From NCBI GenBank assembly GCA_016208485.1, contig JACQXY010000010.1, positions 1,431 to 65,430 on the forward strand: a DNA stretch of 64,000 nucleotides. Direction: 5' to 3'. How positions within the stretch are numbered: the stretch's first letter is position 1; every line of letters starts with the position of its first letter. This DNA comes from Acidobacteriota bacterium (GTDB taxonomy: Bacteria; Actinomycetota; AC-67). The notes below the pieces were generated by a model, which did no database searches, was not told the origin of the DNA, and was given only the letters and a program-made list of their open reading frames with translations. The position numbers and the translations under genes are program-made. This document shows positions 1 to 64,000 of this stretch, piece by piece.

Positions 1-411
1 GCCGCGCGCGCGAAGCGCCAGCGCGGCGAGTCCGGCCCCCAGGATCGCCCAGAGCGGCAGGAGGACCAGGTGCCGCCCGACGAGGACGCCCCCGAGGCGC
101 CGGTCGCGCAGCGGCTCGAAGACCCGCCCGTAGGAGAAGAACAGCGTCACCGCGATCGAGACGACGAGCGCCGCGCGCCGAAGGTCGCGCAGGATCGACC
201 AGGCCGCGAGGAGCAGCACGGCGGCGGCGACGACCGAGGCCGCGAGCGGCACGCGCACCTGCTCGAAGGTCACCTCGCCGAGGTTGGCGGCGAAGAGCGA
301 GAGCACCGGGAATGCGGCGAGGAGCAAGGGGTGGACGGCCCCCCAGGGGCGCGCGCCGAGCCTCCCGGCTGCGCGTCCGGGCTCCGGCGGTGTTTCCCTT
401 GGATCGGTCAT
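1..411 (-). CDS. Membrane protein, N-terminal part only (gene runs off the left edge of the window). Translation MTDPRETPPE...LLLAAFPVLSLFAANLGEVTFEQVRVPLAASVVAAAVLLLAAWSIL is multi-TM.
   Basis: Minus-strand ATG at 411-409 overlaps the stop of the upstream methyltransferase gene (ATGA). Hydrophobic helices and protein-like composition. It is missing from the ORF track because no stop falls inside the window. Confidence 0.45.
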   Translation of the reverse strand, partial: MTDPRETPPEPGRAAGRLGARPWGAVHPLLLAAFPVLSLFAANLGEVTFEQVRVPLAASVVAAAVLLLAAWSILRDLRRAALVVSIAVTLFFSYGRVFEPLRDRRLGGVLVGRHLVLLPLWAILGAGLAALALRARG

Positions 412-1772
412 CTCATGAGGTAGAGGATACGCTCGGATCCCGCGATCGGCTCCGTCCGCTCGATCCGGAACACCTCGGAGAACGCGGCCTCGAAGCCGTC
501 GCGCGCGTACCGGGGGAAGACGTCCTCGCGCGTCGCGAGCATCCGGCGCACCTGCGGGTCTCCCTTCGGCACGCACTCGATCACGAGACTGCGAGCGAGC
601 GCGCGCAGGTGCCGGGCGATGCGCACGAGCGGCACGTTGTTCCCGATCGCCAGATGGTGCACCAGCGCGAGCGCGAGCGCGAGATCGGCCGGACCGCGGT
701 CGGCGAGCGACGCGCGCTCGCCGTTCTCCCACCCGATCCGAGGGCTCGGGTTGGCGAGATCCTGCACGAGGGGGAGGAGGTTCCGCTCGCCCTTCTCGCG
801 CACGGCGCGCCACGAGGCCTCGACGCAACCGGGGTCCATCTCCAGGGACACGGTTCGCACGCCGCGCTGCGAGCCGAGGCGGCTGTAGAGGCCTGTGTTG
901 GCGCCGAGGTCCCACATGGTCCGCGGGGCGACCTCCTCGATCATCGTCGAGACGAGCGCTTTCTTGTGCTCGAGCGCCTCGGGTGTGTAGCTCTCCTCAT
1001 CCGAGTAGTAGGACGTCCACACGGTCCGATCGGGCTCCCAGGTGAGCTTGGTCGTCGCGCGCGCGAGCCCGGCGACGATCGCGCGGAGGGCGTTCGCGGA
1101 CACCCCGCGCCGCTGCCGGTCCCCCAGCTCCCGGTCCTGGTACCTCCGCTGGCTCTTCGCGTGCGCGTGGATGTGAAGCAGCAGGGAGGTGCGCTTCGTC
1201 TTGCGCGGCAGAAGCGCGGCGGCGAGGTCGACCGGCACGCCGTCGATGTGGACTCGCAAGAGCTGCCCGAGCCGGACGTCCCGGTATGCCATGAGCGCGA
1301 GCGGCGCGAGGAAGTGCTGGCAGTACTGGCGGTAGGCGACCCACGGCCGCCCTTCCGGGAGGCGCTCGAACGAGAGCGTGTCGATTGACAGCGGGCGACC
1401 GTCCACGAACTGGATGTTGTAGGCGGAGGCGTCGCGCATCGACATGCCGTGCTCCATGGCGCGCTGCTGGATGCGCAGGGTTGCGAGCGCCGCGTCCTTG
1501 AGCTGCGAGAAGCACCACTCGTACGGGTAGGAGACGAAGGGGATCTCCCGCGGCCGGAGGATCTTGTAGGCGCCCGGCGCGGCCGGCGGCTCGGCGCTCT
1601 CCTCGTGCGGGACGAGCAGGCCGTCGGAGACGAGCGACTCGTAGAGCCCCGAGGCCATGAAGAGATCGTAGTGCTCGCGGAAGGACTCGTTCACCTGGCG
1701 GTGGAGGACGCCGTCCCGCCGGAAGACGAACCCGCTCGGGTCTCGGAAAGACCCCCCGACGACCTCGGTCAC
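408..1772 (-). CDS. Class I SAM-dependent methyltransferase with a large N-terminal domain of unknown function
   Basis: 454-aa ORF. Glycine-rich motif I (MWDLGANTGLYSRL) sits in the C-terminal third with a downstream acidic residue, the typical Rossmann MTase layout. Translationally coupled to the flanking membrane-protein genes. Confidence 0.6.
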   Translation of the reverse strand: MTEVVGGSFRDPSGFVFRRDGVLHRQVNESFREHYDLFMASGLYESLVSDGLLVPHEESAEPPAAPGAYKILRPREIPFVSYPYEWCFSQLKDAALATLRIQQRAMEHGMSMRDASAYNIQFVDGRPLSIDTLSFERLPEGRPWVAYRQYCQHFLAPLALMAYRDVRLGQLLRVHIDGVPVDLAAALLPRKTKRTSLLLHIHAHAKSQRRYQDRELGDRQRRGVSANALRAIVAGLARATTKLTWEPDRTVWTSYYSDEESYTPEALEHKKALVSTMIEEVAPRTMWDLGANTGLYSRLGSQRGVRTVSLEMDPGCVEASWRAVREKGERNLLPLVQDLANPSPRIGWENGERASLADRGPADLALALALVHHLAIGNNVPLVRIARHLRALARSLVIECVPKGDPQVRRMLATREDVFPRYARDGFEAAFSEVFRIERTEPIAGSERILYLMR

Positions 1773-1776
1773 CGCG

Positions 1777-2034
1777 CTACGCCGAGGGAGGCGCGCCTTC
1801 CGGGGCCCGCTCCTCGGACTTCCTGCGGCCGCCCCGAAGGAAGGCGAAGATGCGCCGCCAGAAGGCGCCGACCGTGAGCAGCAACCCGCCGATCAGGCCC
1901 GCCACCACCTGGATCATGTAGCTCCCGGTGCCCGGATCCACGTAGGCGTGGGCCGGTCTGACCGTGGCGATGGTCCAGCCGAGGGTCAGGGCAAGAACGA
2001 GGGTCGCGGTCGAGCATCGGATGAGCTGTCTCAT
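1777..2034 (-). CDS. Small membrane protein (85 aa, 2 predicted TM helices)
   Basis: Hydrophobic segments LVLALTLGWTIATV and IQVVAGLIGGLLLTVGAFW. Sits 5 nt upstream of the methyltransferase on the same strand. Confidence 0.4.
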   Translation of the reverse strand: MRQLIRCSTATLVLALTLGWTIATVRPAHAYVDPGTGSYMIQVVAGLIGGLLLTVGAFWRRIFAFLRGGRRKSEERAPEGAPPSA

Positions 2035-2276
2035 ATCTGCCGCATCGTAGCACCCGAACGGCTGAGGGGGAGAGCGCGCGGACCGGGCGCCCCGCGCCGG
2101 CCGGCGCGCACCCCAGCCTCTCGCGAAACCGACGCGTTTGGTCGGGAAGCGGGTTCCGATCGAGTATGTGGGGGTCCGGACGGACCGCCGCGCGCGCTGT
2201 CGGCACCGTGTCCGTCGAAGAGGCCCTGGGGCCGATGCCGCGCAGCGGCACCCCCCGGGCCGAGAGGGGGTCCGAC

Positions 2277-3209
2277 ATGAAGATCACCGTCATCGGGGCC
2301 GGGAAGTACGGCTCGACGACCGTTCAGCGTCTCGCCGAGATGGGGATCGCGAGCGAGGTCGTCATGACCGACATCATCGAGGGTCTGCCGCAAGGGCTCG
2401 CGCTCGACATGATGCAGAGCCGCTCGATCGAGGGGTTCGAGACCCGGATCGTCGGCACCAACACATACGAGGACACCGCCGGCACCGACGTCTGCATCGT
2501 GACGGCCGGCCTGCCTCGCAAGCCAGGCATGAGCCGGATGGACCTGCTCGACGTCAACTCCAAGATCATCCGCGATGTGGCCGAGCGCTTCTGCCCCGGC
2601 TCTCCCGGCGCGGTCGTGATCGTGGTCACCAACCCGCTCGACGAGATGACGCACCTCTTCCGCGAGGTGTCGGGCTTTCGGCACGACAGGGTGATCGGCC
2701 AGGCGGGCATGCTCGACACCGCGCGCTTCAAGCACTTCGTCGGCGAGGAGCTGGGCGTGTCCCCGATCGAGGTCGAGGCGATGACCCTCGGCTCTCACGG
2801 CGACACCATGGTTCCTGTGCCCTCGCTCGTGCGCGTGTCCGGCAAGCCGCTCACCGAGCTCGCCGACGCCGAGACCATCGAGCGGGTCACCAAGCGAACC
2901 CGCGACGGAGGCGCCGAGATCGTCGGACTCCTCAAGACCGGGAGCGCCTACTACGCGCCGTCATCGGCGGCGGCGGCCATGGCGCGCGCCGTCCTCACGG
3001 ACTCCAAGGAGATGATGCCGGTCTGCGCCTGGCTCACCGGCCAGTACGGCATCGACGGGGTATACCTCGGGGTCCCGGCGAGGCTCGGGCGCGTCGGGGT
3101 GGCCGAGGTCGTGGAGCTGCCCCTCGCCGAGTCCGAGCTGGTAGCGCTCCGCGCGGCGGCCGAGGCCGTCCGCTCGAAGTGCGCCGACCTCGGCAAGCTC
3201 GGCGGGTAG
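2277..3209 (+). CDS. mdh: Malate dehydrogenase (LDH-like MDH family)
   Basis: MKITVIGAGKYGST NAD-binding Rossmann motif, IVTAGLPRKPGMSR(M)DLL substrate loop, and catalytic-His region LGSHGDTMVP. Start refined to the internal ATG at 2277 inside the longer 2166 ORF. Confidence 0.9.
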   Translation: MKITVIGAGKYGSTTVQRLAEMGIASEVVMTDIIEGLPQGLALDMMQSRSIEGFETRIVGTNTYEDTAGTDVCIVTAGLPRKPGMSRMDLLDVNSKIIRDVAERFCPGSPGAVVIVVTNPLDEMTHLFREVSGFRHDRVIGQAGMLDTARFKHFVGEELGVSPIEVEAMTLGSHGDTMVPVPSLVRVSGKPLTELADAETIERVTKRTRDGGAEIVGLLKTGSAYYAPSSAAAAMARAVLTDSKEMMPVCAWLTGQYGIDGVYLGVPARLGRVGVAEVVELPLAESELVALRAAAEAVRSKCADLGKLGG

Positions 3210-3317
3210 CGCGCGGTTCGAGGCCCGACCCGGCAGCCGGGCGTTTCTCGCCATTCCCCGCGGGCGCTTGCGCGGCGCGGTTCACTTCCGCCTGGTCCGA
3301 GCCGATATCAGGGGGGT

Positions 3318-5735
3318 ATGGGGGATGTGCGGCGCGCGCGCGGCCGCTCGGAGATGGTGGTTCCGGGCGTCCTCCTCGGCGTGCTCCTGTCGCTGGGGAT
3401 CGCACCGGCCGCGGTGACGACGACGGCTCCGCAGGACCAAAGGAGCGCGACGCCGGCCGGGGAGGCGCGACCCTTCATTCCGGGCGAAGTGGTCGTTCGC
3501 TACCGAGCCGGGATCCCTACCGCGGCGCGCGGCGCCGCGCGCCTGGCCGCACGATCGCGCCTCGCCAAGGCTTTCCCGTCCGCCGGCCTGGAGCTGGTGC
3601 GGTTCTCCGCGGAATCGAGCGTCGCGGCCGCAGTGGCGGCCCTCGAGCGCCGCCCGGAGGTGCTCTACGCGGAGCCGAACTACCGCTACCGGGCTACGGC
3701 CGATGTGCCCGACGACCCCCTGTTCGGGGACCTGTGGGGGCTGAGCAACACGGGCCAGGCTGTCGTGGGCGTGGCCGGGACACCCGGTGCCGACGTCGAC
3801 GCGCCGGGGGCGTGGGCGCTCACGACCGGGAGCCCGGATGTCGTGGTCGCCGTCGTGGATACCGGCGTGGACGTCGACCATCCCGATCTCGCATCGAACA
3901 TCTGGACCAACCCAGGGGAGATGGGGGACGGCAAGGAGTCCAACGGCCGCGACGACGACGGAAACGGCTACGCCGACGACTGGCGCGGCTGGGACTGGGT
4001 TTCCGGCGACAACGAGCCGCGCGACCTCCACGGCCACGGCACCCACGTCGCCGGGACGATCGCGGCGCGCGGCAACGACTCGAGCGGCGTCGCCGGGGTT
4101 ACGTGGTCGTCGAAGATCATGCCCCTCCGGGTGCTCGACGAGAGCGGCTCGGGGGCGAACGCCGACATCGCCGCGGCGTTCGCGTATGCGGGTGCCATGG
4201 GCGCGCGGGTCGTGAACGCGAGCTTCGCCGGGCCGGATCTTTCGCAGGCGATGGCAGACGCGATCGCCGGGGCGCCGGCATCGTTGTTCGTGGTCGCCGC
4301 CGGCAACGAAGGCGCGAACAACGACTCGCCCTCGACTCCGAGCTATCCCTGCGACCACGTGGCACCGAACCTCGTTTGCGTCGCGGCGACCGACCAGCGC
4401 GACAGGCTCGCCGGGTTCTCGAACTACGGGACTCGCTCGGTGGACCTCGCCGCGCCCGGGGTGATGATCCTGAGCGCTCAGCCGCCGATCGTCACGGCCT
4501 ACACGGAGAGCTTCGACGCCGACATCGCCGGAAGGTGGGTCACCGGAGGGACGAACGACACGTGGGATCGCACGACCGAGGCCGGCGGCGGGATGCTCAC
4601 CGACAGCCCGGGCGGGGAGTATCTGGACGGAACCGATTCCTGGGCCGCGCCGGCCGCAGACCTGGACCTGAGCGGGCTGATCGGCTGCCGCCTGCGGTAC
4701 GCGCTCTCGCTTGACCTCGACGGGGGCGCCGACAGGCTGCTCGTCGAGGCGTCCTCGGGCGGCGCCGAGTGGTCGGAGATCACGTCGCGGACGGGGGCGG
4801 GGACCCAGACGGTGAGCGACGACCTCTCCGCGTTCGACGGGCGGCCGGACGTCCGGTTCCGGTTCCGGCTCGTGTCGGACGGCTCGGGGACGGCCGACGG
4901 CGCTCACCTGGACGACGTCGAGGTGCGCTGCCTGAGCACCTCGTACGCGGGCGATGAGTACGCCTACTACAGCGGGACCTCCATGACCGCTCCGCACGTC
5001 GCCGGCGTGGCGGCTCTCGTTTGGGCGCGCTTCGGGGCCGCGAGCGTCGCCGAGGTGCGCAACCGGCTCCTCTGCGGCGCCGAACCGCTCGACGGGCTGG
5101 CCGGCAAGACGGTCACCGGCGCGCGCCTGAGCGCGCTTCGCGCGCTCGAGGATCCGACCTGCCTCACGCTCGCGGCGCCCGCGACCGTCGTCTACGGACG
5201 CGCCGCGACCCTGAGCGGGAAGCTCTCCACCGCCGATGCGGTCGGGCTCGCCGGCAGGGTGCTCACGATCCGGCAGCGACCCTACGGCGCGGCGGCCTTC
5301 TCGAGCCTCGGCACGGTTGTGACGGGCTCCGGCGGCACCTGGTCGGTCGCGGTGAAGCCCGCCAAGCGGACCGTGTACCGGGTGACGTTCGCCGGCGCGT
5401 CTTCCGTGCTCTCGGGCGCGAGCCCGGCGCGGACCGTGCAGGTGCGTACGACCGTGAGTCTCTCCGTGGCCGATACGACGCTCCGGCTCGGCCGGAGCGT
5501 GTCGTTCTCCGGGAGGGTCGGCCCCGCGCACGCGGGGAAGTACGTGCGGCTCGAGCGTTGGACCGGATCGTCGTGGGCGCAGGTGAAGAGCGCGAAGACC
5601 GGGTCGTCCGGCGGATTCTCGGGGACCTGGAAGCCTCCGGCGCGCGGGACCTACCGGCTCCGAATCCGGTTCCCCGCGCCCGACGCCGACCACGGGCAGG
5701 GGGTGAGCGGCAGGCGCGACGTCCGCGTTTCCTAA
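3318..5735 (+). CDS. Secreted subtilisin-like serine protease (peptidase S8) with N-terminal propeptide, an inserted beta-rich domain and a long C-terminal Ig-like region
   Basis: Catalytic triad contexts VVAVVDTGVDVDHPDL (Asp), [13 protein letters not shown] (His) and GTSMTAPHVAGVAALV (Ser). Signal peptide MVVPGVLLGVLLSLGIAPAA (alternative start at 3354). Confidence 0.85.
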   Translation: MGDVRRARGRSEMVVPGVLLGVLLSLGIAPAAVTTTAPQDQRSATPAGEARPFIPGEVVVRYRAGIPTAARGAARLAARSRLAKAFPSAGLELVRFSAESSVAAAVAALERRPEVLYAEPNYRYRATADVPDDPLFGDLWGLSNTGQAVVGVAGTPGADVDAPGAWALTTGSPDVVVAVVDTGVDVDHPDLASNIWTNPGEMGDGKESNGRDDDGNGYADDWRGWDWVSGDNEPRDLHGHGTHVAGTIAARGNDSSGVAGVTWSSKIMPLRVLDESGSGANADIAAAFAYAGAMGARVVNASFAGPDLSQAMADAIAGAPASLFVVAAGNEGANNDSPSTPSYPCDHVAPNLVCVAATDQRDRLAGFSNYGTRSVDLAAPGVMILSAQPPIVTAYTESFDADIAGRWVTGGTNDTWDRTTEAGGGMLTDSPGGEYLDGTDSWAAPAADLDLSGLIGCRLRYALSLDLDGGADRLLVEASSGGAEWSEITSRTGAGTQTVSDDLSAFDGRPDVRFRFRLVSDGSGTADGAHLDDVEVRCLSTSYAGDEYAYYSGTSMTAPHVAGVAALVWARFGAASVAEVRNRLLCGAEPLDGLAGKTVTGARLSALRALEDPTCLTLAAPATVVYGRAATLSGKLSTADAVGLAGRVLTIRQRPYGAAAFSSLGTVVTGSGGTWSVAVKPAKRTVYRVTFAGASSVLSGASPARTVQVRTTVSLSVADTTLRLGRSVSFSGRVGPAHAGKYVRLERWTGSSWAQVKSAKTGSSGGFSGTWKPPARGTYRLRIRFPAPDADHGQGVSGRRDVRVS

Positions 5736-5832
5736 CGGGCGCGTTGACCGCGGGCTCCCCGGCGGGGACAATTCATGTCACCGGGTTCGAGGGGGATCCG
5801 GGTGCCCGTCGAACCGGAAGGGGGAGCCACTC

Positions 5833-8205
5833 GTGATTCGTGCCCGCTCTCGTGCCGCCGCAGTCCTCGCCGGTCTGCTCGTCGGCGGCATCGCGCTCGG
5901 CCCGGTCGGCCCGTCCGCCGCGGCGACCGGATCGCGAGCCTCCCGGGTCCCCGGCGCGCGCTACGTCCCCGGAGAACTGCTCGTTCGCTACCGCCCCGCC
6001 GTGGCGGCGTCGCGGCGGGCTGAGGTGCGGGCGAGCCTCGGAACGCGCCTCGATCGCAGGGTTGCGCGCGCGGAACTCGTCCGGCTTGAAGCCGGGCGGA
6101 GCGTCGAGCAGGCGGTCGCCGCGTACCGGGACCGACCCGAGGTTCTCTGGGCCGAGCCGAACTACATCTGGCGGGCCGCGGCGACCCCCGACGACCCGAG
6201 CTTCCCGCAACTCTGGGGCCTCAGCAACACGGGTCAGACGGTCGACGGGACGGCCGGGACGCCCGACGCCGATATCGATGCGCCGCTTGCCTGGGACGTG
6301 ACGACCGGAAGCGACACGCTGGTGGTGGCAGTTGCCGATACGGGTGTCGCCTACGACCACCCGGATCTCTCCGGCCGCATCTGGGCGAATCCGGGGGAGA
6401 CCGGAGGGGGCATGGAGACGAACGGCCTCGACGACGACGCCGACGGGAAGGTCGACGACTCGCGCGGGTGGGATTTCGTCGCCGGAGACAACGACCCGCG
6501 GGACCCGAACGGGCACGGCACGCATGTCGCCGGGACGATCGGCGCGCAGGGCAACAACTCCTCCGGGGCGGTCGGGGTGAACTGGAACGTGCGAATCATG
6601 CCGGTGCGGGTGCTCGATGCGACGGGTTCGGGGACGAGCGCGAGCATCGCGGACGGATTCGCCTACGCCGCCGCGCGAGGGGCGAAGGTCGTCAACGCGA
6701 GCCTGGGCGGCGCGGTCTTCTCCCAGGCGGTGCTGGACGCGATCAACGCGGCTCCGGAGACACTCTTCGTAGTGGCGGCCGGCAACGATGGCACAGACAA
6801 CGAGGCGACGCCGGGCTACCCGTGCGACTACGAGTCCTCCAACATCGTGTGCGTCGCGGCCACCGACCAGAACGACGGGCTGGCCGGCTTCTCCAACTGG
6901 GGGGCGACCTCGGTCGACATCGGCGCGCCGGGGGTCGGCATCTACAGCACCCAACCTTCCTGGACGTCCGTTTTCAGCGACGATTTTTCGGCGCCGCTCG
7001 CCGGGCGCTGGAGCACGGGGGGAACGCCGAACACCTGGGAGCGGGTGGCGCTGACGGCCGACGACTTCGCGCTCACCGACAGCCCCGCGGGCGACTACTG
7101 GGACGACACCGACACCTGGGCCCAGACGGTGTCCCCGATCGGCCTCGCCGCCCAGACGGGTTGCCGGCTCGACTTCATCGTCCTCGCCGCGACCGAGCAG
7201 GACGCCGACTTCCTGAAGGTGGAGACATCCCCGGACGGCAGCGCCTGGAGCCTCCTCGACGAGTTCTCGGGGGATGTCCTGGCCGCTGTGACCGAGGATC
7301 TCTCGGTGCTGGAGGGGACCGACTTCTTTCTTCGGTTCCACCTGACGAGCAACGGCAGTGTCGTCGGGGACGGAGCGTATGTCGACGATCTGACGGTGAA
7401 GTGCTTGAGCGCCACGTATGCCGGGAGCGAGTTCGCCTACGATGACGGCACGTCCATGGCGACTCCCCACGTCGCCGGGGCGGCCGCGCTCGTGCTGGCC
7501 CAGACCCCGACGCTGACGGTGGCCGAGGTCAAGGCCCGCCTGCTCGACTCGGGCGAGGCGCTCGCCTCGCTCGCCGGCAAGACCGTGACCGGAAGGCGGC
7601 TGAACCTGTGCCGCGCGGTCGGGACCACTCCGTCGGTCACGCTCTCGGCTTCCCCCTCCACGATCACGGGGGGTTCCTGGACCACGCTCGGCGGGATCGT
7701 CAGCGCCGGGGGGTCCCCGCTCGCTGCCGTCTCGGTGCAGATCCGGCGCCGTCCCTACGGTCAAGTGGGCTTCTCCGTCCTTCGCACCGTTTCCACCGGA
7801 GCGGATGGGAGGTTCTCTACGACCAACGCGCCGACGAAACGGACCGAGTACCGGGCGTACGTCGTGGGAGGGTCGGGCGTTTGCGACGGGCTCAGCTCGG
7901 CGCGGGCCGTCCGGGTGAGGCCGCTCGTCAGCCTCGCGTTCGCCGACTCCACGATCAGGCTGGGGCAGACGGCGACCTTCCGCGGGGCGGTGAGCCCGAA
8001 GCATGCCGGCAAGACGGTCAAGCTCGATCGGAAGTCGGGGACCTCTTGGATCTACGTGAGGACCATCACGATCGCCTCGACCGGAGGGTTCTCCGGGACC
8101 TACCGGTCCAGGTCGCGCGGCACCTTCACCTTCCGGGTGCGCTTCGCGGGCGACGCCGACCACCTCGCGGCCGTGAGTCCGAGCCGGACCTTGAGAGTGT
8201 CGTAG
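5833..8205 (+). CDS. Secreted subtilisin-like serine protease (peptidase S8), tandem paralog of the preceding gene
   Basis: Same D-H-S contexts ([43 protein letters not shown]). Same domain order as 3318-5735 and a signal peptide. Confidence 0.85.
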
Positions 8206-8242
8206 GCGCACCCGGCGGCGTGCCCGGCCCGCTCCTGGTATC

Positions 8243-9160
8243 GTGCCGGCCGTGGCGCGCGTCCTCTCGGGCATCCAGCCCTCCGGCGAGGTTCACCTCG
8301 GCAACTACATCGGCGCTCTGCGCCACTGGGTCGCCGACCAGGACCGGAACGACTGTTTCTACGTGGTCGTCGACCTTCACGCGATCACCGTCCCCCAGGA
8401 GCCCGAGGCGCTTCGGGCCGCGACCCTCGACCTCGCGGCGATCCTGCTCGCAGTCGGGATCGACCCCGAGCGCTCGACGCTTTTCGTCCAGTCCCACGTC
8501 CACGAGCACGCGGAACTCGCCTGGGTGCTCGGCTGTTTCGCGATGTTCGGTGAGCTGCGGCGCATGACCCAGTTCAAGGACAAGGCCCACCGCCAGCGGG
8601 AAGCGTCGGTCTCGGTCGGACTGTTCTCCTACCCGGTGCTGCAGGCAGCCGACATCCTGATCTACCAGGCCGACCGAGTGCCGGTGGGGGAGGATCAGCG
8701 CCAGCACCTCGAGCTGACGCGCGACGTCGCGCAACGCTTCAACGGCCGCTTCGGCGAGACCTTCGTTGTGCCGGAGGCGGCGATCCCCCCGGTCGGCGCG
8801 CGGATCATGGACCTTCAGAACCCGACCGCGAAGATGTCGAAGTCGGCCGACTCGCCCCAGGGCACGATCCGGGTGACCGATCCGCCCGACGTGCTCGCCC
8901 GCAAGATCAAGACCGCCGTGACCGAGATCCCCGACCTCGAGGAGGCGTACGCCGGCAAGGGGTACGCGGACCTGAAGCGCGATCTCGCCGAGGCGCTGGT
9001 TGAGTTCCTGCGCCCGCTGCAGGAGCGCTACCGGGATCTCGCGACCGACCCCGGCGAGATCGCGCGCCTGCTCGAGGTCGGGGCGGCCAAGGCGCAGGCC
9101 GTGGCGTCGAAGACGCTCGCCGCGGTCTACGAGCGGGTCGGTTTCCTGCCGCGCGGCTGA
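8243..9160 (+). CDS. trpS: Tryptophanyl-tRNA synthetase
   Basis: Class I aaRS HIGH-like motif ([13 protein letters not shown]) and a KMSKS motif. Length 305 aa is typical. Confidence 0.9.
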
Positions 9161-9165
9161 GTCCT

Positions 9166-9573
9166 CTATGAAGGACGGGCCGGAGACCTGACGGTGACCC
9201 CAGGGAGATCCTGGAATCCTCGGGGATCGGCCGTGACGACGGTCCGCTCCCGGCCGAGCGCGGTCGCCGCGATGAGGAGGTCGTGCGCCCCGCGCGGCCG
9301 GCCCGACCGGCGCACGTGGGCCAGCAGCCGGGCGTGAACGCGGGCCAGGTGGAGGTCGTACTCCTCGACCGGGACGGTGGACAGGATCGCCTCGACGAAG
9401 CTCCGGCGCCGGCCCCGGTGTCGCGCATCGGCCAGCTCGACTCCGACCAGGAGTTCGGCCGCCGTGATCGCCGCGATCGCTACGTCGTCCTCGTCGCCGA
9501 TCACGGCATCGAGCGAACCACCGTGGCGCTCCGCCGAGACCAGCACGGTGGTGTCGAGGATCAGGCGTTCCAA
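9166..9573 (-). CDS. vapC: PIN-domain toxin VapC
   Basis: ILDTTVLVSAER...DLLIAATAL acidic PIN residues. Probable TTG start overlaps the 3' end of the upstream antitoxin gene. Confidence 0.75.
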   Translation of the reverse strand: MERLILDTTVLVSAERHGGSLDAVIGDEDDVAIAAITAAELLVGVELADARHRGRRRSFVEAILSTVPVEEYDLHLARVHARLLAHVRRSGRPRGAHDLLIAATALGRERTVVTADPRGFQDLPGVTVRSPARPS

Positions 9574-9812
9574 GCGCGCTCCTCGGCGGCGAGGCCTTCC
9601 CGAAGCTGGCGGAGTTCGTCGCCCCACTTCCGGTCGCCGCGATGGGACCGGAGGAGATCCTTCACCGCCCTGCCCCGGGCCGCAACCGCCGGGCCGATGC
9701 GGGCGACGATCTTTCCTCGCCGGACGACCTCGAACGTCTCGTGCCGGTTCTCGACCGCGTCGAGAACTTCCGAGAAGCGGCGCGCGGCCTCCGTCGCGCT
9801 CACTTTCTCCAT
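9561..9812 (-). CDS. Phd/YefM-family antitoxin
   Basis: 83-aa protein MEKVSATEAARRFSEVLDAVENRHETFEVVRRGKIVARI, a typical Phd/YefM N-terminus. Lies directly upstream of and overlapping vapC. Confidence 0.75.
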   Translation of the reverse strand: MEKVSATEAARRFSEVLDAVENRHETFEVVRRGKIVARIGPAVAARGRAVKDLLRSHRGDRKWGDELRQLREGLAAEERAWNA

Positions 9813-9833
9813 ATCATCAGATTATCAGATTTG
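9811..9833. promoter_or_regulatory. Direct repeat TCAGATT-A-TCAGATT in the divergent promoter region between the phd-type antitoxin gene and the histidine kinase gene; candidate antitoxin operator
   Basis: Sequence atatcatcagattatcagatttgtg lies immediately upstream of the antitoxin start (9812, minus strand). It is the only AT-rich stretch nearby. Confidence 0.3.
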
Positions 9834-9916
9834 TGCGGCCCGCGCGGCCGAGGTGACCGCCATGCCGGCCCGAAGGGGTCATTGCCCGGCGGACCCGCCC
9901 GTGCTTCCATGGTGGC

Positions 9917-11137
9917 ATGGACTCGAGTTTGACGGCTTTGGCGGCGATCGCCGTCGTTGCCGTCGTCGCGGCGGTGTGGCTCGATCGGCGCCGCCGCCGG
10001 GCGGAGGTCTTGGTGCGGCAACGCCACCTCGATGAGACCTGCGAGCGCGAGGCCGCCGAGCGCCTCCGGGATCTCGACCGCATGAAGAGCGAGTTCCTTC
10101 AGACGGTCTCCCATGAGCTGCGCACGCCGCTCACGGTCATCCTCGGGATCGCCGACACCCTCGAACGCGGTGACCTCGACGCCTCAACCGAGACCATGAG
10201 AGATCTCGTGGCGAGGATCGCCGCCAACGCCCGGCGGCTCGATCGGCTGATGGCCGACGTGCTGGACCTGGACCGGCTCGCGCGCGGGACGCTCCAAGTT
10301 CGCCGGCGTCCCACGCGAATGGACGCTCTGCTGTCCACCGTGCTCGCGGCCGTCGATCTGGGCGGGCGTCCGGTCTCGGCCGAGGGCGCCTCGGTGGTCG
10401 CGTTGGTGGACCCCGCTCAGGTGGAGCGGATCGTGGAGAACCTCCTCGTGAACGCGGCCAAGCACACCCCCGCGGGCACTCCCGTGTGGGTGCGGGTGGA
10501 GGAGGAGAGCGAGGGAGTGCTCCTCACGGTGGAGGATGCGGGGCCGGGGGTGCCCGACGAGCTGAAGGAGGCGATCTTCGAACCGTTCCGCCGGAGCGCC
10601 GCGGATGCGCCTGGGACCGGGATCGGGCTCTCGCTCGTCGCGCGCCTCGCCGAGCTGCACGGCGGCCGGGCCTGGGTGCAGGATCGCCCCGGCGGCGGGG
10701 CCTCGTTCCGCGTGTCCCTGCCGGGCTGGCCCCGGCGGGAGCACCGCGCGCGCGTCCTGGTCGTTGATTGGGATGGCTCGGTCGACTGGGCGGAGGCGGA
10801 GATCCTGCGCCGCGCGGGGTACGACGTGGCCATCTGCGGAGGTCCCGCGCACCCCTGGGCGGCCTCCACCTGCCCTCTCGTCGAGCGCGGCCGCTGCGCG
10901 CTCGTGAGCGGCGCCGATGCCGTGGCGTTCGGGCTCACCCACCCGACCCCCGAGGCGATCGAGGTGGCGCGCGCCTACCGCGGGCACGCGCCGGGCACGC
11001 CGATGGTCCTGGAGGTGCCGGCGGCGGAAACGGCTCGCTACGGCCGGCTCTTCGAGGGGTGCGACGTGGTGGCCGCGCCGGTGACGGCCGATCGGATGGT
11101 CGGCCTGCTCGGCGAGATGCTGGCGCGGAGCCGTTGA
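9917..11137 (+). CDS. Sensor histidine kinase with an N-terminal TM helix, HisKA and HATPase_c domains, plus a C-terminal Cys-containing receiver-like extension
   Basis: H-box FLQTVSHELRTPLT, N-box LLVNAAKHT, and G-boxes EDAGPGVP and GTGIGLSLV. C-terminal RVLVVDWDGS...AICGGPAHPWAASTCPLVERGRCALV is receiver-like but lacks the canonical DD pair. Confidence 0.8.
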   Translation: MDSSLTALAAIAVVAVVAAVWLDRRRRRAEVLVRQRHLDETCEREAAERLRDLDRMKSEFLQTVSHELRTPLTVILGIADTLERGDLDASTETMRDLVARIAANARRLDRLMADVLDLDRLARGTLQVRRRPTRMDALLSTVLAAVDLGGRPVSAEGASVVALVDPAQVERIVENLLVNAAKHTPAGTPVWVRVEEESEGVLLTVEDAGPGVPDELKEAIFEPFRRSAADAPGTGIGLSLVARLAELHGGRAWVQDRPGGGASFRVSLPGWPRREHRARVLVVDWDGSVDWAEAEILRRAGYDVAICGGPAHPWAASTCPLVERGRCALVSGADAVAFGLTHPTPEAIEVARAYRGHAPGTPMVLEVPAAETARYGRLFEGCDVVAAPVTADRMVGLLGEMLARSR

Positions 11138-11161
11138 GTTCCGCGGCCTGCGAGCGCGCGC

Positions 11162-11878
11162 TCAGACGCGCCGCTTGAGGATCTCGCTCTTGACTTCCTG
11201 GATCGCGCGCGTGACGTGGATGTCGCGCGGGCATGCGCGCGTGCAGTTGAACACCGTGCGGCAGCGGAAGGCGCCGACCTTGTCGGACAGGACGGCGAGC
11301 CGCTCGTTCGAGGCCCTATCGCGCGAGTCGAAGACGAACCGGTGCGCGTTCACGATCGCCGCCGGCCCGGCGTACTGGCCGTCGCCCCAGAAGACCGGAC
11401 AGGAGGTCGTGCAAGCCGCGCACAGGATGCACTTGGTGGTGTCGTCGTAGCGCGCCCGGTCGGCGGGGGACTGGAGCCGCTCGCGGTCGGGAGCCGGGTC
11501 GTCGTTGACGAGGAACGGCAGCACCTTCCGGTAGGCGTCGAAGAACGGCTCCATGTCGACGACCAGGTCCTTGTGGACCGGCAGGCCGCGGATCGGCTCG
11601 ACCGTGATCGGCTGCGATAGGTCCTTGATCAGCACCTTGCACGCGAGCGCGTTCTGGCCGTTGATCACCATCGCGTCGGACCCGCAGATCCCGTGCCCGC
11701 AGGAGCGCCGGAAGGCGAGCGTGCCGTCGGCGCGCCACTTGATCGCGTGCAACGCGTCGAGCACGCGGTCCATCGGCTCGTAGGGCACGCGGTAGGTCTG
11801 CCAGCGGGGCGCGCCGCCGGCGTCCGGGTCGTAGCGGAGCACCCGGATCGTCGCCTCGCCACCTGCGGGCCCGGGCAT
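11162..11878 (-). CDS. sdhB: Succinate dehydrogenase / fumarate reductase iron-sulfur subunit
   Basis: 2Fe-2S motif CGHGICGSDAM; 4Fe-4S and 3Fe-4S motifs CILCAACTTSCP and CTRACP. ATG at 11878 overlaps the sdhA stop (ATGA). Confidence 0.9.
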   Translation of the reverse strand: MPGPAGGEATIRVLRYDPDAGGAPRWQTYRVPYEPMDRVLDALHAIKWRADGTLAFRRSCGHGICGSDAMVINGQNALACKVLIKDLSQPITVEPIRGLPVHKDLVVDMEPFFDAYRKVLPFLVNDDPAPDRERLQSPADRARYDDTTKCILCAACTTSCPVFWGDGQYAGPAAIVNAHRFVFDSRDRASNERLAVLSDKVGAFRCRTVFNCTRACPRDIHVTRAIQEVKSEILKRRV

Positions 11879-13614
11879 CAGTACTTCCTCTCCACCGGCT
11901 TGTAGCGGCCGAGCCTCACCGGCTTGTAGCCGAGCCTGACGGCGTCGCCGGACTTCCAGGCGAGCGAGTGCTTCAGCCACCTCTTGTCGTTGCGCTTCGG
12001 GAAGTCGCCCCGGTAGTGGCCGCCGCGGCTCTCGGTGCGAGCGCGGGCCGCCGCGACGAGGGTCTCGGCCAGGTCGAGCAGGCAGCCGAGCTCGAAGGCC
12101 TCCATCAGGTCGGTGTTGAACGCGCGCGAACGGTCCTGGACGCCGGCTCGCTCCGCGTAGCGCTCCCGCAGCAGGCCGAGGGCGTTCTCCTGCTCGCGCA
12201 GCAGCTCGTCGGTCCGGAAGACGCTCGCGTTCTCGTCCATCGAGTGCTGCAGCTCGGCGCGGATCTCCGGCACGGCGTGGGGCTCCGGCCCCTCGGCGAG
12301 GCGGGCGAGGATCGCCTTCGCGTCCCGCTCAGGCTCCTCCGGCATCGGGGCGAAGTCGAGGCGCCGGGCGTCCTCGACCATCGAGAGCCCGCCGCGGCGG
12401 CCGAACACGATGATGTCGAGGAGGGAGTTCGTCCCGAGCCGGTTCCCGCCGTGGACGCTCACGCACGCGCACTCGCCGGCCGCGTACAGCCCGGGGAAGA
12501 CCGTGTTCGTCTCGTCGGACACCACGCGCGCGTCGTTATCGGTTGGGATCCCGCCCATCGCGTAGTGGGCGGTCGGGACCACCGGGACTCCCTCGCGGAG
12601 CGGCTCCACCCCGAGGTAGATGCGCGCGAACTCGGTGATGTCGGGGAGCTTTTCCTCGATCAGCTCCTTGCCGAGATGGGTGACGTCGAGGAGCACGTAG
12701 TCCTTCTTCGGCCCGGCCCCGCGGCCCTCCTTGACCTCGAAGTAGATCGCGCGGGAGACCATGTCGCGCGGAGCGAGATCCTTGATCGAGGGCGCGTAGC
12801 GCTCCATGAAGCGCTCGCCGGTCGCGTTCCGAAGGACCCCGCCTTCCCCGCGCGCGGCCTCCGACAGCAGGATCCCGATCCCGTACAGGCCGGTCGGGTG
12901 GAACTGGAAGAACTCCATGTCCTCCAGGGGGAGGCCGCGCCGGAGCGCTACCGCCGGGCCGTCGCCGGTGAGCGCGTGGGCGTTGGAGGTCACGCGGAAC
13001 ATCCGCCCGAACCCGCCGGTGGCCAGTAGCGCGGTCTTGCAGCGGAACACGTGCAGCTCGCCGGTCGCAAGCTCGTAGGCGACCAGCCCCGCGACCCGGC
13101 CGCCGGAGACGATCATGTCGAGGAGGTAGAACTCGTTGTAGAACTCGACCCCCTGTTTCACGCACTGCTGGTAGAGGGTTTGCAGGATCATGTGGCCGGT
13201 CCGGTCGGCGGCGTAGCACGCGCGCATCACCGGGGCCTCTCCGTGCGCGCGGGTGTGCCCGCCGAAGCGGCGCTGGTCGACCCGGCCGTCGGGGGTCCGG
13301 TTGAACGGCATTCCCCAGTGCTCGAGGTCGATCACCGCGTCGATCGCCTCGCGGCACATCACGTCGACGGAGTCCTGGTCGGCGAGGAAGTCGGAGCCCT
13401 TCACGGTGTCGAACGCGTGCCACTCCCAGGTGTCCTCCTCGACGTTCGCGAGGGCGGCGCACATGCCTCCTTGAGCGGCGCCGGTGTGGGAGCGGGTCGG
13501 GTAGAGCTTGGAGATGACGGCCGTCCGGACGTGCTGGGAGGCCTCGAGCGCGGCGCGGAGCCCGGCGCCGCCGGCGCCGACGATCACCGCGTCGTAGGTG
13601 TGGGTCGTTGCCAC
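11878..13614 (-). CDS. sdhA: Succinate dehydrogenase flavoprotein subunit
   Basis: FAD-binding N-terminus [17 protein letters not shown], covalent-FAD His region [10 protein letters not shown], and an active-site HxxxxR-type region. 578 aa. Confidence 0.95.
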
Positions 13615-13615
13615 G

Positions 13616-14014
13616 CTAGCTGCCCTTCGCGGGATCGAATGCGACGATGATGAGGGTCCCGAGCAGCAGGAAAATCAGGGACGCGACGTACAGCGCGCTC
13701 TTCAGCGCGGCCCGCAGGCCGTCCCGGCGCACGTAGTCGTCGATCACGACCCGGAGCCCGTTCGCGCCGTGGATGAGGCCGAGCGTGAGCATCGTCCAGT
13801 CCCAGGTCTGCCAGAGGGGGCTCGACCACCGGCCGGCGACGAAGGCGAAGTTCACGCGGTCCACCCCCTCGCCGAGGAGGTGCACGATCGTGAAGTGCCC
13901 GAGGACGAGGAAGACGAGCACGATGCCCGAGATCCGCATGAAGAACCAGGTCCACAGCTCGAGGCCTCCCGCCGGCGCGGGAGTCTGCGTCCGCTCGCGC
14001 GTCGCCAGGCTCAC
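13616..14014 (-). CDS. sdhD: Succinate dehydrogenase hydrophobic membrane anchor subunit
   Basis: Three TM helices. GTG at 14014 overlaps the sdhC stop (GTGA). The long upstream extension of the track ORF (to 15142) was rejected. Confidence 0.7.
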
Positions 14015-14400
14015 CGGAGGCTCCTCACCAGCAGCCGCCCCATGAAGTAGGTGGTCGGGATCATCAGCAGGACCCAGACCGAGACGACCGCCGCGAGCAG
14101 TTGCTGGTGGCGGTCGGCGAGGCGCGGGAAGAAGTCGATCGCCACGATCCGAAGGCCGTTCAGGGCGTGGAAGAGAACCATCGCCGCCAATCCCATCTCG
14201 AGTAGGCGGATGAGAGGGTTGTGGTAGACCGCGACGACCCGGTTGAAGACCTCGGGGCCGAACCCGACGAGCGCGGTGTCCAGGATGTGCGCGAAAAGGA
14301 AGAGGAGAACTCCGACCCCAGTGATGCGGTGCAACGCCCACGCCCACTGGCCCTGTCCGCCGCGGTAGACGGTCCCGAGGCGTCCGGGAACTGGTGCCAA
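14011..14400 (-). CDS. sdhC: Succinate dehydrogenase cytochrome b556 subunit
   Basis: TVYRGGQGQWAWALHRITGVGVLLFLFAHI haem-ligand His region. Start assigned to the TTG at 14400, 11 nt after an AAGGAGG RBS; the start is uncertain. Confidence 0.65.
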   Translation of the reverse strand: MAPVPGRLGTVYRGGQGQWAWALHRITGVGVLLFLFAHILDTALVGFGPEVFNRVVAVYHNPLIRLLEMGLAAMVLFHALNGLRIVAIDFFPRLADRHQQLLAAVVSVWVLLMIPTTYFMGRLLVRSLR

Positions 14401-15146
14401 GGCTTTCGGATCCTCCTTGCGGCGCGCCGCGCCGCCGTCCGGATACGGCCTCACGGCCGCTCCAGAATGGGAACATATCAGCGTTCGGGCCGGGAGTCGA
14501 AACGGCGCGCGCGCGCGGCGCGCCCCGCCTCGGTCTGCGGGGGGAGTCCACGTCCCGCTCGATGGCGGTGAGCGCGGCCGCGCGGATCGTCTCGATCGGA
14601 TCATCGGTGGTCAGTCCCGCTTCTCCGAGCGCGGCGATCACCGCGTCGATTCCGTGTTCCATCGCGACGAAGGCGTTCACGTCGACGTCGACGGTGGCGC
14701 GCGGCGGCGCGTAGAAGCCGAGCGCCAGGGCGCCTCCGATCGCGTAGTCGATGTCGCGACGTTCGAGGGCGTCGGCGACCGCCAGGGCGACGTCGGCGGC
14801 GGTGGGCGTCTCAGGCATCGCGGCAGGCTGCCAGCCGGCGAAGAAGCGATTCCGTCGAGGGGGGGGACGGGGTCGATCCGGCGAAGGCGCTGTTCCCGAT
14901 CCGGCGCGCCTTCCAGAAGCTGCATTGCCGCGCGGCACGCGGCCTGGATGGCGCCGGCGCGCTCCGCGATCGAGCGGCCCTGCGACGAGGGCGCCTCCTC
15001 GGGTCGCGGCCAGGGTCGCGCGCGGGCCATGATTCGAGTCTAGAGGCCCCGGGGCGGCGTCACAACGAATGCGGCCGGCGGGGGCCGGTCTCCTGCTCGC
15101 GGGCGGATTGCTCAACCCCGCGATGCCCCAGCGCGGGGCCACCGCG

Positions 15147-16302
15147 CTACTCGCTCTCGAATTGATGGCTGCCGAACTTCAACGTTCGACTGTTCTCGGT
15201 CACGGTGCGGACGATCTGATCCGAGGCGCCATCCGGGAGCAACGCCTCGATCTCGAGGGTGACCGTGACCTCCGCGCCCACCTGACCGACCAAGTGCGCG
15301 ACTACCTCGTCGGCGATGCGGCTCGCGTCGCGCCCGACGCGCGCGGGATCGAGCCGGACGGTTCCGTGGAACCGGTGAGGCAGCGGCGCAACCGCCGCAT
15401 CAGGCGCCGCGTCCGTCGCCTGAGTGGGCTTGGCGCCGGAGGAGGCGGCGGGAGGCGCTCCGGTACCGGGCTCGCCGTTCGGGATCGCCGCCGGTGTTTC
15501 CGCGTCCATCTGCCTCCGGGCCACCTCCGGCTTCACCAGCAGCCCGGCGCCGTCCGCCGTGAGCATCACCACCTGCCCGCCGCGCAAGCCGCGATAGCGG
15601 CCGGCGCCCTCGTCGTAGCTCTCGGCGTACGCGAACGTCTCCGACTGCCACGTGAGGAGCGCCATGCCGTCGCGGGCCGCCTGTGCCAGCACCTCGGGCC
15701 GGGCGAGGCGTGGCAGGTAGAGGTAGCGCGCGAAGTCCTCGACGAGCTGGCGGATCGCGACATCGTCGCCGCGCCACAGCGGCACATCGTCCAGGTGCTT
15801 GCGCAGGACGGTCGAGCCGAGCAAGGAGAGCAGCAACCGCGCGCGGGTGGTCGGCGTTCTCGGCGCACGCGCGCCGCCAGCTCTGCCAGATCTCATCGCG
15901 CGCGGCCTGCAGGACGGTCTCGTTGGTGGTGTTCTCCCACTGCACGAGGTCCTCGATCAGCTTGAACAGGCGTTTGCGCTCCTTCTCCTGGGCCTTCTCG
16001 GTCGGGAACAGATCTGGGTACGACGACGGGTCGTCCACCATCTGCGAGAAGATCACCGCGCGCGCGGCCGCCAGCGGCCGCCGGGCCCACCACAGGTGCA
16101 GCGTCGAGGGATGCCCACGCCGGATGGACTTCTCGCGCGCCGACGCCTTGTTGATCGCCTCCAAGGGCAACGCGACTTCGATGAGTTTCTTCTTCGTGGT
16201 CACGTTGTCCCCCCGCATCGGATGATCACTCCCGCCGCCCGGATGAAACTCGGATGGTTTCCCGCGCGCCGAGGGGCCGCCGGGATCGGATGACCTCGTC
16301 AT
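15147..16302 (-). pseudogene. Internally deleted defence-gene remnant: the N-terminal about 140 aa of a DUF1156-family DNA methyltransferase fused out of frame to the C-terminal about 230 aa of a DUF499-like ATPase
   Basis: Frame 1 (16302 to about 15880) contains [49 protein letters not shown], the DUF1156 signature. Frame 2 (15896 to 15147) contains [34 protein letters not shown]...TVTENSRTLKFGSHQFESE, a DUF499-like C-terminus. The ATG at 16302 overlaps the stop of the upstream gene (ATGA). Confidence 0.6.
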
Positions 16303-17480
16303 ACGGCTCCCCCGCCCTTCCCTGGTTTACGATTACGGCGATCGACTTGACGATTGGTTGACGATTCGGCCGTTCCCTTGAGGCGATAGCGGGTCGATCG
16401 GCCTGCCCCCACCCTCTCGGCCAGGCCCAGCTCGACGAGCTTCCCGAAGTCGCTGGAGGTGATCGTACGGGTGACGCCGAACTCCGCTTCGCACTGCCTG
16501 CTCGTAAGCTCTTCGCCCTCGACCAGCTGGAGCATCATCCTGCGCTGGCGTTCGCTCAGTTGCGCTTCCACGGCAGGGGTCACCAGGAGCCGGCTCTCGG
16601 GCGCGCGCAGGCGGTCGATGTCCTCGCCCGGTCCCGGGAAGGTGACCTGGAAGTATCCGGTGTCGGTGCCGATCAGCGGCCTGTCCAGCCCGTGATCGAG
16701 CATCTGGTCGGTCATGCGGCGGAAGCCGCTGCCGCGCTCCTCGATACGATGAAAGTAGGACAGGCACTGCGCGAGGACCGGGTTGCGCGAGCAGGGGCGG
16801 TACTTGCCCTTGCGGAGGTTGGCGAGCGTGATGGGCGCGGGCGGCAGGCCGGGGCTCGAGACGACCACCCGGTCGGCGAACACCTCGAGAAGGATCTTGC
16901 GGCCGGCATCCTCGTACTGGCGGTGCGCCACCGCGTTCACCAGCGCCTCGCGCAGGCCATCGACGGGATACTCGTCGAGCCGCACCCGGTTCAGGCCCAC
17001 GATCCTCATCGGGTGCCGAGTGTTGCGGTCGATGAAGGCAATTGCGCGGTCGATCGCGAGCGGCATCGGCGCCCGGACGTCCTCGTGGTCGCGCGGGTCG
17101 CCGTCGGGCCCGGCGCCCCGGTAGGCGTCGGCCAGAATGCGGCACTGGGGAAACACCGCTGAGGGATCCTTGGCCAGGAGCACGATCCCGGCTGCGGTGG
17201 CATAGTGCTCGCCCGAGGCGGGCTCATGCCAGACGAGACCGCGCAACGCGGCGCCCGCCAGGAGATCCTCCTCGGAGATGTCCGCCCCTTCGCGCCCCTC
17301 GGCGGCGGCAAGCAGCCGGCGAACCACGTCGTGGTCGAGGTCCTGCCAGCGGATCCGGTCGAGGGAGCGGGACTCGAAGGGGGACGTGGCCTCGATGGTC
17401 TGGCGGGCGATCTCGTTCTCGTCGCTGGTGGGAGCGATGCCGAAGCGATCCAAGAACAGCTTCACCAGCGCGGCGCGCAC
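16299..17480 (-). CDS. HATPase_c_4 (divergent ATPase-like) protein with a C-terminal winged-helix domain, lacking the usual AlbA_2 N-terminus
   Basis: [39 protein letters not shown] motif of HATPase_c_4 family transcription-regulator-like proteins. C-terminal w[32 protein letters not shown] start immediately after the DUF4062 gene stop. Confidence 0.65.
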
Positions 17481-17486
17481 TTCCCT

Positions 17487-17905
17487 CTAGAGTTCGATGA
17501 CGTTGCCGAAGCGCTTGTACTTGGGCCCGTCTGCGTCGAGTTCGGCCAGCAGGGCGACCGTTCCTGCTTCGCGCTTGACGTGCCGCTCGCCCCGGATGAA
17601 GGCGAGCACGGGGAGTCCCTTGGCCTTCGCGTGGCGATACTCGGCGTGGGGGTGATGGATAGCTCGCCGACCGGCGTGCCGTACTCGACGCCCACGATCA
17701 ACAGGTAGACCTGGCAGGCGTCGAGGGCTTCGAAGCAGCCCGCCAGGGCCTTGCTCGGGGACGCCGGCTCGTACTCGTAGAGTACCGGCGTGCAGTGCGC
17801 CGACAGAAAGGAATCGGTGTTCAGCAGGTTCTGGACGATGAGCCGCTCGTCCTCGAGTTCCTTCTGCGCGGAGCTGACGAACACGCGGAGCTTCGCGGTC
17901 ATCAC
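17487..17905 (-). pseudogene. DUF4062-domain protein gene, apparently frameshifted in a G5 homopolymer (17648-17652)
   Basis: The first about 77 codons (MTAKLRVFVSSAQKELEDERLIVQNLL...VYLLIVGVEYGTP) match DUF4062. The rest of the protein (HAEYRHAKAKGLPVLAFIRGERHVKREAGTVALLAELDADGPKYKRFGNVIEL) continues in another frame after the run gtggggg. Confidence 0.5.
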
Positions 17906-17985
17906 TTGGCGTCCGCCCGCGCGGCCGCCTCGTCGATCGCCTCCAGGGGCAACGCGACCTCGATCAGTTTCTTGCGAATGGTCAT
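17905..17985 (-). pseudogene. 27-codon stub of a second DUF1156-type methyltransferase gene ([27 protein letters not shown]-stop)
   Basis: Diverged copy of the [14 protein letters not shown]-terminus. Its ATG overlaps the ParA-like gene stop (ATGA). It is truncated where the DUF4062 gene begins. Confidence 0.4.
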
Positions 17986-18968
17986 GGCAACGTCGCTCGC
18001 GCTTGCTTGGCGACCTCGATCGCGAGGGTGCGGAAGTCTCGACGGCAGTCCTGGACGGCCTGGGCGTGACCGCCGATCGCTCCGTCTGCGGGTTTGAGGA
18101 GGAACATCGGCTTGCGCGCTTCCTGAGCGAGGGGCATCAGGCTCCGGTAGTGCTTCAGGGTGGACAAGCAGTGAGGATCCCGGGCGATGGTGACGTCTGC
18201 CTGGGGGATCGCCTCCCCCAGGACCGCCTCCCGGTAGACGCCCGGGATCCTCGCCATCCACTTCCCGTAGGCCTTCACCGGTCGATCGAGGCGGACGGCA
18301 TGCTGCATCACGACGTAGCCAAGCGGCTCCATCCGGCCATCCGGCAGGTCCAACTCCGCCGGGCGCTTCTTGAGTCGCTCCTCCCATCCGCTGCGCCACT
18401 CCCGCAAGCGTGGCCCGAGATTCTGGAGGCCCTTGAGGGAGAACAGATCCGGAGCGAGGGGGATGGCTACGTGGTCGGCGGCGATCAGGGCCGCGCGGTT
18501 GATCGCACCGAGATTCGGGCCGACGTCGATCAGGACGATGTCTGCCTCGCGCAGTTGCGCCGCGCGCGCAAGGATCTGGTGGAAAGCTCCGATCACTCGG
18601 AAAGCCCGGGTCTTGCCCTCGAGGCAGTACGGCCACTGCTGGCTCAGCTCGTCCTCGAATCCCGAGAGCGCGAGATCCCCGGCCAGAAGCCCGATGCCGG
18701 CGATGTCCTCGACATGCGGATCGGCGATCCCGCCCTTGCCTTCCAGAAGCGGGAGCAACGGCCCGAGGATGGTTCTGCCCGGCATCCCGTTCGGCCAGAG
18801 CGATTCGAGCGCATCCTCATCCAGGAACATAGTTGTGAGATTGGCCTGCGGGTCGAGATCCGCCGCGAGCACAGAGAGGCCGAGTTCGGTGTACATCCAG
18901 GCCAGGTGGTAGACGAGCGAGGTCTTTCCGATGCCGCCCTTGTTGTTGAAGAACGCAACCGCCTTCAA
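17982..18968 (-). CDS. ParA/MinD-like P-loop ATPase (deviant Walker A)
   Basis: KAVAFFNNKGGIGKTSLVYHLA Walker A KGGxGKT; 328 aa. Coupled (ATGA) to both the upstream AlbA_2 gene and the downstream DUF1156 stub. Confidence 0.8.
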   Translation of the reverse strand: MKAVAFFNNKGGIGKTSLVYHLAWMYTELGLSVLAADLDPQANLTTMFLDEDALESLWPNGMPGRTILGPLLPLLEGKGGIADPHVEDIAGIGLLAGDLALSGFEDELSQQWPYCLEGKTRAFRVIGAFHQILARAAQLREADIVLIDVGPNLGAINRAALIAADHVAIPLAPDLFSLKGLQNLGPRLREWRSGWEERLKKRPAELDLPDGRMEPLGYVVMQHAVRLDRPVKAYGKWMARIPGVYREAVLGEAIPQADVTIARDPHCLSTLKHYRSLMPLAQEARKPMFLLKPADGAIGGHAQAVQDCRRDFRTLAIEVAKQARATLP

Positions 18969-20156
18969 GGGGCTGACCTCACGGTGACGGCGACGAGCGT
19001 GGGCTCAAACCCAAACTCGGGCGGTGGGTTGCCGTTGTCGGCAAGAGCCTGTCGCGCCAGCGGAATTCCGAGACCGAAGCGCTGCGCAAAGCCTAGGTTG
19101 TACATGATCTCGGCTACGAGCGGGTTGCGGTAGTCGGTAACCCCCGCGCCGAAGTTCTGCGGCGTAACCTGGCCGTACAAGCTCCCGGGACTCTGGAACT
19201 CGATCCGTTCGGTGTACCAGTAGATCCGAGCCGGCGCGTTGGTGGATTCGTAGGCCCGATGCATGACCGCGTTGCGCGCGAGTTGTTGAAGGGCGGGAAG
19301 CGGATAGTCGGGCCGGCGGATCTCGCGCGGTCCCGAGGTCACCTCGGTGCGCACGGAGACGTTGATTTCCAGGAGATCGTCTAGCCGTCGCAGCACGTCC
19401 TCGAGCCGTCCGGTAAGGGTCTTCTGGTCTCGGATGGGGTCGGTTAGCGAGGATCCAGCGATGCGCAGGAACTGCACATAGGCCCCGGGCACCCAGCTTT
19501 GCGGATCACGACCCAAGCCGAGCATCGCACCGTAGGTGGGTGCATCGCCGGTCGTCAGACGCAGCGACCGGAGCTGCTGCTCGGTAGGGCGCTGGTTCTC
19601 CTCGAGGACATCGATGGCGATGGCGCGCGGCAGGTACTGTGTGCGGGCGTAGTCAAGATCGAGATCGTTGAGCGCTGCGCCCGACACCGGCCGCAGGTCA
19701 AAGGGAAGGTCGCGCGCGCGCCGGCGCTCGGCGAGCCTGATCTCTTCTTCGGGCGTAGCAAGGCGCACGGTGGGGCCGACTCTTGCCCAGACCCGCCCTT
19801 GATAGCGCACGGGGGGATAGGAACTCGGATGAACCGTCACGACGGCTACGTCGCAGCCGTCCATTGTGCGTTTCTCGATGTGCAGAGAGGGAAGAGGCAG
19901 GATGTTGCCGTCGTCGCGCATCGCGGCCAGATCGCGCAGGAGTTGATCCCCAATTTCCAAGGAAGCGCACCGGCCGTCGTCCTCGACGCCGATCAGGATG
20001 ATGCCCGGCCGGCCCCGGCCGGCGAGGTCGTTCGCGAATGCGCAGATGTTTCGGCGGATGCCGCTCCGGTCGGCAGCGGACCGTTTGCGCTCGACGAGCT
20101 CCGACTCGACCTCAAGACACATCCGGCGCAGCTCGTCGTCGCTGTATACGCTCATG
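18965..20156 (-). CDS. AlbA_2 (Schlafen-like) plus HATPase_c_4 domain protein, a putative nucleic-acid sensor/regulator
   Basis: N-terminal MSVYSDDELRRMCLEVESELVERKRS...IILIGVEDDG matches AlbA_2. C-terminal LQQLARNAVMHRAYESTNAPARIYWYTERIEFQSPGSL matches HATPase_c_4. Start refined to the ATG at 20156. Confidence 0.7.
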
Positions 20157-20377
20157 CTGGGTATCCTTTCACAACCGCCGCTTTCGCACGTGCGGCGGTT
20201 CCGCTGATCGCCTCGAGCGGCAGGGTGCCTTCGGTGAGGTTCTTCCCATCCGGCATCAGGCGATGCCCCCCTCCCAAGTCCGGTCAAGCGGCTGCAAGGA
20301 GTCGCAGATTGCCCAGGAACTGCGCGCGGGTGCAATCCTCCGTGCAATCCCGGGACGCCCCCCTCTAGCGGCCATAC

Positions 20378-22012
20378 TCATCGTGGATTCCCCGCTCGTT
20401 CGAGCAGCTTGGCGAAATCGTAGTTGACGCTGGTCACACCGAAGTCGGGCTCGCGCTGGAAGGGGCGCCGCAGGTAACGCACGCGGTGGGTGTCGCCATT
20501 CAGGAACTCGACCAGAGCGAGGATGAAGTCGTCCGGTTTGTTGAGGCTGGTGAGGATCTCGTTCTTGGTCACCGTGACGGTGTCCGCGCCGGACACCCGG
20601 CCCTTCACCTCGATGAACCGCAACTTGCCGGTGCCGGGGGCGCGGCTCTCGACGTCGTAGCCGAGTCTCTCGAATTCGCGGTCGGTCGGCTCGAAGCCCA
20701 GGCCGCGCTCAATCTCCATCACGATCTCTCTCGCGCGCGCGGCGCTCGCCTGGGTGTCGGTGGGACTCGCGGGCCCGGCGGGCGCGCGACCGGTCATGGC
20801 GGCGACCAGCCCGATCGGCACGACCAGCAGACCGCCCAGCACCACCGGGGGCAGCGCCGAGATCTGGGCCTCTCGATCCAGCTCCGCGAGGCGCCTCTCG
20901 AGCCGGGCCTGCATCTCGTCGGCGCGGCGGCGTGCCTCCTGGGAGTTGAGCCGCGCGCCGGCCCTGCCGGCTTGTTCCTGGAGCTTGAGCTGCTCGGCGC
21001 GGTGGTCCCAGTAGGTGATCTCCTTGGTCAGTCGGTCCATCACGGCGGCGCGGGTCTTCTCGATCCACGCAAGGCGCCGGCCGCGCACCTCGGCGATGTG
21101 CTCGGGCACGACGTGCTCGATGGCGTGGCCCTGCGCCTTCTGCTCCAGCGCGCGTGTGATCCAGGCGCACTCGGGGCGGGCAAGGAGGTTGACCACCGGT
21201 GGCTCATCCTCGGCAAGTGGGCGGTAGTCGAGATACGGCGCGTAGTACGGGTGGCGCGTGCGCCCCGCGGCGTCCATCTCGACGTGGAGCATCCGCCGCG
21301 AGATCGTGCGGCGCTCGCCGGAGGGGAGAACGCTCGCATCCTGGATGGCGTGTTCGAGGAAGAGGAGCACGCGCGGGCTCGTGCCCGGGTCGCGCTCGTC
21401 TACCAGCACGGTGCCGCGCTTCAGGAGATCGCGGTGACGCTCGAGCGTGAGGTCGAGCACCGCGTCGAGCAGCGGGTGGCCGGGGCAGACGAAGGCCGCC
21501 AGAGGCTGACCCGGCGGCGCGATTAGGTCCTTCTCGAAGGTGATGCGCTCGTAGCGCGCGAGCACCGGATCGCCGGCGCCGATCTGGCGGTCACGGCTCC
21601 GGACCGGCGCGGGCACGTGGGTGATCTCGTAGCGACGCGGCTCGCGCTGGCGAACGGTGCCGCCGAGGCGACGGAAGGCCTCGAGGAAGAACGACTCGAT
21701 GTAGTGTGGCTGCAAGCGCCGCGCCTCGGCGCGCTCCATGTCCTCGCGCACGCGCGCGACGCGCCTGGAGTCCATCGCGTCGTGTGCGAGCGCCCGGTCC
21801 TCGATGAGTCCCTGCAGGTGCGCCCGGTCCACACGTGGTTCGTCGTGCCGGTAGAGGATCTCATCGGCCACGCGACCGTTCGGCCCGCGGTACACCAGGG
21901 TCAGGGCGTCCGAGCCGTGCCACTCGACGCCGACGACGGTGACTGCCGCATCCGGCAAGATGCCCCGGAGGGTCGCGTCGGGTTGGAGGTCCTCGAGCCT
22001 CAGCAAGGGCAC
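20378..22012 (-). pseudogene. C-terminal half of a defence-type helicase-related protein ending in a DUF3883 domain; the helicase core is absent
   Basis: C-terminus GLGFEPTDREFERLGYDVESRAPGTGKLRFIEVKGRVSGADTVTVTKNEILTSLNKPDDFILALVEF matches DUF3883. Only 219 nt of non-coding DNA separate it from the divergent mutase gene, so no N-terminal ATPase region can be present. Confidence 0.5.
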
Positions 22013-22231
22013 GCTCCCATCAGCGCCTGCCGCGAACGCGGGGGTCGCAGCTCGGATTCGCTTCGGGGCGCACCCATGAGACGGGCTCCATCCATGCGGG
22101 GCAGTGGATTTTCGGGCTCGCGCCAGGATAACACCTGGCTACGACAGTTCCGGCTCCGGATGGTCCGCGATTTGCCGCCCGTAGCCGTCCGTTCTCGCCG
22201 CTCCGCTGCGAGCCCGTAGAATGCGATCAAG

Positions 22232-23830
22232 ATGCCCGCCGGCGAGCGCTCCACCCCTTCGGGGATCCCCGTCGAGCCGGTCTACGGGCCGGAGTCCCTG
22301 CCGGGGTTCGACCCGGCCGCGGAACTCGGGAGCCCCGGCGAGTTCCCTTACGCGCGCGGCGTTTACCCGGACATGTACCGGGGCCGCGTCTGGACCATGC
22401 GCCAGTACGCGGGCTACGCGAGCGCGCGCGAGTCCAACGCCCGCTACCGCTACCTCCTCGAGCACGGCCAGACGGGCCTGTCGGTCGCCTTCGATCTCCC
22501 GACACAGATGGGACATGACTCCGACGACCCGGTCGCCGCGGCCGAGGTCGGCAAGGTTGGAGTCGCGATCGACTCCCTGGCGGACATGAGGATCCTGTTC
22601 GACGAGATCCCGCTCGACCGGGTCTCGACGAGCATGACGATCAACGCGCCGGCCTCGGTGCTGCTGCTCCTCTACGAGCTGGTCGGCGAGGAGCAAGGGG
22701 TCGCGCCGGAGCGGCTCACCGGCACGATCCAGAACGACATCCTGAAGGAGTACGTGGCGCGCGGCACCTACATCTTTCCGCCGGAGCCCTCCATGCGCCT
22801 GGTTACCGACACCTTCGCGTACTGCGCCGAGCGCATGCCGCGCTTCAACATGATCTCGATCTCCGGCTATCACATGGCCGAGAAGGGCGCGACCGCCATC
22901 CAGGAGGTCGCCTTCACCCTGGCCGATGCGATCGCATACGTGGAGGCCGGCGTGCGGGCCGGGCTCGCGGTGGACGATTTCGCGCCGCGCCTTTCGTTCT
23001 TCTTCGTGGCGCGCGAAAGCCTCTTCGAGGAGGTCGCGAAGTTCCGCGCGGCGCGCCGCCTGTGGGCGCAGGTCATGCGCGAGCGGTTCGGCGCGCGGGA
23101 CCTGCGGTCGCTCGCGCTCCGCTTTCACACCCAGACGGCCGGCGTGCAGCTCACCGCCCAACAGCCGGAGAACAACATCGTGCGCGTGGCGATCCAGGCG
23201 CTCGCCGCGGTCCTCGGCGGGACGCAGTCCCTGCACTGCAACGCGTTCGACGAGGCGCTCGCGCTGCCGACGGAGCGGGCGGCGAAGATCGCCCTCCGGA
23301 CCCAGCAGATCCTCGCGCACGAGACCGGCGCTACAGACACAGCCGACCCGCTCGGCGGCTCGTGGTTCGTCGAGTCGCTCACGCGCGAGGTGGAGGCCGG
23401 CGCGCGGGCTTATCTCGGGGAGATCGAGCGGCGCGGGGGCGCCGTCGGCTGCATCGAGTTCATGCAGCGCGAGATCGAGGAGTCCGCCTACCGCGAGGCG
23501 CAGGACGTCGAGGCCGGCCGGCGGGTCGTCGTCGGCCTCAACCGCTACCTCGAGCCGGGCGGCGGCGAGGTCGAGACCCTGAGGGTGGACCCCGGCGTGC
23601 AGCGGGAGCAGGCCGGCCGGCTCGCCGAGGTGCGCGCCGGCCGCGACGGCGCGACGGTCGCAACCGCGCTCGAGGATCTGCGCGCGGCGGCGAAGGGGAC
23701 TGAGAACCTGCTTCCCCCGATGCGCCAGGCCCTCCGGCGGATGGCGACGGTCGGCGAGGTCTGCGGGGTCCTGCGCGAGGAGTTCGGGGCCTGGCGTCCG
23801 GCGACGCATGGGAGAGCCGGCCGCCCGTGA
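22232..23830 (+). CDS. Methylmalonyl-CoA mutase family protein, substrate-binding TIM-barrel subunit only (no B12-binding domain in this ORF)
   Basis: 532 aa with mutase large-subunit motifs ([76 protein letters not shown]). Confidence 0.85.
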
Positions 23831-25038
23831 GAGGGATCTCGTTCCGGGCCCGGGCGATGGCGCTCGTCGGGCTCTGCGTGCTCCTGGTCGGCACCGCTCT
23901 CGTCCTGATCGAGAGCGGGCGGATCAGGGAGCTGATTCTCAGCGAGAGGGCCGCCCAGGTGGCTCGGGTCGCCCGCCACGTGGAGGAGGGAGCGACCAAG
24001 GCTTACCTCTCCGGGGGCCGGGAGGCCGCCCTCGCGTTCCTGCGCCAAGAGGCGGTCCATGAGGTCCTGTCGCTGGGAGCGGAGAAGGTCATCATCACCG
24101 ACGGCGCCCGAAAGATCCTCGCCCACTCCGACCCCGCGCTCGTGGGGCGGATCTACTCCGGGGAGGAGGTCGCCGAGGTCCTGGAGAGCGGCCGGCCGGT
24201 GACCGGCGCGGAGACGGCTTCGGAGTTCGCCTTCGCCGTGCCCCTGGCCATCCCCGGTGGCCCTCCGGGTGCGTTCGAGGCCGAGGTCGATATTCCGGCG
24301 CTCTACTCGACGATCGCCACGGTCAGGCGGCAGGCGCTGCTCGCGAGCCTGATCGTCCTCACGGTGGCCCTCCCGCTCACCTCCTGGTCGGCGAACCGCC
24401 TGCTCGGCCGGGTCTACGACCGGGAGCGCCGAGCCTCCGAGCGCCTGAGGGAGGCGGAGCGCCTGAAGAGCGACCTGGTGGCGGCCGTCTCCCACGAGTT
24501 CCGGACGCCGCTCGCCGCGATCATCGGATATCTGCGAACCCTGCTTCGCTCCGGACTGGACGCGACCGCCGAGGAGCGGGCGGCCTTCCTCGATTCCGCC
24601 GAGCGCCAAGCGGGCAGGCTCGAGCGGCTCGTCGAGACCCTCCTGGCGACGGCCGGGATCGAGCGCGCCGGCCGCGTCTCGCCGGAGCCGGTCGATCTGG
24701 CGGAGCTCGGGGAGGATCTCCGGAGAGAGTTCTCCGCCCGCGCTCCGGCGCACCGCTTCGAGCTCGCTCTGCCGGCCGGCCTTCCCCAGCTCGCGACCGA
24801 GAGGGAGAAGGTGCACCTGATCCTCGCGAACCTGCTCGACAACGCGATCAAGTTCTCCCCGCCCGGCTCGACGGTGAGTCTTGCGGCCGAAGCGCGCCCG
24901 GGGGAGATCCGCCTGGCGATAGCGGATGAAGGCCCGGGCATCGCTCCGGAGAAGCTCCGGACGCTGTTTCGCCCGTTCGCGCAGCTCGACTCGTCGGCGA
25001 CGAGGAAGGCGGGGGGCCTTGGGAAAGCGCCGGGATAA
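23827..25038 (+). pseudogene. Sensor histidine kinase, 3'-truncated inside the HATPase_c G2 box (ends ...RKAGGLG then KAPG-stop)
   Basis: TM helix plus HisKA (AAVSHEFRTPLAAIIGYL), N-box (LANLLDNAIKF) and G1 box (DEGPGIAPE). The expected GxGLGL and the C-terminus are missing. Group II intron sequence follows immediately. Confidence 0.65.
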
Positions 25039-25039
25039 G

Positions 25040-26948
25040 CCGGCATGGAGTGGAGGATGAAAGAGCCTTACGGGGAAGGAGTAGCGACCCACCCCGGCCC
25101 CGAGTCATGCGGCTCCGCTCGTGAGGGTGGGGCTGAAGCGTTGACAGGGGGACGTGCAGGCCGGCTATTGAGCCGCGAAATCACCTCTTCGGGGCGCCGA
25201 CGTTGTCCAAAGGTGCGGAAGGCAACACCTGACGGCGCGCTTTCGCGAGTGCTGTCAGGGCCCCGCGCGGTCAGAGACCCTGTGCATGTGCGTCACGCTC
25301 CATGCGCGAGAACCGGGAGGGCTCACGGCCAGACGGCCCCCGGACGGTGGGGGTCGCCTCGCATGGGGAAGGCGGTGGCTGTAATCCCATGATGCACGGC
25401 CGTGAGCAGTCGGATGGCCTCGTAGTACCTGCGAAGCCCCGGAACAACGCCGGCGGGGTGCCGGCGGCGGACGGGGTGGAGGGAAGGGGGTCAGCCAAGA
25501 GGAACCCGCAACAGCCCACCACGCGCCGGACGCAGAGCCGGGCAAGCGTGCCTGCGGGGTTGGAGCGGGTGCGTCAGGCTGCTCGGAAGGATAAGGACGC
25601 GAGGTTCACGGCGCTTCTGCATCACGTCACGCCGGAGCTGCTCCGGGAGTCCTACCTCGGCTTGAAGCGGAGGGCGGCTCCTGGGGTGGATGGGGTGACG
25701 TGGCAGCAGTACGGGCAGGACCTGGAGGCCAACCTCCGGGATCTGCATGCTCGGCTGCATCGGGGAGCGTACCGACCGAAACCGTCCCGCAGGGCGTATG
25801 TGTCCAAGGCCAACGGGCGGATGCGTCCGCTTGGGATCGCCGCAGTGGAGGACAAGGTCGTCCAAGCCGCGGTGGCTACGGTGCTGAGCTCTGTGTGGGA
25901 GCAGGATTTCATCGGCTTCTCCTACGGGTTCCGGCCCGGTCGCAGCCCGCATGACGCGCTGGATGCGTTGGCGGCTGCGGTCAAGCGGGGGAGGGTGAAC
26001 TGGATCCTCGACGCGGACGTTCGTGACTTCTTTTCGGCCGTCAGCCACGAATGGACGCAGCGGTTTGTCGAGGATCGGATCGCGGACCCGCGGATCCTGC
26101 GGCTCATCCGTGCCTGGTTGACCGCAGGGGTGATGGAGGACGGGAAGGTGACGTGGGAGCAGGCAGGGACCGTTCAGGGCGCGACGATCTCGCCCCCGCT
26201 CGCGAACCTGTATCTGCATCACGTCTTCGACCGGTGGGCTCACGAGTGGAGGGGGCGGCACGCGAGGGGCAAGGTTTATCTCGTGCGGTTCGCCGACGAC
26301 ATCATCGTGGGCTTCGAGCACCGGGAGGACGCCGAGCGGTTCCGGGGAGAGCTGCGAGAGCGGCTCGCGGCCTTCGACCTGGAGCTGAACCCGGAGAAGA
26401 CGCGCCTGATCGAGTTCGGGCGGTTCGCCGCTCGTAACCGGGCGGCGCGCGGACTGGGCAAGCCGGAGAACTTCACCTTTCTGGGGTTCACGCACATCTG
26501 CGGGACCTCCCGGAAAGGTGGGTTCCAGCTCGTTCGGCAGACCAACCGGACCCGGCTGCGGAGAAAGCTCCGCGAGATCAGGCGGGAGCTTCGTCGCCGG
26601 ATGCACGCTTCCATCCCGGAGCAAGGCGCATGGCTGCGACGGGTGGTTCAGGGACACTTTAACTACTACGCGGTCCCGACGAACATCCACGCACTCAGCG
26701 CCTTCCGGAAACAGGTCGGCCGCCACTGGATACGGACGCTTCGGCGCCGGAGCCAGAGGGGCCGCCGACTCACCTGGCAGCGGATGTATCCATGGATCGA
26801 CCGCTGCCTTCCGCGCGCTCGCATCCTGCATCCCTGGCCCGAGGACCGCTTCGACGCTCGACTCAAGGCAAGAGCCGTATGAGGCAACCCTCACGTACGG
26901 ATCCGTCCGGGGGGCCCCGGGTAACCGGGGTCCCTACCGGGCCTCGAC
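25040..26948 (+). mobile_element. Bacterial group II intron (about 1.9 kb) with an RT/maturase ORF in domain IV; boundaries approximate
   Basis: Domain V-like hairpin GAGCCGTATGAGGCAACCCTCACGTACGGATC at 26872-26904 (AGC triad). Domain VI-like GNRA-capped hairpin CCCGG-GTAA-CCGGG with a bulged A near 26936. An IEP ORF is present. The 25045-25392 ORF (MKEPYGEGVATHPGPESC...) looks like a domain-I translation artefact. Confidence 0.65.
25389..26882 (+). CDS. Group II intron-encoded reverse transcriptase/maturase (no endonuclease domain evident)
   Basis: RT motifs APGVDGVTWQQY, RRAYVSKANGRMRPLGIAAVEDKVVQ and FADDIIV (the YADD equivalent), plus the maturase X region. N-terminus QSDGLVVPAKPRNNAGG is typical of bacterial IEPs. 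The ORF stop lies inside domain V. Confidence 0.85.
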   Translation: MMHGREQSDGLVVPAKPRNNAGGVPAADGVEGRGSAKRNPQQPTTRRTQSRASVPAGLERVRQAARKDKDARFTALLHHVTPELLRESYLGLKRRAAPGVDGVTWQQYGQDLEANLRDLHARLHRGAYRPKPSRRAYVSKANGRMRPLGIAAVEDKVVQAAVATVLSSVWEQDFIGFSYGFRPGRSPHDALDALAAAVKRGRVNWILDADVRDFFSAVSHEWTQRFVEDRIADPRILRLIRAWLTAGVMEDGKVTWEQAGTVQGATISPPLANLYLHHVFDRWAHEWRGRHARGKVYLVRFADDIIVGFEHREDAERFRGELRERLAAFDLELNPEKTRLIEFGRFAARNRAARGLGKPENFTFLGFTHICGTSRKGGFQLVRQTNRTRLRRKLREIRRELRRRMHASIPEQGAWLRRVVQGHFNYYAVPTNIHALSAFRKQVGRHWIRTLRRRSQRGRRLTWQRMYPWIDRCLPRARILHPWPEDRFDARLKARAV

Positions 26949-27356
26949 GCTGAAACGGTCCGGCGGCGCCTTCGCGAACTCGACCGGCGCATCGGGGCGC
27001 TCGGCGCGATCCGGGCCGGTGGGCGCGCCGCGTTCCTCGCCGACGAGGGGGTTCAGGCTCAGGCGGAGCGGCACGTGCAGCTTGCCGTGCAGTCGGCCAT
27101 CGATGTCGCACTCCACATCGTTGCCGAGGCCTCGGCCGCCACCCCCGAGGAGTACGGCGCGGGGTTCATCGAGCTCGGGCGGCTCGGGATCATTGCGCCG
27201 GATCTCGCCGAGCGCCTGAGGGCAGCCGCCGGGCTGCGGAATGTCCTTGTCCACGCGTATCTAGACGTGGATCCGGCGAGGATCTGGGAGCACATCGAGG
27301 ACGTGGGGGACCTCCGGGACTTCGCAGCCGCGATCGACGCCTTCGTGGGCACCTGA
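26943..27356 (+). CDS. hepT: HepT (DUF86) toxin-like protein with no identifiable start codon: the frame is open from 26925 and the first in-frame GTG is at 27075
   Basis: RNVLVHAY (Rx4HxY) HepT motif and an N-terminal coiled helix LDAETVRRRLRELDRRIGAL. No MNT partner upstream; the intron 3' end abuts the ORF. Confidence 0.5.
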   Translation, partial: LDAETVRRRLRELDRRIGALGAIRAGGRAAFLADEGVQAQAERHVQLAVQSAIDVALHIVAEASAATPEEYGAGFIELGRLGIIAPDLAERLRAAAGLRNVLVHAYLDVDPARIWEHIEDVGDLRDFAAAIDAFVGT

Positions 27357-27370
27357 CTTCGCGATATCCT

Positions 27371-28438
27371 ATGTTCGTGCGCGCGCGAACAGAGAACACC
27401 ACACCCCGCCGCCGGTCTGCCCTGGCTGTGGGCGCCATCGAAGACATCGCGAAGGTCCTGTCGGGGTTGGGCTTCGTTGCCGAGCCCGGGGCCGGGCGGG
27501 GGGACCTGGTCGTGAGAGCCGGCCGGGAAGCGGTCCCAGTGGAGGTGGAGTTCGCGGCCACCCCCTCGACCACCGCGATCGGATGCCTCATCGCGGCGCG
27601 CCGGCGGAGAGGGCCGGTCGGCGTTCGAGTGCTCGTCGCCGACCGTGTCCCCCTTGCGGGCAGGGAGCTGCTGCGCGCCGCCGGCTGGGGATGGCTGGAT
27701 CGCCGAGGTCACCTGAGGCTCTGGGCGCCCGGTCAGGGGCTGCTCGTGGAGACCGCTGTGGAATCCTTGCTCCCGGCGAGCGGATCGAGCCCCGATCCCA
27801 TCAGGAGCCGAGTCCGGCTGGAGGTCGCCATCTCCCTGCTGCTCGACCCGGCAATGGAGGTGTCGGTTCGAGCCCTGTCTCGGTCGCTGGGGCGCGCGCC
27901 TAGCGCGGTCTCGGTCGCGCTCGCGGATCTGCGCGGGGCATCGCTCGTGACGGCCGGATCGAAGCCCCTCGTCCCGGAACTCTTCGACGAGGTCGCCGGC
28001 CACTGGGCCCCCGAGCGCACACCGCTGGGAGGGGCGCCGTCGCTGGAGGAGACCCGACTCCTGCAGCGTCCGGCTTTCAACGTCGAGGATCTGGACAGCC
28101 CGGGATGGGCGCTGACCGACACGCAGGCGGCCCGCCACTACGGGGCACCCGTCGTCGTCGCGGGGGACCAGCCGCCGGACTTCTACGTGCCGTCGGCGCG
28201 TGCTCTCCGGGATGCCGTCAACCAGTTCGGGCTCGCCCCCGTGTACGAGGCGCGGGCCTGCACGGTCTCGATTCCACCCGTCGGCGCCGCTGTGTGCCCC
28301 CGGTACCGCGTTGCGGACACCATCTGGCCTCTCGCGCATCCGCTCTTCGTCGGGCTCGAGCTGGCGCGTGACCGGTCTCGGGGGCGCGAGATCCTCGATG
28401 GCTGGACGCCCCACGTTGAGTTCACTCGTGTCTGGTGA
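27371..28438 (+). CDS. Hypothetical protein with an internal winged-helix-like segment; possible AbiEi-like antitoxin partner of the downstream DUF1814 gene
   Basis: 355 aa. Segment SVRALSRSLGRAPSAVSVALADLRGASLV is wHTH-like. Its stop overlaps the downstream GTG start by 4 nt. Confidence 0.45.
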   Translation: MFVRARTENTTPRRRSALAVGAIEDIAKVLSGLGFVAEPGAGRGDLVVRAGREAVPVEVEFAATPSTTAIGCLIAARRRRGPVGVRVLVADRVPLAGRELLRAAGWGWLDRRGHLRLWAPGQGLLVETAVESLLPASGSSPDPIRSRVRLEVAISLLLDPAMEVSVRALSRSLGRAPSAVSVALADLRGASLVTAGSKPLVPELFDEVAGHWAPERTPLGGAPSLEETRLLQRPAFNVEDLDSPGWALTDTQAARHYGAPVVVAGDQPPDFYVPSARALRDAVNQFGLAPVYEARACTVSIPPVGAAVCPRYRVADTIWPLAHPLFVGLELARDRSRGREILDGWTPHVEFTRVW

Positions 28439-29198
28439 GGTCGTGCTCCTCGCGGATCGCGAGGGGAGCCTGGAGAGGCTCGTGGGCGCGATCGGAGAGC
28501 TGGAGCGCCAGGGCCTTCCAGCCCGCCACGCCCTGATCGGGGGCCTCGCGGTGATGGCCCGTCTCGCCCGGCGGCATCGCCCGACGGGCGACATCGACGC
28601 GGTCTACGCCGAGGGGGAGGTGGACGTCGTCCAGTTACTCGTCGAGCGTGGCGCCGATCGCCAGCGCGAGGGCGTGGTCCTTCCCGAGGGCCTCAAGCTC
28701 GACCTCATCGCGGTCGGCGACTTCGATCCGGCGGATGTGCCCGACGACGCGCGTCCGCGCGCGTTCGTTCTCTCGCACCGCTGGGCCCTGGACACCGCGG
28801 ATTCGGTCACGCTCGCGGTTGCCCGCTCATCCGGCGACGTGGTGCTCCGCGTGCGCGCGCCGGTTGCCTCGGCCGCTGCTCTCGTTGCTACGAAGCTGCA
28901 GTCGGCGCTCTGGCGTTCGGAGATCCGCCGGCACAAGCGCGCGGGTGACATCTACGACCTGTATCGGCTTCTCGATGCGCACGACGCCGGGGGGGACGTG
29001 GCGGCGGCGCTGGCGGTCTCCCCGCAGGATCTGGGGGCGCTCGCGCGAGAACTCGCGCGGCGGCTCCTCGTGGATGAGGCTGAGCGCTCCGCTCGATGGC
29101 TCCGGGCCGATGGCGGACCCGAGATGCAGGGAATCGGAGCGGCGGACCTGCGCGCCGTTGGGGAGCCCTTGGTCCGAAGGCTCGCGACCGGCCGCTGA
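28435..29198 (+). CDS. AbiEii / DUF1814-family nucleotidyltransferase (type IV TA or abortive-infection toxin-like)
   Basis: Motif I ALIGGLAVMARLARRHRPTGDIDAVY (GGxAxxxxxxxRxTxDID) and motif III KLQSALWRSEIRRHKRAGDIYDLYRLLD (K...R...DxYDL). Confidence 0.6.
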
Positions 29199-29942
29199 CC
29201 TCGACCATCCGCTCCGGGCGCGTGCCCGGCCGCGCACTCCGGCGGGCGAGCATCTGGGGCGGTGCGTCCCCCGGTGGTCTCCGAACGCGGGCCGCCCGTC
29301 CGGTCGGAGCATGAGGGACGCTGCTCTGCGTCGCGGAGTTCGCCCACGGCCGTCTTGACCAGGTGGGTGGCACACCGGGCGACCCTGGCTCCAGGCGCCC
29401 GCCCGCAGGCGCTGGCGCGGCAGACCGCCACAAGCCCGCTGGCGCCGGTCGCGTGCTGTGTGGCCGGAGTCTCCCCGTGGCGCTGCCTGATCATCTCCTG
29501 CGGTTCCGTTGCCGCAGCCGCCACGCCGCCATCGGATGGTGCGGAAGCTCCGGGTTCGCCTCGAGTCCCTCGAACATGGGCAGTGGATCGAATCGGTCCT
29601 CGTCGTAGAAGCGTTCGAGGTAGAAACGGTGTTTCTCGCCAGGGGCGAGGATCTCGCTGAGCGTGGGCTCCGCGGCCCTGCGGAGCAGGTCAAGGGTCGG
29701 GCGAAGACCCTTTCGGAGCGTGGGCCACAGAGCGTTGCGTCTCTAGCCTGCCTGGAGGCTCGGGATGAGTCCCGCTGCCGCCCGCGGGCGGTCGCGATCG
29801 CCCATCGCCAGATGATCCGCGGGCGACCCCACCCGGCAGGCCCGCCGGCTTCGCGCATTCCCCCATTGACAGCGTTCCGGCCCATGCGGGATACTTTGTA
29901 ATAGGTGTTTACAAACACTCCTACTCTCAAGGGGGACGACAA

Positions 29943-31556
29943 GTGATGCCCCACCTTCGCCTTGCGACCGCCGCCTGCATCCTCGCGCTGACCGTCGCTC
30001 CCCTCGCTCGGGCCGACGATTGCACCACCCAGCTCTCGTGCGGCGCCGATCTTCAGCAGGCCACCGACCTCGAACTGCGCATGAACGATCACTTCTGGTA
30101 CGGGCAGGCGCTCGAGGCTTGGTACGACACGGCGGCGCGGAACCAAGGCGATGTGGCTCTCGTCGGCGGGTGGGGCGACTCCGGGTTGTGGACGGGCGTC
30201 TACCTTGGCGGCGAGTCCTTCCGCTACGCGGTCGCGCGTGACAAGCTCGCCGGCTCGCTCGACGCCGACCAGATCGTCTACTGGACGAGCCAGCGCGACG
30301 AGGCGAAGGCACGCGTGGACGCCATGGTTCAGAAGGAGCATCTGCTCGTGAACATCGCGAAGGCCTGGCGCACCGAGGTGTCGCCGTGGGTTCACCCGAA
30401 CGACACCCACACGCCGGCGAGCTTCGGCGGAGGCGTCATCCAGGGTGAGCCCGGCATGCTCATGCGCGCCTGCGCGCCCACCGACGCCCCCCCGGAGCAC
30501 GCCATGGCAACCAACCGCCGCGTGTTCGGACCGTGGCTCTGGGACGACGAAAAGGAGTACATCTGTGAGACCGCGCCGAGCCGCGACACCTACGCGGGGG
30601 TGACCTTCGGGTTGCAGGCCGCGTTCGACCTGGTCTCGGTCGACGACCCGGACATGCGGGCGATGATCCGCGACGACATCTTGAAGCTCGCCGGCTTCCT
30701 CGTGAAGTACGGGTGGAACTACCCGCGGCCCCACGGCAACATCTCGCTGCCGCCGCTCGGCCACGACTTCGACAACTTCATCTCCCCGCTCTTCGTCTAC
30801 GTTCCGATGGCGCGGCTGAACATGGCGAACGTCGCCCGGCACGTCGCCGACCTTGCCGGCACGCTTGAGGAGAAGCTCCGGTGGGACGCGGTGTGGCAAG
30901 AGGAGTTCGCCAGTCAGGGACCGATCCTCGCGGGCTCGATGGTGATCGACTCGATGCAGCCGAACGAGAGCTACTACAAGTTCAACCTCCACTACCTCAC
31001 CGGCTTCAACTTGCTCCGCACGCTCGGCGACCCGACCGAGCGCGGCGTGGTCGCCCAGGCCTTCGATGCACTCGACCGGACCACCGGCGACGACGTGAAC
31101 GCCCACTTCGAGGCGATCACCTATGCCGTGACCGGCGAGCCGGCGAAGCGGGACACCGCGATCACGCACCTGGACGAGTGGCGGGCCTACCGCGCCACGA
31201 CGGGTAGCAACCCGAACGTCGACAACTCACCCGGCTGCGGGATCGACTTCGCCTGCGTCCCCGACGACCAGCTCGACGTCTCCCCGACCGGGCCCGACGG
31301 GGAGTTCCTCACGTGGAAGCCCGGAACGAGCACGAAGATCCGGGCCGCGCTCCCGCTGCCGGTCGCCGTCCGGCCGCAGACCGACTTCCTGTGGCAGCGC
31401 CCGCCCACCCAGCTCAGCTCGGGGTATACCGATCCCAGGTACGAGCCGCCGGGCGTGGACTACCTGACGCCGTACTGGATGCTCCGCTACTTGACCGAGG
31501 TGGCGCCACCGGCACTCGCGCCGCTCCCGGAGAGCTTCGCCCCGTCGTTCCGCTGA
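29943..31556 (+). CDS. Secreted hypothetical protein (537 aa) with a signal peptide
   Basis: N-terminal MMPHLRLATAACILALTVAPLARADD signal. Balanced composition. AT-rich putative promoter immediately upstream (29880-29935). Confidence 0.55.
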   Translation: MMPHLRLATAACILALTVAPLARADDCTTQLSCGADLQQATDLELRMNDHFWYGQALEAWYDTAARNQGDVALVGGWGDSGLWTGVYLGGESFRYAVARDKLAGSLDADQIVYWTSQRDEAKARVDAMVQKEHLLVNIAKAWRTEVSPWVHPNDTHTPASFGGGVIQGEPGMLMRACAPTDAPPEHAMATNRRVFGPWLWDDEKEYICETAPSRDTYAGVTFGLQAAFDLVSVDDPDMRAMIRDDILKLAGFLVKYGWNYPRPHGNISLPPLGHDFDNFISPLFVYVPMARLNMANVARHVADLAGTLEEKLRWDAVWQEEFASQGPILAGSMVIDSMQPNESYYKFNLHYLTGFNLLRTLGDPTERGVVAQAFDALDRTTGDDVNAHFEAITYAVTGEPAKRDTAITHLDEWRAYRATTGSNPNVDNSPGCGIDFACVPDDQLDVSPTGPDGEFLTWKPGTSTKIRAALPLPVAVRPQTDFLWQRPPTQLSSGYTDPRYEPPGVDYLTPYWMLRYLTEVAPPALAPLPESFAPSFR

Positions 31557-31573
31557 GCACACCCGCCAACATC

Positions 31574-31942
31574 TCAGCGAGGGTGCTTGCGCGGCAGTGG
31601 GACCATCCGGACGTGGTGCTCGTCCACGACGGAGAACCGTCCCGGCCAGTCCGCGCGCCCCGCGAGCGTGGACGCGACGGTCCGGGCGAGCCGCTCGGGG
31701 GTCGTCTGCGGCAGGCGCAGGAGGATCACGCCGGACCCTGCGGGCAGCCCGCGCCGGAACGCGATCTCCCCGAACTCTTTGTCCTGCGTGAGCAGGACCC
31801 TGTCCTCGCGCGCGGCGCGGCGCGCGACCTCGAGATCGGTCGCGCCCGGTGCCTCCACGCGAACCCAGACCACATCGTGGCCACCCGCTCGGAGCGCCTC
31901 GACGACCACCCTCGGGATGTTCTCGTCGGCGAGGAGCCTCAC
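31574..31942 (-). CDS. DUF5615 (PIN-like, Mut7-C-like) toxin
   Basis: VRLLADENIPRVVVEALRAGGHDVVWV motif. GTG start overlaps the upstream DUF433 gene stop (GTGA). Confidence 0.7.
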   Translation of the reverse strand: MRLLADENIPRVVVEALRAGGHDVVWVRVEAPGATDLEVARRAAREDRVLLTQDKEFGEIAFRRGLPAGSGVILLRLPQTTPERLARTVASTLAGRADWPGRFSVVDEHHVRMVPLPRKHPR

Positions 31943-32412
31943 AGGGGCGCCGGTCTCGGGTAGACGCGCTCGGCGCGAAGGCGCTCGGCCGCGTAGGCGA
32001 GGCACGCGCGCAGGTCGTCCCCAGTCAGCCCTGGATAGTTGTCGAGGATCTCAGGCTCGCTCCAGCCGGCGGCGAGAAGCTCGACGATCAGCTCCACCGC
32101 GATCCTGGTCCCCTTGAGGAGCGGCTTCCCGGCGAGGACCCGCGGATCCAGGGCGATCCTGTTCTCCCACGCCGGGCGCGCGGACGGATATGCTTCCGGT
32201 GCCTCCGCCACCCCGCGGCCGCGCGAGCGCCCGGGGAGGCGCTCGCCGCGCAGGGCAGCCTCGAGGTCCTCTTCGTCGACGAGGTGTTGCGTCCCGACCT
32301 TGAGGGACGGCAGGCGGCCGGCGCGGATCCAGCGCCTGATCGTCTCGGCGGCGAGCCCCGCGCGCGCCGCCGCTTCGGGGACGGTGAGCACGGGTGTAGC
32401 ATACAACACCAT
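31939..32412 (-). CDS. MerR/excisionase-type HTH plus DUF433 antitoxin
   Basis: N-terminal LTVPEAAARAGLAAETIRRWIRAGRLPS HTH. C-terminal DPRVLAGKPLLKGTRIAVELIVELLAAGWSEPEILDNYPGLTGDDLRACLAYAA matches DUF433. Start refined to the ATG at 32412. Confidence 0.7.
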   Translation of the reverse strand: MVLYATPVLTVPEAAARAGLAAETIRRWIRAGRLPSLKVGTQHLVDEEDLEAALRGERLPGRSRGRGVAEAPEAYPSARPAWENRIALDPRVLAGKPLLKGTRIAVELIVELLAAGWSEPEILDNYPGLTGDDLRACLAYAAERLRAERVYPRPAPL

Positions 32413-32569
32413 CCGGATGGCCGAACTCCGGCTGCGCACGGCAGGCCCTCGCCGGTTCTCCGCGCGTTCCCCTTGCGCATTCCCGGCAAAGCCCGCATGC
32501 TTTCGGGGGAGCTGCAATTGGGGGAGCACTCGGGACCGCGCCGGCCCCGGGTCCGCGGAGGAGGAGCCG

Positions 32570-33961
32570 ATGCCTGAACGCCTGAGCGCGCTTGACGCGA
32601 GCTTTCTGCTGCTCGAGCGCCCGAACGTACACATGCACGTCGCCGGACTGGTCGTCCTCGACCCGTCGACCCGCCCGGACGGGCGGCTCACCTTCGAGGA
32701 GGTGGCCGAGGTCCTCCGCGCGCGGATCCATCTCGTGCCGCGCTTCCGGCAGAAGGTGCGGTTCGTGCCGCTCGGGCTCGGCCGCCCGGTGTGGCTCGAC
32801 GATCCGAGCTTCGACCCGGACTTCCACCTGAGGCGCGCGGCGCTGCCGGCCCCCGGCGGCCCGCGCGAGCTGGCCGACTTCGTGCAGCGCGTGCACTCGC
32901 GCCCGCTCGACCGCTCGAAGCCTCTGTGGGAGCTGTACTTCATCGAGGGCCTCGAGGACGGCAACGTCGCGGTGCTGAGCAAGTCTCACCACGCGATGAT
33001 CGACGGGATGAGCGGCATGGACATCGCGACGGTCCTGTTCGACCTCACGCCGGAGCCGCGCGCGGTGGAACCCGAGCACTGGATCCCGCGGGTCGAGCCG
33101 TCGGCGCGCGACCTGATCCGCGACGCGATCACCGAGCAGATCACGAGCCCGCTCCAGACCGCGCTCCAGAACACCGCGCTCGCGCTGCGCGCGCCGGGGA
33201 TCCTGCTCGACCGCGCGCGCAACACCCTGGAGGGCCTGGCGGGGATGCTCGCCGCCGGCGCCGCGCCGCGCGGTCCCTTCAACCGGCGGGTCGGGCCGAA
33301 CCGGCGGTTCGCGATGGCCTCGGTGCCGGTCGCCGACGCCAAGGCGATCAAGAACGCGCTCGGCGGGACGGTGAACGACGTGGTGATGGCGTCGGTTGCC
33401 GGCGCGCTCGAGCGGGTCATCCGCGCGCGCGGGGAGGCGACGCACGGGCTCGGCCTGCGGGCGATGATGCCGGTGTCCACCCGCGACGACTCGCAGCGGA
33501 TGGCGATGGGGAACCAGATATCGAACTTCTTCGTCGACCTCGCGGTCGGCGAGCGCGGTGCGGCGGCGCGCTTGCGGCGGATCACCGCGGCGACGAAGGA
33601 GCTGAAGACCTCGCACCAGGCGCTCGCGGCCTCGGCGCTGATGAACGCCGGCCAGTGGGCGCCTCCGACGATCCACGGGATGGCCGCGCGCCTGGTCGCG
33701 CGCCAGCGCTTCGCGAACCTGGTCGTCTCCAACGTCCCCGGGCCGCAGATGCCGCTGTACCTGCTCGGCGCGCGGATGCTCGTCACCTACCCGGTGATGC
33801 CGCTCGGCGAGACGATGGCGCTGTCGGTCGGCGTGACGAGCCTCTCCGGTGTCATGGGGTTCGGGGTCACCGGGGACTGGGACGCGCTCCCCGACGTGGA
33901 CGTGCTCGCAGAGGGGATCGTGGCCTCCGTGCACGATCTCAAGAAGGCGGCGGGCCTGTAG
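32570..33961 (+). CDS. Wax ester synthase / diacylglycerol O-acyltransferase (WS/DGAT)
   Basis: Catalytic HHAMIDG (HHxxxDG) motif. N-terminal LSALDASFLLLERPNVHMHVAGL. GGAGGAGG RBS before the ATG at 32570. Confidence 0.85.
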   Translation: MPERLSALDASFLLLERPNVHMHVAGLVVLDPSTRPDGRLTFEEVAEVLRARIHLVPRFRQKVRFVPLGLGRPVWLDDPSFDPDFHLRRAALPAPGGPRELADFVQRVHSRPLDRSKPLWELYFIEGLEDGNVAVLSKSHHAMIDGMSGMDIATVLFDLTPEPRAVEPEHWIPRVEPSARDLIRDAITEQITSPLQTALQNTALALRAPGILLDRARNTLEGLAGMLAAGAAPRGPFNRRVGPNRRFAMASVPVADAKAIKNALGGTVNDVVMASVAGALERVIRARGEATHGLGLRAMMPVSTRDDSQRMAMGNQISNFFVDLAVGERGAAARLRRITAATKELKTSHQALAASALMNAGQWAPPTIHGMAARLVARQRFANLVVSNVPGPQMPLYLLGARMLVTYPVMPLGETMALSVGVTSLSGVMGFGVTGDWDALPDVDVLAEGIVASVHDLKKAAGL

Positions 33962-33962
33962 C

Positions 33963-34469
33963 GTGACGATCGTGGTTCGACCGGTCCGCCCCGAGGAGCA
34001 CGCGGAGGCGGGCCGGGTCCTCGAGGCCGCCTGGCGGGAGTTCGTCGGTCTCGGCGAGGAGGGCTGGGATCGTTACGTGCGCGACCACGTCTCGAACGTG
34101 GCGGCGCGCGCTGAGCGCACTCTCGTGCTCGTCGCGGTCGAGGACGAGCGGATCCTCGGGTCGGCGACGCTCGAGACGGACGATCGTGTCGGCGACCCCG
34201 ACGACGAGGGCGAGCCGCTCCCGCCGGAGGAGGCGCGTATCCGGATGGTCGGCGTCGCGCCCGGCGCGCGCCGCCGGGGAGTCGGGCGGCTCTTGATGGA
34301 AGGCCGCTTCGAGGAGGCGCGCCGCGCCGGCAAGACGCTCGTCACGTTGCGAACCACGCCGCGACAGAAGGCCGCGCACGCGATGTACGAGGACATGGGG
34401 TTCGCGCGCGGCGCCGACACGGTGTTCGACGACGGCTTCGTGCTGATGTCCTACGAGATCCGGCTCTGA
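33963..34469 (+). CDS. GNAT-family N-acetyltransferase
   Basis: Acetyl-CoA-binding motif RRRGVGRLLMEGRFEEARRAG (Q/RxxGxG/A). GTG start 2 nt after the WS/DGAT stop. Confidence 0.75.
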   Translation: MTIVVRPVRPEEHAEAGRVLEAAWREFVGLGEEGWDRYVRDHVSNVAARAERTLVLVAVEDERILGSATLETDDRVGDPDDEGEPLPPEEARIRMVGVAPGARRRGVGRLLMEGRFEEARRAGKTLVTLRTTPRQKAAHAMYEDMGFARGADTVFDDGFVLMSYEIRL

Positions 34470-34743
34470 GTCAGCAATCGCCGGGCGCCGAGCCGGCCCT
34501 GTTCGGCGCGCTGACAGGTAGCCAGTCGCGCCATGCTGCCGGGTTCTCTGCTGCCTAATTCGGGGGATTCCTCCAACCCCCGGCCTACTCATTGACAGAA
34601 CTGTGGAACGATACGAAAGATGGGGTGAGATGCTGGTGTGGAGTGGCTGTCGCCCAGGTAGCTTGACGTGCCCGCTTCGTTTCTCTAGGCTCTGACCTGG
34701 GGAGCGGCTCGGGGAGGGTCGCTGGAGGGGAGGGGATTCCTAA

Positions 34744-34923
34744 ATGGCTGCCCCGGAGTCCAAATGGGCGCCATCGTATCTTCTTATCGACAAGCGCAGC
34801 GGGGAACGTCAGCGCGATTATGAGAAGTTCCTCAACAACGGATCGGACATTGCGGATCCGTTGCCGGGTAGTGAGGAGTCGCTGGAGCAGGCCGACCGCT
34901 TGGCACCGGGAAGTCCGTCGTAG
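34744..34923 (+). CDS. Small hypothetical protein (59 aa) in the low-GC island
   Basis: GGAGG 8 nt upstream of the ATG. Non-biased composition (MAAPESKWAPSYLLIDKRSGERQRDYEKFLNNGSD...). Below the ORF-track length cutoff. Its 3' end overlaps the gene B tail on the opposite strand. Confidence 0.3.
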   Translation: MAAPESKWAPSYLLIDKRSGERQRDYEKFLNNGSDIADPLPGSEESLEQADRLAPGSPS

Positions 34924-35854
34924 GCCGCGAAGAAGTAGCCGCGCTCACTTGACCGGGCGGCGGAGTCCTACCATCCACATCGCTTGCTTTCCCCGGGCCG
35001 AAGTCCCCCGTTAGTGCCCCAAGTGCGAACGCGGCAAGCATCCCACAGATGCATGCAAAGAGGATGCCCTTCCACAGAAGCAGCCTGAGCCCCGCGACTG
35101 TCGCCCGCTCCCTGACCGCGAGAAACCCTGAGAACGGTCCCGCGAGACCGCTCAGGGCGAGGGCGACGTTCGGCTGGAGTTTCGGAGTATCGCTTAGAAC
35201 GGCCCACCAGAGAATGGCCGTGACTGCTGCCGCGAAGGCCGCACCTGCGACGTAGAGGGCTGCTACTTCGAGCTTCAGCTTGTAGAACACTTGCAGACGG
35301 ACGATCTCGCGGGTCTTCGAGGAGGGCTTTGGGGTCTTCGCGGAAGGATCAGGGGTTGGCGCCGGTGGCACTCGTCGAAGGACCCTCGCCCGGAGGCGCC
35401 GTGTGCCATGCGTGATCGCCCGTGCCGGCAGTCCAAGGGTTCGGCGTGCCAGCCTCATCCATCCCTTGGGGTGCGCCGGGGGCTGGCGATTGAGGTCGTC
35501 GATTAGGCGCTGGAATTCCGCTCGGGTCTTCGTTGTGTAGAAGACCTGCAGCTCGTAAGACTCCGAGTACTCGATGCCAAAGAGATCCCGGAGTCCGACC
35601 GGTCCGACTCGCGTATGGTTGCCGAACTGCGCCTCGGTGTTTCGTGCCTTGAGGCGCACAGCGGCGGTATCAGGCGACGACACTTCGATGTGCGTTCCTT
35701 GGGCATCGCCTATGACAACTGCGTATCGGTGCTGCAGACCGCCCAGGCGGCAGGCCTGGCCAAGCGGTAGTGGCGGCCGCTTCGAATCTTCATGTCGCTT
35801 TCCGATCGGTACCGTCTGGGTGAGCTTCGCAATGTACGCCTCGCCGATGCGCAC
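34832..35854 (-). CDS. Hypothetical protein B (340 aa): about 190-aa N-terminal soluble domain, three predicted TM helices and a Pro/Ser/Thr-rich tail
   Basis: Low-GC (about 55%) region. TM segments LEVAALYVAGAAFAAAVTAILWWAVL, NVALALSGLAGPFSGFLAV and GLRLLLWKGILFACICGMLAAFALGAL. Starts 21 nt after gene A stop on the same strand. Confidence 0.55.
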   Translation of the reverse strand: MRIGEAYIAKLTQTVPIGKRHEDSKRPPLPLGQACRLGGLQHRYAVVIGDAQGTHIEVSSPDTAAVRLKARNTEAQFGNHTRVGPVGLRDLFGIEYSESYELQVFYTTKTRAEFQRLIDDLNRQPPAHPKGWMRLARRTLGLPARAITHGTRRLRARVLRRVPPAPTPDPSAKTPKPSSKTREIVRLQVFYKLKLEVAALYVAGAAFAAAVTAILWWAVLSDTPKLQPNVALALSGLAGPFSGFLAVRERATVAGLRLLLWKGILFACICGMLAAFALGALTGDFGPGKASDVDGRTPPPGQVSAATSSRPTTDFPVPSGRPAPATPHYPATDPQCPIRC

Positions 35855-35875
35855 ACGCAGCGGAGCGAATGCGAC

Positions 35876-36895
35876 TCACGAGTGGGTGAATCGGCTAAGC
35901 GTGAAGAGAGCGTTTTCGCAAGCCCGGCTGCCCTCGCCAGGCGCGCTCTGTACGTCGACCAGCCCGGCGATCAATGCAAGGAATGCATCACACTGGCCGA
36001 AGAACGTTGTCAGCCGCTGAGTGATCGTTGGCGGTGACGTGCCCCACCCGCCTTTCATTCGGAGCTTGACGTAGTCGGGCAGGAGGAGGAGGGGGTTCGT
36101 CAGGGGATCTCTGAGGCCTTGGACATGTGCCCAGGTCAGATCGGGGCTGTCCTTGAGTCGCTCGGCGAGAGTGCGTCCACTCTCGATGAGACCCTGAACC
36201 CTGGCCTCCATAATTGCCGGTACATCGCTCATCTCGTCCTCCGCCTCCAGTCGCACCCGGCGGGCGAGGAAACGGATCATCTTGGCGGCCGAGTCCTCCG
36301 GCGCTTCAGACAGCAGTAGACACTTGGGCGTGAAGTTCGCGCGGTGAAGCAGGCCGCTCGGTATGCAGAATGCGAGTGCCCGGATGAGGGGAGTGACGAT
36401 TGGCGGCGAGAACTCTGAGGCAAGAAAGGTCGAGGCGGGCCAGATGCTCCTCGTAATGACGTAATGGGTTGCGAGTTCGCTGTTGCGAAAGCGGTTTCCG
36501 AGAGGGAGTCGGTGACCCCGGTGATCCTCAAGGTCCGTCCGCATGAGGACCTGCTTCGGGAGAGTTAGGAGCGGCACGGGGAGCGGGACCTCCTGTCCCA
36601 TCCAGCGTCTATCAGACTCCAGGAGCGGAGTGAGTTGGGTCACCAGCTCGGCGGATTCCGTAGGCTCTGACGTAACCTTCCTGGCAACTTTCATGGCGGA
36701 CATGGCGGCACGATGCACGAGGCTTGGTGGGATTCTGAATTGCAGGCTGATCCGGTCGCGATAGCATCGTCCATCTAGTGGAGTAATGGCCTCAACACGC
36801 CGCTCTCTCCATTGGTTTGGCTCGGCCAAGAGCGTCGCGGCCACTTCTCTGGCGAACAGCTCGCCGGACCTGTCCACCGAGCGCCTGAACTGCAC
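35876..36895 (-). CDS. Hypothetical protein A (339 aa), soluble, no recognisable motifs
   Basis: Low-GC island and balanced amino-acid composition, unlike the Ala/Arg-rich artefact ORFs. AT-richer promoter-like region upstream (36900-37000). Confidence 0.55.
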   Translation of the reverse strand: MQFRRSVDRSGELFAREVAATLLAEPNQWRERRVEAITPLDGRCYRDRISLQFRIPPSLVHRAAMSAMKVARKVTSEPTESAELVTQLTPLLESDRRWMGQEVPLPVPLLTLPKQVLMRTDLEDHRGHRLPLGNRFRNSELATHYVITRSIWPASTFLASEFSPPIVTPLIRALAFCIPSGLLHRANFTPKCLLLSEAPEDSAAKMIRFLARRVRLEAEDEMSDVPAIMEARVQGLIESGRTLAERLKDSPDLTWAHVQGLRDPLTNPLLLLPDYVKLRMKGGWGTSPPTITQRLTTFFGQCDAFLALIAGLVDVQSAPGEGSRACENALFTLSRFTHS

Positions 36896-37028
36896 CCGAT
36901 AGAGTGACTGCCATATGCCACCCTCACCTCATGTCCCGAACTCCTATCATAGCTGAGACGCGAGATATGGGACATACCCCACAGGAGGGATTCTGCTGGA
37001 TTGCCGGTGCTCCGCGGGTCCAGGGCCG

Positions 37029-38065
37029 CTACACTCCGAGCTCCCCGCGCGCGGCCGCGCGCGCGCGCCGCGCGAGCGCCGGGACGCCGAGGTCGAGCTG
37101 GGCGAACATCGGGTGGTCACGGGTGCCGGCGAGGTAGCGGCGGTAGGAGCCCTCCATGATGATCGCGATCTTCCACCCGGCGAGCGCGGCGTACCACGAG
37201 ACCCGGTCGATGGGGACCTCGCTGCGCTCGGCGTAGCGCGCGAGCGCGTCGCGCCGGCGCAGGAACCCCTCCTGGTCCATGGCCGAGGGCACCGTCAGGC
37301 CGAAGGTCGGGTCGCCCGGGTCGCACCAGAAGTAGAGCATCCACCCGAGGTCGGCGAGCGGGTCGCCGAGCGTGGACATCTCCCAGTCCACGACCGCGAC
37401 GAGACGCGCTGGCGGCTCGGGCGCGAAGATCGCGTTGTCGAGCTTGAAGTCGCCGTGGACGATCGTCGCGCCTCCCTGCGGAGGCAGGGTGTCGTCGAGC
37501 CAGGAGCCGACCTCCTCGATCTCGGGGACGTCGCGGAACTTCGCGAGGTCCCAGAGCTGGCGCATCCGGCGGAGCTGCCGGTCGAGGTAGCCCTCGGGTC
37601 TTCCGAACCCTTCGAGGCCGGCCGCGCGCCAGTCCACGGCGTGCAGCGCCGTGAGTGTGTCCACGAGCTGCTCGCACATCCGCCGCCGGTCTTCGAGTGA
37701 GGTGACTTCGGGGGGGACCTCCGCGCGCACCACCACTCCTTCCACCATCTCCATCAGGTAGAAGGGCGCGCCGATCACCGCGCGATCCTCGCAGAGCGCG
37801 ATCGGACGGGGGACCGGAACCGGAGCGCCGTGGCCGGCGAGCGCCCGCATGACCCGGTACTCGCGGCGGACGTCGAACGCGGTCGGAGGGAGGTCCCCGC
37901 GCGGGGGCCGGCGGAGCACGACGTCCCATCCCTCGCCTCGCACGCGGAAGGTGAGGCAGGACTGGCCCTCTCCGAGGCGCTCGATCGCGAACGGGCCGGC
38001 GAGGTCGGGCGCCACCTCGGAGAGGAACCTCGCGAGCCCGGCCGGGTCGACCGGCGCGGGCTCGC

Positions 38066-38069
<4 letters not shown>
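37029..38069 (-). CDS. Aminoglycoside-phosphotransferase-fold kinase (ACAD10/11-type phosphotransferase partner)
   Basis: Brenner and APH motifs [13 protein letters not shown] and [19 protein letters not shown] start overlaps the ACAD stop (GTGA). Confidence 0.8.
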
Positions 38070-39286
<1,217 letters not shown>

Positions 39287-39431
39287 GCGCGCCTCCCGGC
39301 CGGGGTGTGTGGCCGGAAATCTAGCCCGCATCGCGCACGGCCCGCCAACTGCCGGGGCGCTTCGAGGGGAACTCCCGGGGTCGAGAACGACAGAACCCCG
39401 CGGCGGGAGGCCGCGAGGTTCTGGACGACTC

Positions 39432-39758
39432 TTAGGCGGTCGTCTTGGGCTTGCGCGCGGCCTTCTTCACTCCGCCGTTGGGCGCGATCTTGGCTGTCAG
39501 AGGCTCGACGGCCTCGAGGAGCGTGAGCGTGTAGGCCTTCTGCGCCCCGAGGACCCGCTCGGCGATCCCGAAGCCGGCCTCGACGACGTGCTTGGGCGCG
39601 GGCACCTTCGCCCCGACGGTGCGGACCGGCGCGATGTCGGGGATGACCCCGGCGACGAGGCCGCTCACCTGCGAGACGGTCGAAAGCGCGGTGTCCTGGG
39701 CCTGCTTGAGGCCGGTGAAGACCCGGCCTGTGGCCTTGGTGGCGAGCGCTGCGAACAT
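39432..39758 (-). CDS. Hypothetical protein (108 aa), Ala/Lys-rich
   Basis: ORF with protein-like composition downstream of the XRE regulator. No motif recognised. Confidence 0.35.
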
Positions 39759-39826
39759 GTGTTCCTCCCTTCCCGGACTGCTACTGCGCTAAGTCTACCA
39801 AGCGTGCGCTTGGTCTGTCAAGGGGT

Positions 39827-40243
39827 CTAGCTCGGCGGCTTGGATCGGACGGTCCGCGGGGCGGAGGTGTGGCGGCGCGGCCGGGGAGCGCGACCTGCGG
39901 TCATGCTCCGGTACACCCGGATCAGGGCTTCCTTCTGGTCGGTGGATAGCCGCGGGTCGAGGCGGACGGCTTCCTCGACGCCGCCTCCGGCGCGCGGCGC
40001 CGGCGCCCTTCCCTCGAGGAGCCCCATGCGGGTGTAGAGGTTCTCGGCCGAGATCTCGAGCGCGTCGGCGATGTGCTTCATGACCTCGGCCGACGGCTTG
40101 TAGATGCCGCGCTCCACTTGGCTGAGGTAGGGGTTGGAGACCTTGGCGAGCCGCGCGAGTTGCCGGAGCGACAGGTTGGCGAGCCGGCGCTGGGAGCGGA
40201 TGAACTCCCCGAGCGCTTTCAGGCGGTCCTCGGCAAGGGTCAC
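39827..40243 (-). CDS. XRE-family (Cro/C1-type) HTH transcriptional regulator
   Basis: LSLRQLARLAKVSNPYLSQVERG HTH. GTG start at 40243. Confidence 0.7.
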   Translation of the reverse strand: MTLAEDRLKALGEFIRSQRRLANLSLRQLARLAKVSNPYLSQVERGIYKPSAEVMKHIADALEISAENLYTRMGLLEGRAPAPRAGGGVEEAVRLDPRLSTDQKEALIRVYRSMTAGRAPRPRRHTSAPRTVRSKPPS

Positions 40244-40298
40244 CCGCCGAGCATAGCAGTCGCTTGGCCGACCAAGCAACCGGTCGCGGCGCGGGTCG

Positions 40299-42050
40299 CT
40301 ACAGGGTCGGCCCGCCCGACGGGCTTTCGGTGGAGTTGGCCGACGGGGTCGGGCTCGGGGACTCGTACGGTTGCGCCACGATGATCGTGACCGTGGAGCC
40401 CTGGTCGACCTCCGTGTCGGGCGGCGGGTCCTGAGCGCAAACCCGGCCGGGCTCCTGCTGGCAGTCGAAGTAGCTCGCTCGGTACTGGACCGCGGGCACG
40501 AGGCCACGGCCCTCGATTCGCAGGCGCGCCTCGTCTTCCGTGAGCCCGACCACGTCGGGCACGAGAACGGTCGGCTTGCCGCTCGAGATCACGAGGTCGA
40601 CCGGCTGGCCGGCCTTGATGGAGTACCCGGCCTTCGGGCTCTGCTCGATGACCCTGTCCTTGGGCACCGAGTCGCTCGGGCGGCGGGTGGTCTCGCCCAC
40701 CTTGAGGCCCACTTTGGTGAGGATCTCGCGCGCCTTGCTCTCGGTCTTGCCTCGCAGATCGGGTGTCTTCACGAGCTGCGACCCGCTCGAGGGGGTGAGG
40801 GTCACCGTCCTGCCCTTCTGGTACCGCTCGCCCGGCGCCGGGCTCTGGAGCATGACCATCCCCGAGGCGAACTCGTCGCTCGGCACCGAGGCCTCGATGG
40901 ACACGTCGAATCCCTTGCGTTTCAGGATGTCCTGCGCCCGGCCGACTGCCTGCCCGATCACGCTCGGCACCGTCGCGTACCGGGGTCCGGTGAGCGCGCC
41001 GGCGGCGGCCCACACGAGCGCGCCGGCGGCCGCCAGCGCGATCAAGGTGAGCAGGACGTACCCCGCCGCCCGGCGGTGGCTCGCCGAGGCGGCCTCGAGC
41101 GAGCGCGTGGTCGCACTCGGCGCCCGCGCGCCTCGGGCGACCACGACGGTCTCCTCGGCGAGCGGGCTAACGACGCCGGTCGCGTCGTGGAGGACAGGCG
41201 TGGCGCTCACCGGCCGCCCCGCGAGCCAGCGGAGGATGTCCTCCCTGAGCTCCTGGGCCGTCTGGTAGCGGTTCGCCGGGTTCTTCGCGAGCGCCTTCAT
41301 CACGACGGCTTCGAGCGCCGGCGGGACGTCGGGGTTGAGGCGCGACGGGGGGATGGGGGACTCCTTCACGTGCTTGTAGGCGATCGCGACCGGAGAGGAC
41401 CCGGTGAACGGCACCTGGCGCGTGAGCATCTCGTAGAGGACGATGCCGAGCGAGTAGACGTCGGAGCGGTGATCGACCGGCTTCCCCTCGGCCTGCTCCG
41501 GGGAGAAGTACTGCGCGGTGCCGAGCACGGTCGCGGTCTGCGTGACCGATTCCCCCGACATCGCGCGGGCGATCCCGAAGTCGGTCACCTTCACCGAGCC
41601 GTCGGAGGTGACCATGATGTTTCCCGGTTTCACGTCGCGGTGGACGATCCCGCGCGAGTGCGCGAACGCGAGCGCCGCGCAGACCTCGGAGGCGACCTCG
41701 CCGGCGCGCTCCGGCAGCAACGGCCCCTCCTCGCGGATGATCTCTCTCAAGGTCTTCCCGTCAACGAACTCCATCACGATGTAGTTGATCCCGTCGTCCG
41801 AGCCGGTGTCGTAGACGGCGACGATGTTCGGGTGGTTGAGGGCGGCGGCCGACTGCGCCTCGCGGCGGAAGCGCGCGATGAAGTGCGGGTCCTCCGCGAA
41901 CTGGGGGAGGAGCATCTTGACGGCGACGGTGCGGCCGAGCGTCCGGTCGCGCCCGAGGAGGACGTCGGCCATTCCCCCGGTCCCGAGCTTGCGCGACAGC
42001 TCGTACCGCTTGGAGAGCACCTTCGCGTTGCCGCCGGTCTTCGAGCTCAC
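40299..42050 (-). CDS. pknB: Ser/Thr protein kinase with C-terminal PASTA repeats (PknB-type)
   Basis: Kinase subdomains VAVKML, HRDVKPGNIM and DFGIA. TM helix and then repeated PASTA modules. Confidence 0.9.
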   Translation of the reverse strand: MSSKTGGNAKVLSKRYELSRKLGTGGMADVLLGRDRTLGRTVAVKMLLPQFAEDPHFIARFRREAQSAAALNHPNIVAVYDTGSDDGINYIVMEFVDGKTLREIIREEGPLLPERAGEVASEVCAALAFAHSRGIVHRDVKPGNIMVTSDGSVKVTDFGIARAMSGESVTQTATVLGTAQYFSPEQAEGKPVDHRSDVYSLGIVLYEMLTRQVPFTGSSPVAIAYKHVKESPIPPSRLNPDVPPALEAVVMKALAKNPANRYQTAQELREDILRWLAGRPVSATPVLHDATGVVSPLAEETVVVARGARAPSATTRSLEAASASHRRAAGYVLLTLIALAAAGALVWAAAGALTGPRYATVPSVIGQAVGRAQDILKRKGFDVSIEASVPSDEFASGMVMLQSPAPGERYQKGRTVTLTPSSGSQLVKTPDLRGKTESKAREILTKVGLKVGETTRRPSDSVPKDRVIEQSPKAGYSIKAGQPVDLVISSGKPTVLVPDVVGLTEDEARLRIEGRGLVPAVQYRASYFDCQQEPGRVCAQDPPPDTEVDQGSTVTIIVAQPYESPSPTPSANSTESPSGGPTL

Positions 42051-42128
42051 CCGGTCAATCTCCTCCTTGGAGCCGGGGCGGCCGCTGCTCGACCCGAGCC
42101 CCCGCGCTCCGTTCGTCTCAATGATGCC

Positions 42129-43601
42129 TCATCGGACGGCCGTTCTCTGGAAGGCCTCGATCACCTTGCGGGCGATCGGGCCGGCCACCTTGCCCCCGGT
42201 CGCCTCGCTGCGCAAGTCGCCGCCGTGCTCGACGACGACCGCGACGGCGATTCCGGGGGCGAATGCCACGAACCAAACGTGCGGGGCCTCGCCCTCGACT
42301 CCGGTCTGCGCCGTCCCGGTCTTGCCCCCGATTCCTCGGCCGCGGAACCCGACGACCCGCCCGGTCCCGAAGCGGACGACGTCGATCATCATCTCGCGCA
42401 GCCACTTCGCCACCTTCCGCGAGTAGACGGGGCCCTCGCGCGCAGGGGCGAAGCGGCGCACGACGAAGCCGGAGTAGTCCTGCACCTCCCGGACGACGTG
42501 AGGCCGGACCAGGTAGCCGCCGTTCTGGACGGCGGCGGCGACCAGGGCCATCTGGAGCGGCGTCACGCGGACGTTCTGCTGGCCGAAGGCGGACTTGGCG
42601 ACCTCGGCCTTCGGCATGGACGGGTCGCTGCACTCGCCGGCGATCGTGCGGAGGCAGCTCGGAGCGGCGGGGATGTCGAGACCGGACTCCCGGTTGAGTC
42701 CGAACCGGGTGGCCATGTCGTAGAGCTTCTTCCATCCGAGCCTCAAGCCGATTCGCGCGAAGGCGGTGTTGCACGACACGAGCAACGCGCGGCGCACCGA
42801 TCCGCCGCAGGTGCTGCCCCCGAAGTTGCGAACCGGCTTGGACTGCCCGGGAAGGTGCAGCGCGCGGTCGAAGGGCAACCGAGTCGCCGGGGTCATCTTC
42901 CCCAACTCGAGCGCGGCCGCCGCCGTGATGATCTTGAAGGTGGATCCCGGCGGGTAGTGCTCCCGGAACGCGCGCGAGAGCAGCGGCTTCGCCGGGTCGG
43001 CGTTGAGGCGCGACCAGGCCCGGTCGGCGCGGGCGAAGTCGTGCGTGGAGAGCGGACCGGGGTCGTAGCTGGGGTTGCCCCAGAGCGCGAGCACTTCCCC
43101 GGTCTCCGGGTCGATCGCCGCCACGCCGCCGCGCTGGCGGCCGAGCGCCGCGCGGGCGATGCGCTGGAGTTCGGGGTCGATCGTGAGCACGACGGTGTTC
43201 CCCCTGCGCGGTCGCCCGAGGAAATCGTCGAGCAGATCGCTCGGCTTGGACGGCTCATCCCCCGTGAGGTAGCCGTTGTACTTGCTCTCTACCATCCACG
43301 CGCCGTATCGGAAGGAGTAGTAGCCGGAGATCTGCCCGAACAGATCGCCGAGCGGGTATCGGCGCACGTACTTCAGCGCGTCGCGGGTGGTCCTCGACTC
43401 GGCGACGACCTCCCCCCCGGCGACGATCGTGCCGCGCTCGGTGGAGTACTCGTTGATGATGCGCCGCCGGTTCCACTCCTTCGCGGTCTCGGTGCCCAGG
43501 ATCTGGCTCGAGCGGCTCACCTGAACGAGGTTCAGGTTCGCGAGCAACGCCGCGAAGGCGAGTCCGAGCGCGAGCGCCACGCGCCGGATCGAGCGGTTCA
43601 A
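42129..43601 (-). CDS. pbpA: Penicillin-binding protein 2-type transpeptidase
   Basis: STFK active-site motif (PPGSTFKIITAAAAL), SCN (LVSCNTAF) and KTG (GGKTGTA) motifs. Start (TTG at 43601) is uncertain. Confidence 0.85.
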   Translation of the reverse strand: MNRSIRRVALALGLAFAALLANLNLVQVSRSSQILGTETAKEWNRRRIINEYSTERGTIVAGGEVVAESRTTRDALKYVRRYPLGDLFGQISGYYSFRYGAWMVESKYNGYLTGDEPSKPSDLLDDFLGRPRRGNTVVLTIDPELQRIARAALGRQRGGVAAIDPETGEVLALWGNPSYDPGPLSTHDFARADRAWSRLNADPAKPLLSRAFREHYPPGSTFKIITAAAALELGKMTPATRLPFDRALHLPGQSKPVRNFGGSTCGGSVRRALLVSCNTAFARIGLRLGWKKLYDMATRFGLNRESGLDIPAAPSCLRTIAGECSDPSMPKAEVAKSAFGQQNVRVTPLQMALVAAAVQNGGYLVRPHVVREVQDYSGFVVRRFAPAREGPVYSRKVAKWLREMMIDVVRFGTGRVVGFRGRGIGGKTGTAQTGVEGEAPHVWFVAFAPGIAVAVVVEHGGDLRSEATGGKVAGPIARKVIEAFQRTAVR

Positions 43602-44878
43602 TCGACGGCCTCCGCATCCGACATGCGGATCAGCAGACCGACGAGCACGAAGTTGGTCAGGAGGCTCGACCCTCCGTAGGCGACGAAGGGCAGCGTGATG
43701 CCGGTGAGCGGGACGAGCCGCGATACACCGGCCATGATGAGGAGCGCCTGGATGCCGACGATCGTGGTCAGGCCGGTGGCGAGGAGCGTCCCGAACGCAT
43801 CGCGCGACCGGAGCGCGATCCGCAGGCCCCGCGCCACAAGGAGGCCGAAAAGCAGCGCGATCGCGGTGGTCCCGAGCAGACCCAGCTCCTCGCCGATCGC
43901 CGAGAAGATGAAGTCGGTGGGGATCGTCGCCCCCCGGCCGGGCTGGATGAGTCCGGGGTGGCCCCGTCCCAGCCCGGTTCCGGAGATCCCGCCGGTCGCC
44001 AGCGCCCAGACGGACTGGCCGATCTGGAATCCGGCGCCCTCGATGCGGCTCCAGGGATCGAGCCAGGCCGCGATCCGGGTCTGGACGTGGCCGAAGGCGT
44101 GGTAGGTGAACCAGACCCCGCCGGCGAACAGCGCGAGCCCAGTGCCGGCGTAGGACGCGCGCGCCGTGGCCACGTAGAGCGTGACGACGAACAGGGCGAA
44201 GAACAGGACCGACGACCCGAGGTCCCGCTCCCAAACGATTAGCGCGAGCGACAGCCCCCACGCGAGGATGAGCGGGCCGAAGTGGCGCGGCGCCGGGAGC
44301 TCCAACGGCCCGATCCTCATGGAGGCGATGGTCATAACCTCCCGCTTCTGGGCGAGATAGCCGGCGAGGAAGGTCGCGAGGATCACCTTCGCGAGCTCGG
44401 CCGGCTGGAAGTTGAGCGTCCCGACCCGAACCCACAGCCGCGCGCCCCCCACCGACCGGCCGATCGACGGCGCGAGCGGGAGCAGCAGGAGGGCGATCCC
44501 GAGCAGCATGAGGGAGTACCGGAAGCGCTCCAGGCTCCGGTGATCGCGCACGAGGGCGAGCGTCGCGGTGAAGGCCGCGATCCCGGTTCCGATCCAGGCG
44601 AGCTGGGGACCCCCGAGCGCCGGGTCGAGCCGGCGGATCATGACGTAGCCGAAGGCGGCGAGCAGCATCGCGATGGGCAGCAGAAGTGGGTCGGCGCGCG
44701 GAGCGAAGCGGCGCACGGCGACGTGGACGACGGCGATCCCCGCGGCGAAGAGCGCGGCGTGGGCGGCGATTCCGGGCGGCACTGCCGCCTCGCGCGCGAA
44801 GGAGACGAGCGCGAAGGCCGCGAGCGCGATGATCCCGGCGAGGATGAGGAGAGACAGCTCGGCGCTGCGCGGTTTCAC
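43598..44878 (-). CDS. rodA: FtsW/RodA/SpoVE-family peptidoglycan glycosyltransferase
   Basis: About 10 TM helices with SEDS motifs (GxRLWxxxGxxxFQPAELAK). GTG start at 44878. Confidence 0.85.
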   Translation of the reverse strand: MKPRSAELSLLILAGIIALAAFALVSFAREAAVPPGIAAHAALFAAGIAVVHVAVRRFAPRADPLLLPIAMLLAAFGYVMIRRLDPALGGPQLAWIGTGIAAFTATLALVRDHRSLERFRYSLMLLGIALLLLPLAPSIGRSVGGARLWVRVGTLNFQPAELAKVILATFLAGYLAQKREVMTIASMRIGPLELPAPRHFGPLILAWGLSLALIVWERDLGSSVLFFALFVVTLYVATARASYAGTGLALFAGGVWFTYHAFGHVQTRIAAWLDPWSRIEGAGFQIGQSVWALATGGISGTGLGRGHPGLIQPGRGATIPTDFIFSAIGEELGLLGTTAIALLFGLLVARGLRIALRSRDAFGTLLATGLTTIVGIQALLIMAGVSRLVPLTGITLPFVAYGGSSLLTNFVLVGLLIRMSDAEAVD

Positions 44879-46029
44879 GGTCCGCCTCCGGGTGGGCCGG
44901 TCGGGAGCGCAGGCCCCGGCGAGCCCGACGCCGCAGGCGCCGGGCCGAGGGCGCCGCGGATGTTCTCGACGATGCGGCGCGCTTCGAGGAGCGTCCGGGC
45001 GCGCAGGCCCTCGGCCAGGCGCGGCCGGTAGTAGGCCGCCACATCGTTCACGCGGATGGGCGTGCGCTCCTCGACGCGGGCAAGCCCCCTCAGCGGGCTG
45101 TCCGGCAGGCCCCGGAAGATCGCGACGCGCCCGCCGTCCACTCCGACGAAGTAGTTGCGGCCGGCGACCGCTCTCACCACGACCCAGGCGCCGATGGCTG
45201 TGGAGAGGATGACCAGACACCAGGTTAGTGTCCTGGTCGCCCGGGGCCGGCCCGGCCGCGATCGCGGCCGCCGTGCCGCGGGAGCAGGCGAGGGGGGGTC
45301 GTCGCTTCCGTGCTCGATCAGCACCACGGTGACGTTGTCCGGCCCGCCCCGGGCGTTGGCGAGCGCGACGAGGCCGCGGCAAGCCGCGTCGAGGTCCGGG
45401 TCGGCGCCGGCCAGCCGGAGGATCTCCTCGTCCGAGACGGGTCCGGTGAGGCCGTCGGAGCAGAGCAGGAGGCGGTCTCCGGGAAGCAGGTCGAGGTCGG
45501 CCTGGTCCACGAGCACGCTCGGCTCCGACCCGAGCGCGCGGAGCAGCAGCGAGCGGTGCGGGTGTGTCGCCGCCTCCTCCGGGGAGAGAGATCCTTCCCG
45601 GACGCGCCGCGCGACCACGGTGTGGTCCTCGGTCAGGCGGCGGATCTCTCCGGCGCGGATGAGGTAGCAGCGGGAGTCCCCGACGTGGGCGATCCGGGCG
45701 ACGCCGCCGCGGACGGCAAGGGCCGTCAGGGTGGTCCCCATCCCGGAGAGGTCCGCGTTGCCCCGGGCTCGCTCGTACACCTCGCGGTTGGCCCGCTGCA
45801 CCGCCGCGGTGAGATCGCGGAAGCTGTCGTCCGGCGGCGCGGCGGCCAGCGCCGCGATCGGCTCGAGCGAGAGGGCGCTCGCCACCTCGCCGGCCCGGTG
45901 GCCTCCGAGCCCGTCGGCCACGGCGAACACGGCCGCGCCCACGAAGAGGGAGTCCTCGTTGCGCTCGCGCGCGCGGCCGACGTCGCTGAGCGCCGCGGCC
46001 CGCAGCCGGCCGGCGCCCGGCGCCGTCAC
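44875..46029 (-). CDS. pstP: PP2C-family Ser/Thr phosphatase with a C-terminal TM and extracellular segment
   Basis: PP2C motifs FAVADGLGGH and GGPDNVTVV. GTG start overlaps the fhaB stop. Confidence 0.85.
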   Translation of the reverse strand: MTAPGAGRLRAAALSDVGRARERNEDSLFVGAAVFAVADGLGGHRAGEVASALSLEPIAALAAAPPDDSFRDLTAAVQRANREVYERARGNADLSGMGTTLTALAVRGGVARIAHVGDSRCYLIRAGEIRRLTEDHTVVARRVREGSLSPEEAATHPHRSLLLRALGSEPSVLVDQADLDLLPGDRLLLCSDGLTGPVSDEEILRLAGADPDLDAACRGLVALANARGGPDNVTVVLIEHGSDDPPSPAPAARRPRSRPGRPRATRTLTWCLVILSTAIGAWVVVRAVAGRNYFVGVDGGRVAIFRGLPDSPLRGLARVEERTPIRVNDVAAYYRPRLAEGLRARTLLEARRIVENIRGALGPAPAASGSPGPALPTGPPGGGP

Positions 46030-46469
46030 CGGCGCACCTCGATGAGGGTCTTGCCGACCCGGACCTCGTCGCCGTCGGCGATCGGCGAGGGGCCGGTGAC
46101 CTTCATCCGGTTCAGGTACGTGCCGTTGGTGGAGCCGAGGTCCTCGACGAACCAGGCGCCTTCGCGGGCGAACAGCCTCGCGTGCATCTGGGAGCAATAG
46201 GTGTCCTGAAGCACGACCTGGCAGGAATCCTCCCGCCCGATCACGACCTCGGCGCGGAGCGGAAAGGGCTTCGCCGGTTGGTCCGGCTCGCGCACGAGGA
46301 TGGTTCTCGGAGTCCCCCGGTGCCGGCGCTTCCCGGAGCCCGCGGCCGGGCGCGGCGCGCGGGTTCCGACCAGGTCCAGGTGAATGACCCGGACCGCGCG
46401 CGCGATGAACAGGTACAGGAGGGCGAGGAACAGCCACTTGAGAGACGTGAGGACGACCGGGGGCACTAC
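46026..46469 (-). CDS. fhaB: FHA-domain protein with an N-terminal TM helix
   Basis: FHA core VIGREDSCQVVLQDTYCSQMHARL...GSTNGTYLN. The start is placed at a GTG (46469) overlapping the fhaA stop by analogy with FhaB-type proteins, which begin at the TM helix, rather than at the ORF-track first codon (46595), whose 42 extra N-terminal residues are Arg/Pro/Gly-rich. Confidence 0.75.
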   Translation of the reverse strand, partial: VVPPVVLTSLKWLFLALLYLFIARAVRVIHLDLVGTRAPRPAAGSGKRRHRGTPRTILVREPDQPAKPFPLRAEVVIGREDSCQVVLQDTYCSQMHARLFAREGAWFVEDLGSTNGTYLNRMKVTGPSPIADGDEVRVGKTLIEVRR

Positions 46470-47179
46470 GGCCTCCGGAACTCGAGGACGGTCTCCCCGA
46501 GCGCGATGCGGTCGCCCGGCACCAGCCGGTGGCGCCCGACCCTGCGACCGTTGACGTCGGTCCCGTTGGTGGACCCGAGGTCGATCAGAACCCACTCGTC
46601 ACCTTCCCGGCGGATCTCGGCGTGACGGCGCGAGACCCCCGGATCCGGCAGCATCACGTCGGAGGTGTCGAGCCGTCCCAGGACGAGAGCCTCCTTGGAC
46701 AGCGGCCAGTGTCTGCCCTGCTTGCCGACTTGGACCAGCTCGGCGTCGGCGTCGAGCGACATCCGGATGAGCTGCGTCTGCGGTCCGGCCTCCGGCTCCG
46801 CGCGCGCGCCCTCGGCGAAGTCGGCCTGCACATCGAAGGTGCCCGCCTTCCGGCGCGGGTCGGCGGCGAGGTGGATGTCCGGCGGCCCGAGGAGCTTCCA
46901 GCCCTCGCTCGCCGCCGCGCGCCGGGCCACCGCGGCCAGCTCCCGCACCAGGGCCGAGCGAACCGGATCCAGGCGCTCGAAGTCCTTGGCTGAGAGCAGG
47001 AAAGCGAACTGGTTCGGGACGTACGTGCTCGAAACCGAGACCCGCTTGCCGTCCTCCATCGCGCGAACCATGCGCTTGCCGAGCTCCACGGGCTGGACGC
47101 CGCCGCCGGGGAGCGCGCGGGCGAAGAAGCCCTCGACGATCCCTTCGAGGCGCTTCTCGAACTCGCGCAGGATTCCCAT
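46466..47179 (-). CDS. fhaA: FHA-domain protein FhaA (DUF3662 plus FHA)
   Basis: N-terminal MGILREFEKRLEGIVEGFFARA (DUF3662). C-terminal FHA LVLGRLDTSDVMLPDPGVSRRHAEI...GSTNGTDVNG. Confidence 0.8.
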   Translation of the reverse strand: MGILREFEKRLEGIVEGFFARALPGGGVQPVELGKRMVRAMEDGKRVSVSSTYVPNQFAFLLSAKDFERLDPVRSALVRELAAVARRAAASEGWKLLGPPDIHLAADPRRKAGTFDVQADFAEGARAEPEAGPQTQLIRMSLDADAELVQVGKQGRHWPLSKEALVLGRLDTSDVMLPDPGVSRRHAEIRREGDEWVLIDLGSTNGTDVNGRRVGRHRLVPGDRIALGETVLEFRRP

Positions 47180-47288
47180 CGGCCGCTCCCTCGACGCCAG
47201 CGGAGATTCTAGCCGCGGGCACCCCTCCCGCCGTCGCCCGAAAGGGCAGGCAGGCCGGGCTCGAGGCGCTGGTAGACTGGGTGCCCGC

Positions 47289-47373
<85 letters not shown>

Positions 47374-47587
47374 CGAATCCCTGTTGAGGCGTGGAGTCGC
47401 TCGCCGGGCTCCGCCCGACGACGGTGTCGCAAATCCGGGCGATCCAGGGTAGCCGGAGAAATCGCACCGTCCCCCTCTTCCGCTGGAGGGGGATGTGGAA
47501 GAGAATGTCTTGCCCCGCCGATACCGGCGGAGGGGAGAGATCGTCCATGGAGACGTTCCGGTGGCCATGGGGAGGAGGGAATCGCCG

Positions 47588-48448
47588 ATGCGAAGGAGAT
47601 CTCTCGCGCTCGCGGTTCTGTGGGTGATCTTCGCGGCGCTGCTCGCGGCGGCGGGGGTCGCGATCGCGAGCGATTGCGGGAACCACGACTGGAACGGAAG
47701 CTGCGAGACTCCGGAGAACCAGGTGTCCTGCGCCACCGGGAACCTGCGGCCGGATCAGCCCATCGGCGCCCGGCTGTACTCCCAGAATGCGGAGGTCTCG
47801 GTCTGTAGCGACGACGGTCCTGTGTGGCAGGGGCGGGTGATAGCGACCGTGAGCCGGCCCACGCAACATGGCGGCGGGGTCTCGCTGGCCCATGACGGCG
47901 ATGCCGACAACGTGTGGGCGCTCCAGGGCTGGTACCGCGTGGCCTGGTTTCCGATGACCGGCTTCCCGCCCTACCCCGGCTACGTTCGAGGGGACTGCGG
48001 GGACGCGAACTCCTGGCAGGTTCCCGGTAAGGCGTGCGGTCCTCAGCTCCAGTTCATGCCCGCGTCGTGTGGGGGGGGCGAGGGTGCGGAGGACTTCAAC
48101 GGGAACTGCGAGAAGAATCAGGAAGTCCGCTGCGGGACCGGAATGCTCCCCCGCGGCGCCTGGGGGAAGATCATCGAGCCCTACGACATCTGGCACAACC
48201 CGCTCGGGGCATCCGCCTACGGGAACGGGAAGGCCGAGGTGTCGGCATGCAACAACGGCGCGTATCTCGGGCCGCAAGGTCGGGTCTACGCGGCGACCGA
48301 CGGCAGCAGGGCATGGGCCGCCTACGACGGGGACCCGAGCAACGCGCCCCTTCTTCGGGGATGGACCAGGGTGTCGGTGTCCTCCCAGGGCGCCGAGCTT
48401 CGGTGCGGATCCGGCGACTCGTTCTACGAGGCCGGGTCCTCCTGCTGA
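47588..48448 (+). CDS. Secreted cysteine-rich protein made of two internally repeated about 130-aa modules
   Basis: Signal peptide MRRRSLALAVLWVIFAALLAAAGVAIA with GGAGGAGG RBS. The modules align with each other (NGSCETPENQVSCATG...AEVSVCSDDGP...LQGWYRV against NGNCEKNQEVRCGTG...AEVSACNNGAY...LRGWTRV). Confidence 0.55.
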   Translation: MRRRSLALAVLWVIFAALLAAAGVAIASDCGNHDWNGSCETPENQVSCATGNLRPDQPIGARLYSQNAEVSVCSDDGPVWQGRVIATVSRPTQHGGGVSLAHDGDADNVWALQGWYRVAWFPMTGFPPYPGYVRGDCGDANSWQVPGKACGPQLQFMPASCGGGEGAEDFNGNCEKNQEVRCGTGMLPRGAWGKIIEPYDIWHNPLGASAYGNGKAEVSACNNGAYLGPQGRVYAATDGSRAWAAYDGDPSNAPLLRGWTRVSVSSQGAELRCGSGDSFYEAGSSC

Positions 48449-48503
48449 GATCATCGCGATGAAAGAGGGGGCCGCTCGGCCCCCTCTTTCGTGAGAGGCT
48501 TCT

Positions 48504-50036
48504 TCAGCCGACGGCCGTGCCGCAGCCTGCGCAGAACTTCGCCCCGCGCGCGAGCGGCGCGCCGCAACTCGAGCAGAAGTGCGGGGCCGCCGACTGCGCG
48601 GCCTCCGGCGCCGAAGCCGCGGCCGGCTGCTCCTCTGGAGCCGCCGGGGCTGCCGGGGGAGGCGGCTGGAAACCGACCGGCGCGATGGACACCACGGGGG
48701 GAGGCAGCGCCGGCTCGGGAGGCGCAGAGGCGGCCGGGGGCGCGCTCGGCTCGGGAGGCGCGGGAGGCGCGGGCGGCGTGAACGGCGCCGGCGGAGGAGG
48801 TGCCGGGGCGCCGTAGGGAGCCGCTCCGGGAGCCGGAGCCGGGTATGCAACGGCGAGCGTCCGCTTCCGCTTGCTCCTCGCGAAGGCGAACCCGCCCGCG
48901 AGCACGACCACGGCGCCTCCGGCGATCGCCGCGATCAGGGCCGTCGGCGAACTCTTCTGAGTCGCGGCCAGCTCTGCCGCCTTGGTCTTGAAGGCCTGGG
49001 CCTCGCGGTGCGACGGAACGCGGGTGAGTACCTCGTCGAACTTCGTGAGCGCGGCCTTCCCGTCGCCGGCGAAGTAGAGCTGGAGCCCCTCACGATAGAG
49101 GCGGTCCACCGTCCCGAGCTGGTTCTTCACTCCGGCGCGCGTGAGGACCTCGGAGATGAGGGAGGATGGGGAGATGAAGTTGAACGCCTCGGTCTCCCCG
49201 ACGATGTTGAACGAGTTGATCCCGACGACCCGTCCCTGAAGGTCCACGGTCGGCCCGCCGCTCATTCCGCCGGAGAGAGCGGCGCTCATCTCGTAGACGG
49301 GGAGCAGGCCCTCCTCGCGGGTCTTCTTGGCGCTGATCTTGCCGTCCTTGAAGGTCGGCTCGAGGCTTTGGTCGGTCACCATGTCGGTCGAGGCCGGATA
49401 CCCGACCGAGAGAATGGGAGTCCCGATCTGGATTTCCGAGGAAGGCGCGATCTGGACGACCGAGAGGTTCTCCGCCTCGACCTTGAGGAGGGCGACGTCG
49501 CCCTTGCTGACCGCGTTGATCCCGACAACGCGCGCCGGCTTCGCGTCGCCGGTCTTCAATCCCGAGAGCGCCACGCCGTGCTGGACGTAGACGGTCCGGT
49601 CGGGCGGCGACCCCTTCACCTTGCCCTCGACCCCCCAGTTGGCGTAGGCGGTCTCCAAGTACGACGCGCGATCCGAGGCGGGGATCGCGTTTTGCGCGAT
49701 CAGCCAGTCGACGGCCTGCTCCAGCGCGCCCCCCCGCGCGCCTTCGATGCCCGGGTCCACGCAGTGGCCGGCGGTCACGATGTAGCCGCTCGGCTCCACG
49801 ACGAAGCCGCTGCAGCGGATGGCCCACTCGAACGGATCGCCGTTCTGGATGAAGCCCACTCCCGGCACGCGAACCCAGGCCTTCCAGTAGATCTCCAGGT
49901 ACACCATCGCCGGGCTCACGATTGCGGAGGTCTTCTCCTCGGGCGTCGCCTGGACGGGCTTGGCCGAGACGCTCGACGGGAGCAGGATGAGCGCCGCGGC
50001 AAGGAGAACCGCGGAAAGGGCGGAGGCTCTGCGCAT
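48504..50036 (-). CDS. Trypsin-like (S1) serine protease domain, then a TM helix, a Pro/Ala-rich linker and a C-terminal double-CxxC zinc ribbon
   Basis: Signal peptide. His region TAGHC. Ser region GGMSGGP (GDSGGP-like). TM AAIAGGAVVVLAGGFAFA. C-terminus HFCSSCGAPLARGAKFCAGCG. Confidence 0.7.
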   Translation of the reverse strand: MRRASALSAVLLAAALILLPSSVSAKPVQATPEEKTSAIVSPAMVYLEIYWKAWVRVPGVGFIQNGDPFEWAIRCSGFVVEPSGYIVTAGHCVDPGIEGARGGALEQAVDWLIAQNAIPASDRASYLETAYANWGVEGKVKGSPPDRTVYVQHGVALSGLKTGDAKPARVVGINAVSKGDVALLKVEAENLSVVQIAPSSEIQIGTPILSVGYPASTDMVTDQSLEPTFKDGKISAKKTREEGLLPVYEMSAALSGGMSGGPTVDLQGRVVGINSFNIVGETEAFNFISPSSLISEVLTRAGVKNQLGTVDRLYREGLQLYFAGDGKAALTKFDEVLTRVPSHREAQAFKTKAAELAATQKSSPTALIAAIAGGAVVVLAGGFAFARSKRKRTLAVAYPAPAPGAAPYGAPAPPPPAPFTPPAPPAPPEPSAPPAASAPPEPALPPPVVSIAPVGFQPPPPAAPAAPEEQPAAASAPEAAQSAAPHFCSSCGAPLARGAKFCAGCGTAVG

Positions 50037-50168
50037 GAAGACTCCTTTCGACAGGGGACGGCGCCGCGAGTCTCCCCCGAATCCGGCGCGCGCGTCCCAT
50101 CGGCGAGGCCGTTCCCAGGCTAGTCGCGAGAGGGGGTTGGGTCAAAGGTCTCTGTTAGGCTTGGACCG

Positions 50169-51365
50169 ATGGGCGAGCTGGTCATTCGAGGGGCTCGGCT
50201 CCTGGACGGCCTCGGGTCGGCACCGGTCGAGGGCGCGACGCTCGTGGCAGAGGGCGGGACCATCCGCTTCGCGGGGCCCGGTCCCGCTGCCCCGCCCCCC
50301 TCGGCCGGCGCGGTTGTGCTCGATGCCGGCGGCCGGACGCTTCTTCCCGGGCTGATCGACTGCCACGTCCATCTCTGCCTCGACGGGGTCGCCGACTTCG
50401 TGCGCGAGGCGACCGAGCTGAACCTCGCTTCGGCGGCCCTCAAGGCCGCGCGCAACGCCCGGCTGGCGCTCGAGGCCGGGATCACGGCCGTCCGAGATCT
50501 CGGCGGTCACAAGCGGGCGGTGATCGAGGTCGCGCGGGCGCAGCGCGCCGGCACCGTCGAGGGACCGCGGATACTCACCGCGGCAGAGGTGCTCACGATC
50601 ACCGGAGGGCACGCGCACTTCATCGGTCGCGAGGTCGACACCGCCGACGAGCTGGTGAAGGCGGTGCGGGAGCTCGTGAAGGAGGGCGCCGACGTCATCA
50701 AGCTGATGGCGACCGGCGGGGTGCTGACCCCGGGGATCGGGGCTCTGCGGCCGGCGTTCACCACCGAGCAGATCGCCGCCGCGGTGCGGGAGGCCCACGA
50801 GGCGGGCCGGCGGGTCGCGGCGCACGCGATCGGAGCCGAGGGGATCGTCGCGGCATTGCGCGCCGGGGTCGACTCGGCCGAGCACGGCTGCTACCTGACC
50901 GATGAGGCTCTCGGGCTCCTCGTCTCCTCGGGCGCGCGCCTGGTGGCGACCCTGGTGGCCCCGGAGCGGATCGCCGGCGGCGGCGAGGGGATCCCGGACT
51001 ACGCCGTACGCAAGGCTCGGGAGGTCGCCGGCGCGCACCGCGAGTCGTTCCGGCGCGCGACGGAGGCCGGCGCGCGGATCGCGGCCGGCACCGACGCCGG
51101 GACGCCGTTCAACCCGCACGGCGGCCTCTGGCGCGAGCTGGCGCTCATGCACGATGCCGGCATGCCGCTCGACCGCGTGCTGCGCGCGGTGACGAGCGAG
51201 GCGGCCGACCTCCTGGGGCTCGCCGACGCCGGAGCGCTGGAGTCCGGGCGCGCGGCCGACGCCGTGCTCCTCGATGGGGATCCTCTGGCCGACGCCGGCG
51301 CCTACGGCCGGGTCGCGCTCGTGGTGCAGGCCGGCCGCGTGATTGTCGACCGGAGGGGGCCATGA
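50169..51365 (+). CDS. Metal-dependent amidohydrolase family protein
   Basis: LIDCHVHL metal-binding HxH motif, conserved His/Asp positions, 398 aa. Confidence 0.8.
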   Translation: MGELVIRGARLLDGLGSAPVEGATLVAEGGTIRFAGPGPAAPPPSAGAVVLDAGGRTLLPGLIDCHVHLCLDGVADFVREATELNLASAALKAARNARLALEAGITAVRDLGGHKRAVIEVARAQRAGTVEGPRILTAAEVLTITGGHAHFIGREVDTADELVKAVRELVKEGADVIKLMATGGVLTPGIGALRPAFTTEQIAAAVREAHEAGRRVAAHAIGAEGIVAALRAGVDSAEHGCYLTDEALGLLVSSGARLVATLVAPERIAGGGEGIPDYAVRKAREVAGAHRESFRRATEAGARIAAGTDAGTPFNPHGGLWRELALMHDAGMPLDRVLRAVTSEAADLLGLADAGALESGRAADAVLLDGDPLADAGAYGRVALVVQAGRVIVDRRGP

Positions 51366-52132
51366 GGCGCGTGAGGGCGCACGCGATCGAAATCGCCGTC
51401 GACGAGCTGGGGTCGGGCGAGCCGCCGTTCCTCGTCGTGCCGCAGTGGTTCCTGTCGTCGCGCTCGATGCGCGCGAGCGCGCTCGTCCGCCGGCTCGCCG
51501 AGCGCCACCGGGTCGTGCTGTACGACCGGCGCGGCACCGGCGCCTCCGACAAGCCCGGGCCCCCGTACACGACGTCCCGCGACTCGCGCGATCTCGGGGC
51601 GCTCGCGGAGTCCCTCGGACTGCGCGACCTGGTGGTCCTCGGCACGGGGGTTCGCGGCAGCCAGGTCGCGCTGCACTTCGCCGGGCACTTCCCCGAGCGC
51701 GTGCGCGCGATCGTCTGCATCGGCGGGACGCCGCGATGGGGGGGCGGTCCCGAATGGCCGTACGGCATCGGCGAGGACGCGTGGGCCCGCGCCTACGGCG
51801 AGCTGGAAGCGCGCGGCGACGACTCGCCGCCGCGGGGAGCCTCGCTCGCGATGCGCGAGGACTGGGCGGCGGCCGGCCGCGAGGCGGCGATGGACATGCT
51901 CCGGCACACGCGCGAGGAGGACCTCCGGCCCTTCCTCGCGCGGGTCACGTCCCCCACGCTCGTGGTGCACCTGGCCGGCGACCCGGTCGTCCCGTTCGAG
52001 GCGGCCCGGTGGCTCGCCGAGAGCCTCCCCTCCGGCACCCTCGAGGTCTTCGAGGCGCCGCGTGAGATCCCCCTGCACGTCCCGGAGGATCTGGTCGCCC
52101 ACGTCGAGGAGTTCCTCGCGAGCCTCGGGTAG
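51362..52132 (+). CDS. Alpha/beta-hydrolase fold protein
   Basis: HRVVLYDRRGTGASD motif and nucleophile-elbow-like GTGVRGS. Start overlaps the amidohydrolase stop (ATGA). Confidence 0.7.
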   Translation: MRRVRAHAIEIAVDELGSGEPPFLVVPQWFLSSRSMRASALVRRLAERHRVVLYDRRGTGASDKPGPPYTTSRDSRDLGALAESLGLRDLVVLGTGVRGSQVALHFAGHFPERVRAIVCIGGTPRWGGGPEWPYGIGEDAWARAYGELEARGDDSPPRGASLAMREDWAAAGREAAMDMLRHTREEDLRPFLARVTSPTLVVHLAGDPVVPFEAARWLAESLPSGTLEVFEAPREIPLHVPEDLVAHVEEFLASLG

Positions 52133-52246
52133 AGGTCCCGCCGACCCGGCACCGGATTTCCGCCCCCCCGATCCCGCAGGCTACGATCTCGCCGGCGGCG
52201 CCGCCCGTGCCGGGACCGGCGCGTCCGACGACGAGGAGGTGCCCAG

Positions 52247-53422
52247 ATGAGCGCGATCCAGATCCCCCAGGAGCTGCTCGAGCTGCGCGCGGCCATCCAC
52301 GACTTCTGCGAGCGCGAGATCCGTCCGGTCGAGGCGAGGTACGCGCAGGAGCTGAACGAGACCGGTGTGATCGCGAACGCCGAGGAGGAGCGCCGCAAGC
52401 TGCGCAAGAAGTCGGCCGCGCTCGGCTACTACAGCCTGCACATGCCGGAGGATCTGGGCGGCGGGGGGCTCTCGTACCTCGGCCAGGCCCTGGTACACGA
52501 GGAGGTTGCCCGGAGCGGGCTGCTGCTCGCGAGCCGCGGCGGCCTGCTCCCCTCCGTCGAGGGGCCGACGATCATCCTCGCCGACTGCACCCCCGATCAG
52601 CGCGCGCGTTTCCTCGATCCGCTCATGCGCGCGGAGAAGGAGATGTGCTTCGCCCTCACCGAGCCGGGAGCCGGCTCCGACGCCACCGCCATCTCGACGA
52701 AAGCCGAGCGCAGGAACGGCTCGTGGGTCGTCAACGGGAGCAAGCACTTCATCACGCACGGGGCCGAGGCGGACTTCGCCGTCGTCTACGCCGTGACGGA
52801 CCCGGCCAAGCGCGCGCGGGGCGGGATCACCGCGTTCTTCGTGGAGAAGGGGACGCCGGGGTTCGCGGTGAGCCGCCTCCAGCACACGGCCTCGACGGTC
52901 GATTGCCCGGCCGAGCTGACCTTCAGCGACTGCGCCGTCCCCGAGGAGAACGTCCTCGGTGAGGTCGGCAACGGCTTCTACTCGGCGATGCGCTGGATCA
53001 ACGGCGGCCGGATGAACGTGGCGACCTCCGCGCTCGGGATCGCCCAGCACCTGTTCGACCGGATGCTCGACTATGCGAAGACGCGAGTCGCGTTCGGCTC
53101 ACCGATCGGCAAGAACCAGTACATCCAGGGGTACATCGTGGATTCGTGGTGCGAGCTGGAGTCGGCGCGCGTGCTCGTCTACGAGATGGCCTCACGGATC
53201 GACGACGGGGCCGACGGGCGGCGTGAGGCGGCGGCGGCGAAGCTGGTCGCGACGGAGATGGTCGGGCGGGTCGCCGACCGCGCGATCCAAGTCTTCGGCG
53301 GGAACGGCTTCATGGTGGAGATGGGGATCGAGCGGTTCTGGCGGGAGGTGCGCGCGCAGCGCCTCTACGAGGGGACGAGCGAGATCCTGCGCAACAACAT
53401 CGCCAAGACGCTCGGGCTGTAG
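52247..53422 (+). CDS. Acyl-CoA dehydrogenase
   Basis: ACAD motifs CFALTEPGAGSDA and IQVFGGNGFMVEMGIERFWREVRAQRLYEGTSEI. Confidence 0.85.
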   Translation: MSAIQIPQELLELRAAIHDFCEREIRPVEARYAQELNETGVIANAEEERRKLRKKSAALGYYSLHMPEDLGGGGLSYLGQALVHEEVARSGLLLASRGGLLPSVEGPTIILADCTPDQRARFLDPLMRAEKEMCFALTEPGAGSDATAISTKAERRNGSWVVNGSKHFITHGAEADFAVVYAVTDPAKRARGGITAFFVEKGTPGFAVSRLQHTASTVDCPAELTFSDCAVPEENVLGEVGNGFYSAMRWINGGRMNVATSALGIAQHLFDRMLDYAKTRVAFGSPIGKNQYIQGYIVDSWCELESARVLVYEMASRIDDGADGRREAAAAKLVATEMVGRVADRAIQVFGGNGFMVEMGIERFWREVRAQRLYEGTSEILRNNIAKTLGL

Positions 53423-53427
53423 GCGCG

Positions 53428-54420
53428 ATGACCGAGCGCCTCGCTTGCTTCGTCACCCCCGGCCGGTCGCTCGCCGGCGCGACCGAGCGCGTCCGCCTCG
53501 CCGAGCAACTCGGATACGAGGCGGTGTTCACGACCCACATCGCCGGGCGCGACGCGCTGATGGTGCTCGCCGCCTACGCGTCCGGCACCTCCTCGATCAA
53601 GCTCGGCACCGGGGTGGTCCAGGCGCTCCCCCGCCACCCGATCGCGCTGGCGCAAGAGGCCGCGACGCTCGACGAGATCTCCGGCGGGCGGCTCATCCTC
53701 GGGATCGGGCCCTCGCACCGCGTGACGATGGAGACCTGGTTCGGGATCCCGATGGACCGGCCGTTCTCCCGGATGAAGGAGTACGTGCGGATCCTGCGCT
53801 CGGTGTTCCGGACCGACGGTGCCGAGTTCGACGGCGAGTTCTACAAGGCGCAGTTCGGCTTCCTCGGGTACGGCGCGCGCAAGGATCTGCCCGTCTATCT
53901 TGCGGCGCTCGCGCCGAACATGCTTCGGTTCGCCGGCGCCGAGTGCGACGGCGTGATCCTGTGGGGATGCATGCCCTCGTACATCCGCGAGGTCGTTGCT
54001 CCCACGGTGCGCGCGGCCGCGACGGAGGCCGGGCGGGACCCCGCCTCGGTCGAGATCGTCGCGGGGATCCCGGCCGCCGTGACGGGGAACCCGGCCGCGG
54101 CGAGGGAGTCCTTCCGCGGTGAGTTCTTCCCCTACATGACCCTGCCCTTCTACCGGCGGGTGATCCGCGGCGCGGGATTCGCCGGTGAGGTGGACGCCTT
54201 CGACCGCGCGAGCGCCGGCGACGACTTCGCGGGCGCTCTCGCCGCGATCAGCGACCGGATGCTCGGGCACTTCGCCGCGATCGGGACCCCCGAGGAGGTG
54301 CGCGCGAAGATCGCGGAGTACCGGGAGGCGGGCGTCACTCTCCCGGCCGTCGCCCCGTTTTCGACCGGCGAGGGCGAGGCCGGGTCCGACGCGACCCTTC
54401 GGGCCGCGATCGGAGCGTAG
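53428..54420 (+). CDS. Luciferase-like monooxygenase (LLM) class flavin/F420-dependent oxidoreductase
   Basis: LLM fold signatures (LGTGVVQALPRHPIALAQEAATLDEISGGRLILGIG). 330 aa. Confidence 0.8.
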   Translation: MTERLACFVTPGRSLAGATERVRLAEQLGYEAVFTTHIAGRDALMVLAAYASGTSSIKLGTGVVQALPRHPIALAQEAATLDEISGGRLILGIGPSHRVTMETWFGIPMDRPFSRMKEYVRILRSVFRTDGAEFDGEFYKAQFGFLGYGARKDLPVYLAALAPNMLRFAGAECDGVILWGCMPSYIREVVAPTVRAAATEAGRDPASVEIVAGIPAAVTGNPAAARESFRGEFFPYMTLPFYRRVIRGAGFAGEVDAFDRASAGDDFAGALAAISDRMLGHFAAIGTPEEVRAKIAEYREAGVTLPAVAPFSTGEGEAGSDATLRAAIGA

Positions 54421-54454
54421 CGCGCGCGATCGACCTCTCGAGCCCGTGGCGCGG

Positions 54455-55660
54455 CTACTCGGAGAGCAACCCGCGCGCCGCCGCCTGCGCCTCGGCGAAG
54501 ATCTCCTTGAGAGGCCGGCCGGTCGCGCGCGCGACCTCCGCGCAGTCGGCGAACTCCGGAGCGGCGCCGCTGGCGCGGCCTGCGGCGTCCCTCGAGACCT
54601 TCACCCGGACCGGGTGCCCGGCGACCTCCACGCGCGCCGTCTCACGCGGCAGCGTCCACTTCTCGACCAAGCGGCGCCGGACCCCGAGGGTGGTCGTCTC
54701 CGCGAAGAGGACGTCGCGGAGCGCTCGCTCGGCGCCCTGGTCGCAGAGTACCGAGAGCGTGACGGCCGGCCGGCTCTTCTTCATCACGACCGGCGTGATC
54801 CACGCGTCCTGGGCGCCGGCCGCGAAAAGCCGCTCGAGCACGTACTCGTACAGCTCGGGGTTCATGTCGTCGATGTTCGTCTCCAGCACCAGCGCCGGGA
54901 GCGGCCCGTAGGCGTCCTCGACGCCGGCCGGCTCGCCGACGATGAGCCGGAGCACGTTGGGGATCTCCAGCTCGCGGCTCCCGGCGCCGTAGCCGACCGC
55001 CGCGACGCGCATCGGAGGAAGCTCGCCGTAGGCGCGCGCGGTCGCCGCGAGGATCGCCGCGCCGGTCGGGGTGACCAGCTCGCTCGGGATGCCGCGCGAG
55101 TACAGCGGCGCCCCTTTCAGCAGCTCGACGACGGCCGGGCCTGGGATCGGCAGGATCCCGTGCTCCGTTCGAGTCATGCCCATCCCGGTCGCCACCGCGG
55201 AGGCGTGGACGCGCTCGATCCCGAGGTGGTCGAGCCCGATCGCCGCGCCCACGATGTCCACGATGGTGTCCACGTTGCCGAGCTCGTGGAAGACCACGTG
55301 CTCGACGTCCTTGCGATGGACCTTCGCCTCGGCCTCCGCGAGGCGCCGGAAGGCGTCGAGGGCGACCTGCCGCGCGCGGGGCGGCAGATCGCCCTCCTCG
55401 ATGAGCGCGCGCACGCTCGAGTAGGTGCGCAGGACGCCGCCCTCGGCAGCGCGCACGCGCACGTGCGTCGCCGCGAGCCCCTGGCGCTCCACGTGGGTGA
55501 CGTCCAGCTCGAACGGCTCGAGAGGGATCTTGCGGAGCGGATCGGCGATCTCGTCGAGCGGTACCCCGGCGTCGATGAGCGCTCCGAGCACCATGTCGCC
55601 GGAGATACCCGCGAAGCAGTCGAAGTATGCAATGCGGCCGGCCGGGCGGGGGTCGGTCAC
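54455..55660 (-). CDS. larC: LarC (DUF111) nickel-pincer cofactor nickel-insertion protein
   Basis: N-terminal IAYFDCFAGISGDM signature. GTG start overlaps the larB stop (GTGA). Confidence 0.75.
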   Translation of the reverse strand: MTDPRPAGRIAYFDCFAGISGDMVLGALIDAGVPLDEIADPLRKIPLEPFELDVTHVERQGLAATHVRVRAAEGGVLRTYSSVRALIEEGDLPPRARQVALDAFRRLAEAEAKVHRKDVEHVVFHELGNVDTIVDIVGAAIGLDHLGIERVHASAVATGMGMTRTEHGILPIPGPAVVELLKGAPLYSRGIPSELVTPTGAAILAATARAYGELPPMRVAAVGYGAGSRELEIPNVLRLIVGEPAGVEDAYGPLPALVLETNIDDMNPELYEYVLERLFAAGAQDAWITPVVMKKSRPAVTLSVLCDQGAERALRDVLFAETTTLGVRRRLVEKWTLPRETARVEVAGHPVRVKVSRDAAGRASGAAPEFADCAEVARATGRPLKEIFAEAQAAARGLLSE

Positions 55661-56433
55661 GACGGCTCCCCCAGGATGCGCGCGGCGATCGCCGCGGCTC
55701 CGAAACCGTTGTCGATGTTCGCCACAGCGACTCCCGGCGCGCAAGAGTTGAGCATCGTGAGCAGCGCGGCGAGCCCGCCGAAGGAGGCGCCGTAGCCGAC
55801 GCTCGTCGGTACCGCGACGACCGGCGCGCCCACGAGCCCGGCGATCGCCGAGGGCAGCGCCCCGTCCATCCCGGCGACCACGATCACGACGTCGACGCCC
55901 GCGAGGAGGTCCTCGACGGCGAGCAGCCGGTGCACCCCGGCCACGCCGACGTCGGCGACCCGCTCGACCTTCGCGCCGAGCGCCTCCGCGGCGAAGGCGG
56001 CCTCGTCGGCGACCGGCAGATCGGAGGTCCCGGCCGTCACGACCGCCACCCGCCCGGTGGGCGCCCCCCCGGCGCTCCGGAGCACGATCAGGCCGGCGGG
56101 CTCGTGGAAGGTCGCCTCCGGGGCGAGATCCCGCACGGCCTCGAAGTGCTCGGGGCCGGCCTTGGTCGCGAGCACGGCGCCGCCGGAAGACCCCAGCATC
56201 GCGCGCGCGATCTCGCGGAGCTGGCCGGGGGTCTTCGAGCGGGCGTAGATGGCTTCCGGGAGGCCGGTCCGGAGCGGCCGGTGAGTGTCGATGCGCGCAT
56301 ACCCGAGATCAACGACCGGCAACCGCGCGAGCCGCCGGGCGGCCTCCGCCGGGGCGACCTCGCCCCCGGCGACGGCCTCGAGGAGGGCGTCTAGCGCGGG
56401 TCGGTCCACGGCGCCTATCGTATACTCGCGCAC
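55657..56433 (-). CDS. larB: LarB (PurE-like) pyridinium-3,5-biscarboxylic acid mononucleotide synthase
   Basis: PurE-like fold with VAVVTAGTSDLPVADEAA and VVIVVAGMDGALPS. Lies directly upstream of larC. Confidence 0.8.
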   Translation of the reverse strand: MREYTIGAVDRPALDALLEAVAGGEVAPAEAARRLARLPVVDLGYARIDTHRPLRTGLPEAIYARSKTPGQLREIARAMLGSSGGAVLATKAGPEHFEAVRDLAPEATFHEPAGLIVLRSAGGAPTGRVAVVTAGTSDLPVADEAAFAAEALGAKVERVADVGVAGVHRLLAVEDLLAGVDVVIVVAGMDGALPSAIAGLVGAPVVAVPTSVGYGASFGGLAALLTMLNSCAPGVAVANIDNGFGAAAIAARILGEPS

Positions 56434-56464
56434 TCCGCGGGGGGCCGCGGCCGCGCGGAGCCCA

Positions 56465-56959
56465 ATGTCTCTGAGCCCGGACTCGACTTCCGCCCTCGCC
56501 CTGGTCGGGGTGGGGCTCGCCGTCGTCGCCGTGGCCGTGGCGGCGATGCTCGCCCTTCGGTTCGCGCGCCTGCAACGCGCGTACGCCGTGCTTCAAGGGG
56601 GCTCCGGCCACGAGGACTTCGTCACCGCCGTCGGGCGTCACGTCGAGGCGGCGAGGACCCTGGAGGAGCAGGTGGACGGGCTGCGCGGAGCCACCGAGTC
56701 GCTCGCCCGGGCGCTCGATCGGGCGGTCCAGCGCGTCGGCCTGGTACGCTTCGATGCCTTCGAGGACATGGGAGGGCACCTGTCTTTCTCCGCCGCCCTG
56801 CTCGACGGAAAGGGCGACGGGCTCGTGCTGACGACGATCAGCGGGCGATCGGACAGCCGCTTCTACGCGAAGCCGGTCGAGGGAGGGGTCAGCCGGTACA
56901 ACCTTTCCGAGGAGGAGCGCGAGGCCATTCGCAGGGCTCTCGCCGCTCCGCGGGGGTGA
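56465..56959 (+). CDS. DUF4446-family protein with an N-terminal TM helix
   Basis: TM ALALVGVGLAVVAVAVAAMLAL followed by VGLVRFDAFEDMGGHLSFSAALLD. Start refined to the internal ATG at 56465. Confidence 0.55.
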   Translation: MSLSPDSTSALALVGVGLAVVAVAVAAMLALRFARLQRAYAVLQGGSGHEDFVTAVGRHVEAARTLEEQVDGLRGATESLARALDRAVQRVGLVRFDAFEDMGGHLSFSAALLDGKGDGLVLTTISGRSDSRFYAKPVEGGVSRYNLSEEEREAIRRALAAPRG

Positions 56960-57447
56960 TGATGGTGGCATGGGGAAAGCGCAGCGAGCAGGAGGACGGC
57001 CGCGGGGCGGCCGAGGTTCCGGCGCCGGAGCCGGACCGCACGGGATTCCGACCAGGTGAGGTGAGGAGCGTGCCGGATCGTGACGCGGAGGTGACGGTGA
57101 TCGGCCCGGGAGCGCGGCTCGAGGGGCTTCTGGTCTCGGGAGGGACGCTCCGGATCGAGGGCGAGGTGAAGGGCGAGGTGCGGGCGGAGGGCGGCGTCCT
57201 CATCGCCCCGTCGGCGAAGGTCGAGGCCGAGGTTCGCGCTCAGAGCCTTCGCGTCGAGGGCCGCTACGTCGGCAACGCCGAGGTCTCCTCTCTCGCCGAG
57301 CTGGGAGCGACCGCGCAGGTCCAGGGCAATCTCACGTGTGGTGCGCTCGTCGTGGCCGAGGGCGCGGTTTTCAACGGCCAGACGGCGATGAGCGCCGGCG
57401 CGCCGGTTATCGCGCTCCCGGAGATGGGATCGGCCGAACAAGGGTGA
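56956..57447 (+). CDS. Bactofilin-family cytoskeletal protein
   Basis: Repetitive beta-helical pattern (LRIEGEVKGEVRAEGGVLIAPSAKVEAEVRAQSLRVEGRYVGNAEV). Confidence 0.7.
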   Translation: MMMVAWGKRSEQEDGRGAAEVPAPEPDRTGFRPGEVRSVPDRDAEVTVIGPGARLEGLLVSGGTLRIEGEVKGEVRAEGGVLIAPSAKVEAEVRAQSLRVEGRYVGNAEVSSLAELGATAQVQGNLTCGALVVAEGAVFNGQTAMSAGAPVIALPEMGSAEQG

Positions 57448-57454
57448 GCGCCGC

Positions 57455-58300
57455 GTGAGGCTCGCCTATCTCGGTCCCCCCGGGACGTTCACCGAGGAGG
57501 CGCTCCTGTGCGCGCCGGAGGCCGCTGGCGCGGAGCTGGCGCCGCTCTCGACGGTGCCCGATGTGATCGCTTCGGTCGCGAGCGGCGACGCGTGGGCCGG
57601 CATGGTTCCGATCGAGAACTCGATCGAGGGCTCGGTCAACGTGACCCTCGACACGCTCGCGTTCGACTCCGAGGGAGTCTGGATCGTCCGCGAGGTTGTG
57701 CGCCCGATCCGGCACGCCCTCCTCGCGCGCCGGGGGCTCCGGGCGTCCGACCTCACGGCGGTCGTCTCGCATCCGCACGCCACGGCGCAGTGCCGAGGGT
57801 TCCTCGCGCGGGTCCTGCCGCGCGCGGAGGTGCGCGCCGCCAACTCCACGTCGGAGGCGGCGCGCGAGGTCGCGTCGCGCCCGGAGCCCTGGGGCGCGAT
57901 CGGCGCGCGGCTCGCCGCCGAGCTGTACGGCTTGGAGGTTCTCGTCGCCGACATCGAGGACCGGCGCGAGAACACCTCGCGCTTCGTGCTCGTCGCGCGC
58001 GATCGCCCGGCGCCTACCGGCTCGGACAAGACCTCGGTCGTGTGCTTCATCGAGAAGGACCGGCCGGGGTCGCTGCTCGCGATCCTGCACGAGTTCGGCG
58101 ACCGGGGGATCAACCTCACCAAGCTCGAGTCGCGCCCGACTAAGGAGCGCCTCGGCGAGTACTGCTTCTTCATCGACATGGAGGGCCACGCCGAGGAGCC
58201 GCCGGTGCGCCACGCGATCGAGTCGCTGCGCACCAAGATCCTCGACGTGAAGATCCTCGGGTCCTATCCGCGCGCGCCGATCTCCGGGTCCGAGGAGTGA
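57455..58300 (+). CDS. pheA: Prephenate dehydratase with a C-terminal ACT domain
   Basis: PDT signatures (TRFVLV, ESRPT) and ACT region SLLAILHEFGDRGINLTKLESRP. Confidence 0.85.
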   Translation: MRLAYLGPPGTFTEEALLCAPEAAGAELAPLSTVPDVIASVASGDAWAGMVPIENSIEGSVNVTLDTLAFDSEGVWIVREVVRPIRHALLARRGLRASDLTAVVSHPHATAQCRGFLARVLPRAEVRAANSTSEAAREVASRPEPWGAIGARLAAELYGLEVLVADIEDRRENTSRFVLVARDRPAPTGSDKTSVVCFIEKDRPGSLLAILHEFGDRGINLTKLESRPTKERLGEYCFFIDMEGHAEEPPVRHAIESLRTKILDVKILGSYPRAPISGSEE

Positions 58301-59559
58301 TGCTCGACCTCAAGCTGATCCGCCAAGACCCGGAGGGGGTGCGCGCGGCCGTGCGACGCCGCGGATCCGAGCTTCCGGTCGAGGAGGTCCTCGGCCTGGA
58401 CCGGCGCCGGCGTGAGGCTCAGGCCCGCCTGGACGAGCTGCGGGCAGAGCAGAAGCGCGCGAGCAAGGAGGTCCCACGCTTGGAGGGGGAGGAGCGCTCG
58501 GCGGCGCTCGGGCGGCTGAAGGACTTGTCCGACGAGATCTCCGCGCTCGAAGGCGAGCAGGAGAGGCTCGCCGCGGGCCTGCGCGAGTTGCTCCTCGCGA
58601 TCCCGAACGTCCCGCACTCGAGCGTTCCCGAGGGGCTGACCGAGGACCACAACGTCGTGGTTCGGACCTGGGGCGAGCCCGCCGCGATCGAGGGCGAGGC
58701 CCGCGACCACTTGGACATCGGCGCGGCGCTCGATCTGATCGACGTTGAGCGCGCCGCGCGGGCGTCCGGGTCCAGGTTCGGGTACCTGAAGCGCGAGGCG
58801 GCGCTGCTCGAGTTCGCGCTCGTGCGGTTCGTCCTCGACCGGCTCGGACGGCACGGGTTCGTGCCGGTGGTGCCTCCGGCGCTCGTGCGCCGCGAGATCC
58901 TCGAGGGGACCGGAGCGCTGATGGCGGGGGAGCAGCAGATCTACCGCACGGCCGACGACGACCTGTACCTGATCGGGACCTCCGAGGTCGCGCTCGCCGC
59001 GCTGCACGCCGGCGAGGTCCTCGACGCGGCGGCGCTCCCCGTGCGCTACGCGGGATTTTCGACCTGCTTCCGGCGCGAGGCCGGGACCCACGGGAAGGAC
59101 ACGCGCGGCATCTTCCGCGTGCACCAGTTCGACAAGGTCGAGATGTTCTCCTACTGCCACCCGGATGGCTCGTGGGAAGAGCACGAGCTGATGCTCGCGC
59201 GCGAGGAGGAGATCCTGCAGGCGCTCGAGATCCCCTATCGGGTGGTCGCGCTCTGCGCGGGCGACCTGTACGGGCCTTCGGCGAAGTCCTACGACTTGGA
59301 GGCGTGGTTCCCGGGGCAGGGACGTTACCGTGAGACGACCTCGTGCTCGAACTGCACCGACTACCAGGCGCGCCGGCTGAACGTGCGGTTCCGCGGCGAG
59401 GGCGGTGCTCGCCTGGTCCACATGCTGAACGGCACCGCGGTCGCCGTCGGGCGCACGCTCGCGGCGATCCTCGAGAACCACCAGCGCGCGGACGGGAGCG
59501 TCTCGGTGCCCGAAGCGCTCCGGCCGTACGCGGGCTTCGACCGCATCGGCCCGCGCTGA
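58297..59559 (+). CDS. serS: Seryl-tRNA synthetase
   Basis: N-terminal coiled-coil tRNA-binding arm and class II motifs (FRREAGTHGKDTRGIFRVHQFDKVEMF, GRTLAAILENHQ). Confidence 0.9.
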   Translation: MMLDLKLIRQDPEGVRAAVRRRGSELPVEEVLGLDRRRREAQARLDELRAEQKRASKEVPRLEGEERSAALGRLKDLSDEISALEGEQERLAAGLRELLLAIPNVPHSSVPEGLTEDHNVVVRTWGEPAAIEGEARDHLDIGAALDLIDVERAARASGSRFGYLKREAALLEFALVRFVLDRLGRHGFVPVVPPALVRREILEGTGALMAGEQQIYRTADDDLYLIGTSEVALAALHAGEVLDAAALPVRYAGFSTCFRREAGTHGKDTRGIFRVHQFDKVEMFSYCHPDGSWEEHELMLAREEEILQALEIPYRVVALCAGDLYGPSAKSYDLEAWFPGQGRYRETTSCSNCTDYQARRLNVRFRGEGGARLVHMLNGTAVAVGRTLAAILENHQRADGSVSVPEALRPYAGFDRIGPR

Positions 59560-59569
59560 GGCTTCCGGT

Positions 59570-59629
<60 letters not shown>

Positions 59630-59734
59630 ACACGCGCTCCGGGGCGCATTCAGATCTGAATACGCAATTCAGCCCTGAATCGAGGCACGAGGGGGCATGA
59701 CCCCGGCGAGCGGAGGGCGCGCTACCCTTTGGAC

Positions 59735-59824
59735 GGAGGGCTAGGCTAACTGGACAAGCCAGCGGCCTTGAAAACCGCCACGCCGGCTAACACCGGCATC
59801 GGGGTTCGAGTCCCCGGCCCTCCG
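59735..59824 (+). tRNA. tRNA-Ser (anticodon UGA)
   Basis: Manual fold: acceptor GGAGGGC/GCCCTCC; anticodon loop CTTGAAA (U33, anticodon TGA, A37); long Ser-type variable arm GCCGG-CTAACA-CCGGC; T-arm CGGGG-TTCGAGT-CCCCG. Confidence 0.75.
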
Positions 59825-59876
59825 CGCGGCACCGTCTGGCGCGGAGCCCTAGTACACCCCGCGCGCATGCGCTAAT

Positions 59877-60119
59877 GTGCAGCGCATGAAGACCAGGATG
59901 ATCCAGATCCGCAACGTCCCCGAGCCGGTCCACCGGACGCTCAAGGTGCGAGCCGCGCAGGAGGGCCTTTCTCTGTCCGACTACCTGCTGAGAGAGATCG
60001 CGACGGTCGCGCGTCGCCCCACCCTGGACGAACTCGTCGCCGCCATGCAGGCCGATGGTTCCGTGACTCCATCGGAGAGCTCGGCGGAGGCGGTTCGTGC
60101 AGAGCGCCGCGCTCGATGA
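59877..60119 (+). CDS. vapB: VapB/FitA-like ribbon-helix-helix antitoxin
   Basis: 80-aa protein (MIQIRNVPEPVHRTLKVRAAQEGLSLSDYLLREI). Its stop overlaps the PIN gene start. Confidence 0.65.
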   Translation: MQRMKTRMIQIRNVPEPVHRTLKVRAAQEGLSLSDYLLREIATVARRPTLDELVAAMQADGSVTPSESSAEAVRAERRAR

Positions 60120-60514
60120 TCGTGCTGGACGCGTCGGCGGCCGTCGATCTGTTGCTCGACACGCAGCCTTTCTCCGGCGCCATCGCCTGCCGACTGCGAG
60201 AGCACGAAGGCGATCTGCACGCTCCGCACCTCCTCGACGCGGAAGTGGCGCAGGTGTTCCGCCGCTACGTCCTGCGAGGGGAGCTGAGCGTGGCGCGAGC
60301 ACGATTGGGGCTCCTTCGTCTGTCCCAGATGCCCCTCGTTCGCTACCCTCACGGGCCGTTTCTCGAGCGCGCGCTCGCGTTGCGCGAGAACCTCACGGTC
60401 TACGATGCCCTCTACCTGGCGCTGGCGGAGGCCCTGGGAGCCGCGCTGCTCACCCGGGACGGAGGGCTTGCCGCCGCTCCCGGCGCGCGCGCGACCGTCA
60501 CCGTTGTCTCCTAG
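60116..60514 (+). CDS. vapC: PIN-domain toxin VapC
   Basis: MIVLDASAAVDLL...VYDALYLALAEALGAALLTRD conserved acidic PIN positions. Confidence 0.75.
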   Translation: MIVLDASAAVDLLLDTQPFSGAIACRLREHEGDLHAPHLLDAEVAQVFRRYVLRGELSVARARLGLLRLSQMPLVRYPHGPFLERALALRENLTVYDALYLALAEALGAALLTRDGGLAAAPGARATVTVVS

Positions 60515-60689
60515 GTAGGCCGCCCGCGGCGGAGTCGGGACCGGTACAATGGCGCGGTTCCGGAGGCGTCGCCTAGGCTGGTCTATGGCGCGGGATTGCT
60601 AATCCCGTTGGGGGGCAACTCCCTCGAGCGTTCAAATCGCTCCGCCTCCGCGTGTGAGAAGATGACGAGAGCGGCGTGCCGCTCTCCGA

Positions 60690-60763
60690 GCGCCCGTAGC
60701 TCAATTGGATAGAGCGTCGGACTACGGATCCGAAGGCTGGGGGTTCAAATCCCTCCGGGCGCA
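60690..60763 (+). tRNA. tRNA-Arg (anticodon ACG)
   Basis: Manual fold: acceptor GCGCCCG/CGGGCGC; D-arm GCTC-AATTGGATA-GAGC; anticodon stem TCGGA/TCCGA with loop CTACGGA; T-arm GCTGG-GGGTTCAAATCC-CTCCGGC region. Confidence 0.8.
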
Positions 60764-61107
60764 CCGCGTGTGGTCGAGGCAAGGTGGAGTTCGGACAGTC
60801 CCCGATCCAGCCGGAGGCGCCGAACCGAACCTGCCTGGTATGCGGCCATCGGCTCCGGGCGCAGCGCCCTCCACTGGTGGCTGGTGTCGCAGATCGGTGT
60901 CCGGATCAGCAGTCGACGCCGACGATTGAGCGGCGGGCGAAGACACAGTCGAGCGTTTCGGGGTCGAGTCTCGCGAAGGGTCCCGTTTCCCGAGCAGCGG
61001 CGATCCTGGCAGCCCCACCGGCCGCGATCAGGTCCGCCGGTTCCCACATGAAGGCGATTGTCACATGCGATTCCTCTTCGCGGGCTGGTGCGCTATGATG
61101 TAACATT

Positions 61108-61422
61108 ATGAAGTACCACCGCACGCAGATCCTGCTCGACCCCGAGGAGCATCGGCGGCTCGTGCGAGAGGCAGCGGAGCGGGGCCTGTCCTTCGCCGCG
61201 TACCTGCGGGAGATCGTGGCGACCCGGGTGGCGGAGGAGGCCACCCCCTACGACGCGCGCTCCTGGGACTCGCTGTTCGGGATCATCTCCGCCGGCGCGC
61301 CGGGCGCGGACTTCGATACCGAGGTCGCCGAGGCGTTCGAGGCCGAGTACCGGCGGGACGTCGGCGCGCGGTCCCGCGCTCCGAAGAAGACCCCAGGGAG
61401 AGCGAGGCGCAGGTTTTCGTGA
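61108..61422 (+). CDS. Ribbon-helix-helix-type antitoxin
   Basis: 104-aa ORF overlapping the downstream PIN gene by 4 nt. Promoter-like AT-rich stretch upstream (gctatgatgtaacattATG). Confidence 0.6.
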   Translation: MKYHRTQILLDPEEHRRLVREAAERGLSFAAYLREIVATRVAEEATPYDARSWDSLFGIISAGAPGADFDTEVAEAFEAEYRRDVGARSRAPKKTPGRARRRFS

Positions 61423-61838
61423 CGCTTCTCATCGACTCGAACGTCCTCGTCGCGGCGGCCGACCGGCGAGACGCGCACAACGGGCGCGCGCGAGCGCTCC
61501 TGTCCGCCGTCACGGCGGAGCGCCCGTTCACGACCGACCACGTCGTGGTCGAGTCCTGGGCGGTGATCAGGCGGAGAGCCGGCTACGAGGCCGCGGAGCG
61601 GTTCCTCGACGGGCTCCGGCGATCGCCGCTCGCGCTCGAGTCGGTGACGCTCGCCGATCTGGAGCGAGCCCGGTGGATTGGAGAGCGCTGGGCGGATCAG
61701 GAGTTCGATCTCGTCGATCGAACCGCGATGGCGGTGATGGAGCGGCTCGGTTGCTCTCGCGTCGCGACCTTCGATCGGGACTTCGCCGTCTACCGCTACG
61801 GTCCGGGGCGCCGGACCGCGTTCGAGGTGCTTTCGTAG
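61419..61838 (+). CDS. vapC: PIN-domain toxin VapC
   Basis: MTLLIDSNVLVAAADRRD...HVVVESWAVI...TFDRDF PIN acidic residues. Confidence 0.75.
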   Translation: MTLLIDSNVLVAAADRRDAHNGRARALLSAVTAERPFTTDHVVVESWAVIRRRAGYEAAERFLDGLRRSPLALESVTLADLERARWIGERWADQEFDLVDRTAMAVMERLGCSRVATFDRDFAVYRYGPGRRTAFEVLS

Positions 61839-61967
61839 CGAGCTGCCGGCCAGCGAGCTACCGGCCCCGCGAGCGAGTACCCGAGCAGAAGGTGTGGACG
61901 CTGCCGGGATCGAGATGAGCATCGCGACCGGCACCGGGGAGGCGGCTGCTTGTGTTGGCCTGCCGGT

Positions 61968-62264
61968 TCAGGAGGCGCGAGTCGTTGCTGAGCGGGTCCG
62001 GCCGGAGAGAGTGAGGCGGAGATCCTCTGCGACCTTCTCGAGCGACACGCGCTCCTCGAGACCCAACCTGTCGGCGAGGACCGACAGCTCGTCCGCGAGA
62101 TCCTCAAGGGTGTCGAGTAGCGCCTCGTACCGGCGGGGGGAGATGACGACGGCGACCGGCCGGCCGTGCCGCACGAGCAGCAGATTGCGCGTCGGGAGCA
62201 TGTTCGTGAGCAGGTCGTTCAGACGACTTCTCGCCTCGCTCACCGGGACCACTTCGTCGCGCAT
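61968..62264 (-). CDS. Phd/YefM-family antitoxin
   Basis: MRDEVVPVSEARSRLNDLLTNMLPTRNLLLVRHGRPVAVVISPRRYEALLD, the canonical Phd/YefM fold sequence. Confidence 0.7.
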   Translation of the reverse strand: MRDEVVPVSEARSRLNDLLTNMLPTRNLLLVRHGRPVAVVISPRRYEALLDTLEDLADELSVLADRLGLEERVSLEKVAEDLRLTLSGRTRSATTRAS

Positions 62265-62407
62265 GAAGACCCCTCATTCCCTTGACGTCGCCTCTGGGGC
62301 TGCCCACGATCGGTTCTGCCTCTCACGAAGTGTAGTCCTGAGCGGAATTCATGTCAATCGCTGATACAGACTTGCGTTCGAACATATGATCGGCTACGAT
62401 TGGGGTT

Positions 62408-62674
62408 ATGGGCCCGTATCGGGTCGTACTATCAAAGACGGCAGAGAAGGAGCTCGGACGTGTGCAACCCGCACGCGTCCGGCAGCGGATCCTCGATGAG
62501 ACCGCCGCTCTCGGCGTGGATCCCACTCCTCCCCATTCCCGGATGATCCGAGGTCGAGCAACCCGGCTCTGCCGAATCAGGGTCGGGCAGTACCGCGTCG
62601 CCTACTGGGTCGATCATGACGACAGGGTTGTGCACGTCACGAAGGTAGGGCATCGGCAGGGTTTCTACTCGTGA
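62408..62674 (+). CDS. RelE/ParE-family toxin
   Basis: YRVVLSKTAEKELGRV...RIRVGQYRVAYWVDHDDRVVHVTKVGHRQ, classic RelE/ParE motifs. Confidence 0.75.
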   Translation: MGPYRVVLSKTAEKELGRVQPARVRQRILDETAALGVDPTPPHSRMIRGRATRLCRIRVGQYRVAYWVDHDDRVVHVTKVGHRQGFYS

Positions 62675-62685
62675 GGGACGGCGCG

Positions 62686-63354
62686 CTACGGCGCCTCGAT
62701 GAGGCGGTTCAGCGCGTCGAGGGTCGCGCGCGCGACGGCGTCGTTCACGTCGCGGCGCACGAGGGCCGACCCGGTCACGAGGTGCTCGCCGCGCGGGGTG
62801 ACGAGCCGAAGGACCGTGACGGCGAGCTGATGGCCGCCGGCCGAGACGATGTCGGCGGCCTGGACGTCTGCGGCCGAGCTGCCGAGGAGCCCGCCGACCG
62901 CGTCCACGATCGCGAGCGCGACCAGGCGGAGCCCGGAGAGAGCCGACCCGTGGGCCGACCCCGTCCGCGTCCCGTCCCCGACGGCGAGGTTCACGGTGAC
63001 GCTCGCCGTCTGCTGCTCGGTGTCGGAGGCGACGCGCACGATGGCCGGCCGCGCGCCGCCGCTCCGTCCGGGCGCCGCCGCGCGCGCGTCGTCGAGCTGC
63101 ACGACGCTCACGGTGCGGTAGTCCACCTCGAGGTTGAAGCTCGCGAGCAGCACGCTCTGCACGTCGCGGACGATCTGCTTCGGGCCTCGCTCGCGGGTCG
63201 CGAGCACGTGCACCTCCGTCACCCGCCCGCTCGGGTTGACCACGACGCGCGCGGACTGGATCCCGGAAATGCGGCCGATCGAGTCCTCGAGCTCCGCGGG
63301 CGAGGCGGTGCCCCGGCCATCGCCGGGGGGCGGTCCGTTGGTCGTCACCCCCAT
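62686..63354 (-). CDS. Hypothetical protein (222 aa)
   Basis: Start refined to the ATG at 63354 preceded by GAGGGTGGAG RBS. The longer track ORFs in this area are artefacts. Confidence 0.45.
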   Translation of the reverse strand: MGVTTNGPPPGDGRGTASPAELEDSIGRISGIQSARVVVNPSGRVTEVHVLATRERGPKQIVRDVQSVLLASFNLEVDYRTVSVVQLDDARAAAPGRSGGARPAIVRVASDTEQQTASVTVNLAVGDGTRTGSAHGSALSGLRLVALAIVDAVGGLLGSSAADVQAADIVSAGGHQLAVTVLRLVTPRGEHLVTGSALVRRDVNDAVARATLDALNRLIEAP

Positions 63355-63441
63355 AGTTTCTCCACCCTCTCGGGTTATTCCTGCGGGCCGTTCCCCTTTG
63401 TCGGGTTCCACCGGTCCCCGACGGGTGGGATGATGCCACTC

Positions 63442-64000
63442 ATGGCCGAGAAAAGCATTGTCGCGGCGCATCCGCCCCGCCGGGCGGCGCTCCCGCCGCT
63501 CGTCTGGGCGGCGCTCGGCTCGGTCTACCTGATCTGGGGCTCCACCTACCTCGCCATCCGCGTGGCGATCAGGACCATCCCTCCCTTCCTGATGGCCTCG
63601 GCGCGTTTCCTCGTCGCCGGCACCGTGCTGTACGCGATCTCGATTCGGCGCGGGGATCGGGAGGGAGACCGGCCGGGCCCGGCGCAGTGGCGCGCCGCCA
63701 CGACCGTGGGCGCGGCGCTCCTCGTGGGCGGGAACGGAGGGGTCGTCTGGGCCGAGCAGCGCGTTCCGTCCTCGATCGTAGCCCTGCTCGTGTCGGCCAT
63801 GCCTCTCTGGATGGCCGCGATCGGGTTCGTCGCGTTCCGCGAGCGCCTGCGGTGGCCTGCCGTCCTGGGGCTCGCGCTCGGCTTCGCCGGCGTCGGGCTG
63901 CTCGTGCGTCCCTCGGGGGGAGGCCGGGTGGATCCCCTCGGGGCCGGGGTCGTCCTGCTCGCGGCGCTCTCTTGGGCCGCGGGCTCGCTCCACTCCCGGA
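63442..64000 (+). CDS. EamA/DMT-family transporter, N-terminal part (gene runs off the right edge)
   Basis: MAEKSIVAAHPPRRAALPPLVWAALGSVYLIWGSTYLAIRVAI...: EamA-type TM helices. No stop inside the window. Confidence 0.6.
   Translation, partial: MAEKSIVAAHPPRRAALPPLVWAALGSVYLIWGSTYLAIRVAIRTIPPFLMASARFLVAGTVLYAISIRRGDREGDRPGPAQWRAATTVGAALLVGGNGGVVWAEQRVPSSIVALLVSAMPLWMAAIGFVAFRERLRWPAVLGLALGFAGVGLLVRPSGGGRVDPLGAGVVLLAALSWAAGSLHSR

Follow-up and report, generated by a model that had tools for sequence, protein, structure and literature searches.

Gene content of the locus

Positions 15147 to 22012 of the window (the whole analysed stretch of 64,000 nucleotides) carry, all on the minus strand, remnants of hmaA, hmaB and hmaC in this order, with three segments (18965-20155, 17982-18968 and 16299-17905) nested between the first two. 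Hma (helicase, methylase, ATPase) is an anti-phage system also referred to as the Type-1 DUF499-centred BREX-related system (PMC8565338; PMC11232893; PMC12839542). According to the literature, the restriction of foreign DNA falls to intact HmaA, which unites an SNF2 helicase with a PD-(D/E)XK nuclease, intact HmaB (DUF1156 plus N6-adenine methyltransferase) marks self DNA, and intact HmaC, a DUF499 AAA+ ATPase, is responsible for scanning or sensing. The features are as follows, with primes marking remnants.

20378..22012, minus strand: hmaA remnant (hmaA'), 544-aa ORF (PADLOC HmaA, E 9e-173, profile 691-1172 of 1176)
20152..20255, minus strand: stub 0, 34-codon degenerate hmaB 5' head, MPDGKNLTEGTLPLEAISGTAARAKAAVVKGYPA followed by a stop (HmaB-head HMM, blastn, tblastx)
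18965..20155, minus strand: cassette 1 gene 1, 396-aa Schlafen/AlbA_2 plus HATPase_c_4 (Pfam, full-length tblastn)
17982..18968, minus strand: cassette 1 gene 2, 328-aa ParA/MinD-type ATPase (Pfam, full-length matches)
17905..17985, minus strand: stub 1, 27-codon hmaB 5' head (HmaB-head HMM, junction comparison)
16299..17905, minus strand: cassette 2, DUF4062-HATPase_c_4-wHTH pseudogene (three-frame translation, orthologues, Pfam)
16326..16366, minus strand: three AATCGTMAA repeats, spacing 11 and 21 nt, at the 3' end of cassette 2
15838..16203, minus strand: hmaB remnant (hmaB'), DUF1156 head of about 118-122 codons (Pfam DUF1156, PADLOC HmaB, L001 identity)
15147..15837, minus strand: hmaC remnant (hmaC'), last ~232 codons of a DUF499-type ATPase (PADLOC HmaC, tblastn)

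Deletions in the three core genes

In the hmaA' ORF the N-terminal ~60 residues run in frame into the C-terminal ~484, and the NOV_C/DUF3883 nuclease domain is retained in the latter part (Pfam NOV_C 7.6e-19). The Pfam search of the 544-aa ORF gives NOV_C only, the SNF2-type helicase core (SNF2-rel_dom/ResIII plus Helicase_C) being absent from it, while full-length HmaA relatives carry SNF2, Helicase_C and NOV_C. The full-length HmaA of the related loci L001 and L008 aligns to the window in two pieces by tblastn, and the 650 codons (1950 nt) deleted in frame correspond to the helicase-core segment of these proteins; many alignments agree on the DNA breakpoints, which place the junction at 21833/21832. 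The identical architecture is present in the Logan contig L081. This hmaA gene at 20378-22012 had gone unrecognised in the initial annotation.

Within the ORF at 15400-16302 (minus strand), residues 44-115 match the full DUF1156 profile of Pfam (1-73, E 1.8e-31), and the PADLOC HmaB profile is matched over positions 4-131 of 967 (E 1.4e-60). The remnant is 90% identical to residues 26-143 of L001 HmaB (tblastn). The N6-adenine methyltransferase core is missing, HmaB homology ending after about residue 118-131 of ~970 according to PADLOC, tblastn and the DNA alignment. In relatives, hmaB starts 3-6 codons ahead of KKLIEV (alignment of 56 heads), and this alignment together with that of the flank makes GTG 16203 the likely native start of hmaB'. 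ATG 16302 was considered as the homologous start and rejected, since the starts of relatives correspond to GTG 16203.

The ORF at 15147-15896 (minus strand) matches the PADLOC HmaC profile over positions 710-940 of 941 (E 4.6e-43), and hmaC' is 68-70% identical to the C-termini of full-length L001 and L008 HmaC (tblastn). In the full-length L008 protein, which combines HEPN_Swt1 and DUF499, the latter occupies residues 342-739 (Pfam). Pfam DUF499 gives no direct match in hmaC' because its profile stops short of the retained C-terminal part; the AAA+ ATPase domain itself is missing. At the DNA level, hmaB homology ends at 15838 and hmaC homology begins at 15837, with hmaC' one base out of frame with hmaB', and the same junction recurs in the Logan contig L083. 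The initial annotation had read this structure as a DUF1156 N-terminus joined out of frame to a DUF499-like C-terminus by one large internal deletion, and both parts of that reading agree with the PADLOC HmaB/HmaC and Pfam DUF1156 matches and with a junction that falls inside the predicted bracket of 15836-15882.

Two large simple deletions, as read from these alignments, have thus taken out the helicase and methyltransferase cores as well as the ATPase domain. With all three lost, the core Hma system at this locus is predicted to be inactive.

Embedded cassettes

The Pfam profile search recovered all of the expected DUF4062, HATPase_c_4, AlbA_2 and ParA-type domains. The ORF at 18965-20347, which includes the first gene of cassette 1, matches SLFN_AlbA_2 (1e-13) and HATPase_c_4 (4.9e-16). 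Its Schlafen-HATPase_c_4 protein has full-length tblastn matches in L025, L072, L067 and L049 (43-50% identity), is identical in two Logan assemblies, and is predicted to be of the prokaryotic Schlafen-HisKinase type. The second gene matches AAA_31 (5.8e-25) and CbiA (2.3e-11), and its N-terminus, FFNNKGGIGKTS, contains a deviant Walker A P-loop (KGGxGKT); the NCBIfam ParA-type matches all lie under their cut-offs. Full-length matches to the ParA-like protein were found in L067 (77%), L072 (66%) and L049 (59%). This second gene overlaps its neighbours at both ends, with the stop of the first gene at its start codon and with the start codon of stub 1 at its stop (ATGA). Both genes of cassette 1 are apparently intact, as judged solely from full-length alignment to relatives.

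Cassette 2 had been annotated as a separate DUF4062 gene and HATPase_c_4-wHTH gene. This division has to be rejected, since intact orthologues of 528-533 aa align with it end to end in L062 (79%), L021 (80%), L048 and L010 and show a single gene, broken by a frameshift close to 17655 and, at 17489-17487, by a TAG in frame. The L062 orthologue carries DUF4062, HATPase_c_4 and DIP2311-like_C (Pfam), and the frameshift is also present in the Logan contig L081 in a gapless alignment. The only three matches to AATCGTMAA in the whole window, against 0.08 expected, are those at 16326..16366; L062 and L021 have five copies each at the same place and with the same spacing, and the repeats are possibly a protein-binding array. 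PADLOC v2 has no dedicated model for the Schlafen-HATPase_c_4 plus ParA-like pair or for the DUF4062-HATPase_c_4-wHTH gene.

hmaB heads between the cassettes

In addition to hmaB' itself, the window contains two hmaB-head stubs, so that each cassette has one stub ahead of it. Stub 0 scores 18.1 bits with the HmaB-head HMM against a decoy maximum of 10.5, has 88% DNA identity over 41 nt to the L029 and L002 hmaB heads (blastn, E 5e-5) and a tblastx match to the L021 head, and is called as a 34-aa gene in the Logan contig L081. In an ATGA overlap, its TGA runs into the start codon of the gene that follows. In sequence it is similar to the variant head subtype '...RKRKAPxGYPTT', stub 1 and hmaB' being of another subtype, and a single gene therefore does not account for all the heads.

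Stub 1, which had been proposed to be the cut-off 5' end of a methylase gene, scores 31.2 bits against the same decoy maximum and can be accepted as such. Its start coincides with the canonical one of hmaB, and its stop codon lies directly against the start codon of the gene that follows (GTGATG); in its last ~10 codons an hmaA tail and a diverged hmaB are not separable statistically. In L067 the corresponding ParA-to-hmaB junction leads into an intact hmaB; in L072 ParA is followed by a degenerate hmaB stub. The initial annotation had counted two methylase copies; several ancestral copies are indeed supported, but there are three heads, the third being that at 20255-20152, and these point to more than one ancestral hmaB.

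Cassettes and putative scars in related loci

Among the 61 related loci having both hmaA and hmaB, DNA with diverse gene kinds is embedded between the two in 50, and hmaB comes immediately after hmaA in nine. The cassette genes of the window are also embedded, in other combinations, in L062, L021, L010, L048, L067, L072 and L049, and other occupants of the slot include ABC ATPases, DUF4276 and sacsin-like giants.

At least 10 of the 50 embedded loci, about a fifth, bear putative scars in the form of hmaB-head stubs or extra hmaA-tail remnants. The stubs lie upstream of a full hmaB in L014, L033, L035, L051, L055, L059, L062, L064 and L069, whereas the hmaA-tail remnants were found in L078, L072, L051 and L007, scoring 55-74 bits against a decoy maximum of 7.2. 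A head and a tail are joined directly in L051 (hmaB-head::hmaA-tail), and the order in L072 is ParA, degenerate head stub, hmaA tail and next cassette. The stub ORFs mostly stop at, or a few bases from, the start of the next gene, and their breakpoints range from codon ~9 to ~45.

The initial annotation had proposed a conserved operon, caught in two decayed copies, in which a HATPase_c_4 regulator with or without ParA is translationally coupled to a DUF1156 methylase followed by a DUF499 ATPase. Such an arrangement does exist: in L067 an intact hmaB comes right after the AlbA_2-HATPase_c_4 and ParA genes, overlapping by GTGA, in L049 these two genes stand near hmaB, in L072 they are followed by a stub, the DUF4062-HATPase_c_4-wHTH gene directly precedes hmaB in L062, L010 and L048, and HATPase_c_4-family genes were matched in about 17 of 80 loci. 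However, the rest of the 50 embedded loci carry different cassettes in the same slot, the same genes are elsewhere missing, or placed behind hmaA or ahead of other cassettes, and the nine loci with adjacent hmaA and hmaB have none of them. Furthermore, an hmaA remnant stands at the head of the locus, ATG 16302 is not the homologous hmaB start, and Schlafen-HisKinase genes, recorded beside BREX/BR loci in at least 1017 taxa (PMC12839542), are regarded as independent backup effectors (PMC12839542; PMC13056530). The ATGA overlaps on which the coupling was based are both present in the sequence, but for hmaB' the GTG 16203 start leaves a 96-nt spacer, which makes coupling doubtful there. The predicted recurrence of the ParA-stop/methylase-start overlap in an intact locus was found in L067; at the same time, ATGA or GTGA forms the end of 52 out of 78 hmaA genes, and such four-base overlaps of start and stop are common throughout the Hma locus rather than peculiar to a regulator-methylase link. 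The conserved operon is thus quite improbable and finds no support as a new variant. What frames the locus is the three-gene Hma system already in the literature (hmaA-hmaB-hmaC), in which the HATPase_c_4 and ParA genes are two among many interchangeable cassettes. The region, rightly taken in the initial annotation for a decayed defence island with DUF1156/DUF499 genes, is a single degraded Hma system and not two regulator-ParA-methylase-ATPase operons.

Proposed origin of the hmaB-head stubs

The segment 15147-22012 is probably one dead Hma locus in which the hmaB-head stubs mark scars of cassette stacking; this reading draws on homology and gene order. Unequal or illegitimate recombination between separate Hma units (hmaA-cassette-hmaB and so on), or a deletion inside a tandem array, would have brought the units together. 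Whatever had lain from an hmaB head up to the next cassette's start would have been lost, so that the cassettes came to be stacked behind one hmaA and the stubs were left as recombination or deletion scars. The stub ORFs of the window end at the start of the next gene, whereby the overlapping stop/start chain along the operon is kept. Two observations count against this reading, namely the ambiguous last ~10 codons of stub 1 and the low share, about a fifth, of embedded loci in which such scars were detected.

Alternatively, cassettes could have entered the 5' end of a resident hmaB while bringing a fresh head, for example as a Campbell-type circle, the stubs then being duplicated target. The stub-cassette-hmaB geometry is compatible with this, no other block within the first 250 codons is as well conserved as the hmaB head, whose mean nucleotide identity is 78-83%, and the stubs of L059, L064 and L035 are, among the 51 heads compared, most like the hmaB of their own locus (95%, 85% and 86%), a similarity which suits local duplication as well as fusion of separate units. 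Against such insertion stand the different head subtype of stub 0, the hmaA tails beside stubs in L051, L072, L078 and L007, which would not be expected, and the variable breakpoints. In the hmaB head, identity at third codon positions is just 50-60%, which gives no hint of an attachment site at the DNA level; neither the ORF listing nor Pfam gives a recombinase gene or domain in 15147-22012. Insertion is therefore considered unlikely, albeit less so than the conserved operon.

Chimeric assembly or binning of different metagenome Hma loci could in principle produce both junctions and stubs; mis-joins are conceivable because Hma genes are 72-86% identical across phyla and a single contig carries two near-identical loci (L001/L006). 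However, Logan contigs (SRR12113402 and SRR12113406, possibly from the same samples as the window) match the window gaplessly at 99.8-99.96% and span the hmaA' junction, both stubs, the DUF4062 frameshift and the hmaB'::hmaC' junction, and analogous structures are seen in unrelated assemblies. An artefact is hence very improbable.

Returning to cassette stacking, it is tempting, although rather speculative, to extend it to embedding in general: hmaB-head stubs and hmaA-tail remnants may be its common footprints, with 'hmaA tail-cassette-hmaB head' units fused by unequal or illegitimate recombination or by collapse of tandem systems, and the mini-ORF frames, which run to the start codon of the following gene, kept for translational coupling of the stacked cassettes. 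If true, this would provide a concrete, testable mechanism for the embedding in defence systems, which is unexplained in the literature. The hmaB heads and hmaA tails at cassette boundaries would be a cheap sequence marker, allowing the gain, stacking and swapping of embedded cassettes, left open by the embedding paper, to be reconstructed.

Comparison with known systems

The locus shares with Hma the same three gene families in the same order on one strand, with hmaA' 72-86% identical to relatives and the hmaB head 90% identical to L001, and differs in that all three genes are truncated by deletions, which makes it a remnant rather than a functional member. Cassette 1 resembles pSlfn-HisKinase, a prokaryotic Schlafen linked to a histidine-kinase-like ATPase (PMC13056530), in combining AlbA_2 with HATPase_c_4 in its first gene, but has a ParA-like ATPase gene as the partner of its Schlafen gene; cassette 2 resembles the same family, which occurs with or without HTH (PMC13056530), in having HATPase_c_4 and wHTH, but DUF4062 occupies the position of the Schlafen domain. 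Both the Schlafen-HATPase_c_4 plus ParA-like pair and the DUF4062-HATPase_c_4-wHTH gene are recurrent and are reasonable candidates for defence assays.

As in integron arrays and other variable regions between conserved genes, where cassettes are exchanged by way of conserved flanks, interchangeable cassettes occupy one slot with conserved bounds; in contrast to integron arrays, the segment 15147-22012 is without an integrase or an attC-like site, its junctions are irregular, and DNA conservation is no higher than the protein demands.

The locus itself is of little weight: both the defence system of which it is a dead copy and its style of embedded genes are already published. Gene embedding in Hma has already been reported, with 62.7% of Hma systems carrying embedded genes, compared with 50 of the 61 related loci here (bioRxiv 10.1101/2024.01.29.577857; see also PMC12839542). 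Payne et al. left pseudogenised loci out of that study and offered no embedding mechanism (10.1101/2024.01.29.577857); boundary scars are, as far as we could find, undescribed in the literature searched. The locus agrees with their 'guilt by embedding' loci in that additional genes of like orientation lie within the hmaA-hmaB interval, and differs from them in that hmaB-head stubs divide its cassettes, to which its relatives add hmaA-tail remnants.

Identity of the locus

The genes between positions 15147 and 22012 are the remnant of a known defence system, Hma (helicase, methylase, ATPase; PMC8565338; PMC11232893), since renamed a Type-1 DUF499-centred BREX-related system (PMC12839542), and they carry embedded genes of a known style. 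The G+C content of the window is ~70%, and long spurious ORFs therefore occur on both strands; all of the meaningful genes lie on the minus strand, as follows.

20378-22012, minus: hmaA', truncated hmaA; NOV_C (DUF3883) by Pfam, HmaA by PADLOC (E 9e-173, profile positions 691-1172 of 1176)
18965-20347, minus: SLFN_AlbA_2 and HATPase_c_4 (Pfam)
17982-18968, minus: ParA-type AAA_31/CbiA (Pfam)
17462-17905, minus: DUF4062 (Pfam)
16299-17480, minus: HATPase_c_4 and HTH (Pfam)
15400-16302, minus: ORF with hmaB', truncated hmaB; DUF1156 by Pfam (E 1.8e-31), HmaB by PADLOC for the DUF1156 piece (E 1.4e-60, profile positions 4-131 of 967)
15147-15896, minus: ORF with hmaC', truncated hmaC; HmaC by PADLOC (E 4.6e-43, profile positions 710-940 of 941)

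The order on this strand is hmaA', stub 0, cassette 1 (the AlbA_2-HATPase_c_4 and ParA-like genes), stub 1, cassette 2 (DUF4062-HATPase_c_4-wHTH) and hmaB'::hmaC', the stubs being short 5' heads of hmaB. The Pfam searches bore out the domain calls of the initial annotation (DUF1156, HATPase_c_4, HTH, DUF4062, ParA-type and AlbA_2), and its reading of a decayed defence island stands, the sequence observation having been right for the most part; its further proposal of a new conserved operon variant (sensor/regulator, ParA, methyltransferase, DUF499 ATPase) fails. The hmaC' fragment gave no Pfam or NCBIfam match; since the Pfam DUF499 model does not include the C-terminus, PADLOC and tblastn against full-length relatives were used for this fragment. 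The functional roles of HmaA, HmaB, HmaC and the Schlafen genes are taken here from the literature.

For comparison, the hmaA' protein was scanned against one genome per species, which yielded 80 related loci (designated by L numbers below) from many phyla with 72-86% identity, and the full-length genes of these loci served as the reference. In one of them, L008, HmaA carries SNF2, Helicase_C and NOV_C, HmaB carries DUF1156, and HmaC carries HEPN_Swt1 and DUF499.

Two large deletions in the Hma core

Full-length HmaA (L001, L008) aligned with the window by tblastn in two separate pieces, the N-terminal ~60 residues at 22012-21827 and the C-terminal ~500 residues at 21856-20381; at the DNA level, the left part of the homology stops at 21833 and the right part starts at 21832. 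The corresponding breakpoints in L009 are separated by 1950 nt (650 codons), which makes this an in-frame deletion; the entire helicase core is gone, and the remaining 544-aa ORF retains the nuclease domain. At the second junction, homology to HmaB (90% identity to L001) extends from ~16191 to 15838 and homology to HmaC (68-70% identity) from 15836/15837 to 15150, out of frame with hmaB' by one base, and the missing stretch measures 5.2-6.5 kb in intact relatives. Neither junction, hmaA' or hmaB'::hmaC', shows more than 1-2 nt of microhomology. L048 (8650-9021) has independently undergone an hmaB::hmaC deletion similar to that of the window: there, an hmaB head of ~48 codons is fused in frame to the final ~80 hmaC codons (WWARRPLAA joined to VLKRFHGTV).

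An error peculiar to one assembler is ruled out by three Logan contigs found by exact-protein look-up, the runs of which (SRR12113402 and SRR12113406) are possibly also the source of the window. Contig L081 (SRR12113402) matches window 22418-17494 without gaps at 99.96% and spans the hmaA' junction, both stubs and the DUF4062 frameshift; L082 (SRR12113406) spans window 20369-18530; and L083 (SRR12113402) matches window 15948-13496 at 99.8% and spans the hmaB'::hmaC' junction. The look-up succeeded with the AlbA_2 and hmaC' ORFs; the exact sequences of the 544-aa hmaA' ORF and the 300-aa hmaB' ORF gave no match, probably because gene callers had picked different starts.

Embedded cassettes

The DUF4062 and HATPase_c_4-wHTH genes, initially annotated as separate, proved to be a single gene by three-frame translation and by comparison with single-ORF orthologues. 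In the translation, the reading frame shifts near 17655 and meets an in-frame TAG at 17489-17487, and after conceptual repair the product matches end to end the single ~530-aa ORFs of L062 (79%), L021 (80%), L048 and L010, the L062 orthologue containing DUF4062, HATPase_c_4 and a DIP2311-like wHTH. Cassette 2 is a pseudogene. Phased AATCGTMAA repeats lie at the 3' end of this gene and just past it, with three copies in the window (16326-16366, minus strand; 0.08 expected; spacing of 11 and 21 nt) and five copies each, spaced as in the window, in L062 (8776-8866) and L021 (12995-13106); they may be an array to which the wHTH domain binds.

Both genes of cassette 1, AlbA_2-HATPase_c_4 (20155-18965) and ParA-like (18968-17982), look intact, and over their full length they can be aligned with neighbours in L067, L072 and L049. 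Among prokaryotic Schlafen defence proteins, no architecture is more common than AlbA_2 with a histidine-kinase-like ATPase (PMC13056530), and at least 1017 taxa have been noted to carry it beside BREX/BR loci (PMC12839542). No dedicated model for either cassette is present in PADLOC v2.

Fragments of hmaB and hmaA at cassette boundaries

The N-terminal 45 residues of HmaB, a head that is close to invariant, were taken from 56 full-length proteins to build an HMM. It scored the hmaB' head at 95 bits, stub 1 (17985-17905), taken initially as the second methylase copy, at 31.2 bits, and stub 0 (20255-20152), a third copy that had been missed, at 18.1 bits, against a best score of 10.5 bits for reversed-sequence decoys. 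Stub 0 also matches hmaB heads at the DNA level (88% over 41 nt, E 5e-5) and resembles the variant head subtype of L021, L002 and L009, so no fewer than two different hmaB lineages have left remnants in the locus. An hmaA origin for the tail of stub 0 was rejected, as AlbA_2 genes elsewhere have no overlap with an hmaA stop and the variant hmaB head fits throughout. For the last ten codons of stub 1, semi-global alignment gave equal hmaA-tail and hmaB-head scores, neither exceeding shuffled controls, and the claim of an hmaA 3' tail was dropped for the window and kept only for L051, L072, L078 and L007.

In these four loci, an HMM of the last 30 HmaA residues, scanned over the embedded regions (decoy maximum 7.2 bits), detected an extra hmaA tail with 73.6 bits (L078), 62.3 bits (L072), 57.9 bits (L051) and 55.4 bits (L007). 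In L051, an hmaB head of ~9 codons is joined directly to the hmaA tail, and the order in L072 is ParA gene, degenerate head stub, hmaA tail, ABC-ATPase cassette and hmaB. Head stubs precede a full hmaB in L014, L033, L035, L051, L055, L059, L062, L064 and L069, the arrangement in L062 (stub, DUF4062-HATPase_c_4-wHTH, hmaB) being that of the window; altogether, head or tail fragments occur in 10 of the 50 embedded loci, plus L033 and L078. A scan for hmaB tails returned mainly the ends of frameshifted hmaB genes, with real-looking extra copies, tandem or partly deleted, only in L033 and L040. In L033 (11557-14448), a frameshifted variant-hmaB head and a 16-residue hmaB tail fragment stand right before the second hmaB; in L040 (2881-6290), an additional hmaB tail lies between two long hmaB ORFs.

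Start and stop overlaps

In two places a stop codon and the next ATG share the bases ATGA: between stub 0 and the AlbA_2 gene, and between the ParA gene and stub 1, whose ATG is the canonical hmaB start. Stub 1 ends directly before the DUF4062 start (GTGATG). The ATGA reported at 16302-16299 is present, but 16302 is not the homologous hmaB start: HmaB of the relatives starts 3-6 codons upstream of KKLIEV, which corresponds to GTG 16203 in the window, and L062, L010 and L048 lack any equivalent of the intervening 96 nt. Such overlaps are widespread among Hma loci: the hmaA gene ends in ATGA or GTGA in 52 of 78 loci, whichever gene comes next (window 20381-20378), so any following gene, hmaB or cassette, can start on its stop codon. 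The majority of stub ORFs terminate on or beside the next start codon, for which the chance expectation is ~1/3 where the next gene begins with ATGA; these endings suggest selection for kept translational coupling.

Other features of the window

No gene is called in the Logan contig for the ~690 nt from the hmaC' stop to sdhC (14455-15146, minus strand). An ORF fragment in this interval (MPETPTAADV…DIDYAIGGALALGF…, ~14560-14815) gave no Pfam match and may be a further decayed gene at the island edge. Elsewhere, the following features were found.

23827-25038, plus: histidine-kinase ORF
25060-25280, plus: group II intron
25302-26882, plus: reverse transcriptase ORF of the intron
34832-35854, minus: ~340-aa ORF
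35876-36895, minus: ~340-aa ORF
60562-60650, plus: tRNA gene (Rfam)
60690-60763, plus: adjacent tRNA gene (Rfam)

The HATPase_c match of the histidine-kinase ORF ends at profile position 74 of 111, and the intron (Rfam D1-D4-6, 197 bits) starts ~20 nt past the end of this ORF, so the kinase gene seems to be interrupted by the intron. The two ~340-aa ORFs lie in a stretch of lower G+C content (35001-37000; 0.61-0.63 against ~0.70 elsewhere) that may be acquired DNA.

Origin of the stubs and relation to known Hma systems

The simplest account of the stubs is that they are leftovers of former hmaB genes: an Hma unit would be joined by recombination or deletion to the cassette that follows, and cassettes would in this way be stacked behind one hmaA. 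Substrates for unequal recombination exist, as L001 (443938-465410) and L006 (348649-370121), nearly identical Hma loci on contig CAWIQD010000006.1, lie ~95 kb apart, with the same embedded gene in each. In L059, L064 and L035 the nearest match of the stub is the hmaB of its own locus, which is also compatible with a duplication in place or with an insertion that copied the head. A dedicated DNA attachment site within the hmaB head was rejected, third positions being 50-60% identical and conservation residing at the protein level only.

Lacking the helicase, the methyltransferase core and the ATPase domain, the Hma core of the window is predicted to be dead; cassette 1 alone could still work. 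A scan of 14400-22400 detected no sigma-70-like promoter, a result that says little for a genome like this.

Embedded extra genes were reported in 62.7% of 1,485 Hma systems (10.1101/2024.01.29.577857). Among the 61 relatives with both genes, hmaA and hmaB are separated by >300 nt in 50, and the embedded contents include ABC ATPases, DUF4276, sacsin-like giants and Schlafen-type genes. The scars at cassette boundaries, of which no description was found in the literature searched, are a small addition to this known Hma embedding.

Follow-up and report, generated by a model that had tools for sequence, protein, structure and literature searches.

The 64,000-nucleotide stretch of Acidobacteriota DNA analysed here (the window) carries a Schlafen-GHKL gene and a ParA-like ATPase gene that together are all that remains intact of a decayed Hma locus. 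The ParA-like gene belongs with the Schlafen gene and not with the DUF1156 methyltransferase gene. Judging from the sequences of the pair and its relatives, the two genes probably constitute a widespread stand-alone anti-phage (abortive-infection) module, in which an RNase effector is combined with a ParA-type ATP switch and which is often nested in Hma. We found no published description of a Schlafen-ParA pair in PADLOC, NCBIfam, or literature searches.

Hma (PADLOC; Payne et al.) is a Type-1 DUF499-centred BREX-related system (Rakesh & Krishnan, NAR 2026). Its published core has three parts, the SNF2 helicase-nuclease HmaA, the DUF1156 N6-methyltransferase HmaB, and the DUF499 ATPase HmaC (PMC12839542). 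The locus in the window consists of the following features.

15147..15836, minus strand: C-terminal fragment of hmaC (DUF499 ATPase), about 230 aa (PADLOC)
15835..16206, minus strand: N-terminal fragment of hmaB (DUF1156 methyltransferase), about 125 aa, remainder deleted (Pfam, PADLOC)
16299..17905, minus strand: second embedded cassette, a DUF4062 + HATPase_c_4 + HTH gene, pseudogene (Pfam, translation)
17902..17985, minus strand: hmaB (DUF1156) 5' stub, 27 aa (sequence, D1 repeat, tblastn, HMM)
17982..18968, minus strand: ParA/Soj-like ATPase gene, 328 aa, TTG start (Pfam AAA_31/CbiA)
18965..20155, minus strand: Schlafen-GHKL ("Schlatpase") gene, 396 aa (Pfam SLFN_AlbA_2 + HATPase_c_4)
20152..20256, minus strand: degenerate hmaB (DUF1156) 5' stub ORF, 34 aa (D1 repeat copy, HmaB N-terminus HMM)
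20378..22012, minus strand: hmaA remnant, 544 aa, SNF2 helicase with C-terminal DUF3883/NOV_C nuclease (PADLOC, Pfam)

All three Hma genes of the window are truncated, and the only full-length ORFs within the locus are those of the Schlafen-ParA pair. The hmaA remnant has lost its helicase core through an in-frame internal deletion. It matches the PADLOC HmaA profile (9e-173) only at profile positions 691 to 1172 plus the first 60 or so aa, and blastn showed that segment 2200-4156 of an intact locus (L005) is missing; Pfam finds NOV_C in the remnant. The hmaB fragment matches DUF1156 in Pfam (1.8e-31) and only positions 4 to 131 of the 967 in the PADLOC HmaB profile (1.4e-60). A deletion joins it to the hmaC fragment, which matches positions 710 to 940 of the 941 in the HmaC profile (4.6e-43). 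The original prediction overlooked this surrounding wreck.

Three hmaB 5' fragments flank the cassettes. The 34-aa stub upstream of the Schlafen-GHKL gene contains the third copy of a direct repeat, D1 (20178-20255), and is matched by the HmaB N-terminus HMM. It translates as MPDGKNLTEGTLPLEAISGTAARAKAAVVKGYPA followed by a stop, and its TGA overlaps the ATG of the Schlafen-GHKL gene as ATGA. A 34-aa gene is called at the same place in a locus from another sample (L173). The 27-aa stub is also a remnant of the DUF1156 (HmaB) N terminus, with a D1 copy 78% identical to the longer hmaB fragment. The ParA stop overlaps its start as ATGA (17985..17982), and the following gene starts in overlap with the stop of the stub. 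That gene, the second cassette, matches DUF4062, HATPase_c_4, DIP2311-like_C, and HTH_5 in Pfam and is disrupted by a frameshift near 17650 and an in-frame TAG at 17489-17487.

The Schlafen-GHKL protein is composed of an SLFN_AlbA_2 nuclease domain (PF04326, residues 17 to 132, E 7.6e-14), a variable middle domain, and a HATPase_c_4 GHKL ATPase domain (PF13749, residues 308 to 391, E 3.8e-16). The Ex4(E/D)xK catalytic motif is present as E17-SELV-E22-R-K24. E17 and E22 are invariant in 38 aligned sequences, in which K24 is conserved to more than 90%, and all three residues are invariant among 43 close homologs. In the GHKL domain, N295, H299, and R300 of the N-box are invariant across homologs, and the SPG motif and DYRNP are also conserved. 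The AF2 model (pLDDT 84.5) has 3LMM, SLFN11, and PDK GHKL domains as its top PDB matches. Its Schlafen part resembles the folds of SLFN11, SLFN14, and 3LMM, and its GHKL part resembles PDK and histidine-kinase CA domains. Neither Pfam nor the AF2 model revealed a C-terminal HTH, and the Pfam scan found no HEPN family.

The ParA-like protein matches AAA_31/CbiA in Pfam (E 5.8e-25) and has the deviant Walker A motif NNKGGIGKT. G11, G12, G14, and T16 of this motif, as well as D37/D39 and D148, are invariant across homologs; at least 90% of sequences also keep K10 and K15. The homologs are 58 to 90% identical and spread over many phyla, and the family has its own conserved C-terminal region. The AF2 model (pLDDT 92.4) best matches 3PG5 in Foldseek, followed by Soj, ParA, and McdA. 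3PG5, DIP2308 of Corynebacterium diphtheriae, is the top match by sequence (E 6.6e-29) as well as by Foldseek (E 2e-17).

The two genes and their domains had been called correctly in the original prediction; both ORFs lie on the minus strand. It placed the unit at 17982-20156; the end at 17982 stands, whereas the ATG of the Schlafen-GHKL gene lies at 20155..20153 and not at 20156. It also proposed ATGA coupling. The genes do overlap by 4 nt, but the junction reads TTGA, with the TTG start of the ParA-like gene at 18968 overlapping the TGA stop of the Schlafen-GHKL gene; the ATGA is found between the ParA-like gene and its stub. Translational coupling of the two genes holds across the family. 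A 4-nt NTGA overlap is present at this junction in 143 of 153 loci (ATGA in 119, GTGA in 18, and TTGA in 6).

The pair is conserved as a unit. Across 160 related loci, the Schlafen-GHKL gene lies immediately upstream of the ParA-like gene in 151 of the 152 that could be evaluated, comprising 77 of 77 loci in species-representative genomes and 74 of 75 in metagenomes. Because 151 of 152 evaluable relatives keep this adjacency, the pairing is far beyond chance. In the reverse direction, starting from Schlafen-GHKL homologs, a ParA partner was adjacent in three of three. One 731-aa protein (P0257) carries AlbA_2, HATPase_c_4, and ParA in a single chain. A 690-aa protein (P0341) was considered as a second such fusion and was dropped as a frameshift artefact, because the middle of the sequence plainly reads out of frame. 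The family has at least 585 matches in species-representative genomes and forms 538 clusters at 50% identity (E ≤ 1e-30). All-against-all ORF clustering of 80 loci yielded no third recurring gene family besides the pair and HmaA/B/C, only antisense artefacts. Among 93 immediate neighbours of the pair, no family occurred more than three times, and no Pfam family more than twice; those identified are mostly housekeeping genes, plus a few defence genes. Scans of 17300-20500 found no promoters or terminators, and such scans are uninformative in this acidobacterial genome of 70% GC.

ParA is the more conserved partner, with a mean identity of 65% versus 53% for the Schlafen-GHKL protein. In the window lineage, the entire Schlafen-GHKL gene has been swapped relative to the ParA-like gene. 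Per-domain identities and a sliding-window comparison located the jump in identity at the boundary between the two genes. We therefore rejected a recombination breakpoint inside the Schlafen-GHKL gene, near residue 286 (blastn block 19297..17924), that would have implied co-inheritance of the GHKL domain and ParA.

Hma genes accompany the pair in only about 17 to 29% of loci. In the genomes, Hma is near the pair in 23 of 80 loci, and about 71% lack any Hma gene within 10 kb. In the metagenomes, 48 loci have 1 kb or more of sequence downstream of the pair; hmaB is present there in 8 of them, and 83% have no hmaB gene within 4 kb. By these counts the pair is not a constant (core) component of the Hma system. 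Most copies without Hma have housekeeping genes around them and are not in recognisable defence islands. Where Hma is present, the pair is always between hmaA and hmaB, and hmaB begins a few nucleotides past the ParA stop. The order in intact loci, such as L001 and L003, is HmaA-AlbA-ParA-HmaB-...-HmaC. An hmaB start or stub directly follows the ParA-like gene in about 30 of about 165 loci. One of these is in Rohdeia mirabilis Pla163, whose intact pair lies at about 286.9-289.1 kb of CP036290 (L001 8796-10981). Four isolated pairs (L051, L129, L151, and L162) still hold an hmaB 5' stub, so some "solo" pairs descend from Hma loci. At most loci lacking Hma, tblastn and the HmaB N-terminus HMM found no trace of hmaB.

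These counts bear on the main proposal of the original prediction, that the ParA-like protein may be an accessory or partition-like component of an RM- or BREX-like system. The subfamily does recur just upstream of DUF1156 genes. Nor is it confined to plasmid partition, the pattern that would have spoken against it, since no member turned up beside ParB or in a plasmid partition setting. However, the ParA-like gene is bound to the Schlafen-GHKL gene instead, and the large share of genome loci without Hma speaks against the proposal.

We suggest that the Schlafen-GHKL and ParA-like proteins form a complex. The ParA-type ATPase would act as a nucleotide-dependent, probably DNA-associated, switch or sensor that restrains the Schlafen-GHKL effector and frees or activates it upon infection. 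ATP-driven oligomerisation of the GHKL domain may then assemble the active Schlafen nuclease, which would cut tRNA or other RNA and abort the infection. The module would be autonomous, yet often nested in Hma directly upstream of hmaB, in the same operon. Hma loci often carry embedded defence systems that are independent of them, the basis of "guilt by embedding" (Payne et al., bioRxiv 10.1101/2024.01.29.577857), and BREX and BREX-related loci frequently have Schlafen-GHKL-wHTH proteins as auxiliaries (PMC12839542). Because the pair occurs mostly without Hma, it fits this pattern of an independent module embedded in Hma. The window locus likewise carries embedded cassettes in the same orientation, and the logic of nested systems matches. 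It differs in that its Hma genes are all truncated.

Known prokaryotic Schlafens offer the closest precedent for the effector. The pSlfns are anti-phage tRNases that use an Ex4(E/D)xK motif (Perez Taboada et al., Nat Microbiol 2026, PMC13056530), and "Schlatpase" denotes the SLFN + GHKL supradomain (bioRxiv 10.64898/2026.05.29.728809). The window protein, SLFN_AlbA_2 with Ex4ExK followed by a PF13749 GHKL domain, has the commonest pSlfn architecture ("HisKinase", 34%). However, the described pSlfns are single-gene systems with fused domains as sensors, whereas here the ParA-like ATPase is separate and coupled. The window protein also lacks the C-terminal HTH usual in Schlatpases. A ParA-like partner is not mentioned in either paper. 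In the published Schlafen screen, robust protection came only from a DUF262 fusion and the Ig-like fusion RorSlfn5 (PMC13056530); the HisKinase-type constructs tested therefore gave no robust protection.

In PADLOC, no HEC (HEC-01 to HEC-09) or PDC profile matched the pair. The Schlafen-GHKL protein matched only pAgo-associated Schlafen models, and the ParA-like protein had only a 38-residue P-loop match to PDC-M28B (E 8.6e-5). Payne et al. (bioRxiv 10.1101/2024.01.29.577857) list a cassette, CAS_00077 (FAM_00002>>FAM_01381), with 252 instances, as "Reject". FAM_00002>>FAM_01381 may be the Schlafen-ParA pair, judged non-defence by those authors. Further observations count against an abortive-infection module. 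The 58 to 90% identity of ParA across phyla is unusually high for a sensor. In addition, the copies outside Hma are mostly amid housekeeping genes, and the pair is recognised by no PADLOC model.

A toxin-antitoxin or addiction module, in which a Schlafen RNase toxin is neutralised by a ParA-like antitoxin through nucleotide-dependent binding or phosphorylation, seems rather unlikely. The same logic has been proposed for dyads of the MAE_18760 HEPN family, sometimes fused to Schlafen, with ParA/Soj, which were predicted to be toxin-antitoxin systems (Anantharaman et al., Biol Direct 2013, PMC3710099). We found no experimental follow-up of this prediction in the literature. Those dyads resemble our pair in being two-gene units of an RNase-type effector and a ParA/Soj-like ATPase as the proposed controller, but the window effector is Schlafen + GHKL, with no HEPN by Pfam. 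The tight translational coupling and the copies alone amid housekeeping genes speak for such a module, and the survival of an intact pair while nearby Hma genes decay is as expected of an addictive one. However, the toxin gene would lie upstream of the putative antitoxin, and single-chain fusions (Schlafen-GHKL-ParA and ParA-RES) are more typical of sensor-effectors than of labile antitoxins. The family is also absent from 72,556 plasmids, the usual site of addiction-module enrichment. Toxin-antitoxin and abortive-infection functions are, moreover, not mutually exclusive.

It is less probable still that the pair is an accessory or regulatory part of the Hma/DUF1156 system, a transcriptional regulator with a DNA-scanning or positioning ATPase, which is close to the idea first proposed. 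The fixed position between hmaA and hmaB, the hmaB stubs kept by the four isolated pairs, and the label "transcriptional regulator" that public records give to these AlbA_2/HATPase_c_4 proteins would agree with such a role. However, this Schlafen-GHKL subfamily has no HTH domain, and its nuclease catalytic residues are invariant or nearly so. The Type-1 BREX-related system is defined by its ATPase, methyltransferase, and helicase only (PMC12839542), related ParA proteins partner with SIR2 or RES effectors outside Hma, and most loci of the pair have neither Hma nor a trace of hmaB.

That the ParA-like protein is a true DNA-partition ATPase of a mobile element, with Schlafen-GHKL as an unconventional centromere-binding partner, is very improbable: it has the ParA/Soj fold with intact ATPase motifs and is annotated "chromosome partitioning protein" in public records, but no ParB or other third gene recurs beside it (80 loci, 93 neighbours), the gene order is opposite to that of parAB operons, the loci are chromosomal, on Mb-scale contigs, and all NCBIfam partition models score far below cutoff (ParA_partition, 60.9 bits versus 180). 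We also rejected a plasmid-partition reading after tblastn searches. Among the 72,556 plasmids of PLSDB, no relative exceeded about 32% identity, and the best matches, about 31% identical, were in unrelated contexts; among the 50,697 phages of INPHARED there was none. The window protein shares with ParA, Soj, McdA, and the orphan 3PG5 its fold, the deviant Walker A motif, and a predicted ATP-sandwich-dimer architecture, but its family lacks both a ParB partner and a plasmid or origin context and has a C-terminal region of its own.

Other ParA-like proteins are found with other effectors. Relatives that are 31% identical over their full length adjoin a SIR2_2 gene, and in Cellulomonas the two genes overlap by 4 nt. 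Relatives of 3PG5 adjoin SIR2_2 genes or lie in defence islands, and one ParA-like protein (P0326) is fused to a RES domain. We tentatively raise the possibility that ParA/Soj-fold (SIMIBI-class) ATPases of this clade are an unrecognised class of defence NTPase switch with interchangeable effectors, namely Schlafen-GHKL RNase, SIR2 NADase, RES, and possibly HEPN or PD-(D/E)xK nucleases. Within that class, the Schlafen-ParA pair would be the commonest member.

That Schlafen nucleases act as antiviral effectors in bacteria is a recent finding. Their commonest bacterial architecture, Schlafen + GHKL, has no known trigger or regulator. The pair points to a ParA-type ATPase as the partner and provides a model of Schlafen + GHKL control that can be tested. 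Should ParA-fold proteins serve as defence switches with swappable effectors, they would form a new NTPase class beside the STAND, ABC, KAP, and AAA+ sensors. Finally, the conserved 5' end of hmaB may be where Hma loci recombine to gain cassettes, each of which would then be flanked by hmaB 5' stubs as direct repeats. Stub-flanked cassettes are a possible physical explanation of how Hma systems collect embedded defence genes.

The genes of the Hma locus in the window, the pair included, form a single minus-strand row, all in the same orientation, in a region of about 70% GC:

22012..20378, minus strand: HmaA-like protein, 544 aa; matches PADLOC HmaA (9e-173) over the first ~60 residues and profile positions 691-1172 only
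20155..18965, minus strand: AlbA protein, 396 aa; SLFN_AlbA_2 plus HATPase_c_4
18968..17982, minus strand: ParA-like protein, 328 aa; AAA_31/CbiA
17985..17902, minus strand: stub ORF, 27 aa; N terminus of DUF1156
17905..16299, minus strand: DUF4062 plus HATPase_c_4 plus HTH gene, from domain matches
about 16206..15835, minus strand: HmaB (DUF1156) fragment, first ~125 residues
about 15836..15147, minus strand: HmaC (DUF499) fragment, last ~230 residues

The original prediction of coupled AlbA and ParA-like genes was confirmed, and its domain assignments for both proteins are correct. The AlbA start, however, is at 20155 and not at 20156. The proposed ATGA coupling exists at the ParA/stub overlap, but the AlbA/ParA overlap is TTGA, with a TTG start. 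A 100%-identical copy of the AlbA protein is on record from an Acidobacteria MAG, and the same gene arrangement was found in a second sample (L173; L numbers denote the related loci compared).

HmaA, HmaB, and HmaC are the defining genes of the PADLOC Hma system, which has been re-described as a Type-1 DUF499-centred BREX-related system (PMC12839542). Compared with the intact Vicinamibacterales relative L005, the window hmaA has lost its helicase core through an in-frame deletion equivalent to L005 2200-4156. Of hmaB and hmaC, only end fragments are left, joined by a deletion. A frameshift near 17650 and an in-frame TAG at 17489-17487 have made a pseudogene of the DUF4062 gene (16299-17905, minus strand). 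Therefore, the Hma system of the window is decayed, and full-length ORFs are left only in the AlbA-ParA pair. The hmaA frame (20378-22012, minus strand) stays open though ~1.96 kb of SNF2 helicase core is missing, and the N-terminal ~57 aa continue in frame into the C-terminal inactive-REase/DUF3883 part. The DUF4062 gene, whose HTH is DIP2311-like/ArsR and which has no AlbA_2 domain, is a second embedded cassette.

AlbA and ParA are an obligate unit. Close homologs of the ParA-like protein are very numerous and 58 to 90% identical, and they occur in Acidobacteriota, Pseudomonadota, Planctomycetota, Chloroflexota, Cyanobacteriota, Myxococcota, and other phyla. There were at least 585 matches in species-representative genomes, and the family comprises 538 clusters at 50% identity (E <= 1e-30). 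Among the best 80 of these at least 585 matches, an AlbA_2/HATPase_c_4 gene lay directly upstream of ParA in all 77 genome loci with upstream DNA. The same held for 74 of the 75 evaluable loci in a second, independent sample (80 metagenome loci). In the reverse query, starting from AlbA homologs, ParA was the next gene in 3/3 loci. In 143 of 153 loci, the AlbA stop and ParA start share an NTGA overlap (ATGA, 119; GTGA, 18; TTGA, 6). All-ORF clustering of the best 80 genome loci found no further recurrent family besides HmaA, HmaB, and HmaC. The sole pairing exception, L161 (1-3289), has an hmaA fragment, ~1 kb without an AlbA gene, the ParA-like gene, and then hmaB.

The suspected association of ParA with DUF1156 genes is real, because Hma genes lie near the pair in part of the loci and hmaB, where present, directly follows ParA. 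Hma genes were within 10 kb of the pair in 23 of 80 genome loci (the best 80 of at least 585), and hmaB was within 4 kb downstream in 8 of the 48 metagenome loci with enough downstream sequence. Wherever hmaB is present, it starts a few nucleotides from the ParA stop (about 30 loci, stubs included). The order in intact loci is HmaA-AlbA-ParA-HmaB-(AAA_15, DUF4276)-HmaC. Other insertions were seen in intact loci: a protein of 1406 aa, faintly matching SACS, between hmaA and the pair (L003 4437-8657), and AAA_15/AAA_21 plus DUF4276 and AAA_15 plus DUF3696 cassettes between hmaB and hmaC (L001 14008-15752 and L003 14700-18584). The proposed interpretation is supported in part only, however: ParA is tied to the Schlafen gene and not to DUF1156, and it is probably not the accessory or partitioning-like part of an RM- or BREX-like system. 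In non-Hma loci, no neighbor family occurred in more than 3 of 93 immediate neighbors; most of those identified were housekeeping genes, and a few were defence genes (for example MADS mad3/mad8, ThsB, and methyltransferases). Isolated pairs adjoin mad8 in 3 loci and mad3 in 2 (loci L006-L084), so the pair may also be embedded in MADS systems. The pair behaves like the Hma-embedded independent systems of Payne et al. (bioRxiv 10.1101/2024.01.29.577857). It matched no HEC or PDC profile from that study. Table S8 of that study lists a cassette, CAS_00077 (FAM_00002>>FAM_01381), with 252 instances, under the mark 'Reject', so it was not kept among the defence candidates. FAM_00002 corresponds to the AlbA_2/HATPase_c_4 family, and FAM_01381 may be the ParA of the pair.

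The hmaB 5' end is present in three direct, HMM-confirmed copies on the minus strand (16125-16202, 17907-17984, and 20178-20255), each bordering a cassette, before or after it. The stub before AlbA ends in a stop that overlaps the AlbA ATG, and the one behind ParA ends in a stop that overlaps the DUF4062 start. A stub before AlbA is also found in L031 and L064 (3070-3201); in L031 the pair lies between two hmaB 5' copies (8644-8790 and 10996-11082). In L051, L129, L151, and L162, stub-only remnants follow ParA. Stubs at cassette boundaries, in the window and in other loci, suggest that cassettes may enter and move between Hma loci via recombination at the conserved hmaB 5' end. The mechanism of cassette acquisition is not discussed by Payne et al. 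(10.1101/2024.01.29.577857). Each window copy also shows translational coupling to the gene that follows it.

The AlbA protein has a Schlafen-type catalytic motif, E17-x4-E22-x-K24, whose two glutamates do not vary. K24 is invariant in close homologs and nearly so overall, and the GHKL motifs are conserved. The protein ends directly after the GHKL domain and hence has no wHTH, in contrast to the common 'HisKinase-HTH' Schlafens. Its structure model (pLDDT 84.5) matches 3LMM (DIP2311), SLFN11/14, and PDK-type GHKL domains. Bacterial Schlafens are tRNases activated by phage (PMC13056530). In SLFN-pAgo, the same GHKL domain binds ATP, and this binding drives assembly of the active, tetrameric nuclease; the SLFN plus GHKL unit was named 'Schlatpase' (bioRxiv 10.64898/2026.05.29.728809).

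The ParA-like protein is confidently modeled with a ParA/Soj fold (pLDDT 92.4). D37/D39, D148, and most of the Walker A motif do not vary; both Walker A lysines are more than 90% conserved, and conservation is also strong in the C-terminal region. Among solved structures, the uncharacterised DIP2308 (3PG5) is its closest relative, ahead of Soj, ParA, and McdA. The protein scores far below every curated partition-family cutoff, and searches of 72,556 plasmids and 50,697 phages found no close relative. The nearest solved structures for the two proteins of the pair, 3PG5 and 3LMM, both come from Corynebacterium diphtheriae as orphan structural-genomics targets, with locus tags only three apart.

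ParA is better conserved than its partner (mean identity 65% versus 53%, with the AlbA minimum in the middle domain), and the correlation between their identity matrices is weak (r = 0.36). DNA identity between the window and L005 is 0.45 to 0.67 over the whole AlbA gene and rises to 0.84 to 0.94 exactly at the ParA start. Given this jump, the AlbA gene has been swapped as a whole unit in the window lineage. AlbA_2, HATPase_c_4, and ParA are also found in one chain with a short linker (P0257, 731 aa). Other ParA-clade members carry a C-terminal RES toxin domain (P0326, 545 aa) or a C-terminal region with a PD-(D/E)xK-like motif, DYVV...EYAIEVK (P0252, 595 aa). A branch resembling 3PG5 shares 31% identity with the window ParA from end to end, C-terminal motif included. 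A SIR2_2 gene directly follows this ParA in Cellulomonas sp. FA1 (L169 6001-7898, 4-nt overlap) and Paeniglutamicibacter (L168 6001-7892), and a relative in a Corynebacterium lies within a defence island. ParA plus SIR2 is a possible two-gene defence module. The SIR2_2 gene matches the ThsA, Dsr, and LmuA SIR2 models.

A conserved NTPase with interchangeable or diversifying effectors is a hallmark of sensor/switch-effector defence systems. The conserved ParA and its varied effectors fit this pattern, and we infer that ParA is the ATP-dependent switch controlling the Schlafen-GHKL effector. It would act either by restraint, antitoxin-like, or by activation; restraint was proposed in 2013 for HEPN-ParA/Soj dyads (PMC3710099). 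That in silico prediction is the nearest precedent, as we found no published description of a Schlafen-GHKL plus ParA pair in the literature searched. On balance, the pair is probably best described as an autonomous two-gene module, Schlafen-GHKL plus ParA-like, that is nested within a decayed Hma locus.

Follow-up and report, generated by a model that had tools for sequence, protein, structure and literature searches.

A group II intron lies between a histidine kinase fragment and the body of a hepT toxin gene in a 64-kb stretch of DNA (64,000 nucleotides, hereafter the window), and, judged by its sequence, it is a full-length, ORF-bearing member of a large lineage of compact introns that lack an endonuclease domain (RF02005) and is predicted to be mobile. 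To go by the predicted exon pairings, its home site is the 14-nt mnt/hepT overlap of a type VII toxin-antitoxin operon, and we give slightly more than even credence to a history in which the intron settled at that site and its 5' flank was then swapped for the kinase fragment through recombination between two intron copies. The hepT gene, at first sight without a start codon, has that codon across the intron, in exon 1. The features of the locus are as follows:

23827 to 25022, + strand: exon 1, a histidine kinase fragment comprising an sCache-like sensor, HisKA, and the part of HATPase_c that ends in the G2 box (...AGGLG)
25002 to 25009, + strand: Shine-Dalgarno-like GAGGAAGG, 9 nt upstream of TTG, a putative ribosome-binding site for spliced hepT
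25017 to 25022, + strand: IBS1-like CCTTGG, the final 6 nt of exon 1, pairing 5/6 with EBS1
25023 to 26943, + strand: group II intron of 1921 nt, which opens with GAAAGCG and closes with ...CCCUACCGGGCC
25060 to 25280, + strand: bulk of domain I (Rfam RF02005 group-II-D1D4-6, model positions 1-225 of 225)
25207 to 25212, + strand: EBS1 CCAAAG, in the loop GUUGU-CCAAAG-GUGC
25273, + strand: EBS3 (A), partner of T26944, the base that opens exon 2
25389 to 26882, + strand: IEP, a reverse transcriptase/maturase of 497 aa with a FADD active-site motif and without an endonuclease domain
26872 to 26903, + strand: domain V, 32 nt, terminal loop CAAC
26906 to 26943, + strand: domain VI (26906-26940) and 3' tail GCC, with a bulged branch A at 26936
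26944 to 26953, + strand: mnt remnant TCGACGCTGA, the last codons and stop (..G/GT CGA CGC TGA = G R R stop), identical to the mnt of locus L098
26944 to 27356, + strand: exon 2, the hepT body, which starts at the second base of codon 2, closes with the stop TGA (27354-27356) and has the Rx4HxY motif RNVLVHAY

A sequence-only reading of this DNA had recognized a group II intron without an endonuclease domain, whose ORF runs into domain V, and had called for covariance models to fix its extent; both observations were borne out. RF02005 covers domain I end to end with 197.1 bits against a gathering score of 49, more than in any of the five loci scanned alongside the window (L001-L005), and RF00029 (D5/D6) matches 26870-26942 with 37.1 bits (E 4.9e-5), slightly below its gathering score of 40, in a region that is alignable with the D5/D6 of 26 relatives. 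This region was accepted as a group II domain V (AGC triad, 2-nt bulge) and a domain VI whose bulged branch A stands 7-8 nt from the 3' end. [quoted passage not shown] The IEP (NCBI protein P0001) scores 345 bits against TIGR04416 (NCBIfam, cut-off 300), has RVT_1 alone as its Pfam match, with no nuclease domain, and keeps every family-invariant residue (alignment A2), while its stop codon (26880-26882) falls within D5. A 5'-truncated intron, suggested by a domain I model that starts 22 nt past the kinase TAA and 37 nt past the first base of the intron, was rejected because conservation with the relatives starts at 25023 (alignment A1), the lineage being simply compact.

Both canonical termini are absent, the intron having GAAAGCG in place of a GUGYG 5' end and GCC in place of an AY 3' end. 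The former is common to 12/45 distinct relatives and, on that comparison, is a normal variant of the lineage, not damage. Rarer changes are found at the other end of the molecule, where the D5 loop has 4 nt (in all 26 relatives D5 measures 33 nt and its loop 5 nt), and where GCC, a form found in only one of the 26 relatives, replaces the penultimate A that is present in 24 of them. Splicing may suffer from the loop shorter by 1 nt and from the GCC 3' end; the short loop, taken with the missing penultimate A, suggests that it is weak or lost. Introns of the GNNAGCG type account for at least 15 distinct ORF-bearing insertions of the lineage and look mobile. No column of domain I stood out as a compensatory change tied to this 5' end (top mutual information 0.35 bit).

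The intron boundaries, 25023 and 26943, were fixed by comparison with relatives, using 45 distinct insertions for the EBS1 register, 58 loci for EBS3 and 26 relatives for D5/D6, together with the junctions of the intron-less mnt-hepT loci. Excision of GAAAGCG...CCGCGAC from the twintron L048 restores ...RRRVNWV/LDADIRDFF..., and the 3' end lies 7 nt beyond the branch A, a distance that is constant among relatives. The EBS1 loop is complementary to the 6 nt preceding the intron at 6/6 positions in 30 of the 45 insertions and at 5/6 in 9, and with shuffled partners only ~1/45 reaches 6/6. The EBS3 column forms a Watson-Crick match with base +1 of the 3' exon in 56/58 loci (21 expected), and blind covariation scans retrieve both EBS3 and five of the six EBS1 columns, missing exon position -3. 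An EBS2-like signal is weak (8.4 observed vs 7.1 +/- 0.35 with shuffled partners), and EBS2 was discarded as a means of telling the kinase exon from the mnt exon; the weak CCUCU-GGGGG pairing fits the two about equally, a point against the favored account.

Downstream of the intron, the hepT frame is open from 26925 to 27356 without a frameshift, scores 96.7 bits against NCBIfam HepT_toxin NF047751 (cut-off 60) and 82 bits against PF01934, and matches a profile of its homologues at positions 2-136 of 139. The sequence-only reading was right that this HepT fold, with its RNVLVHAY motif, is encoded in a frame with no in-frame ATG, GTG or TTG ahead of GTG 27075; the only start-like codons before that point are ATC 26991 and ATC 27009, the first of which opens the 121-aa protein of the NCBI annotation (P0121). 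Its two suggestions as to the cause, namely that the 5' end of hepT had been destroyed or that a non-canonical start is used, were not supported by comparison with intron-less homologues. HepT homologues at 55-69% identity occur in overlapping mnt-hepT pairs, 17 homologues all begin at the MVDAE N-terminus (MVDAE or LVEAE), and in six intron-less mnt-hepT loci the two genes overlap by 14 nt and the hepT start, TTG/ATG-GTC-GAC, falls within the overlap, the gene opening (TTG/ATG) GTC GAC GCT GA. The intron-less junction is CGCTTTGG/TCGACGCTGA, and the window reads ...GGCCTTGG, then the intron, then TCGACGCTGA...; the form C(G)(C/T)TTTGG/TCGAC(G/C)CTGA is found in 5/6 intron-less loci, with CGTATGG/TCGACGCTGA in L099 and TCGAGGCTGA in L097. 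The downstream exon is thus short of only the first 4 nt of hepT, TTGG, and these are present at the end of exon 1 (...CC TTG G), where TTG 25019-25021 is the start codon and G 25022 the first base of codon 2. Therefore, hepT is not start-less, because its start codon sits in exon 1, across the intron, which lies after the 4th nt of the gene (TTG G/TC GAC...) and 10 nt ahead of the end of the mnt stop codon. The predicted spliced product, (M)VDAETVRRRLREL..., begins (M)VDAETV and has 138 aa, which is the homologue length, and the homologues carry GGAGG/GAGGG inside mnt at the place equivalent to GAGGAAGG.

Beyond the remnant, which corresponds to the end of an L098 mnt product that closes with ...EGRFGRR-stop, and which would now close the kinase ORF once the intron is spliced out, an hmmsearch of all six translated frames of the 64-kb window detected no mnt homologue (best E 0.66), in agreement with the earlier remark that there is no MNT partner upstream, and no second hepT was found there. 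Three short entries were examined as other intron-split hepT genes and rejected: P0192 lies at a contig start, P0187 in a normal pair and P0219 in a gapped pair. A search for a promoter or terminator within 23500-27600 gave nothing above chance.

Placement of the home site at the mnt/hepT overlap rests on EBS1 being the exact complement of CUUUGG, the sequence of the mnt/hepT junction (6/6), and on EBS3 pairing with the next U. The kinase end, CCUUGG, pairs with EBS1 at 5/6; CCTTGG differs from the cognate IBS1 CTTTGG at one position, and the preference of EBS1 for mnt/hepT over the kinase depends on that single position (-5). The computed chance of a match to EBS1 of at least 5/6 is ~0.005, and the last 12 nt of exon 1 are identical to the mnt 3' end at 9/12 positions, which together argue that the exon 1 junction is not random.

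The earlier reading also held that the kinase is truncated inside its G2 box with loss of its 3' end, and this was confirmed at nucleotide resolution, as kinase homology ends at 25022, within the G2 box and exactly where the intron starts. The unspliced ORF (23827-25038, identical to the 403-aa NCBI protein P0241) enters the intron and stops at TAA 25036-25038, giving the C-terminus ...SSATRKAGGLGKAPG-stop. Pfam finds HisKA and HATPase_c in it, the latter at profile positions 3-74 of 111 only, ending at GGLG, and the C-terminal lid and the beta-strands past the G2 box are absent; the NCBIfam kinase models all end at residue 399, with ~33-45 profile positions unmatched, and the homologue P0244 runs on as SSATRKAGGLGLGLGL past the end of the window kinase. 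The search that had been proposed for the missing C-terminus covered the 64-kb window and found none; the sole match there of a profile of the G2-box-to-end region of 44 homologues is a complete, unrelated kinase at 9917-11137. Intact orthologues that could supply an ancestral context were also sought, and none closer than 44% identity was found. Restoration of the C-terminus by splicing, which would have overturned the view of a broken kinase, was considered as well, and the predicted spliced ORF would end GGLGRR-stop with the C-terminus not restored. An in-frame kinase-HepT fusion by splicing was rejected, since it requires the boundaries 25024/26942 and the evidence gives 25023/26943.

The flanks of the intron are unrelated, so a rearrangement occurred, much as the initial reading of an insertion or rearrangement had it. 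In the recombination history that we favor, the intron would first have homed into mnt/hepT, where its presence would be benign: unspliced mnt would end ...FGKAPG-stop, not ...FGRR-stop, and the toxin would be cut from its start codon, so that insertion at the overlap would nearly spare the antitoxin, disconnect the toxin and thereby be harmless to the host. A second copy would then have entered the kinase gene by retrotransposition, at GGCCTTGG, a site that resembles the cognate one. The two 1.9-kb copies, lying in the same orientation, would next have undergone homologous recombination, which would have removed mnt, the 3' part of the kinase gene and whatever genes separated them, and left one hybrid copy. 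[quoted passage not shown] The tetranucleotide correlation of both flanks is 0.98-0.99, and they look like one genome. The second copy in the kinase gene is one that we infer, none having been seen: a search for other copies, as had been advised, found none in the window, and none above 74% IEP identity in 5.8 billion proteins, the genome collection or 80 metagenome loci. A single contig carries the exact IEP, which is alone in its 90% cluster and 74% identical to its next relative.

The main rival to the recombination route is a mis-join in the assembly of the MAG, by which two real copies (kinase::intron and mnt::intron::hepT) would have been connected across an identical 1.9-kb repeat, the kinase 5' flank to the hepT 3' flank, and we regard this as rather unlikely. 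It draws on the source being a MAG contig (NCBI 'MAG: Acidobacteria bacterium'), on an intron that exceeds short-read inserts, on two junctions that each resemble clean reverse-splicing junctions, on the equal composition of the flanks, which is expected from two places in one genome, and on a second, partial hepT paralogue (P0240) in the same accession series. Against it stand the occurrence of the IEP on a single contig, with no fragment of an IEP in its cluster, and the length of this contig, which continues 121 kb through the intron although a repeat present twice will usually stop an assembler. The rare D5 and 3'-end changes could likewise belong to one relic copy that has been silenced. 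Another rival is a deletion independent of the intron, which would have lain in mnt/hepT alone; the deletion would have joined the kinase ...GGCCTTGG to mnt ...CGCTTTGG by microhomology at TTGG, with loss of mnt and the 3' end of the kinase, or it came first and the intron homed into the fused site later. This makes a second intron copy unnecessary and is encouraged by the common TTGG, by the similarity already noted between the G2-box DNA of the kinase and the end of mnt, and by an internally deleted HmaA-like ORF nearby (20378-22012). We nonetheless judge it improbable, as its right-hand end would fall within 4 nt abutting the intron, which is not to be expected of an intron-blind event, and as the deletion-first version would have left an intact hepT, with its TTG and SD-like site, without antitoxin, which should be toxic.

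Aberrant retrohoming would reach the same arrangement in one event, with the kinase 3'-OH (...CCTTGG) completing the second reverse-splicing step at the hepT-joined intron, or, in a variant, with the end of the cDNA switching template or being repaired to the same effect. The pairing of the kinase end with EBS1 fits it, as do other irregular 5' junctions of the lineage: a copy that lies head-to-tail behind another copy with no IBS1 match (L002), and an intron that follows directly on CTCCGAC, similar to an intron 3' end, and a single A (L004). The sequence it predicts is, however, that of the two-copy model, and nothing favors it; we hold it to be most improbable, and we know of no documented case of a 5' exon swap by aberrant retrohoming that yielded a chromosomal deletion. 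Just as doubtful in our estimate is a hepT that functions on unspliced RNA from a non-canonical or internal start, at ATC 26991, from which PGAP called the 121-aa protein, or at GTG 27075, which has GGAG ahead of it at a suitable distance. The intact frame and the retained catalytic motif are compatible with such a start, whereas the uniform N-terminus of the 17 homologues, the loss of 16 (ATC 26991) or 44 (GTG 27075) residues from a 138-aa helical-bundle protein, and the lack of an SD-like sequence before ATC 26991 speak against it, and the position of the intron fully explains the missing start. The NCBI ATC start is probably wrong, because the hepT start is only apparently missing and the boundaries place it across the intron.

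We infer that both flanking genes are disabled at the DNA level. If the intron splices, the transcript would carry a kinase ORF with the GGLGRR ending and an intact hepT (TTG, with the SD-like GAGGAAGG) with no antitoxin, and the changes in D5 and at the 3' end suggest that weak or lost splicing would silence this orphan toxin. It is very improbable, in our view, that the arrangement is functional and no mere debris, and that the intron serves as a splicing-dependent gate on an orphan HepT, in a lineage that targets mnt/hepT overlaps so as to spare the antitoxin and control the toxin. Were this true, hepT would be translated only from spliced RNA, in which the exon 1 TTG and SD-like site are joined to its body, and toxin output would be set by ribozyme/maturase activity and the kinase operon promoter, not by MNT. 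Under the favored recombination history, the locus is a clean natural case of non-homologous exons joined exactly at an intron, a signature of intron-driven genome rearrangement, and the event is of an ordinary kind, in a new target; a literature search on group II introns in hepT or toxin-antitoxin genes returned nothing specific. With it, a toxin-antitoxin overlap joins the few translation signals that bacterial group II introns are recorded as targeting, and the comparison adds a sizeable GNNAGCG set in place of GUGYG, with well supported boundaries, to the description of the lineage. More generally, an apparently start-less gene beside a mobile intron can prove complete given exact intron boundaries.

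Among known introns, the RF02005 compact introns resemble IIE/IIF as described in PMC3753933, a likeness by features and not by phylogeny. IIE/IIF introns have a 5-nt domain V loop, 450-700 nt without the ORF, and IIB-like exon recognition (PMC3753933). The window intron shares with the RF02005 compact introns the six-domain ribozyme, an RT/maturase ORF in domain IV, the size of ~430 nt, the lack of an En domain, and the 6-bp EBS1-IBS1 with a single EBS3-IBS3 pair, and it differs from them in GAAAGCG instead of GUGYG, CC instead of AY, and its 4-nt D5 loop, the 5-nt loop reported for IIE/IIF being found in its relatives. Its size is similar to that of group IIC, an assignment that was rejected, as group IIC introns have a 3-4 bp EBS1 and insert after terminator or attC hairpins, and here a 6-bp EBS1-IBS1 covaries and most 5' exons are without a terminator. 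Like the IIB1 lineage that inserts at start and stop codons, it is site-specific and targets a translation signal of a protein-coding gene. The two lineages differ, however: the 300-700-nt insertion that IIB1 introns have at the base of domain I is absent here, and instead of a housekeeping gene the intron targets a toxin-antitoxin overlap. In C.te.I1 of Clostridium tetani the 5' splice site lies 8 nt upstream of GUGYG (PMC4024640), and this intron is similar in that IBS1-EBS1 sets the 5' splice site upstream of (G/A)(U/A)GCG, the shift being 2 nt in the GAAAGCG type; unlike the window lineage, C.te.I1 is an ORF-less, immobile class B intron.

Compared with MNT-HepT type VII modules, the HepT of the window passes NF047751 and keeps Rx4HxY, with mnt missing and hepT interrupted 4 nt in. 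As in the chimeric relaxase genes made by Ll.LtrB and Ef.PcfG (PMC7947834) and the deletions from recombination between RmInt1 copies (PMC5894124), exons that are unrelated or shuffled meet exactly at the insertion site, and the 5' exon still matches EBS1. Unlike in those cases, the exons of the window are non-homologous, a kinase and a toxin, and what they form is two broken genes and no functional chimera.

The element separating the kinase fragment from hepT is a group II intron, with a full-length Rfam match to domain I (RF02005) at 25060-25280 (197 bits), a match to domains V and VI (D5/D6) at 26870-26942 (37.1 bits, E 4.9e-5), and an open reading frame at 25389-26882 that scores above the cut-off of the NCBI group II reverse transcriptase (RT)/maturase model, lacks a nuclease domain and has its stop codon inside D5. 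For boundary comparison, 96 related loci were gathered from genomes, metagenomes and exact-protein look-ups. A 5'-truncated intron was first suspected because the Rfam model starts only 37 nt past the end of kinase homology, and was ruled out, as conservation among the relatives begins at 25023. The lineage is compact (domain I ~260 nt, total ribozyme RNA ~430 nt), and its distinct insertions begin with GUGCG (26), GAGCG (3), GAAAGCG (12), GAUAGCG (2) or GACAGCG (1). Three lines of evidence fix the 5' boundary of GAAAGCG-type introns at the first G. In the twintron L048, such an intron lies inside the RT gene of another intron, and excising GAAAGCG...CCGCGAC restores the frame, joining ...RRRVNWV to LDADIRDFF.... 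Exon-binding site 1 (EBS1), the six bases after a constant GU in a hairpin loop bounded by GCCGAC and GGAAGGCAAC, is complementary to the six bases preceding the intron (IBS1): of 45 distinct insertions, 30 form all six pairs and nine more form five, as against ~1/45 with six when partners are shuffled. A blind column-complementarity search recovered five of the six EBS1 columns, exon position -3 indicating a different one. The intron always ends 7 nt past the bulged A of domain VI, and EBS3, the base after GGUC, was found in a blind scan to be the Watson-Crick complement of the first 3' exon base in 56 of 58 loci (21 expected). Applied to the window, these rules give:

25023-26943, + strand: intron, from the boundary rules of the relatives
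25207-25212, + strand: EBS1 (CCAAAG), from the hairpin-loop rule of the relatives
25273, + strand: EBS3 (A), pairing with T26944

About one third of distinct insertions in the lineage lack a GUGYG start, having GAAAGCG, GAUAGCG, GACAGCG (2 nt longer) or GAGCG instead (L002, L004, L018, L024, L027, L032, L034, L040, L046, L048, L050, L059, L060, L064, L065, L069, L074, L078, L079, L093 and the window intron at 25023-25029); L094 probably begins GAUGCG. In these introns IBS1 still adjoins the first G, a boundary proven by L048, and domain I showed no compensating change in the lineage. Locus L002 (2242-2433) holds two head-to-tail intron copies with no exon between them (...CCCTACCGCGAC directly followed by GAAAGCGCC...) and no IBS1-EBS1 match at the junction, and in L004 (225-250) the 3'-end-like GTACTCCGAC plus one A directly precedes the intron; both could be traces of template switching or of intron circles that were reverse transcribed. 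A sub-group has CUCCU or CCUCC as IBS1 in its 5' exons (L001 3600-3640, L003 3575-3610, L038, L061, L068, L088). On the opposite strand, L003, L061 and L088 read GGAGG/AGGAG with an ATG 4-7 nt on, and their introns therefore lie antisense to an opposite-strand gene, adjoining its ribosome-binding site; the L001 intron lies ~15 nt past a terminator-like hairpin and T-run. One identical intron (RT/maturase P0088; L006-L015) occurs on 23 contigs, most of which have >1.1 kb in common on the 5' side and at least 20 nt on the 3' side (CTCGACACGAGC...) while genes farther downstream differ, and seems to be carried within a larger repeated element; like L048, its copies have CTCGAC at the start of the 3' exon. 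The 5' exon of L095 (200-232) ends ...GGTCAGGAGTTCGAATCTCT, resembling the T-arm of a tRNA gene, and this intron may be inserted in a tRNA. L053 and L072, one beginning GUGCG and the other GAGCG, form twintrons, each interrupting the RT gene of another intron at the same point (..TCGTAG before, TA.. after) within the part that encodes the N-terminus.

The frame of the HepT toxin is open from 26925 to 27356 (NF047751, 96.7 bits; RNVLVHAY) and contains no ATG, GTG or TTG before 27075. HepT homologs at 58-69% identity all begin MVDAE or LVEAE, and exon 2 matches the homolog profile at positions 2-136 of 139. We compared six intron-less loci (L097-L102), in which the antitoxin gene mnt precedes hepT. 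The genes overlap by 14 nt in five of them (the L101 contig starts inside the junction), and the junction, in five of six, reads C(G)(C/T)TTTGG followed by TCGAC(G/C)CTGA, with CGTATGG in L099 and TCGAGGCTGA in L097 as variants; mnt stops at TGA, and hepT starts within TTTGG, at TTG in five loci and at ATG in L099. Set against these loci, the window junction, ...GCGGGGGGCCTTGG, intron, TCGACGCTGAAACGG..., identifies exon 2 as hepT from its fifth nucleotide. Exon 1 ends TTG G, the joined exons read TTG GTC GAC GCT GAA..., and spliced hepT would encode (M)VDAETVRRRLREL..., 138 aa, which is the homolog length, with GAGGAAGG lying 9 nt before the TTG. The start codon is thus missing because of the position of the intron, and neither the damaged hepT 5' end nor the non-canonical start put forward in the sequence-only reading is needed. 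The NCBI product (P0121, 121 aa, from ATC 26991 to 27356) most likely represents an annotation workaround for a start codon separated by the intron. Outside the window, a 39,825-nt contig that is probably, by protein accession series, from the same genome as the window RT and hepT encodes another HepT-like protein (P0240, MBI4729032.1), a partial one with 86% identity across its last ~45 residues and an unrelated N-terminus.

EBS1 pairs perfectly with CUUUGG, which occurs at three of six mnt/hepT junctions in homologs, two others matching at 5/6; with the kinase end, CCUUGG, it forms five of six pairs (mismatch at position -5), and EBS3 fits the T of TCGAC. Together these matches indicate that the intron is tuned to the mnt/hepT overlap, and its best retrohoming target is predicted to be CGCTTTGG followed by TCGACGCTGA, compared with GGCCTTGG followed by N. 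The overlap is conserved because it codes at once for the C-terminal end of the mnt product and the N-terminal end of HepT. Insertion here would be nearly harmless. In our own reading of the sequence, unspliced mnt would end ...FGKAPG-stop rather than ...FGRR-stop, and the toxin would lose contact with its start codon.

The sensor kinase frame (23827-25038, in a window of 70.5% G+C that matches a 121-kb contig of a metagenome-assembled genome) contains HisKA and HATPase_c domains, the latter matched only as far as Pfam profile position 74 of 111, and every match to an NCBIfam kinase model breaks off at residue 399, leaving 33-45 profile positions unmatched. Exon 1 is clear kinase sequence as far as GGLG, and the unspliced frame reads SSATRKAGGLG-KAPG-stop against SSATRKAGGLGLGLGL in the closest informative homolog; after splicing, the frame would end GGLGRR-stop, on the former mnt stop codon. 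Coordinates, domain matches and a start-codon scan bear out the sequence-only description of kinase, intron and hepT frame; its interpretation held only in part. Within the window, a homolog-profile search found no kinase C-terminal fragment, and there is no mnt.

A match of at least 5/6 between EBS1 and the kinase end has a chance of ~0.005, and the last 12 nt of the kinase exon are identical to the mnt 3' end at nine positions. The kinase end is not a random partner, the junction having been guided by EBS1 or by mnt-like similarity. We lean towards recombination between two intron copies. A second copy would have retrotransposed into the look-alike site of the kinase gene, and recombination between the two co-oriented copies would then have deleted everything between them, placing the breakpoint exactly at the intron end; intron-copy recombination and exon joining have precedents (PMC5894124; PMC7947834). 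An assembly mis-join, in which both intron copies are real and their flanks were wrongly connected, is unlikely; both flanks have the same composition (r 0.98-0.99) and only one contig carries this RT gene, neither of which decides the matter. Less probable again is a microhomology deletion at the TTGG common to the kinase and mnt ends, whose breakpoint would have to fall by chance right at the edge of the intron, and aberrant retrohoming in a single step appears very improbable.

Nearby, a 544-aa frame (20378-22012, - strand) aligns with the PADLOC profile of the HmaA helicase solely over positions 691-1172 of 1176, after a short N-terminal piece, and matches only NOV_C in Pfam; its SNF2/helicase core seems to have been deleted in frame, making it another broken gene near the truncated kinase. 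Defence and toxin-antitoxin genes abound (16299-20347, - strand; 27371-29198, + strand; 31574-32005, - strand), including two Schlafen/AlbA_2-HATPase_c_4 proteins that weakly match pAgo-associated PADLOC models, a DUF4062 protein, a ParA-like ATPase, a DUF5615 PIN-like protein, and an AbiEii-like nucleotidyltransferase adjoining a 355-aa frame without family match.

The RT/maturase is intact, with every family-invariant residue kept, and domain I scores above those of the five relatives scanned (L001-L005). D5 measures 32 nt with a CAAC loop, as opposed to 33 nt with a 5-nt loop in all 26 relatives compared, the latter loop type having been reported from lineages IIE/IIF (PMC3753933). The intron ends GCC, and 24 of the same 26 relatives have a penultimate A. 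Since the D5 loop and the intron 3' end are important for catalysis in studied introns, splicing of the window intron is probably weakened, which would also explain why an intact hepT that has lost its antitoxin can be tolerated.

The searchable literature describes neither hepT nor a toxin-antitoxin operon overlap as the site of a group II intron; such silence is weak evidence that none exists. With an EBS1 of 6 bp, the window intron falls outside class IIC. It acts like the IIB1 lineage, which targets start and stop codons (PMC12584367), but is without the large domain-I insertion that defines IIB1, and its departure from GUGYG is a small-scale parallel to the displaced 5' splice site of C.te.I1 (PMC4024640). 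In kind, it is an ordinary mobile group II intron that reveals no new mechanism, and what it offers is a neat, instructive anatomy.
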